Shown here piece by piece: positions 1-42,998 of a stretch of DNA of 42,998 nt. Origin of the DNA: Hyphochytrium catenoides (taxonomy: Eukaryota > Protista > Hyphochytriomycota). The notes beneath the pieces were generated by a model. That model ran no database searches, was not told the origin of the DNA, and worked only from the letters and a program-made list of their open reading frames with translations. Both the position numbers and the translations under genes were made by a program. The stretch is taken from positions 1 through 42,998 of the forward strand of contig FLMG01002053.1 of assembly GCA_900088475.1 (NCBI GenBank), written 5' to 3'. The first letter of the stretch is position 1. The number at the start of each line of letters is the position of its first letter.

Positions 1-594
1 TACGCACTAAGTGTCTATGATGCTCTGAAGCCACTTTTCGTGTTAAGGTATAAGAACGTGACATTGAGTGTGTACGTTGCGGTCATTGCAGCGCACGTTT
101 GCTTGACTGTCAGTGCGTTACTCATCTCTTCTTCAGATTCTCTGCTAGTGCAATGCAGCCTCTATCAAGCCAGAGCTCAACCTGTAGATGACTGTTTCGG
201 AGCGCAGACAGAGTTGCAGGCACGACTCCTCGCATATAGCCTGAAGGTATCAATGCGGGGTCGTTAGAGCTCTTGCCATCCCTACACATTGGCTGCTCAG
301 TGTGGCCGAATGCCCGCCAGCTTCTCTACATCGCGGCAGGGGACAACGCTCGGTCAAGTGTCTCCAAGTCAATTATCTTGCCTTTAATGTCAATCACTTT
401 TTTTGGCTCTGTTATCCTCCTTATCGGGACATGTTTTTGTCGTCCTCCCCCAGTCACGCTGCTGCTCTCTAACTTCGACTCATCGTTGGCTGCAAAGAAG
501 TAATTGACCTGTCGTTTATTGGCAGAAGAATTTGCCTAGAGAGCCAACACTCTGAGCCGTCATCAGGCCTGACTTGTCCTTTCTATCATTTTTT

Positions 595-1946
595 CTACCG
601 CAGAAGAATCGAACTTTCACAGCTGTACTCTGGCGACCTCGATCTCAGTGTGGCTTCATGACATCGTAAAGAGCTCTTCCGAACGATTGTCTTGGCTTGC
701 ATCTTCACTGTTAATATTTCCACCACTTTCTCCAGATCTGCGGCCTCAGAGTGGGACTCTTCACTCTTAGGCACGGAGTCCACCAGCGCCTCTTCTATGG
801 TCTCCGTGTCAAGGCCTAGATAGAGAGGATCAAGGAAGTGCCACAAACAACAGCGTCAGAGTGCAAGCGAAAGGGCGAGAGACGGACAGATGATCGCTTA
901 TAGCAGGAAATAGTAAGGGAGAGGCGCCCCCGCGAAAGACTTCAAGCATAGATAAGACATTGAGAAGATCATGCATATGTCTGGCGCTACCCATACCTGG
1001 AAAACGCCTTCGAATATACGCGACATCCTTTTCAAGAGTCCTTACGTTATCCGGAAAGCCTTGGCCTATCTCTAGCTCCTTCTCGTCTAGTACTCTCCTG
1101 CTTGTCTTAGTCTTCTTCTTCCGAGAAGAATGCTCCAGAATCTCTTCCAGAATGGGCGTTACTCCTGGAATAGGGATGATTGTGCTGGTGCCATTGATGT
1201 CTGAAGGGACATCGGCGGCAGGAAGTGAAGGCCCTGTACTAACGTCACTTCTCTTTCTGGGCTTTCTCCCTTTAGTCACTGTGCAATTAGTGGTAGGGGC
1301 GGTGGGTCCAGCATTAGATTTCTTCTTCGCGGCAGCACGAGGCGTCTTTGACCGAACAACCGTTACAATAGTGGCCTCATCCCAGACGCCGTCCTCCATG
1401 CCTTTGCTGGCGTCTGGTTGAGACTCATCGCAGACTTTCGAGGGCGCTCGGGATGCTGAACTGCGAACATTACGGGACGAAACAGCTTCAGTTGGCTCAA
1501 GCTTGCGCTTTCTTGAAGGCTTTGGCTTTGCGCGACGCCCTTCACAGGTCACCTTTAGTCTAATCTTGACAGCATATTTGAGTGTTCTTATCATGCTCTT
1601 ACCGTTCGTAGAATCTGCGATTTCTCTTCCTGATGTTGGCCTCTTGTTTTCCTGTGCTGCTCTTCTTAAGCTTCCTCTCGTTGTTGGAGACATAGTTGAG
1701 ATGACCTTGCACAGCTCTTGACCGTGTCCTAAGAATCTTGACCCAATGCCTCTAAAAACGGCTTCTGTTAAGCTTGCGGCAAGGTGCCAGATACTGGCCA
1801 TCGTAGTGCCCAGCCGTTAATCCACAGCAGGCTTGATAAGCGTCTTCGCCAATCGCAAACCGAAGCCCATAGCCCACCTCCTTACAATTCAGCTTTTACA
1901 CGCCTTACGTATCGTCTCCGAGGAGACAGATTGCACACTCCGTCAT
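595..1946 (-). CDS. Hypothetical spliced protein: N-terminal C-x2-C-x14-H-x4-C motif, K/R-rich low-complexity middle, CUE-like motif
   Basis: ATG at 1946 gives MTECAICLLGDDT; removing a GT-AG intron (1752-1908) joins it in frame to ORF 830..1801 (GIGSRFLGHGQELCK). A second GT-AG intron (~816-996) joins RRRFPG to LDTETIEEAL of ORF 595..846. The 3' end is uncertain; a further open exon may run ~535-326. Confidence 0.5.
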
Positions 1947-2623
1947 GTCTTCCGATAGGGATCTTAGTCGTAGATCAAGCTGATGAGGCCGCGCTTCCGA
2001 CAAGTCTGCACAAAAGAGGTTGCAGGGACCTACACCTTATGTTAGGACGTAGAGCTAGTCACAGCCGCTGCGATGATGGCGTCAGTCTGCTGCATCTTCA
2101 GTCTCCATCAACGGTCTTCTTGCCCTTGAAGTGATGCTGAGGCACAGGATGGAGGCTCTTCAGCTTCAGAACACAAGCACAAAACTACCGTCTCCCACGC
2201 TCCCAAAGATTGGACACAATATTCATAGAGATAAGATTATCACGCCTCTAAACCCTTCGGTTATCATAACTATCTACATCCTTCCACACCTATTGATTAC
2301 TAGGTCTTTCATTCTAAGATTACTACATATTAACAAGCTTTGGTCCGTTGACACATTTGATTCTTTCTTGGGTTATGACGTTAACAGCTCTCTCTTTCTG
2401 ATGTTTAGACGTTACCGGTTTTCGGTGTGATGTCTCGACCTCCAGTTCCTCTTCCTCGCCAACAGAGAAAGGCAGAAAATTGAGAAGTCTGCGATAAGAA
2501 TCAGAGGCGCCATCGGCAAGTTGGAGAGAGCTCCACCTTCATTGAGAGACCAGGAGCTCCAGGAGGACCATATCTAGAGCCCTAGTAAGGCAACATAGCT
2601 CCGTCCGGCGTGTGTTGGGGGCT

Positions 2624-5600
2624 ATGTTGGCGGCATCCTCCTTGCGGGCCTCGTTTAGGCGGAGCTTGCTCGCGAATCATTCTCGTCCCACTGCTTGCTT
2701 GTTTGGCAGCGAGAGATGGAGCTCCACCATAGCAGAAGGAAACAACGCCAGCGAGCATGGGCGTAAGAAGAAGCCCATTATTATAACGACCCCTATCTTC
2801 TACGTCAATGCAGCCCCGCACGTTGGCCACCTCTTTTCAGCGCTGCTCGCTGACTCCTTGGTACGGGCACCATAAATGATGCGTCTATTCAATACACTGC
2901 AGCTTGGGGGGTCTTATCCTTACACTGACTTACACTTTACTAGGCGAGATGGTTCCGTATAAAAGGAGAGGATGTCATCTTCTCAACTGGGACAGACGAG
3001 CATGGCCAGAAGGTCACACTCTTGCCTTACAATCCTCTTTCTATCGCTCCCTCTTCTTGCCAGTCCTTAGCTACTCCTCTCTCCCTGTCCGGTGGCCTTC
3101 TCTTTCTTCACGCTTGAGGGGGAAGTTTTGGAGGCTCAGCCTTCATGCCTTCCCTTATATCCTTCTCTTTGCTCTTCAGCTTCTCCTAATGCCTATCTCC
3201 CAGCTTATCTGCTACATTCCTTCCAGAAGCTCCTTTGGTCTGTCCAGCTCCAACTCGTCGAATCCTGCACTTGGCATCTTGCGCTATTCTTAGCCGCTAT
3301 TCTTCTCCTTTTGAAGGTTTATGAGGCAGCTGAGAAAGCCGGAATGGACCCTGCAGAGTTCACGGACAAAGTCTCCAAGACATTCTCAACACTGTTTGAT
3401 CAGGCCAACATTAGCTACACCGACTTCATCAGGACAAGTGAGCCCAGACACAAAAAGGTAGCCACTAAGTGCAGGGAAGGTGGCTGACAAATGGCAGTGG
3501 TTGGTCCTAAGCCTCTTATTCTGCAAAGACTTCAAGAAACTTGGCCCCCGGCAGCCTCTTCACTTAGCGACCGCGCGTTTTGGCCTCTCACAATCTTCTC
3601 TAGGTCTCTCCATCCAAATAATAGCTCTTTGCTTCGTGGGACTTTGTCTTATGACTCGCTTATGCTAAAAGCTTGAGATTCCAGGATCCTCATTCTCTCA
3701 TGCTTAGGCTGTTCAACGCTTCTGGAATGAGCTGGCCAAAAGAGAAAAGATCTATTTAGGACAGGTGGGTTGCGCTAGAGTTTTATGTGTGTGGGTTATC
3801 CTCGGTTGTCTATTGCTGTGACTGTATGCAACCCCTTTTGAGTGTCTTAGAACGTGTTCCCTGATGCTTTCAGCGTCTTTTGCTGTTGCGACTAGCGGGT
3901 GCTGGCTTCTTTCTACCTCTGAACAAACTTCCGCTGATGAGTCCTTCCTCCCGGACAGTACCGTGGCTGGTATTGCAAGTCAGACGAGTCATTCCTAAGT
4001 ATGGGGAGAGTAAATGTCATTCTGGACAAGGATGGAGTACCGAAAGCGGTATGTGCACCAGGCGTCTTGATCAGCCTCTCCTTGGACACAACTTCTTCTT
4101 CATGATTGTGTCGCCTTGAGACCAATTCTCCACTGCCGATAACCACGCTGTCTTCTGCCTCGCTCGCCCTCACTGCCTGCAACTTCCCGGCCTATGGCTT
4201 CTGTAGATGTCCAAGGAATCCGGGCACGAGGCTACTGAAGTGAACGAGGAAAACTATAAATTCAAGTACGTCTTAACTCAAGGGTGATGACTGACGGGAA
4301 GACTAGCTAAAGGAAAGCTCCATTAGTACTGAGATTGAGAGAGGTGCAGAGAAGAGAGACCAGGGAAGAATTGAGCGTACGGCAAGTGTTCGGTGCTTAT
4401 AGCTGCCATAAAACGGGTCTTCGCTGTTTGGAGGAAATAAGACAGTTCAGTCATGACTAGACCTAAAGAAGGATGATCCTAATTAGATAAGCTTCAGGAA
4501 GGAAGAGGATTAAAAAGCGGCAGCACTTTGTAGGATACGGACCCTGTGTGAGGCTGGCGCCTACACTTCAAAATGCCTTTGAAAGCAGTTAGATGGTAGA
4601 ACTGCCGTTGACGACCTGCCCGTTCTTGCCTTGCCCAGCACGAAAGATATGGCTGTGACCGTCCTAGAGTGGATGACGAAGGACCCTGAAGCGGTGTACC
4701 CAGATCTACATAAGAATCAGGTATGAATCATCATTCTTTCTCAATTTGCTCCTCAGTGTTGCTTCTAGTGCTCCCCTAAGCGGGACTTGAAGGGCAAATG
4801 CCCCTATTCTTCCTTGCTACTGCCTTAGGATAGCGTTCTTCTCTTACCGTGCCCTCACGTAGGTTCGCCTCCTTCTGGCTGATCCGTCCAATCTTTCGAT
4901 CTCAAGACTCCGAAGGCCTGAGAGTTGGGGAATCTCTGTTCCAGGTACGATGTCCAGACGGAACTAACTCACACTGGCAAGAAAGAGGGAGAGAGTGAAA
5001 GGGCAATACAAGGCAAGGTTGATGGAAGGGAGAGCATTTTGGGAGTGCGGCTGGTAAAGAAGGAGTGTTCCGGCAAAGATCGCCCTAACGGCTTGCTGAG
5101 GACCAGAACGGGTCTAACTCCCCATTTGTCCATGTTAGGAGACGAGAACCATATCGTTTATGTATGGTTCGATGCTCTAATCAACTACCTCACAGCCACG
5201 GGCTACCCTTGGACCTCCTCAGAGGTAGGGAACTATAGGCGGCCCCTTGACCTATCTCCCCTAGTATCCTCTGTCTCTTTGAGACTATTGCCCTACTACG
5301 ATCCTGAGGCTTCTTTAGCGACCTTACACGAAGTTTAAGGCTTAGTCATCGCTGCTGGACCCAGAGGGGCCATATTGTCAACCTTGGAATACATTCTATC
5401 CATTGCTCTGATGTTGTGCTCCCTGTCCCTCGCTCCCACTCGGAGGTATTAACACCGCTCCTACTTGCAGGAAGGGGAAGAGATCAGCAACAAGTCTGTA
5501 CCATGGCCCCCAGACTATCAGGTATGTAAGACTGTCATTCTGCCCTTCTCTAGGCCCTATCTGAACCTTCAAATCAGATCATAGGGAAGGACATCATCAA

Positions 5601-8105
5601 GTTCCATTGCCTCTACTGGCCAGCCTTTCTAGCTGCAGCGGGTGCGTAACACTTCTAGCGGGTGCATTCGCGGTGGAGGCCAATCCGCTGCCATCTAGCT
5701 CTCCGTCTTGGGACTACATTCTTGCTAACAGTCACACAGCTAGTTTGGGCCACCCATCTTATTCTTTGGCCTTTGGATATCTTGGTCACATGTACCTGGT
5801 GCATCCTTACTCACATACCCTTGACTGCCCACGTTGTGCTTATTAGAGCTTGATTTACCTCGTCGCGTCGTTGCCCATCCTCATTGGACCGTGGGAAAGG
5901 TGAAAATGTCAAAGAGTCTTGGAAATGTTATCGACCCGCGAGATGTTATGGCAAAGGTTAGAGTCCGGAATGCGTGCTTTAAGCTTCTTTGACGGGAAAC
6001 ATCTTTAGGACTTTCCGTCGTTCTGCTGTCCACGTCTCTCCAGTGATCGCGAACGCCCCTGCAATCTTATCTTAGTTCTTTCCGTGAGCTGCATTATTTG
6101 GTGTCTTATGGGGCGTTGAAAGGGTGGCCTTAAAGGCTATTCAAGTCTCTATCAAGAATTGGACTCTTTCTCTCTTTTATTCTATCATCATGGCCCTTGA
6201 CTTCCGTTTGTTCAGCTTTAGGCTCTTTGTGTCTCTCTGCTTGGTGCTCTAGCATGACTGACGTCCCTATGTAGTATGGAGTAGAAGCAACCCGCTATTA
6301 TTTGCTGAAGGAAGCGAGGCTGCGCGATGACAAGAACTTTTGTTACGAGGAGCTGGTTAAGGTAGTGAACTCCGATCTGAAGGGCAAGTTAGGGAATCTA
6401 GGTACGATCCTCTTCTTGCTACTTTTTTATCCATATGAGCTCTTTCGCTCCGGCGACTTTTGCTCCCGTGCGCACGACAGCAACACGTGTCTCAGGCAGG
6501 GGCTTCTTCTTTGCTTAGTCCGTATGTCGTGTTGGGATCCGCTGTCTTCAAAAACTATTATCGGTCAAGTCTCGTTCGATCCTTCTCTTAGGGCTCAAAG
6601 TGATGACGTTCCTCCTTTACTAGGTCCTTCTCTTTTCCACCTGTTCACCCTTCTTACTTCTTGCCTTTTCCCGGGTCCCATCCTCACTCCGTTAAACTCT
6701 CAGTCGCTCGATGCAGTGGTGCCGCTATCCTTCCGTCCCAGACCATTCCGCAGCCAGGACCCTTGACTCCTGAAGACCAGGAGCTAGTGGATCGAATCCA
6801 CGACACCGTTCGGAGAGTCGGCGAGCTCTACGAAAAGCCAGAGATATCCTTTTCTACCACCGCAACTGCTTCTTCTCTAATTCGAACACATTCTCTCTCT
6901 CCTGTCAAGCTTCATTTCGAGGGCTGGCATCATGCTCTATATGCTCCCAGCGTGTTTTCTCCTGGCACAATCTCAACAGCGACGTTTCCTTGCGCTACCA
7001 GCATTTGTTCTTCTCTTCTTCTAGTTAGGGCTGTACTATTGTCCTCTTTCGAAACCTCCAAGGCACTGTTGCTATCTTCTCTTACCCTACACATGGAAGT
7101 CCCTTAACCAAAGACTCACCCGGGCTATGCCGTTGAGGAAGTGATGACGCTTGTGGATGCAGGGAATGCCTATTTCCATGCACAAAGTGCATGGGAACTG
7201 ACGCCTAAGAAGGACGATCCAGGTCTGCTCCCATTGGATCCAGCCTATGTGATGCCTCTTTTTTCCCCTCTCTTCTTCTGGGCGTCCGCTGCTCTTCGCT
7301 GTCTTGTTGTCTAGCGTTGGCCACAGCTATCCGGAAGAGCCTAGACTCTCCATCTGTTAGCCTGCCTGTTGCTCCTCCCCTACTCAATCGCTTGCGCCTC
7401 ACCTGTTGATCCTCCTGCCTCAGAGCCCGACGCCGCCAAGGCCGAAAGACTAGGGACGGTCTTATATAACTGTTTAGAGTTGTCAAGAATCGCAGGTACT
7501 TTTGTCATTTTCCGAGCTCTCCCTTTCTCTTTCCTCCTATTTCAGTCTCTTCCTGTTGGCTCTCTTCTCGCGTCCATAAGGCCCAAATGATAGCTTCTTG
7601 CACTCCCAGATACTGATCGATAGCTTTCTCTCTGTAGGCTGCCTCCTCTATCCTGTCGTCCCTGAGGCATCTACCAAGATTCGTAGGTATTTAGGCGCAG
7701 ACTCTGGGCCCATTACCCTTCAAAGGTATCGATTGCAGTGATAAGCCCTTCTGGTCTATCAGACTGTGGTTCCACACCTTCTCCCCTCATAGATTGCTAT
7801 CTAACTTGTTCTCTTTTCAACTTTGTCCTTTCTTAAGTCGCTTAAAGACCGTTTACCTTTGTCCAAGTCTTGGTCGCCCGCTCTAATCATCATTTGCTAC
7901 CTATAGTCTTAGGTATGGAGAAGGAAGGCCCGGGGTTTCCTTGGTCCCACAGGGAGAGGGAAGCTTCAAGCTTCAGGAGAGACTGAAGTCTCCAACAGAG
8001 ACCAAGCCCGCCGAGGGCCAACCGATGAATCGCAGGGAGAGGAAGAAGCTGGGGAAGGCTGGACGGAAGCAGGCGAATGAGGAGAGGATGCTGATGGACA
8101 AATAA
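2624..8105 (+). CDS. MARS2: Methionyl-tRNA synthetase, mitochondrial/bacterial type (about 18 exons)
   Basis: Spliced motifs [16 protein letters not shown] (HIGH motif), [50 protein letters not shown] and KMSKSLGN (~5904), plus an anticodon-binding helix bundle. The R/S/A/L-rich N-terminus resembles a mitochondrial presequence. Stop TAA at 8103-8105. Confidence 0.95.
6844..7119 (+). other. U12-type (minor spliceosome) AT-AC intron in MetRS
   Basis: 5' site ATATCCTTT at 6844, branch CCTTAAC at 7102-7108, terminal AC at 7118-7119. Excision gives in-frame YEKPE|[19 protein letters not shown]...W. Confidence 0.88.
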
Positions 8106-8428
8106 AAAAAAAGGCAGCATTCGAGATCCTCTGCACTCTCTCTTGGGCAGAGGTTTCTTAGTCATTCCTACTGCTCAGCTCCTACACATAGAGGATATAG
8201 GGCTAGTCACGTAATCCATCTCTCTCTCTCTAGTACGGTTCTCATGCCGGCCTAAGGCCAGTATGACCAATCTATATAGCTGGGTATAGCTGTCAGCGTA
8301 AACTTGCCAGAGCCGCACTTTTCAACCTGGCTATCTAGCATACATTTCGCTTTTACATAGTCCGGCACAGATGAGAAGGGTCAGGAATCGCTATCTTAAA
8401 TTAGCTATGGTGCGCCAAAAGACAGCGG

Positions 8429-9925
8429 CTAGTCATCAAGATCAAAGATGTATGGCTGGATGAAGAATAGAAGGAGGAGCGGGGCGCCAAAGAGGAAGGC
8501 GTAGTACAGAAGAGAGAGGAACCAGGGCATCTTGGAGGGAGAGACAGGCGGAATAGGAAGGTTGTCAGGGTCCTGGTACAGCTCTTCAGAGACAGCAGCA
8601 GGATTGTCTACAATCCTAGCGGCTCTTCTACCAGCAACAAAGCCATCTTCATGAAAGCCTCGGCCCAGCCAAGCGCCAGACAGAGTGATGCCAGGCTCCT
8701 ATAAAAGCAAAGAGTAAGGAACATCAGCGTAGACCCAGGCGAAAGCACATCGAGACACAGTTGCTTAATGTATCCGCGCAGAAGAGAAACATGTCGGGCG
8801 ATAAGAGTAGACAGAAGCAAAGAAAACAAGCGGTATGGGATGCCCAAGTGCATCAGAGCGGAGATATCAGCCGCTCCTCGTTCTACCTGTATGATGTCTT
8901 TCTCTGGGATGCAGTCTGCGAGCAAGCGCGGATGGTCCCAGTAGAACTTTTTGATGATGGAGCTGGGCTCAGGGACAATGTCTGCCTTATAATCCTTAGG
9001 AATGATCGTCACGAAGATGTCGTAGCTGTGCGGCAGCTTCTGCTCGGGTTGAATTGCGGCAAAGAGATTTTATCATAAAGCCAGAAGAGGAATGTGAGTG
9101 AGAATAGTAAGAGACAGTAAAATCCAGAGGAGAGAAGAGAAGGGATGCAGGAGGAGGGAGGAGTGAGAGCATCAGAGACAAGCGTTCAGAAAGAGAGAAA
9201 GAGACCTGAAGCCTATTCATCCAGTAGGTAAGAATGTACTCGTTGTCCTTGGTAATTCGAACATTCCAGGAAGCCCACTGCTTCTTCGAGCCGGCCATGA
9301 AGCGGGCATCACGGTGAAGGTACATAGTGCTGGTATGGTTCCTGGGAGAGGCAGACAGAGCTCATAAGCAAGCTGAATGAGTAACCTTGAAAGTGGAAGT
9401 TGACTCACCTGTACTTCCTAAGTTCGTCAGCGTACTTGCTCCAGCTAATTATCTCGGCAGTAGTGTCGGGATGAGTCGCTAGGATGACGTGGTCAAAGCT
9501 GAGAGTCTCACCAGTTTCTAAAACAACCTTCTTCCCTGGGTGTGGCAACGCAGAAAGATAGAGAAAAGACAGTAAGTTGTCACGCTCCTAGACAGCTCTC
9601 TAATACTTGGCATTGTTGCTTTACTTTCCTTTCAAACCACCACGCTATCTGCATTTTTCTCTCTCTCTCTCTCTCTCAGATTTTTCTTGCCTCTTCTCTA
9701 TGTTGATATGCTCTTTTACCTCCTCTCTCTACTGTCTTGACTCGAGCATTGCATCTGATGGCGCCTCCCATCTCCTTAAAGACCTTCTGAAAAGCAGCCT
9801 TATACTTGGAGCCGATATACCACCACAGGTGTTTAGGGCCCTCCACACGCATCTTGAAGGTCCCTAGAAGCACCTATGCAGAAGTTAGCTAACCTAGTAA
9901 CACAAAGGTGGCGCGAAAGAGAGAG

Positions 9926-9979
<54 letters not shown>

Positions 9980-10548
9980 GCGAAAGAGAGAGAAAGCACA
10001 TGAAAAAGTGATTGGAAACAAAGGCTATCGCCTAAACACGTTCGAGAGAGTGAAGAAGAGTGGGGCGTACAGGGAGGAAGTGAAGTAAGACTAGAAGAGG
10101 AACTATAGAAGGATGTCACCTAAGGACTCTGGCGATGGCGGATGTAGAGCGAGAAAAGGAAGAGAGACGAAAGAAATCTATTATCTCTCTTCTCACCTGC
10201 CAGAATGGAATGTATAGACTCTGAGCGTGGGTCTTCAAGCAACGGAGGAACTGCGTTGCGGGGAGCTCCATCACATCTTTCAGAGGAATGGTCCAGAGGA
10301 TGGCGACGAATGGATAGAAGTAGATGCGGTAGAAAGTGTCCGAGTAATGTCTCTCTCTTTTCCATTCGTCAGTGGTCTGTTTCTCCTTCATCGGCATTCT
10401 CGCTATGAGATGAGTAGTGAAACGGAAGATGTCGATGATGAGTCTCCAAAGCTTCAAATTGAAGAGGTCGGAGAGCTTGACGAAGGGCGTCCGCGAGGAG
10501 AAGTTGAAGTCTCCTGGGTACTGAAGCACAGAAGCATGAGAGGGAGAA

Positions 10549-10591
<43 letters not shown>

Positions 10592-11428
10592 AAGGCTGAG
10601 TTCGACTACCCTTACACTGGGTAGAGAAACAAATAGTGAGGAACGGGTAGAGACCACATAGCGCTCGGTGGAGCCTGGCGTGATTATGAATGTTGGAAGG
10701 GATGGCACGTTTGAGAGTCAGAGAGGAGAGAAAGAAGAGAAGTGAGAAGAAAGAGGCCGCAAGAGAGAGTGAGAGGAACATGGAGAAGAAAGACAGTAGA
10801 GAAGATCTCTACACTTACATCTGAGACAACAGAGAGCGACATAGGAATCCTGCAGTTGGTGGTCCCATTCTCCTTTGTGATGCCCATGGACTTGAACCAA
10901 GCCTTTATGTTAGGGTTGGAGTCCCCGAACATCATGAAGCCAACATCCCTGAAGAGAGAAGAGAACGCCCTCAGGGTTAAAATGACGAGACAGAGAGAGA
11001 GAGAGAGAGATGGAGAGAGAGAGGTCTAGCAAACAGGTATCCACGTGGAGAGGGAGAGTGAAGCCAAAGAAACATAGACAGAAGATCTTAAAGGAAGTGG
11101 GAACTGGACGATTGAGAGAAAAAGAGAGTGAGAAACTTTGAGAGAGGACATCACCCCAAGGAAAGACACCTCAAAAAGAGAGAGAGACCTTGACATACGC
11201 AGCCATCAAGGGAATAATTGACTCCCATTCAAAGACCGCTTGCCCGGGCACTTACACTGGGTAGCCATCGACATCGATTGCGTAGGTGTGGCCTCCTATC
11301 TGCTCCTCCGCCTCCAGCAGCGTGACCTCATGCCCTTTCTTGGCCAAGTGATAGGCCGCGGACACGCCCCCGATCCCTCCGCCGACAACCGCCACACTCT
11401 TCTTTCTTTCCGGTGCTACGGTCCTCAT
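8429..11428 (-). CDS. FAD-dependent amine-oxidase-like oxidoreductase (COG2907 family) with C-terminal hydrophobic anchor, about 8 exons
   Basis: Rossmann motif VAVVGGGIGGVSAAYHL...LLEAEEQIGGH and spliced family motifs PVDVGFMMF, WASWN, LTYWMNRLQ, WDHP and GAWLGRGFHEDG. The last exon ends ...PWFLSLLYYAFLFGAPLLLLFFIQPYIFDLDD*. Confidence 0.88.
9917..9976. repeat. (GA)n microsatellite (TC on the sense strand of the host intron)
   Basis: Direct dinucleotide run; a similar run lies at ~10545-10588. Confidence 0.95.
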
Positions 11429-11580
11429 CCTCTCAGCAAAGACCAAGTTGTCTCTCTCTCTTCTCTCTCTTGGGCGGCGATGCGCTGCAGTTGCAGCTAA
11501 TGTGCAAGGAAAGGGCAACTTACGGACTGGGGAGGTCTTTCTCTCGAGCACGTCCTCCACGTCTCCTCTTTCGGTCACAA

Positions 11581-12057
11581 TGCCCTTTCCTTCTCTCTCT
11601 CTCTTGGTCTCTCTCTCTCTGTCTCTTTCTCTCTCTCTTCTTCTCTCTCTCTCTTGGTCTCTCTCTCTCTCTCTCTTTCTCTGCCTTGTCTATGTGAGTG
11701 TGAGCCTGAAGTGCCCTCCTTGACCACTTCCACCCATCATCGCCCACCATGTCCTCCCCTCATTTCCTACAGCCACACTACTTTCGGCCTTTCTCTGACC
11801 AATAGTGGTAGGCCCATTATTCTTGGTAACTCGTCGTATATTCGTACGTACTGCTCTGGTATGTCGTCCGAATAGCTGGGAGATAGGTTCTTTCGTGGTT
11901 CCCCCATTGTCAACAAGATCGATTATTTTCGGCAAATCCCCTCCCGCATACACTGGTATCTCTCTCCCAAGATACGCTGCCCGAGGGGATGCCTGGAAAA
12001 CAAATCAATCATCTGCGTACAAAGAGAAGGAGAAGAGAGAGAGAGGGAGGTAGAAAG

Positions 12058-12100
<43 letters not shown>

Positions 12101-12330
12101 GAGAGAGAGAGACAGTAAGAGAGAGAGAGAGAGAGAGAGAGATCTCAAGGGACAACAGATACAGAGAGAGAGAGACTATGACAGAGAGCACGGGACTGCA
12201 GCAGTGCAGAGCCCAGAGGGAGCGGCAAGAGAGAGAGAAGAGAGGATTCAAGAGATGCGGGAGAAGCGGTACCATTATACTAGAACGCAGGAAAGAGAGA
12301 AGAAGTGGGGTCATGATTTAAGGGGAGAGA
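11581..12330. promoter_or_regulatory. Divergent intergenic region: (CT)-rich block, unique core, (GA)-rich block; putative bidirectional promoter
   Basis: Lies between ATG 11428 (-) and ATG 12535 (+). CT block at ~11581-11690, GA block at ~12020-12330, CCAAT at ~11799. The regulatory role is inferred from position only. Confidence 0.4.
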
Positions 12331-12503
12331 GAGCAGTAACTCAATAACCCTAACAAACCAGCAGAAGCTAATCAGACAGACATCCTTCCATCGCCGCCCG
12401 GCCTTGCCGCGGTTGGGCTCTAAAGACGTGACAACCCGTCCCTGTTATCACTCTGTCCCTTTCCTCCTGCCTCTCATTCTTCTTCTTCCTCTCTCTCTCT
12501 CTC

Positions 12504-12522
12504 NNNNNNNNNNNNNNNNNNN
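12504..12522. other. Assembly gap (N run)
   Basis: Ns in the sequence following a CT repeat. Confidence 1.
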
Positions 12523-12534
12523 CATTGCCTTGGT

Positions 12535-14934
12535 ATGAGTCTCAGTCAAGCTACTATTACTTGGGATGCCTGGATGGCCTGTCTCAACCATGCACTCTCC
12601 TGCGAGACGGAAGAGGTCATGGGAGTTCTTTTGGGAAGCTTTGACCATGACGACAAGCAGGTCAGAAGGCGTGGGAGAGAGATAGAGAGATGGCAGAGAG
12701 AAAGAGAGATCAAGAAGAGAGAACCAAGAGAAACGCAGGACAAGCACGAGACGCTTTGAGAGTAATCTCTTTCCTTGCTGACAAAGCACTGAGTCGACTC
12801 TTTCTGGCCCTCTTCCTCTTCTCTTCTATTCTTCTTCTCTCTTCCCTGCTGCTGTTGATGGTCTGCGTTCCAGTGTCGAGCGATCGGTGTCACAGTCCAT
12901 AACGTGGTAATCCTGAAGAGGCTGGACAAGAGGAAAGACAGGGTGGAGATCAGTTCCGAGGACCAGGCACAAGCCATAGATTTGGCGCAGATATCCTTTT
13001 CAACGCGAGGAAAGATAGAGAGCCGATTAAAACCAAAGCCATAGGACTGCAGAGAAAGAGACATCAATATAGGAAGAAAGAAACAAAGAGAGATCAGAGA
13101 GAGAACCAAATTTTAGAGGGAGAGTAATTACTAAAGAGAGAGAGGCAGAGAGAAAGAGAGAGAGGGGAGGAGAGAGAGAGAAAGAGGAAGAGGAAGAGGA
13201 AGAGAAAGCGAGATATGAGGGAGAAAGAGAGATATGAGAGAGAGAGAGAAAGAGAATGTGTGAGAGAGAGAGAAAGAGAATGTGAGGGGGAGGAAGTGTA
13301 CTAGAAAAAGAGAGAGAGAAAGAGAGAGGGAGTAAGACAGTTGTTTCGCTGTCCTTAACTCCTAGCACAGCATTGAAGATAGGACAGGGCTGCGTACAGG
13401 AGTGGTTGGCTGGTACCATTCTCACCCTCACATCACTGTCTTTCCTTCACACGTCGGTAAGGCAGACAACTCCCTCTCCTCCCACAGCTGCCATACACTC
13501 GCTTTTGCGTAGCTTGCACCGTTACGTGCTCGTCATGGCTAGCTTCTCCTTAATGTCTGTCCCTTGGTCTTGTCCTTATCTAGTGATTGACTCTAAGGCT
13601 GCTCTTCTTCAGTCTCTATCTCTTAATCTTCCCTCTCTCCTCGTCTCCGCTCCTGTCTGTTTCTATTTCTCTCTCTTCTTTCTTCGCTTTCAACGATCCT
13701 CTTTCCGGTACTAGAAGAGAAGGCACGAGATTTCTCCCATTCTTGTTTCTCTCATCTCCTCACTCTTTTTACCTAGACCTCCGCACTCAGCTTCAGTATC
13801 AGGCGATGAGCTCAGGCTTCCTAGGTCTCATCTTCTCATGCTTTTCTCAAGACGCACAGACGAAGGTAAAATGTGACCACAAAGGAGATGCCTCTAGAGC
13901 TTGGCACACCTTGCTCATCTCTTCTCTCTTGCTTCTTCTCACGCCTCCATACTTTCGTTTTCTACAAACACAATAGGGCGAGCAGATATCTGTCATTGCC
14001 TTTCAAACAGAGCTAAGCCATGGAAGTCAGAAGGCGAAAGAAGTCCCGTTAACAGTCGTCCGGAACCCCTCGTCTCTCTCTCTTCCTGTTTCTAGCTCGC
14101 CGTCGGCTTCTTCTCGCCTCAAGATGCATCGTAAGCGAAAACGGAAAGAGGAGAAAGCTGACGAGGGGCCTGCTGCATTAGTTCTAGAGCAGATGACTCG
14201 GCTTCCTGTTCTTTTGCTTGAAGAGAGTAAGAGTGACTATGAGAAATACAGCGGAAGAGAAACGACGGCCACAGAGAGAACGAGCAAGGAATTGCAGCGA
14301 ATACACTGTTCTTTGGTCTACCAGAAGGGACTTTGCCTGCTCACTGAGCAAGTGGCTGCACCCATGATGACCTCACTCAAGGACAGAGAAGTGCAAATGA
14401 GAGAAATGCAGGTAGGATGCCCCAGAAGGTCCGCCTCGCGCAGGTTTCACCTCTCTCTTGTCATGACCTTCTCTTTCGCATGTCTCTCTTATCGGCTGCA
14501 CATTTCTGTGGGATCTACGCGCTGTCATCTCCTTGCGCCGTCTTTCTTACATAACGTTTCACTCTTTCTTCCTGTCTGTTTCGTTTCATTGGGTTCTTCT
14601 CTACCTATGCTGTCTAAGGCAAGTCTTTTCCTTGCTCTCTCTCTCCCACTCTCTCTTTCTCTTTGACTTGGTCGAGCGCCCTTCCACACCGCACTTCACA
14701 AAGCTCATTCTAAAAGCCTTTGGTGACCTTGTGACACGTTCTCCAAACTCGCTGCACGCCTGCTCGTAAGGTATCCCTCCATTGACCATCACTTGCTTCT
14801 CCTCTATATCGGACCTTCAACAGATCCCGGCAGCCAAGACGGAGCTGTCTCTTCTCTATCAGCAGCTTCCAATGACACAGCAGAAAGAGTTCCGCCTCCG
14901 ATTCCCAGACCTGATCAAAGATGTCTGCAAGTAA
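12535..14934 (+). CDS. BRCC3: Lys63-specific JAMM/MPN+ deubiquitinase BRCC36 (6 exons)
   Basis: Spliced motifs CLNHALSCETEEVMGVLLG, KRLDKRKDRVEIS, VVGWYHSHPHITVFPSHVD (JAMM motif), LRTQLQYQAMSSGFLGLIFSCF and VIAFQ, followed by a helical C-terminus. Stop TAA at 14932-14934. Confidence 0.93.
12991..13368 (+). other. U12-type (minor spliceosome) AT-AC intron in BRCC36
   Basis: 5' site ATATCCTTT at 12991, branch TCCTTAAC at 13352-13359, AC at 13367-13368. Excision gives in-frame DLAQ|SIEDRTGLRTGVVGWYHSHP. There is no GT between 12991 and the next in-frame stop. Confidence 0.93.
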
Positions 14935-15573
14935 CGTAAACCGGCATTTAGAGATCAGACGAGAGACGGGACAAACGAGTCCCCTACGAAGTCTCCAATT
15001 CTGTTCTCCAGCGCCCTGTCATCTATAGTCCCTCCTTTCCACAGCCCGAAGCGAGCCCTTCTCTCTCCCCATGTTCTGGTCACACCAACAGCATAGAGCA
15101 GCAAACTAGAGACGAAGACCAACGCATCCCTTACGCTCTACTATGGTCCGATGCGCCGCACATGACAGGAAGAATGTAGCAAGCAAAAATAAGGACTAAT
15201 GAAGGACTTGTGAACCAAGAGATGCGGGCCAATAGCAGGCGGAAGAGAGGAAGGTTCGATCCAAGCACCTTTCTAGATAAGAAAGTCGCCCAAAACCACG
15301 ACTTGCTTAGGACGGTTGTCTTAGAAACCTGCTGGACCATGGAGACTGATGAAGAGACTCTGAGCCGAGCAATGCGAGTCAGCAAAGAGATGATAAGGCC
15401 CAACACGCGCTGGGTGAGATGTCCCAGCAGTAGTGACGTTGAATAAAGTAGAGAGTGCACAAGGTGAGAGCTGAACTGAAGGCGTAATAACAATCAATGT
15501 AAGTACTTCATTAGCTGTTTATGGACAAGAGTTTGGAGGGCTACACTTTTCCCTAGGCTCTCCAGTTCGGTCT

Positions 15574-16584
15574 CTAGGGATGTGCCCTCTGTCTCTCTAT
15601 TAGACAGTTCACATGTGTATAGAACCACTCCGCCTGACTTGGAGAGAAGAACTGAAGATCAAGTGACCTCTTCCCACTAACTATAGAGATACAATGAGAT
15701 TCGGGCACCGCCTGATGTACCCGCTTGAAGACCGGCGTCTGATGGCCTTTGAAGATGTTCAGGATGTCACAAAGCTTCAGTCCAATCCAGCCTCCCTCTA
15801 CCTCCAACTCCTCTGCAAAAGGAGACATCGGCGGCTTCTGCTCTCCTGGCTTTTCCCTCACGCTATCGGGAGAGCTTGGGCTGAAACTCAGCTCTGGCGT
15901 ACCATTCTCTGTCTTTCTGGCTCTTGGACTGTTGATCACCTCTCGTAAGTGAGAAGCAACCTTCACATTGACATAAGTCGCGGCCTTACTCTCCCACTTT
16001 AGCGTAGTCCCATCCTCGTCCAGTATGACCTTTGTCGTATGTGGATACCCTTTCCTTCCATGCTTGATGACTTGAATGCCCTGCCTCATCATTGACTTGA
16101 ACCCTTCATGCATCATCTCCTTCACCCTGCCTTCCTCTTTCTGAAGACGCTCCTCTGGGGTGCGACGATATGGCGCCAACCAGCGGTGGGTGACCAGCTC
16201 TTCAGCTGTGATCCTACTGCTTGGATTTGGGTCTAACATCCGCAGAACGGCATCCTTAGCGTCTGCACTTACGTCAGCCCATTGCTCTGCCTCTGGATCC
16301 AAACACTCCATATTCCGGACATCTTTCCCATCCGTGAATTTCTCCAAGTTCTGCAGGGCTGTGGCGCTTTCAACAGAAAACGGGAACGATCCGACGAGCA
16401 TGACGTAGCAGACTACACCCAGCGAAAATATGTCACTTGCAATGCCATAGGGCAGGCCCTCAAATAACTCTGGGGCAGCATACTCTGGTGTACCACAAGA
16501 CTTGAGGAGTTTGTCTGAGCTCGATCGCAGCTGTTTAGCTAAGCCAAAGTCAGCAATCTTCACATGGTCACCATCCAAAAGAAT

Positions 16585-16617
<33 letters not shown>

Positions 16618-17850
16618 CAGGGCATGGTAGTACCGCATGGCCTCTGCTATGGATGCAATTAGCTGGGCCGCTTGCTCTTCTTGAAAGCGAGAAAGTGAGA
16701 TGAGCTTGTCGCATAGATCGCCTCCTTTCATATAATCAAATAATAAGAAGCAGATCTCTCCACAGTGGTAGAACTCATGTAAGGATATAAGCCCTGGATG
16801 ATGAAGCTAGAGAAGAGGAAAAGGGGATAGGTTAGCGTCTCTCAGCTCCCATAACTGAAGTCAACGAGTTTTTATTACCTGTTTCAAAATCTCCACCTCG
16901 TGCTTGATTGCCTCCGTGTACTTGGCACACTTGACCGCATAGACTGCTCCANNNNNNNNNNNNNNNNNNNNNNNNNNNNNNNNNNNNNNNNNNNNNNNNN
17001 NNNNNNNCAGCTCGTAGCGCTTATGAAAGAGCTCTGCTTGATGTCTCCCTTCCTTTTGCCGTCTAACAGCCTCCTCCTTGTCCGCTTTCTCCTTGGGGGA
17101 CTCGCCTTTGACCTGTCCGCCTACTTCAATGAGAGATGCATCTCTTTCTCTCCTCAGTCCCATGACCTTGTTTCGTATACTGCTTGCCCATTGATCCCTC
17201 AGCTCTAATGATTCCGCCTGGAAGTACATCGGTTGTTCGCTGGCAACCCATTCTCCCCTTTTGTCCAAGACCTCCACATAAGAGAGCGAGAAGGCACACT
17301 CCCTATCATCGATCCACTCGATGGTAGTATTGATAGTAAAGCGCAATTCTCCTCTGGGTTTCGAATGGTCTCGAGAGTTGTACCAGAGGAGTCCATCGCT
17401 TTTTAAGCGGAAGAAGCGCCTCTTCCAAGTTCTCAAAAAGCCAAAAGTGTACGTAGGCCTTGCGAGGTAACCTGCCAGCACCCTCCTCGAAAGGGTTGCT
17501 GCTGCTGTCGCCGGGAACCATCCTTTCTTGACGGTTTGAGACTCCTGTGGAAGTTCCACACTCGTCCCTTCACCATTCGAATCGTCTGCTGAAAGGCCCG
17601 GCTTGTTAGTAAGCGCTGGTGATGAGACTATGACAGCAACGGGACAACAAGCTTCATTCTCTGACAAGGTGCTAGAGGTGTCATCTGAGTCCTCACTTAA
17701 CGTTTCTTCGCTTATCCGCACATTGTAGCCACGTATAGCGCTCTCATCTGCAGAGTCTCCGTCTACATCAATCGTATTCGCACTCGAAGAAGGCGAAGTG
17801 GACTGAACTCTCGGCACCTTCGTCTCATTTACCAACAAGGTCGCTGCCAT
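15574..17850 (-). CDS. Ser/Thr protein kinase (CAMK-like) with N-terminal PH domain and C-terminal PH-like domain
   Basis: PH domain GYLARP...TWKRRFFRL...FQAES...RDQWASSI. Kinase motifs YAVK, HRDIKPEN, DFG and CGTPEYAAPE. C-terminal VIKHGRKG...LKW...SIVSGKRSLDL. One GT-AG intron at ~16808-16878; the Gly-rich loop falls in the N gap. Confidence 0.92.
16952..17007. other. Assembly gap inside the kinase N-lobe
   Basis: N run. Confidence 1.
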
Positions 17851-19502
17851 AGGCTCTGTACGCTGTTCTGAGATAATATTGCAAAACGGTTCTCCACAAT
17901 CAGGAGGTGAAGTAAGAGAAATTAGGCGAAAATAAAGCCTTTTAGAGCTCAAGAAAAGCAGAGCTCCGCGTCGGAATGACGGGAGCGAGAAAAACGAAAG
18001 TTAGGCAAGTTTCGCGTTAACTCATTTTGCAGCTTCCATCGTGCTCTTTCTCTGACGTTCCATCTCACTCTTTCTCTCTCTACATACCTTATTCGTCAGT
18101 CTTCTCCGTAACTCTTCCAGAATCTTCCTCGAGCTTGCCGTCTCTATTGTTGGGCTCGGCACAGGTTGGAAAGAAGAGGGGCGGCTCCTTTCCGTATTAC
18201 TATGCCACGTAACTTTACAAATTGGGAAAGAAACCAGGGCTGTGGAAATATTTCCTTAAAGGCCCACTAATATACGGCTTATTGGTTTTGAAGTGTACAG
18301 ATCAATGTTTCAAGTGCGTAAGACAACCTGGGACTTTGGGGTTAGTAATATGGATCTATATCAGGCGAAGTTATGGTATCAAGCGTTAATAGGCCTCACG
18401 ACGGAGCTCATGTTCAATAATAGGCCGGGATGGGAGGGCGACCATTGTGATGAAGCCCCTACGATGGGTGGGAGGTATTACGGTCGGCGTTTTTCGGAAG
18501 TTGATAAACACCGTCATTATACTAACAAGCTTCTGTTCGTAGACCGTACGCCAACCATACAGCTTAGTATTCTGCATTCTTCTGCGTTCCCTTTTTCTTC
18601 ACCAATCCACAATATCAAGAAATAAATTAGAAGCTTACTCTTCTTATTACTGATATAGAACTTGTATGAACCATCTATTTGGGATGAAGGTGATGTGTTT
18701 GCCCTCATTGTGCGGTTACAGAACCGATTTTGAAAAGTTGGCCCGCGCGGCGATGGCGACTTTCCTGACTTTTTGTCTCGTCATCGGCAACCTTTGACCT
18801 TCATCACTCCAGACTGTGCTCTCCCAGCCAGGAGGACCCCAGCTGCTTGCGTGCTCGAAGGCCAAGTGCCGGCTGATGTTCAGGTTTGCATGCTTCAGAC
18901 AAACGCTTATTGAAGACCAGCTGAGAGGAACTTGTTCCCAGATATAGAGAGGTATTAACACTCTAGAGACGACAGCTGGCAAAAATATGATCGTAAGGGG
19001 TGTAGAAGGGTGATTCCTCGTGCTGTGGGGATGATGATCAACGAGGCCCGACTGGATAGAGACCAATAACGTGTCGCTGCGGGTGTCCTGTCTGATGTTC
19101 CGCGGTCTCGTTCTAGAATTTTCACTTCTGCTAAATTTCTGGAACGAGGCTGGCTCTTAAGGCTTCGTAGTTGGGAACTTCAGCTTCTGGTGTTCAAGCT
19201 GCTAGCTCAGGACTATAAGCAGTAGCAGTACATAGTAGCATCTTGTTGTGACTCATCAACTTGTCAGCAAGGACGGTCGTCCATAAGCGAGGTATTAAAT
19301 ATGTGAATATTCTCCTGCCGCATTGCAGGGGCAATGCTGTGCTAATAGCCTCATTCGATCTTCAAGACTGAACAAACTCCTCTCCACTGACCGTAGAATA
19401 GCTCCTGGTGCTCGTCTGTGCTTGCCTCTCTCTCACTCTCTCTTTCCTTCCTGTCTGTCTGTTATATATGTGGATATACATTTCTTCATCGTGAACTACA
19501 TC

Positions 19503-22352
19503 TTAGGCCTGCACAACTAGGAAGTAACTGTTACTGGAGACGGTCTCCTGGACTGTGTCAATTGTGCCCGCAAACGCTGATACCTCCTATAGAAACACGA
19601 GTTACAGGACGGTGAGCATAACTTCGCAGAGAAATTAGTGGAGTAGGCCCTAGAAGGTAGACGGCCGTAAGGAACTGAAAGAACAGGCAGTAAGGGGAAG
19701 CCAGATGGATGCACAAGGAACCCCAGAAGAAGAAAACCATAGCGACTTCCACCAAAAGAGACGACTAGCAGCTAGGAGAGCCACCCGAATGGCGCTCTTT
19801 ATAAGTGGCTTGTCCCCCGTTGACCCCTAGCACCCACCTGGAGGCACCTAAAGGCATTCTTTCCGACCTTCAACACTGATTTGAAGGCAGGACAAGGGAG
19901 CTGAGGCAATGCAGAGTTGCTGTCTGGACTGCTTAGAAGCACTTGTTCAGTGCTGAATGCATCCACTCTGAGGAAAGCATTAGGGGAGGGTTAGTGACAA
20001 CCAGCAGTAATGTGGACCACTGATAAGGGTCTAAAGAGAGACAAGGTATGGCGCAGTGGTCTTTGGAACAAAAAACGAAAAAGCACCAGCAAGTCACGGC
20101 AGGAAGCTCCTTTCCGACTACAAGGCAAGTGATAACAGCAAAAAGGAAAAAGACGCTGGAGACAGCGGAGGGGGGCGACCTTAGCAGTAGAATTGATAAC
20201 TAAGGAGCACTTACTCGTCCTGAAGTGTGAGAAGTACGGGAGCCTTGACCTTGTGAAAGGTCGAAAGTAGCTTTCTCCATCCGTCTGCCGATAGGTCCAG
20301 CATAGAGATGTTAAACATTACTATCAGGTCGGGTCGGATGGAGTTCGACTGCGCTATAAATTCATGGTAGGGTAGTGAATACAGCTTGAGCGATAAGGGA
20401 GAATGAGCCTTCTTTGACGGAGACCGAAACTCTTGGAGAGGCATTGACGTTAGAGTAGACACTCCAGGGCCAATGAACGAGATCTCAACCTGTGAAAGAC
20501 GATGAGCAGTGATGCCATAGAGGTGAGTCAATGATTCAGATGAACACGAAGCCAATGACACACCACATAAGGATGTGAAATAAGGTTGCTGAGCATTTAC
20601 ATTGGAGTATTCGGGGAGGAAATTGGCCACTTCGGCGAAGGATAAGTGCGCGAACATGCATTCTCGGTCCTGGATTGGATCCACAACATGGATCCTTAGG
20701 GTTCGCTTAGGCTTCAGAGCTGACGTCAAGAGCATATTGCGACAGGCTGGAGTTCGTAAGGGAAAGGAGGAGTGAAGTAAGCATACTGACCTCAGTTGTT
20801 GACCAAGGGAGGGAAGACGGACACTATCAACGGCAACTACCTGATACTACGGTCATAGCCCATTGTGTCAACCAAGTAAGAGCTCGGACATGCGGGCTGT
20901 AAAAGCCAGCGTTGAAAGAGCCGACTTCCCTGTCTCTGAGTGAAAAGTAACTTTCCCAGCCGTCCAACGGGCGATCAAGGTCTTCGGGCGTGAGAGGCTA
21001 GTCAAGGATAAGAAGGCACGATGAGAGAGAGAGAGAGCATCCCAAAGCAGATAGTGAAGGTGTAGCAGACGAAGATAAGATGGACATACGGCGGATCGGA
21101 GATGGCCAATCAAGGAGTATAGTTGAACCGGAACGACTTTGAAGGAAGAGGAGAAAGGTAGATGGGAAGAGGATAGTACCTCTGCATTGGACATGAAGAT
21201 GTTCCAATCCTGAAGAACGGCGGCGAACTCTTTGCCATCTGAGAATATTTCATCTTCGAGGCAAGCCCTGATGGATAAGGCCGCACTGAGAGCTTGAAAT
21301 GCCATTGCCCACCTTGTCCGCTTTACCCTTGACACCCAGCCCCCGACTTTCCGCCCCTGTCTTTTGGGCATACCTCAGTTTGCGGCATTTCTGTTTGTGA
21401 AGCGCGTTCCAGTCAACCTTCTGGTGCTCCTTGGAGCAGTAGTAGACCATCTTACAGGCAGAACAACGGGTTAACCTGGATTAAAGCAGACGATGTGCAA
21501 GAGAGGCTCCTTAGTCGCACCCTAGCAGAAGCAGAAACAGAGCGATATGTACTAAACAGCAGGTTGATATGAGATCAGAGATCATCAATCAGTCACAAGT
21601 CAGGAGAAAGTAGGAGAGCTAGACAGAGAGCAGGACAAGGTAGAGTTACTCGTGTCGTGCAAGGAGATAGGAATTCGTACAAATTCAAGAGAGCTAGTAG
21701 AGTTCTAAGAAATTGCAAGAGATGGCAGCGGACGTTAAAGAGAGAGAGCACAGAGCCGCCAAAATTATACAGTCCGTTAATCAGGCCCATACTTCTGCGA
21801 CCGTGTCCCGCAATGCGCACACATCTTGCGGCTCTCTAACCAGTCGTGCTGGTCTTGTTCGCTCACTTGTAGCTCGGGAGACGGCGCATTTGAGCTCGAC
21901 TCATGATCTGCTGTGTGGTCCCTGATACCAAGCGCAGCTTTCTGCGTGGACTCATCCAGCACCTGAAAGGACACAGCGAAGCGTCACAAGGGAATCAGCG
22001 TTTAAGCTTTGGCAGCTAGCCTGGACAACAACCAGCAATGCTAGACGGCGGGAGACATGGCAGGAGTGAGACAAGGCGGTTGCTGAGATAAGAAGCAGTA
22101 ATGCACTTCGCCCTCTTGCCGCCCTAGCATACGACCGACCTGGTAGGTGCCTTTATCTCCTCTAAAGTACCACCAGATCACTCCTCCAGCTAGGCAAGGT
22201 GAGAACAAGAAGAGTAATAGGAGGAAGATGGGAATGAGGGGGAAGATGGCCGCGAGAACGAGCACCGAGACGGCGATGGCTGATGGTGACTGCAGGACTG
22301 AGGCTGCCAGATCCTTGAAGGCGGCGGTGACCGTTGGAAGGCTGACCTCCAT
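19503..22352 (-). CDS. MYND zinc-finger protein with MSS51-like C-terminal domain and N-terminal transmembrane segment (about 7 exons)
   Basis: Spliced MYND finger CAHC...LTRCSACKMVYYCSKEHQKVDWNALHKQKC, then GWESYFSLR, LRIHVV, ISFIGP, YHEF...PDLIVMFN, PVLLT, KNAFRCL and a final exon ending SNSYFLVVQA*. Hydrophobic VSVLVLAAIFPLIPIFLLLLFLF in exon 1. Confidence 0.8.
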
Positions 22353-23124
22353 TTTTTCCCTGCCTCTCAAGCCGTCACAATGACGATTGGTATTGACCTT
22401 AGACAGTATGTCCCTCCCGGCAGATCGCAGTGGGGTATAGTAGCCTTTCCTGAATGAAGGCTAGCTAACAGGTGGCTTCAGCAGGAGCAGTGCTAATAGG
22501 GAAGGAAACTATGCATGGCGCCTAATAATAGAAATAATGACGGGCGCCAGCAGGCTATCTCTTGAAGATGCTGGGCATCCGACATCTTTGCACTTTCTCC
22601 GTTTTTTGACTCAATGAGTCTTCCTCCTTCTCCTTTATGTTCAGCTTCACATTTCCCAGATTCTGAAGATTCTTGTTCTCACCTCCATGTCCAGTTACCA
22701 ATCGAACTGCTTTAATTGATTTAATAGGCAGTCTAGTTACCGATTATAGACTGAATATTGATATTTATGTGATCAGTTTGATGTTTGATATGGTGTTGAT
22801 GAAGATTGAAGATCGATCGTCATCCAAGCGGCAGAGGAGGCACAGAAATCTTTCTGATGAAATCTGCTAATCTGCTTCTGAAGCTTGCTTCTGATCAAAC
22901 ATAGACCAAGGCTGCTGGACTAGTGGGTCATCCCAGGCCTCTCTATGCCCTTGCATAGCCTATCGGTGGGACGCTGCGCGCTGACTCGGCCATGTGCTTT
23001 CTGATAGGCCTTCGCGCAAGTTCAATCTGGCGGCGTTGGCTGGCCTAGGAAGAGATCGCCGGTTGCTAGGAGTTTCCGAAGCGGAGGACTGAACTTTGGT
23101 GAGGTGAAGAAAAGTGAACAAGCC

Positions 23125-26100
23125 ATGCCCTCAACGATAAAAATCCGAGTCGTTGAGGCTCGAGATCTGCCAGTCATGGACCGGAGCAGTGGCCTCACGG
23201 ACGCCTACGTAGAGATCATGCTGGAGCATTACCAGTTCCGCACTTCCATCTGTAAGAAGACGCTGGACCCAAAGGTATAGTTGATGTGTGAGGAGCCATG
23301 CATAAGGTCTATGCTATAATTCATGCTCTGTATGCGCTCGTACACTTCTAAGCCTTTATATTAACATAAGCTACTGTTCTCATCCTTTGGTCTGTCATCT
23401 CAACCTGCACGTGTCTTTCCTCGGTAGTGGGATGAGGAGTTTCGGATGGAAGTTGCCGATGACGGCATACTCCAGAGCCGACCGATAGAGTTCCGGGTGA
23501 TGGACTATGACAACTATACGACAGGAGAAGCTGTGGGCGTGGTCTATCTTGACCTCAACCCGCTGCTAATGCGGGCCGATACGGAGCATAAGAATGAACT
23601 TGCAATCCGCGGGTGGTTTCCCATCTATGACACACTGCAAGGAGTTAGAGGGGAGCTCCACTTGATTTTAAGGTGCCTTTCCCTCAGTGTCTCCCTTTAC
23701 ATTTTAGTGCTCACATGCTTTTATCTTTTCGTTGCTTGTTCTTCAAGAGCATGGCTTCTTTGCCTCTCTAGGAGCTCTTACTGCTTCTTTCACCACCACC
23801 CTCTCTCTCTTGTCCACCTAATATGCAGGCTCCAGTTCATAGGTGACATCAATCCCTTCCGTGACTCCTCCGCTGGCGTCCAGTTTTTTGGCCTTTCAAA
23901 GCTCTCAGAGCAGTTGTACAATGTGCAGAAGATCTATGGTTTCGTCGAAGAGCTAGTGGTCGACGACGACCCAGAGTACGAATGGGGAGACAGCTTTAGA
24001 TCCTCCAGACGGAGCAATGAATCCCGGCAGGTATGTAGAGAGATCATTCGAAGAACGCTACGTCGAAGCCAGGAGACACAGCTGGAGAAAAGTTAGACAA
24101 AATAGGCTAGAAGGGAGGGGGACCGAAGCGGTGATAAGCTGTAGAGCTATCATAGTTGCTCTTAGTCATTGAGAGACTGGGAGAAGATGGGTTGGAGACC
24201 ATCAAAGTGTGAGAGCGGTAAGATAGGCCGTCCTCCCCCCCCCAGTGGAGCCTCAGAAGCTCTGCCACGACTGTGATAGGCTAACACTGGCCTCTGCTTG
24301 TCTGATCCCCTCTGCTATTCCTCTCTTCTCTCTGTGCTGTGTACCTTCGCCTTGAAGCTTCTCCTTTATCGTCTCTCGTCCAAAGTAGCCACGCTCATAG
24401 GAAAGAAAGTCCTAGACATGGGAGGAAATGCTGTTCTGGCCTACCAACAGCACTTTGATGTGGAAGGTGACAGTGGAATAGTAGCTCGCGCGTTCGGCAC
24501 AGCCGTGAAGTTGACGACGAGAGGTAAGAGGCAGCTAAGCTAGGTTACCAAGGCCACAGTTCTAGCGCTTAACTGACTCTTCTCCACGACTTCATTTCTC
24601 TCCTTGCTCCTTCTTTGGACTTTGAACGCAGATGTCTCTCTCACTTCTTTCGTTTCTATGTCACTGCGTTACACGATCAATACCGCTTTTCTACTAGCCT
24701 CCTGCTTACGTATCCTCCTACCATTGTCCCATTGAAAGTCGGGGTGCTTGACTCTTTCTACAACTCTGCCAGGTGAGAGTCAGGGCCTAGAAGGCGGGGT
24801 TCAGCCTGAGAGCGCTCTCTCTCTTCAGGATGATGCCTCGCTAGATGGCTCTCCAAGGCCTAGGACTTCCGCCTTTGAGCTCAATGAGCGTGTAGCACAG
24901 CTGCAAGAACAACTGAAGGCCGATGGGGCTGGAGATCCGGAAGGCCACGCTGGAAATGCGCCTTCAAATTCTGCGCTCCCTCTTTCTCACGGACAAGATC
25001 CTGGTCCTAGTGCTCCTACTTTACAGTCAGGAATGGCAGGTATATCTCCACCTAAGACCAAGCCAGGTAGGCTGTTGCCAAACTGCCGCCTAAGGGGAAA
25101 TTCCCGAGATCCCACTTCGCTGGGCCAATGCTTGTGCCATCGACTGGGCTTAGCCCTCCATCGACTCTATCAACCCTTATTTGCTACTTGCCTCTTCTTT
25201 CACGCCTTCCACTGGCGCGTCAGCCTACCTTCCCATTCTTTACATCGTGCTGTGGTTTAGCATAGCTCTGTAGCTCCGCTAAAGGTGCTTTCACTGCAGG
25301 GCTATCCCCTCGCGCCTCACTCTGGCGCATGTTTAGCAAGCGGACTCGTGGGGGAAGCTTTAGTCTCTCAACTGATGACGTACAGCTTCTCACCTTGAAG
25401 GAGTTTGGCAAGGAGGACGCCAGAATGAGGCTGGGCGGCGTCGTAGCAGCAAGATCAGTCAAGTACTTAGGTAGAGTTTTCTTGGACATCCAACATCCTT
25501 GTTTGGCGCCTCAGTGACTTAAGGCTGATAATTGGTTAGCCAATGCCCGTCATCAGCCGTTATCTCCTTCGCCGTCCACATAACTGCAGTTCCGCTACAA
25601 CTTCTGTATGGTTCCTTGGACTACTCTTCATTGCCCAGCATCCCCCTTCCCTCCTATCAAGCGCGATTGTTTGGAGCGTAGTGCTTACTAGCCGTGCCTT
25701 TTTCTCGAGTAGGCAAACTGGCAACGAACCTTGCAGACCAGGAGACACGGGACGCCTGGTGGTCAGAGTTGAGAGAGGAGGTCCGGTCGAATGCCAGGAG
25801 TCTGCGATGTCACTTTGTGCTAGGATACACAGAAACCTGCACCATTCATGACGACGTTTGTGTCCTCTCTGCCAGGTGAACATGTTGTCCGCGAGGTGAC
25901 TCGCTATGCTCTTCTTCTCTGTGTTATGCTTCCTTGTCCTGCAGCTCCACCACTAGCCTTCAAGTTGTTTAGCGTATGTGATGTCTGCTTCGGCCTCGCT
26001 GCCCTTGCATCTAGTCCTCGTCAGGTCCTTTTAGTCCACTTGTTAATCTTGATCCCATCAAAATGCTCATACGGTATGTTGCCCTTCTCGTCACGCTACG

Positions 26101-29100
26101 TTTCTTGCTGCTCCTTAACGACAGTGGGACAGCAGCTCTCGTAAGGGATCCGTATTTTTACAGGCGCAGTGGCCCTTCACAGAGCTCCATACCGCAGAAT
26201 CTTGCAAGTGATGAAGTGACAGGAGTGGAGAACCGCGAAGACGGGGAAGCAGAGCATCGCGGAGATGAGACCGATCAGGCTGCTTCGTCTCTTCTCTACT
26301 CCGGATCCAGGGCGTCCACCTTCTTTGCAAGTGCCAGCACTCTAGCCTCCCTTACTAGCAAGAATAGAGCCGGCGGAAGGGAAAACACAAGGCGGACGGC
26401 CAAGTATGCTTCTTACTAAACAATGATACCTCTAACGCTGTCGCTTCTACAGCTGCCATTCTCTTTTCTCTCGGTTAGGGCTAGGTTTTGGACTATGCCC
26501 CTTGCCCTGCTGTTTCCGTTGACAACCGGCTCTTCCCTCCGCCGACGAGAAGTTGTGAGAGCCTGGCATTGACTTGTCGCTTCAGGTTCCTTCCTTGCGC
26601 GTTTTGCCACGTGCCTTACGCGAAGTCCTCCGCCCCTTTCGCGAACATGCGCATTGTTCCCTGTGGGTTATGTGGCAGAAAGTGGGTACCGGAGGTGCTA
26701 TTAGCAACAATCGAACCGCCAGAAGGTAGATATTGACCAATGGGCCCCATCCCCTTGCCTAATTCTTCTGCTCCAGGATCTCCTCCTGTTCCTGCTGAGT
26801 CTTGGGGCCACTTTAGTTGACACGTTCAACAACCATTGGCTCGCCCCACTTTTCGACTTTAGCTCTGCCTCTCCTCCTGTTTTGAACATGGGCCAATACG
26901 TTGGCCTCAGCCTTACCTTCTAGCATACGGTGACTGTCTTTTGGAGTTCGCCGTCTCCGTCTGTCTTCGAGAGCGAGCGTCGAAAGGGTCTTACGTCTCT
27001 TTGGCCTCAAGGCCATGCCCGTGCCCATCGCATTGTCTTACCTCTATGTGGCTCTTCCCCGGCAATTACTGTCCTAGGAATGGCGATTTCTGGGCGTGGG
27101 TGCTTAGTACAGGCCAGAGTGTGCCGTCAGAGGAGGAGAGGAGTAGGAGATGTAAATGCAACCATTGTATCAGATGCGATTCCCTTTTTGGAGTATGAAC
27201 TTCAGAGGCAGCTCATGATAAAGGTAAAGCATTCAAATGCACACTGGAGAGGGAAAGCGTGAGACTTTATGGTTCAAGGGTAAAGCTACTACAAGTCTAC
27301 TTTCTTCCCTTCCTGTTTTCCATCGTCTTTCACTTCAGATTCCATCGAGTTGCGTCTTTCAATCGCGCATTGCACTCTCTTGCGCTCTCTCTTCACATCC
27401 CGCAACAGACTGTAACGACAGAGAGGCTCCCTGAATTCTCTTGTTAAGGCTTCTTCTCCTGCTGCTTTTCACTGTTAGCCGTAAACCCAATACTAATCAG
27501 TCAGTCATTAGTTGAAGGTGTTGGGAATGAACGCCGCCTTCTGTTTGGAGACCCAAATTCAAGTCGGCTCGTCTCTTATCATTGGCGTCGCCACGGGCAC
27601 AGCGATGTATTTGCCTGCGTTACCTCCCCCTCCTGGTGCGTCTCCTGCTCTATTGCAACTACGAACTTCCTCGCCATTAGTGAAGCTCGTGACTGTCGGT
27701 TGCAGATCTGGGGAGCAACCATAGGGGCCTGCCTGCTAATTTTCCCGACCTTTCACTTTAAAGACGTCGTCTGCGATCCGTACTCTCTGTGATATCCTTT
27801 ACTCGGCCTCAATCTCTCTTTCGTTTACTCTTCATAGCTGATGCCGCCTAGTCCTTGCCCTCTCTCTCTCCTCATAGATCCTTCATCCTACCTTTGCCTA
27901 GTGGTGATGCTTCTGGCAGCCCTTCCATCCTCCCTGCCAGAGATCGGCTGCATTCACTCACTGACCTCTCGTTTATCCGTATCAACTCCTGTCCTTGAAT
28001 CGCTGAAAAGTCTTGCGCATCAGTAGGAACATAGAGATCAAGGTACATCTATAGAGAAGGCTATTGACAGATCACGTCCTAACCTCTCTGCTCTCACAAT
28101 GGCTGCATGTTTTCCGTCTAGGATGACGAAGACCGCCGTCTCGTAGAGCTCCAGCAACAAATTGAAGAGCTTTCCTCAAGCAACAAGGAAAAGGTTCAAA
28201 AGGCTAATACTGTCGCCATGGATAAGATGCTTCCAACCTTAACCAGCCGCTCACCGACTAGATTCTCTGAAGATGGTTGGGGTGGGTAAAGGCCAAGTGT
28301 TTCCCCCTTAAGATGTCACCTTTCCGGCTAAGCATTTGGAAGGGAGGGGATATGCCCTGCTCCTCTCTTTCGCTCGCTCTCGTAAACGAGCTCCTCTCTG
28401 ATAGCAGTTCTGTTATGAATATTTCTTATCTCTAAAACTCATCCGATGGCGATGACCTGGTCTAAGAGACTTACTCTTTCAAGATCGTTCATATCGTCAT
28501 CTCTTCTTTCCTATCAAAACCCTTCTTCACTTCATCTCTGACCTTAAGCTTGGTCATTGAATCAAGACCCTTGTCTCACGTGCTGTTATCGCTGCAGGTT
28601 CTCTGCAGGATGGCTCTCGAAGTCCTGGGGTCGGCGAACTGTTCTCTTTGAACCCGATGCTAGGGAACTTTGGACCATCCAACAAGCCGCTAGATAGCAT
28701 TAGGGAAGAGAGCGAGAGGATCAAGATAGAGAGAGACGCGGAGATAGCAGGCCCAGAGACATTGGAATCCGTGGGTGAACATCCAGAGGACGTCACCATT
28801 ATAGCGCCAGAAGGTAAGATTTAGAAACATTATGCGTTGGAAGAAGTACTTTCAACAGAGCGTAGAGAAAGAGAGGGAGGAGGGTATAAAAGGACCTACG
28901 CTTGTTAGAAGAGACAGATGCAGAGGGAAGCGGGTGAGCAAAGGTGAAGAGCATCTTTATCAAACAAACCTGACCGAGGGACTTTGGGAGTACGTCCGCT
29001 GAGAGTCAATTATAGGCCAAGAGGGACGGGCTGACGATGGAGGCACACAGGAGCTGACACCTGTTCCAGGTACGGAAGGGTTAGAATGAGATTGTTTTTT

Positions 29101-32100
29101 TCACAGGTGCAGAGAGAGAGTAGGAGAGAAAGACAGCGTGTCTGAGCAAGAGAGACAAGGAGAGACACAGACTCAAGCGAGAGAGAGAGAGAGGTGGACA
29201 GAGGGACAGAGAGAGGGACAGAGTGGCAGAGAGAGGGGCAAAGAAAGCACTCTAGAGCCAACGAATGAGGAGACAAAGCTCTCACCGATATTTATTATCC
29301 AGGGTGTATCCTAGACTCCGATTCAAGTGACTCTAGCTCAGATAGTGATAGGGAGCTGGACGACGATGCTGACAGGTAACGCCACCGAGATAAAAGATTA
29401 GGGACAGTGTTACGGTCGTGCCTATCAAATTGGTTGCTCGCGAGAAGGAGATGAACGCTCTGGGGCTGGAGAAAGGCAGAGAGACAGAAAGTCACCGCAA
29501 TGGCGTGGAGGGAACAACTTACAACGCAGCAGTTAGAGGGACAAGGCGTCTTTTATGGCGGTCAAACAAACGTAGCCCACCGGCGGAGTGTTGGTAGCAC
29601 GAAAACTGAGGCTGCTGACTGTCAACATATGCGAACATTATTCTGACGTTCCTGTCCCCGCCTTGACATCTGTCAAATGTAGTGTTGATCCCAAGTCTGC
29701 CTTCGTGCTAGAGGTTGACGATGAGACTGACGAGGATATCATGTCTGTGCTACTGGATGAGCAGCCACCAATGGTAAGCCGACGATCATCTCAGATCTTT
29801 TCCTTTCTAAAGCTAGCTATCGATAACCCCGTCAACTCCGCATGCGTATGAAGGGGGATATTGTTAGCATCACAACTCCAGCTGTTACTCGTTGTTCATG
29901 GTTGATCCCTAGTTGGCCCTGGCGATGGAGTCTGTGCTCAGGGCAGCCTCCTTCGGTCGTTTCCTGACGTACATCGTTGTTCTGTTGATCTAATGCTAGA
30001 CGTTACATGATCAATCGATTGACCCTGCTTGCTCCGTTAGGGCATTAGTCTATGCAACGCAGAAACTCTACCAGGTGTTTGCCGGCTAAATGCAAATATC
30101 CTTCTGGTCGTGGCTACCAGGAGGGTGAAGGTACCCCAGTTAGCACTGCACTCCACTGCCGATCGACTTAATTCGTTATTGCATTTTGCTGTCCATAGCC
30201 CCTTGGATGACGCAGACAGCGCTACTGGCCTCACGGCTAGCAGGTTGTGTTGAACCGCGACTAACTCTCTGTTTTCCATTGTAACTTCATTTCAATGGAC
30301 TGTAGGTGGATGGTAACCGAATGCGCAATACCCGTCTTAACCAGCCCTTCTCAGCGCTATTCAACCAGATGTACACAAGGTACTCTGCGCTGTGGTTGCT
30401 GTACCTCCCTCTCCATGTTCTACTACTTTCTACTACTTTCTGACAATGAGCTGTTTGCCCGTGTATCCGATAGTATCGCTTTTAAATTGCGCTTGATGGC
30501 TCCATGCATCATCTCTGGACTCAACACGAGAGTTGGCTTCACAAGCGACGACATGGTAAGACGGCCGAAAGGGCAAAGAAAGTGACTGAATGCAAAGAGC
30601 CAAAAGCCTTCTAGTACTTCTTAGACTAGTGAAGTCCCTTCAATGTGGAATGTAAACCCTTCGGAGGGCGAAAGGCAGGGGAGATAAGGGATACCTACGG
30701 AGAGCAGCAGTCCAAGAAATGGACGTCAGTTGGTGACTTACAGATCGCTATGATCTCTTCTTTCCCTGGTCCTCTGCCGATGGTTGCACACGCCCAGATT
30801 GAACTGATTCTGACGGCCATGGCGGTGGCAGAGAGTCCAGACCCCCTATTGTCAGTTCCGTCAACGGCGCAAGAAGGTGAGCGCTAGCTACAGGGCTTTG
30901 GCTGCTGAACAAGCCTGGGAGAGCCAAAGGGCTGCAAGAGAATGATGTCACGCCTTGAAGTCGGTCGATCTTACACCTGCTGTCTCTGTTCCCGTTGCAG
31001 GTGGCTTCAGAGCTCCGAGCTTGCTTCCTAGGGTAGGCCATTCTATTTCCTTACTTGCAGAGCTTTCAATCAGTTGTCCTCCGCGTTCGCTTAATAAGCC
31101 TTAATGGCTCACTGTGCCATCGGCGCTGGTACTTCATATCCTTTGGCAAGGAATACTTTTTAAGTTCCGTGGGGCCTTCCACCTCCATAAGGCACCTCGC
31201 TTGCTCTCTGTTCCTGCCGCTCTATCCTTGGCCTATGTCCATCTCGGTGTCCGTCTTCAAAGAACGTTGCTGATAGTTTTCTTAGGCTGTGGAAGAGATG
31301 ATAAGAAGCACAGTTCAGAAAGTAGCGACTACTAGACCGTCCAGCCCCATCGCCCGTCCTCTCTTCCGCAGCATGTCCAACAAAGAGATGTTGCCTTCCT
31401 CTTCTTGGCCAGAAGGGGCCTCAGACGAGGTCCGTGGGAGTGCAGCTCTCCCGATTATCTTTCTCGTCGTGCTCCAATACCTTAGTGCCTACCATTAGCT
31501 CTTCCTCTATATATAGAGCCTGATCCTTTGTCAAACGAGGAAGACGTCTCTATATGCAGCCTTCCATATTTGTCTGTTTACTTCGCGATCAGAGGTCTCG
31601 AGATAGCCATTGTTGCTCTCTTATCTCTCTCTCTTCTTGTCTTATAGGAGACTGCCTTCTTTCCGCTGCTATCATCCTGCTAAGTCTGTTTCGATGCCCA
31701 GATTCCCCCTTTGGTCTAAATTTACTTCCAATTGTAGGCCTCAGCCTTCACGCCCCATCGACCCCGGAGTTTTCGCCGCCTCAGCCTTAGCTCTGACGTG
31801 CAGAGCCAGAGTGTCCAGCTCACGCCACTGTCTTACATTCCGGGGACACAGGTCACAAGGTAGAAGGCTGGGTTGCCTCTCTTACCGCTTCACTTCACAG
31901 AGAGACATCTCTCTGCACAGGCAAACTTCTCTATACGCCCATCCTAAGCTTGTAGTTACCTTGCTGGATTCACAGCTTCACTAAAGTGCCTCTTGCTCTC
32001 TCTTCATCTTCCTGTTAATACTAATGATTACGTCTCTCTACGACCATCTCAATGGGACAGATACCTGGGAAGGGTAAACTTGCACTTCATCAAAGAAAGC

Positions 32101-32823
32101 TGGGCAGTTCAAGAAGGTACAGCCTAATTTCTATGCACCTTGCCTCCTCCATGTTCCTCATCACTCACCCTCTCCGCCCCAGCTGCGGGGTTTTACATGG
32201 TGCCTTTTGGGGTCGAAGCTCTGCCGTCCTCTTGCAAAACAGTTGCTATGAGTGTCTTCTAGCGTCCTCGTCCATCGCTGTTTCCACCCTTGTCTCCTCT
32301 GCGTCTCAGACGTTCGCACTCTCTATTTTGCGTCACCGTTGTTCTAGGTGGGGGCTTAGGAGTCTTCTTCCAGCGCTTCCTTTTCGAAGTAAATGCTATG
32401 GCAAGGTCACATGTTGCAGCTCTAGGAGGAAACGCCATGCTAGCCTATAGACTAAACCCTAGAGAGTCGGGTGGTCGCCTTTATCGGAATCAGGTGAGTC
32501 CCTGAAGGACAAGGAAAGAACTGAGAAAAACGTGGATATAGTATGTGTTGAGGTTCTTCAAGCAAGGAAACAGAGGGTACCATCCTGGTTCGATATCCCT
32601 CGCACTAGTCTTGCCTAACGCTCAATCGCAGGTGTACAACATGGTCAGTGTCAGTGGAGATGCTGTTGTTGTTGAATACACGTCCACTGTCGGACACGCG
32701 AGCCAAGGAGTTCGACGATGGACAGGTGGCGGGGGATTGGGCGATGTGTCACCGCTACAGTTGGAGTTGCCTAGCCTGCAAGGAGCCGCTGAAGCGCTGA
32801 AGGCAGAGTCAACACAGGCGTAG
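23125..32823 (+). CDS. C2CD5: C2 domain-containing protein 5 (CDP138/KIAA0528-like), more than 20 exons
   Basis: N-terminal C2 domain [30 protein letters not shown], then [95 protein letters not shown] and [15 protein letters not shown]. Exons join via GT-AG introns. Confidence 0.92.
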
Positions 32824-34126
32824 GGTCGCAGTCCGCCGACTAGAGCCCCAAACTCTTTGCATATCTCGTCATTTATAGGAACATTCTTGTTGCCTACTTG
32901 TCTGTCACTTTAGTCTCCTCTCCTGATTCTCGTGGCAAGCCTGGGCCCTCTTTCTTCTCAATGGGGAACCTACGAGTCAACTATTGCAGTTCCTGCCCAG
33001 GGACAAGCCTCGCTTTAGCTGGAAAAAAGTCCTCCTTATGCCTAAGACCACGGCGGCGCCTTAGCTTCTTGGCGACCGGGATGGGAGAGATCGTTAGCAC
33101 TCCAGGATTGGACAGAGGCGACGCAACAGAGTAAAGAGTAAACGCGGGAGGATAGGTAGCATCCCTCCTTCCTCATTGGGGCCCAAAACTCGGTACCAAT
33201 TGCCAACGCCTATATATCCCAATGAGCCGCCAGCCCTTCAAAAAAGCCACGGCCGTGTTTCTCAGAGATGAGCCTTTGTGGTTGATGATTGTGTGAATGG
33301 TTGCACTCGAGCAGATTCTTCCAGCCTTTTTTCTTCAGTGCCTTACTTCTTTCTGGGACATAGCTCTCTTTCTCTCAAAGCTCATACTTAATCTCTGGCT
33401 CACTCTTCATAGAGCTCTAGTATTTTCTCTCTCCTTCCGGCTGCTTTTTCTTCATTTCCTCTGCTAGTATTGATGCCAGTAGTCTCATGGCACAGAGAAG
33501 TCTCCAAGACAATCGCTCATGCCAGCATCACTGTGTCACTCACTACCTATCTCGCTTAGTATTAGGGCACGTCTTTAGTTAATGCACCTAAATGGATGAA
33601 GCAGTAGAAGAAGTTGAAGTGCTGACAGAGCCACGTAGCGGAACAGACGACTTAATGTCTCTTTTCCTATTAGCTCAAAGCATTCTTCCCAACATCAGAC
33701 GTTTGGCTTGCTGCAACTCCGCCTTTAACTAGGGCTCCTGCCTGCAAAGATGACAAGGCAGAGCGACCTGTCGTGGGAAGTGTCTCAGCGCCAACAAAGT
33801 ACTAAGGTTTGGCAAAACTCCATCGTAACTTAACTCATTAATTTACCTGAGGTATATGGGAATGAGAGGAAGAAGAGGACTCCTTAGGCGTGTGTCTTCC
33901 GCTCTCTACCCTATGCTAATACCACGTTGGCCCTGTTCAGCAGCGACTCTTCTCCTGGTGCTACTGACCTTTGCCAACCCTGGCTGCAAAATAGAAAGCC
34001 ATGACTACGACGGAGGTACATGACAATGAAAGGGTAGCAGCAGGCAAGGGTGGTGCGATCATGGTCCTAGGGAGTTAAGTAGTCAGTGCCAGAGTTCACG
34101 GTAACGCCTATTTACAGCGTGGGCAA

Positions 34127-34200
34127 AGGTAGCGATCGTGGAGCCTGAGGTAGCGGTCACGACGGAGCCTGGAGTAGCGGTCACGGAGCCTGAGGTAGCT
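34127..34200. repeat. Short imperfect tandem repeat with 21-24 bp units (GAGCCTGAGGTAGCGGTCACG)
   Basis: Three copies beginning GAGCCTG plus one partial upstream copy. Confidence 0.85.
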
Positions 34201-35311
34201 TAGAGTAGAGGCCAACCAAGGAGGTCAAACTGACGAGTAAGAAGTTCATGGTTCATGGGGCAGCTTGTTGATAATAATGTCAATCTATTCATTTGATAAT
34301 CTATGATAGAGGCAAGAAGTGTTCCGCGGCTCCTAACAGGGTGAAAAGCGCTGATGACGCGTTTCCTATTGATCCTCTGATCTCTGTTGAGCTTCAGGTT
34401 CAGCCTTCGGCTACATACATGGAGCTCCATACCAGAAGACATTGGAACTCATCGGCCAACGCTGAAGGTTTATTCTTGGAACTTCAGCTACACTGCCATT
34501 GGGCCCTAAGAGCGTTAACATGGCACCGAGGAAGAGCACACGGTGTTAAATCTCTAGTTCTGGCGTGCCCGCTGGGTGTCTTTCTCTTGTCTCTCATCTC
34601 CCAAAAGTGCTATTGTGAAGCCAGCAGCGTCCTCTTTATTCTTCTGTGTGACAGGTATCAAGAGAGGAGATTTGACTAGTCTAGCTATAGAAAGAAGAGG
34701 TGATCAATGATAATGAAGCATAATGGTGTCTCCGGGAGGACAGGGAAAGGTATTGGAAGAGATTTGTCAGAAAAAAGAGAGAGAGAGGGAGGTACGACAA
34801 AATTGAGAGAAAATAGAGATACAGCCAGATAGAGAGAGAGGCAGAGCCAGAGACATCAGCTAAGAAGACGGAGAAGAAGCTGAGGGCTCAGAGCAACCCG
34901 GATAAAGAGAAAGTTCAGAGAGAAAACCCGGTGCGTCGACGGCAAGGGAAAAGAGAGACTCCAGTTGTATGGAGAAGACGCAGAGAAAATGGCTGTTAAG
35001 TTAGCACAGCCGGGGAGCTTGAAGAAGGCGCTTTATTCCCCGCTTTCGGACTCAATCGCTACGTCATCGGCGGCGGACATCTGCAGCACGACTTCTTCTG
35101 TCCTCTTTTTAAAAGGTAGAAGTGCGCGGCAGCTTGCGATGGACTGATCTGGCTCTCTTGTTGTTTGTCGCTCTTTTTTAAATAAAAACACGCTCGTAGT
35201 CTACGAGAGCAACCTCTTTCTCGCTTTCTTGGACTTTATCCCGTGGCTCCACTGCCCGGATGTTCCCTTCCTTTTGACCGCCTTTTTCTTTCTTTCTTCA
35301 TGCTCTTTCTA

Positions 35312-35312
<1 letters not shown>

Positions 35313-35359
<47 letters not shown>

Positions 35360-35921
35360 GTCTTTATTCCCAACACTAATCCCTTGCTCAGGAGAGCTCT
35401 TTATCACTTCGATTCCGACCTAGACCTATAACTACGCTGCTGATCGAAGCCACTGCTGTTCTGAAGTGAAGATCTGGCTTCCCTCCCTTTATTATTCAAT
35501 ACTCTACTACACGGTCTTTCTCTCTTCTCTGTCTCTCTCCTTACCGGCTCTCTCTCTCTCATCTCAACCTGTTCTACTCATCTTATCTTCCTCGTAACTT
35601 TTATGAGCCACGCATGGTGACTAGCATCAGGTCAAACCCAGGGACTTCTGGAGGAAGAGAAAGAGAGAAACACGGTTACTATTATTATGGGCAAACCCTA
35701 TGATGACAGCAGTTCAAGCTGGAGCTTCCTTCTCTCTCTCTCTCTCTTCTTCTCGTCCATATGAGCTCCTCTATTGTCCTCCTCCTCTCTTCTCTGTCGA
35801 GGTGCCTAACGTCTACATCGTTCTAGAATTTTTTTTTTACCTCTCCCTGCTCCTTCACTTCTATTTATAATACCCATTTCCCGTTTCTGGCTCTCTCGCT
35901 AGCTCTCTCTCTCTCTCTCTC

Positions 35922-35954
<33 letters not shown>
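35313..35954. repeat. Cluster of (CT)n microsatellites
   Basis: Runs at ~35313-35355, ~35730-35750 and ~35903-35954; a (GA)n block follows at ~36611-36698. Confidence 0.9.
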
Positions 35955-36934
35955 GTCCTCGATAATCCACACTGATAGTTCTAGTAATGCACCACCGATG
36001 CGCTAGTAGTGGCTGCGCTTTCTACTACCACCAGAGCACTGTTTGGCAGCAATAGAAGACTCTTGATGAGACACAGAGCGACACACAGAGTAAACTAGAA
36101 GACAGAGAGAGACAGTTATTAAGAGGAAGTACACCTGAATCGAGCAGGGAGCAGACAACTCAGCCATCATCTCATTCCCACCTCTCTCTTTCTCTTACAC
36201 ATCTCCATTTGTCAAACTTCCCTGCAGTCTTATTAACAGTCGTTCTCCCTTTCTCAACCAGTCGTTAAGTAAAAGAAGCCAGAAACAAACACGCTCTCTC
36301 TCTTATTCCATCTCTCTCTCTCTCTCCTATGCAGAAGGTTTCAACCCCCGTCGATGAAGGTTGACTTCTTTCCGTCCAGGAGAGAATAAAGACGCCGACA
36401 AGAATGGACCGGAGAGGCAGAGAGGCGGTCGGAAAAAAGAGAAGTCAGAAGCTTCACTAAGAAAACTCTACGATCCTACCGGGTTCTGATGAGAAAGAAG
36501 ATGGGACAGGACAAAGTCAAGAAGGAAATGAAGTACGTCGTCCGACCGGAGACATCGCAAAAAGGCGCAGCTTCTCATTGATGAAGGAGAGGAGTGAGGA
36601 AGCTGGAGATTGAGAGAAACAGAGGGAGGGAGAGAGAGAGGAAGAGAGAGAAAGAGAGAGGGGGAGAGAGAGAGAGAGCGAGAGAGAGAGAGAGAGAGGT
36701 TTATTCTCTGTTCGCTCACTTCTCGTCCAGTCAACCCCAAGTTTGAAAGATCGCCCCACTGCACAACAAGGGACAACATTGTATTTGTTGAATTTGAAAA
36801 CTTCAACGTTAGGAAAACATAAACAGCAAACTTTGTGTGGAAGCGATAAAATTCTAAATATATCCTAAGTATTGCAATAAAGGATCATTCCTTCCCAAAA
36901 ATACTCGTACCTGTAGGAAGAGAACAGGAAAGCC

Positions 36935-37236
36935 GGTCGGACCATTGTTCTTACTATTATTACGCAAATGATTGCACTTTTCTGTGTTAAGGGGAAATAC
37001 GACGATCAACAATTGCCAATCATTGTTTTTCGGGTGCGCACGAATGTTCTACTTATCTTTTTTCGCAAACTATAAGTCCGCTAGAGGTAATAGACATACA
37101 TATACGATCGTCAGAGCAGATGGATGATAAATTTCCTATTGTAATGAACTCGAAAAGCGCTATAGCGGATATATTAATTTCATGGTTTCATAAATTTCCA
37201 GACAATGGTTTGTAATTCTGAAACAATGGTCCGACC
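36935..37236. mobile_element. Candidate non-autonomous DNA transposon (MITE-like), 302 bp with 15-bp terminal inverted repeats
   Basis: GGTCGGACCATTGTT (36935-36949) is the exact reverse complement of AACAATGGTCCGACC (37222-37236). The interior is AT-rich and non-coding. No clean target-site duplication. Confidence 0.55.
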
Positions 37237-39186
37237 TGTGAAGCCTTTACGATAAATTGCCTGCGAAAATGCCTATTATTCTACGTGTATTTATGGGAAT
37301 TTCAAACAAAGACTTTGCTGGTCGCACTTGATAATAAAGGCCACATCTCCTGCATAAAAGAATTGCATTTTACGGTAGTAATAATAGTTCTTCCCCCCTA
37401 TAGCAAACAAAGTCTCAAGAGTTCTAGGAAAGCACTACAAAGTACAGGAGAGTCACTTTATGCTTTCTTCCTCATTATTTTATTCCTTCTTATATGTGAT
37501 TTTATAGCGTTCAATTTTGCAGTAGTGCGAACTTTCGTCTGGATTCTACTGAGATGTGAAGCACTACCGCCCATCAGCGATCCTCCCTCCCTGATTCTGG
37601 GTACCTTCCAAAAAGACTGTGCATGGACCACTCTGTCTCGTACTCAATATTCTACTCTAGCGCTACAATACAGTGACCTTTGTTGATGTAAGCGATACTC
37701 TGTCTGTCTACCCTTCTATCTATCTGTTGAAATTGTCGTTTCTCAGAAAGCTTAGGACATGATGGCCAAAGTGGTTCACTGAGAGCTGTTTCCCGCCAGT
37801 CACTTCGAGTGGACCTTTTTCCTCTCTGTCGCCCTCTTTCTTTCTTCTTGTCTGATCCTTGAAGCTTTGGTCACCACTATCAAGCCATTGCCATTGTCTC
37901 GTGTCTTCATTTCCGTCCCTGTTGTACTCTGTCAAGCTGCTACAGATCTAAAGGACAGACACGTCATCAGAAGGCGTCTGGCCAAAGTCTACTGTGCAAA
38001 GAACCTAATGTAACAACCATTAGCTATCATTGCCGAATCTAACCTTCGCATACCAGTTAGTTAGTACTATATTAAGCTCCTCCTTTCCGGATACTAGTGG
38101 GGAGATGCAATATTAGTGGCAGAAGAAGCTCTCGTACCCGAAAATTGGGTTTGGGCTGGACTTTGGTCTTGCAGCTCAGTGTCTGATTTGGCCTTTCACT
38201 TCCTTTGGTTCTGGGTATGTCACCACCACCGAATGTACCTCTTTCTGCCTTCTCGTCTCTCTTTACTACTCTGTTTCTCTGCATGTATCTTAAAACCTCT
38301 ATAGCTTACTTGGCGGGGTGACGTGTGCCACCGCTCCCGTGGCTCTGTCTCGCTAGTAGTGGTACTCTTTCTCCCTATTGTTCTGGACATCCCTTCGGTT
38401 ATTTCCCCTCCCGTATTGCCTTTCTTAGGACATCTGAATGGTTTCTTAGTGCCTCTTCCTTTTATAGTTTTTACATATGTCCTCTCTGTCTTGTCCTCTC
38501 TCTCTTCTCTCTGTCTCGCTCTCACTTTGCCTCTCCGCCTCTGCCTGTGACTCTCTCTCTTCTGTCTCTCTCATTAGCCATTGTGTGCTTCAACTCTTTC
38601 TGACTTGTTACCTTTGTTCTGTCTCATCCTCCGCCTCTACTATTGGTCCATCCTCCTTCTCTCTTCGCTGAGATACTGCGGGGAGCCAGAGACTGCTCCA
38701 AAGGAACACTTCTCTTTCTCTCTCTCTCTTTAGCATGTGACAGATGTCTCTATCAAGCTCTGGCTATTGCAAATACACAGCAGATCAACTGTAAAGCATC
38801 CACCTCGGGATACTCTGTCTGGATTGAGCAAACACTCTGTCTATCTCCCCTCCTGACGCTTGTCTCGTCTGTTGAGCTGTCTTCCCCTCTCCCTTTCTCC
38901 CTTCGTAGTCCCACCTTCTCATCCTTCCTTTTCTGAGCGCCATTGCTCAGGGAGAGCCCTTCTTTTTCCACCGCTGGGCCGCTCAGACAGACATCAAGCA
39001 TCCCAGAAGATCGGCAAGGGAGGAGAGAGACACACAGAGAAAGAAAGAGAAAGAGAGAGAGAGAGAGAGAGAGGAGCGTTTTTAAGGCAAAAGCGATCTT
39101 CTGGGGCTGTGTGGTCTCTTGGGTTCGGAAGTTGACGAACTGATAATAAAGAGGGCCAACTGAAGAAAGCGACGAGCAGGGAAACA

Positions 39187-39219
<33 letters not shown>

Positions 39220-39378
39220 CTGACGGAGGGAAGAGAGGGGAGAGAGAGAAGGGAAAAGGGCGGATGGGAGCCAGAAGCCACCTAACAAGAGGGCTTTCTG
39301 ACTGCTCAATCTACTTCTTAGCCCAGAAAACTCAAAGGGTCATCAAAATTAGAAAGACCATATCCTCTCTTGTGTCTC

Positions 39379-39413
<35 letters not shown>

Positions 39414-39582
39414 TTTTCCACACCGTCCCCCTTCCACGCGTCCTTCATTTCGCAATTTTCTTTATTATCCAGCGTCTTCCGCCCGCTGGACGTCAAGTCA
39501 GGCTCCTTCACACTCGGCCTTCTCGGTAATTGAATAGAAAAAAACAGGTCTTCCCAAGACAAGAGAGCAAAAGACAAGAACG

Positions 39583-40395
39583 ATGATAGAGACACAGCGT
39601 CAGTCTTCCGGAGCCTTCTTTCTTAGATGTCCATGGCAAGCAAGACAACCCTTCCTTGCGTCGGTGTCTCTCTCGAGCAAAGAAGAGGAAATCTCTGCCC
39701 CTCTGTTAGCTCCTCCTCTTCGCTGTGGAGAGAGAGAGAAAGAAGAGCTGCTGAGAGAAATGAAGAACTTCTTTCAGGAGAGAGAAAGAGACAGAGGAAC
39801 AGACTCTACCTGGCTAGGAGAGGACGAGCCGATCACCAGCGAAGAAGAGAAAGAGCTGGTGGACAAAGCAACCAGAGACATGTTTGCGTCTTTCCTAGGA
39901 GAAGCTCTTAGCATGGAAGAGGAGGGAGAGGAGAAAGAAGGAGAGGAAGGAGAGAAAGAAGGCATTGAAAGCTCCTTTCTTCTCATCCAGGAAGAAGAGG
40001 TAGCGGATGCGAGGAATCCTGAAGAGGAAGAGGACGGAGCAGATTTTGCTGATGATGAGGCTCTCTCGTCCGATGGAATGTCCTCGCCTTCTCCCAGCAG
40101 CAGTTGCGGGGGAGGGGAAGACAGAGAAGAAGGCATAGAGCTTGGGGCTTTTCTTCTCCCTCCCTCTTCGTTCAGCTACTCAAGCAAACCAGAGGGACAG
40201 TGCCTCGATCTTCTCTCAGACAAAGAGGACGATTATCTGTCTGTCTCTTCCTCTCTTCTTCTCTCCTCGGACTCTGTTGGGATGAAGAGAAAGGAAGAGT
40301 TCACACTTATCTTGGATGATGAAGAGAGCAAGGAGGGCGAAATCTCTGGCTCAACCGGAAAGAGAAGAAGGCTCTGCCGTGGCGGAAGCTCCTAG
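39583..40395 (+). CDS. Hypothetical acidic (E/D/S-rich) protein or terminal exon
   Basis: 270-codon open frame, strongly acidic, ending in basic KRRRL. The start and any upstream exons are unresolved. Confidence 0.45.
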   Translation: MIETQRQSSGAFFLRCPWQARQPFLASVSLSSKEEEISAPLLAPPLRCGEREKEELLREMKNFFQERERDRGTDSTWLGEDEPITSEEEKELVDKATRDMFASFLGEALSMEEEGEEKEGEEGEKEGIESSFLLIQEEEVADARNPEEEEDGADFADDEALSSDGMSSPSPSSSCGGGEDREEGIELGAFLLPPSSFSYSSKPEGQCLDLLSDKEDDYLSVSSSLLLSSDSVGMKRKEEFTLILDDEESKEGEISGSTGKRRRLCRGGSS

Positions 40396-40906
40396 AGAGC
40401 AGAGGCAAGAAGAAACTCTCCTCTCTCTCTTTTTCCTTATTCAGTCCTATGACTGAGAGGAACAGTTTTTATCTATTTTTATCTATTTTATTGCTCTTCT
40501 TTTTTTGTGAGACCGTGGGAGACCCAGGCAAAAGGAAAGCCTAGTGCTACTCCTAGGCCTCTTCCCACTCTTGCCCATGAGCAATGGCAAGGCTGAATGT
40601 AACCTATAGAAAGCCTAACAAGTCGTGTCATCATTAGAGAGGCTAAGTAGCAAGCGACAGAAAGAAGGGACAAGAGTAGCGCTGACACGTGTTCCCCTTA
40701 CTTCATTATTAAAGTGCTGTCATAAAGAATATCTGTTTGCATGGACTCTTCGTCTTATCTTTCGCCCTTTCTTACCCCCTCTTCCCCTTCGATTGACGGC
40801 TACTGAAGAGATGTATCAGCTCTCCCAGACCTTAAGTGCCAGTGCTAAAGGGTCTGTCGCCCACTCGGTTCTTTCTCCTTGCTTTTTCGCTACGTGAACG
40901 CTGTCC

Positions 40907-42874
<1,968 letters not shown>

Positions 42875-42998
42875 CTGGGGCAATAATGTGGCAGGGCAGG
42901 AGTTAGCTCAGCGCCGTCGGTTCTCTCCGTATGGTCCTCTATCCTTTGCTAGCTTCAACCTACACTCTCCTCCATCCTCTCTTCTCTTTCTCTCTCTC

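What the first reader, a model, noticed from the sequence alone, without database searches (positions are those of the whole stretch)
6844..7119. AT-AC minor-spliceosome intron in a mitochondrial-type MetRS gene
Seen: ATATCCTTT donor, CCTTAAC branch and an AC acceptor about 12 nt downstream. Phase-0 excision restores the anticodon-domain helix (YEKPE|[19 protein letters not shown]), while read-through hits a stop at 7105-7107. Known: these are the consensus U12-type signals, and most minor introns occupy ancient conserved positions. Inference: I know of no conserved minor intron in mitochondrial MetRS, so this may be a lineage-specific U12 gain, which is considered rare. Standard GT-AG gene finders would mis-model this gene.
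Basis: partly seen in the sequence, partly recalled or inferred. Interest (0 to 1): 0.8.

Follow-up and report, generated by a model that had tools for sequence, protein, structure and literature searches.

The report
Minor-spliceosome AT-AC intron in mitochondrial MetRS
One intron of this protist's mitochondrial methionyl-tRNA synthetase gene has every sequence mark of the rare minor-spliceosome (U12) class, but it sits exactly where three water moulds (oomycetes) have an ordinary intron, so it is an old intron that differs in type and not a new gain.

Summary
Window 6844-7119 is a 276-nt, phase-0 AT-AC intron. It has an ATATCCTTTT donor, a CCTTAAC branch site at 7102-7108 and an AC end 12 nt after the branch A. 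Read-through stops at TAA 7105-7107.

It is intron 14 of a roughly 18-exon nuclear gene for mitochondrial-type MetRS. Against a profile of 119 mitochondrial MetRS, searched exon by exon, the upstream exon ends at profile position 437 and the downstream exon starts at 438. Every in-frame GT/GC-AG alternative changes the length or replaces conserved residues. This signal architecture occurs 3 times in the window against 0.01 expected.

The "lineage-specific U12 gain" reading is not supported. Phytophthora, Saprolegnia and Aphanomyces each have a short GT-AG intron at the same codon boundary and phase. Most of their other introns are also shared with this gene. The intron therefore predates this lineage, and only its type differs. 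The most likely history is an ancestral U12 intron kept here and converted to U2 in oomycetes. That polarity is inferred, not shown.

No RNA run was listed, so splicing itself is unconfirmed. The scan has already noted many AT-AC introns elsewhere in this genome. This is a sound but fairly ordinary find.

The parts
2624..8105 (+). Nuclear gene for mitochondrial-type methionyl-tRNA synthetase, about 18 small exons. The 3' end beyond 7727 was modelled by eye only.
   Evidence: Pfam PF09334 matches separate exons. The exons are collinear with a 119-sequence mitochondrial MetRS profile, positions 22-513. HVGH and KMSKS motifs lie in exons 1 and 12. Exon borders were read.
6704..6843 (+). Exon 14, which ends ...[11 protein letters not shown].
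   Evidence: Its last residue falls at profile position 437. It aligns to Phytophthora ...KVEQLFDTPD, Saprolegnia ...AYYEKPD and Aphanomyces ...RHYERPD.
6844..7119 (+). U12-type AT-AC intron: intron 14, 276 nt, phase 0.
6844..6852 (+). 5' splice site ATATCCTTT, the inferred U11/U6atac pairing site.
   Evidence: It is an exact match to the /ATATCCTT consensus.
7100..7108 (+). Branch-site motif TCCCTTAAC (core CCTTAAC at 7102-7108). The branch A is 7107 or 7106.
   Evidence: The branch A lies 12 nt from the 3' end of the intron. The stretch between them (CAAAGACTC) is not a pyrimidine tract.
7105..7107 (+). In-frame TAA that ends the read-through ORF if the intron is retained.
   Evidence: ORF 6661..7107.
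7118..7119 (+). 3' terminal AC.
7120..7222 (+). Exon 15, which begins [27 protein letters not shown]... (anticodon-binding domain helix).
   Evidence: Its first residue falls at profile position 438. All top PDB matches are MetRS, with E. coli residues 438-464 aligned to exon residues 2-28.

Best explanation
Window 6844-7119 is a genuine U12-type (minor-spliceosome) AT-AC intron. It is intron 14, phase 0, of a nuclear gene for the mitochondrial methionyl-tRNA synthetase of an intron-rich protist. This protist's MetRS is closest to that of oomycetes. The inferred mechanism is as follows. U11 (later U6atac) pairs with ATATCCTT at the 5' end. U12 pairs with CCTTAAC and bulges the branch A at 7107 or 7106. 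Cleavage occurs after the AC 12 nt downstream and joins ...YEKPE to PGYAVEEV.... If the intron is not removed, the protein ends at TAA 7105-7107 and lacks most of its anticodon-binding domain. The intron is not a new insertion. The same codon boundary holds a short U2-type GT-AG intron in three oomycetes, so the intron predates the split from oomycetes. The most likely history is an ancestral U12-type intron kept in this intron-conservative lineage and converted to U2-type in the oomycete stem. Shown here: the signals, the gap-free junction and the shared position. Inferred: use of the minor spliceosome, actual splicing, and the direction of the type change.
For: The signals are exact and correctly spaced. 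The architecture is found 3 times against 0.01 expected. In exon-by-exon profile mapping, exon 14 ends at position 437 and exon 15 starts at 438 (also seen with a first, mixed profile). The downstream exon aligns to E. coli MetRS 438-464. All 54 in-frame GT/GC-AG alternatives alter the length or replace conserved residues. The nearest GT-AG pair (6817/7113) drops VGELYEKPE, which aligns to conserved oomycete residues. The same position and phase hold an intron in Phytophthora (73 nt), Saprolegnia (48 nt) and Aphanomyces (52 nt), all GTACG...AG. All 7 Aphanomyces introns, 7 of 8 Saprolegnia introns and 3 of 4 Phytophthora introns lie at positions this gene also has (one of them, near 285, in a length-variable stretch and so approximate). 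Positions 85.0 and 181.0 are shared with animals and fungi, so this lineage keeps old introns. A second AT-AC intron in the window restores a JAMM-motif exon. Larue and Roy 2023 (PMC10639083) report few minor introns in Phytophthora and dozens in Saprolegnia, and treat type conversion as one-way, minor to major. Unchecked scan notes report a U12 snRNA gene, an RNPC3 gene and one RNA-confirmed AT-AC intron elsewhere in this genome.
Against: There is no RNA evidence: no RNA run was listed for this stretch. No minor snRNA gene lies in this window, and the rest of the genome could not be read. The profile scores of the two flanking exons are modest (about 11 bits each, i-E about 7e-5 among 17 exons). 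For polarity, no sampled organism has a U12-type intron at this position. The position is absent from the 7 intron-bearing animal, fungal and amoebozoan orthologues sampled, which have 427.1 nearby instead. An ancestral U12 state is therefore inferred only from the general rule. Phase 0 is the less common phase for old minor introns (about 22%).
Confidence: 0.72

Rival explanations
1. The intron was ancestrally U2-type, as it is today in oomycetes. It became U12-type only in this lineage, by conversion or by replacement of the intron's ends, perhaps as part of a lineage-wide spread of AT-AC introns. This is the nearest surviving form of the reader's idea.
For: All three oomycetes sampled are U2-type at this site, and no U12-type case was found in 13 orthologues. 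The window is unusually rich in ATATCCTT (7 copies, 3 with full architecture) and has no GTATCCTT. Both well-supported AT-AC introns in the window are phase 0. Larue and Roy suggest phase 0 enrichment might reflect recent gain in Blastocystis. Massive minor-intron gain is documented in Physarum.
Against: It would need about 15 specific bases (ATATCCTT plus CCTTAAC at the right distance, and both terminal dinucleotides) to arise in an existing intron. The reverse change needs only loose U2 signals, and donors in this gene are as loose as GTCACA and GTCTGC. The field treats conversion as one-way. The AT-AC introns of the window share no sequence beyond the signals, so there is no sign of a spreading element. 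Oomycetes are known to have few minor introns left.
Confidence: 0.17
2. The intron arose by independent (parallel) insertion at the same codon boundary in this lineage and in oomycetes.
For: Parallel gain at preferred sites is known in principle. The intron sequences themselves are unalignable (276 nt against 48-73 nt).
Against: Six other intron positions are shared between this gene and the oomycete genes, including all seven of Aphanomyces when 437.0 is counted. Shared descent of the whole exon-intron structure is far more economical.
Confidence: 0.04
3. The stretch is not removed as a U12 intron. Either it is spliced at nearby GT/GC-AG sites by the major spliceosome, or the AT-AC pair is used by the major spliceosome, or the intron is retained and the gene is decaying.
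For: No RNA data were available. An in-frame GT(6817)-AG(7113) pair exists, and U2 donors in this gene are loose.
Against: That pair deletes nine conserved-helix residues, adds two, and uses an AAAG acceptor with no pyrimidine tract. Every other in-frame pair is worse. The U12 donor and branch motifs are exact, which chance does not give. All 17 checked exons are intact and collinear with the profile.
Confidence: 0.05

Closest known systems
Canonical U12-type AT-AC introns (Hall and Padgett 1994; Tarn and Steitz 1996, as cited in PMC10639083)
   Same: It has the /ATATCCTT donor, the CCTTAAC branch site, a 12-nt branch-to-3' distance, an AC end and no pyrimidine tract.
   Different: It lies in a gene (mitochondrial MetRS) for which I found no reported or sampled minor intron. 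It is phase 0, the rarer phase for old minor introns.
Minor introns of oomycetes (few in Phytophthora, dozens in Saprolegnia) and of Blastocystis ST1 (253 found, 77% AT-AC, 49% phase 0), from Larue and Roy 2023, PMC10639083
   Same: The MetRS is closest to oomycete MetRS, which suggests a stramenopile setting. The AT-AC subtype and phase 0 match the Blastocystis pattern.
   Different: This intron is 276 nt, against about 40 nt in Blastocystis. In the three oomycetes sampled, the homologous intron is U2-type.
Minor-to-major (U12-to-U2) intron type conversion at conserved positions
   Same: The same codon boundary and phase hold a U12-type intron in one lineage and a U2-type intron in the sister group.
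   Different: The direction is not shown here, because no third lineage with an intron at this site was sampled.

Membership tests
U12-type (minor-spliceosome) intron, AT-AC subtype | 5' splice site matching /RTATCCTT | tested here: met
   ATATCCTTTT at 6844-6853.
U12-type (minor-spliceosome) intron, AT-AC subtype | Branch-site motif TCCTTRAY | tested here: met
   TCCCTTAAC at 7100-7108, with the core CCTTAAC exact.
U12-type (minor-spliceosome) intron, AT-AC subtype | Branch A about 10-15 nt from the 3' splice site, with no pyrimidine tract between | tested here: met
   A 7107 lies 12 nt from C 7119. The intervening sequence is CAAAGACTC.
U12-type (minor-spliceosome) intron, AT-AC subtype | Removal gives an intact, collinear protein | tested here: met
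   Exon 14 ends at profile position 437 and exon 15 starts at 438, phase 0. Oomycete orthologues have an intron at the same boundary.
U12-type (minor-spliceosome) intron, AT-AC subtype | The junction is seen in RNA | not testable with these tools
   No RNA run was listed for 5800-7800, so read laying could not be used.
U12-type (minor-spliceosome) intron, AT-AC subtype | The organism encodes U11, U12, U4atac and U6atac snRNAs and specific proteins | not testable with these tools
   There is no Rfam hit in this window, and only the window is readable. Unchecked scan notes report a U12 snRNA gene and RNPC3 elsewhere in the genome.
Mitochondrial-type methionyl-tRNA synthetase | Class I MetRS catalytic core with HIGH and KMSKS motifs | tested here: met
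   PF09334 matches exons 3, 9 and 12 above the curated cut-off. PHVGH is in exon 1 and KMSKS in exon 12.
Mitochondrial-type methionyl-tRNA synthetase | Closest relatives are the mitochondrial enzymes of eukaryotes, not the cytosolic form | tested here: met
   The best full-length matches are named mitochondrial MetRS of animals and fungi, plus oomycete and dictyostelid orthologues. Identity is about 53% over the exon-wise local BLAST alignments to oomycetes.
Mitochondrial-type methionyl-tRNA synthetase | N-terminal targeting sequence and mitochondrial location | tested here: inconclusive
   About 45 residues rich in Arg and Ser, with a single Glu as the only acidic residue, precede the conserved core. 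No targeting predictor or experiment was available.

The most novel reading that the evidence does not exclude
The intron was an ordinary U2-type intron in the common ancestor with oomycetes and was turned into a U12-type AT-AC intron in this lineage. That would be one visible case of a wider, recent expansion of phase-0 AT-AC minor introns of the kind suspected in Blastocystis. It would be a rare documented major-to-minor switch at a known ancestral position.
Probability: 0.15. Interest if true: 0.7.

Novelty: new member of a known kind. Interest (0 to 1): 0.3.

Why it matters
The gene model for an essential mitochondrial translation enzyme is only correct if this AT-AC intron is recognised, and GT-AG-only pipelines would truncate or distort the anticodon-binding domain. 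The pairing of a U12-type intron here with U2-type introns at the same codon boundary in three oomycetes is a clean, datable example of intron-type switching within one eukaryotic group. Two confirmed and two possible AT-AC introns lie in 43 kb, with no GTATCCTT at all. This suggests the genome may be a useful system for asking whether AT-AC-rich, phase-0 minor-intron sets are old or newly gained. As a single intron it is an expected kind of feature.

Tried and rejected
- RNA evidence: the look-up of sequencing runs listed no run, so read laying was not usable.
- Rfam on the whole window gave no snRNA or other RNA family.
The scan with the stop-free ORF 7108-7311 found no relatives.
- PDB phmmer with exon 14 alone gave only chance hits. 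Exon 15 gave weak but uniformly MetRS hits.
- The big representative search with exon 3 found no close relative, at best 64% identity over 45-47 aligned residues. The lineage seems unsampled in those libraries.
- Pfam on exons 14-16 alone found nothing useful, so a purpose-built mitochondrial MetRS profile was used instead.
- Introner or transposon origin is rejected for now: the AT-AC introns share no sequence beyond the signals and CT-rich low complexity.
- ATATCCTT alone is not diagnostic. The copy at 3157 lies inside a GT-AG intron, and the minus-strand copy at 16788 is coding sequence of a kinase.
- Literature searches for a minor intron in mitochondrial MetRS or in At3g55400 found nothing.
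All searches used single exons by reference. One joined 60-residue translation was printed inside a script for display only.
- The third word search was left unused, because no gene-structure look-ups remained to exploit it.

Full report
**The observation**

The window reads ...GAAAAGCCAGAG|ATATCCTTTTCTACC... at 6844 and ...GGAAGTCCCTTAACCAAAGACTCAC|CCGGGCTATGCC... at 7119/7120. The distance from branch A 7107 to the last intron base is 12 nt. The stretch between them (CAAAGACTC) is not a pyrimidine tract.

The intron is 276 nt and phase 0. The upstream frame ends ...[12 protein letters not shown] and the downstream frame begins [34 protein letters not shown]. Read-through in the exon frame stops at TAA 7105-7107, the end of ORF 6661..7107.

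**Is it more than chance?**

ATATCCTT occurs 7 times on the two strands against about 1.1 in simulated sequence, and GTATCCTT does not occur. The full architecture is ATATCCTT, then CCTTAAC within 1 kb, then 7-13 nt, then AC. It occurs 3 times, at 6844, 12991 and 27792, all on the + strand. The expectation is 0.01 per window in 300 first-order Markov simulations. The motif alone is not enough to call an intron. The copy at 3157 lies inside a GT-AG intron of the same gene, and the minus-strand copy at 16788 is coding sequence of a kinase.

**The gene**

From I read a + strand gene from ATG 2624 to TAA 8103-8105, with about 18 small exons:

| Exon | Coordinates | Exon | Coordinates |
|---|---|---|---|
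| E1 | 2624-2860 | E10 | 5471-5521 |
| E2 | 2944-3012 | E11 | 5578-5641 |
| E3 | 3317-3457 | E12 | 5847-5956 |
| E4 | 3708-3764 | E13 | 6275-6401 |
| E5 | 3959-4048 | E14 | 6704-6843 |
| E6 | 4207-4265 | E15 | 7120-7222 |
| E7 | 4600-4720 | E16 | 7424-7495 |
| E8 | 4863-4944 | E17 | from 7638 |
| E9 | 5139-5224 | | |

The 3' end beyond about 7727 is unverified. All other introns are GT-AG, with loose donors such as GTACGG, GTCACA, GTAGCC and GTCTGC.

Pfam PF09334 (class I MetRS) matches single exons above its cut-off. PHVGH and KMSKS are present. The best full-length relatives are mitochondrial MetRS of eukaryotes, named as such in Lingula, fishes and many fungi. In exon-wise BLAST, oomycete orthologues rank first, at about 53% identity over the local alignments. 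About 45 N-terminal residues rich in Arg and Ser, with a single Glu as the only acidic residue, precede the core. "Mitochondrial-type MetRS" is therefore supported by homology. Targeting itself was not tested. No closer relative of the organism was found in any library, and a metagenome scan was empty.

**Are the AT-AC borders the right ones?**

Every search and profile mapping was done exon by exon.

- With a profile built from 119 mitochondrial MetRS, the 17 exons map collinearly to positions 22-513.
- Exon 14 aligns up to its 45th residue at position 436, so its last residue falls on 437.
- Exon 15 aligns from its 4th residue at position 441, so its first residue falls on 438. The junction is gap-free.
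- A first, mixed profile gave the same contiguity, at its positions 416/417.
- Exon 15 alone finds only MetRS among solved structures, with E. coli residues 438-464 aligned to exon residues 2-28.
- I enumerated all in-frame GT/GC-AG pairs around the stretch (54 pairs). The closest GT-AG pair (6817/7113) removes VGELYEKPE and adds TH. The only length-neutral pair (GC 6862/AG 7137) swaps PGYAVE for intron-encoded ISFSTT. All use acceptors with no pyrimidine tract.

**Comparison with orthologues**

I solved 13 orthologue gene structures by exact spliced mapping of the annotated protein onto its genomic locus. The species were Lingula, Capitella, Danio, Entrophospora, Rhizophagus, Phycomyces, Polysphondylium, Balamuthia, an intronless metagenomic gene, the intronless P0081, Phytophthora fragariae, Saprolegnia parasitica and Aphanomyces invadans. 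None of their introns has a U12-type donor. All are GT-AG or GC-AG.

Three of them have an intron at exactly profile position 437, phase 0:

| Organism | Exon junction | Intron |
|---|---|---|
| Phytophthora fragariae | ...QLFDTPD / FARGLEEIVFFLHDVNRYF | 73 nt, GTACGT...AATAG |
| Saprolegnia parasitica | ...AYYEKPD / FSMAIRSVMFFLYDINRNF | 48 nt |
| Aphanomyces invadans | ...RHYERPD / FALVTKSVMSLLYEVNRNF | 52 nt |
| This window | ...ELYEKPE / [19 protein letters not shown] | 276 nt, AT-AC |

The conserved N, F and W after the junction fall at the same offsets. The rest of the structure agrees as well. All 7 Aphanomyces introns (228.0, 257.1, about 285.0, 345.0, 388.1, 437.0, 490.1), 7 of 8 Saprolegnia introns and 3 of 4 Phytophthora introns lie at positions this gene also has. 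The one near 285 sits in a length-variable stretch, so that match is approximate. Positions 85.0 and 181.0 are shared with animals and fungi. Animals, fungi and Balamuthia have an intron at 427.1 but none at 437.0.

**What this means**

The shared position is independent support that an intron lies exactly at this codon boundary, which backs the AT-AC borders. It also shows the intron is older than this lineage, so "lineage-specific U12 gain" is not supported as an intron gain. What differs between lineages is the intron type.

The usual reading, which the most recent pan-eukaryotic survey takes as an assumption, is that conversion runs from minor to major (PMC10639083). Oomycetes are known to retain only a few (Phytophthora) to dozens (Saprolegnia) of minor introns. 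This gene also keeps many old introns that oomycetes have lost. I therefore take the ancestral state to be U12-type, kept here and converted in the oomycete stem.

This polarity is an inference. No sampled lineage has a U12-type intron at the site, and no outgroup sampled has any intron there. The rival, a major-to-minor change in this lineage, cannot be excluded. Several things speak for it:

- Both well-supported AT-AC introns of the window are phase 0.
- The window has no GTATCCTT.
- The same AT-AC, phase-0 pattern in Blastocystis has been discussed as possibly recent.

Against it stand the roughly 15 specific bases that would have to arise in an existing intron, and the lack of any shared sequence among the AT-AC introns that would suggest a spreading element.

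**What is missing**

No RNA run was listed for this stretch, so splicing is not shown. No minor snRNA lies in this window, and the rest of the genome could not be read. Earlier notes of this scan report a U12 snRNA gene, an RNPC3 gene and one RNA-confirmed AT-AC intron elsewhere in this genome. The scan also holds 29 notes on AT-AC introns in this genome. I could not check these notes and use them only as context. They do mean the scan has found this kind of feature before on other DNA of the same genome. No paper linking a minor intron to mitochondrial MetRS was found.

**Verdict**

This is a well-supported U12-type AT-AC intron in a gene not known to carry one. It lies at an old intron position that is U2-type in oomycetes. 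It is a new member of a known kind. It has modest interest as a single intron, and somewhat more as a datable example of intron-type switching and as a pointer to an AT-AC-rich genome.

Noticed in passing
window 12991-13368 (+): A second AT-AC intron with full U12 signals: ATATCCTTTTCA at the 5' end and TCCTTAAC followed by 9 nt ending in AC. It is phase 0. Removing it joins ...AIDLAQ to SIEDRTGLRTGVVGWYHSHPHITVF, a JAMM/BRCC36-like motif. Its body is purine-rich (pyrimidines 21%).
   Followed up: partly
window 27792-28254 (+): A third stretch has the perfect architecture: ATATCCTTTACT at the 5' end and ACCTTAAC followed by 11 nt ending in AC. I could not place it in a reading frame, because the flanks have stops in all frames within 150 nt. 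It may lie between very short exons or in a UTR.
   Followed up: partly
window 30096-30354 (+): ATATCCTTCTGG is followed 239 nt later by GTCTTAAC and then an AG 13 nt downstream. This may be an AT-AG minor-like intron or chance. The coding context is unresolved.
   Followed up: no
whole window: ATATCCTT occurs 7 times and GTATCCTT never. If this holds genome-wide, the minor introns here are dominated by the AT-AC subtype, as reported for Blastocystis ST1 and unlike animals and plants.
   Followed up: partly
window 2624-8105 against L004, L011 and L012: The exon-intron structure of this MetRS gene contains the oomycete structures almost entirely: all 7 Aphanomyces introns, 7 of 8 Saprolegnia introns and 3 of 4 Phytophthora introns. 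It also shares two positions with animals and fungi. This lineage looks intron-conservative, and oomycetes look like progressive intron losers. The oomycete intron at profile 454, phase 2, is absent here and in Aphanomyces.
   Followed up: yes
window 15574-17952 (-): A CAMK-like protein kinase gene with long exons and a PH-like N-terminal part. One ORF is interrupted by a run of N (an assembly gap, shown as X in the translation). An ATATCCTT inside it at 16788 is coding sequence, not a splice site.
   Followed up: no
window 9880-10000, 10440-10600 and elsewhere: Long (GA)n/(CT)n microsatellites and strongly CT-rich introns give many spurious ORFs of LSLSLS or RERERE type.
   Followed up: no
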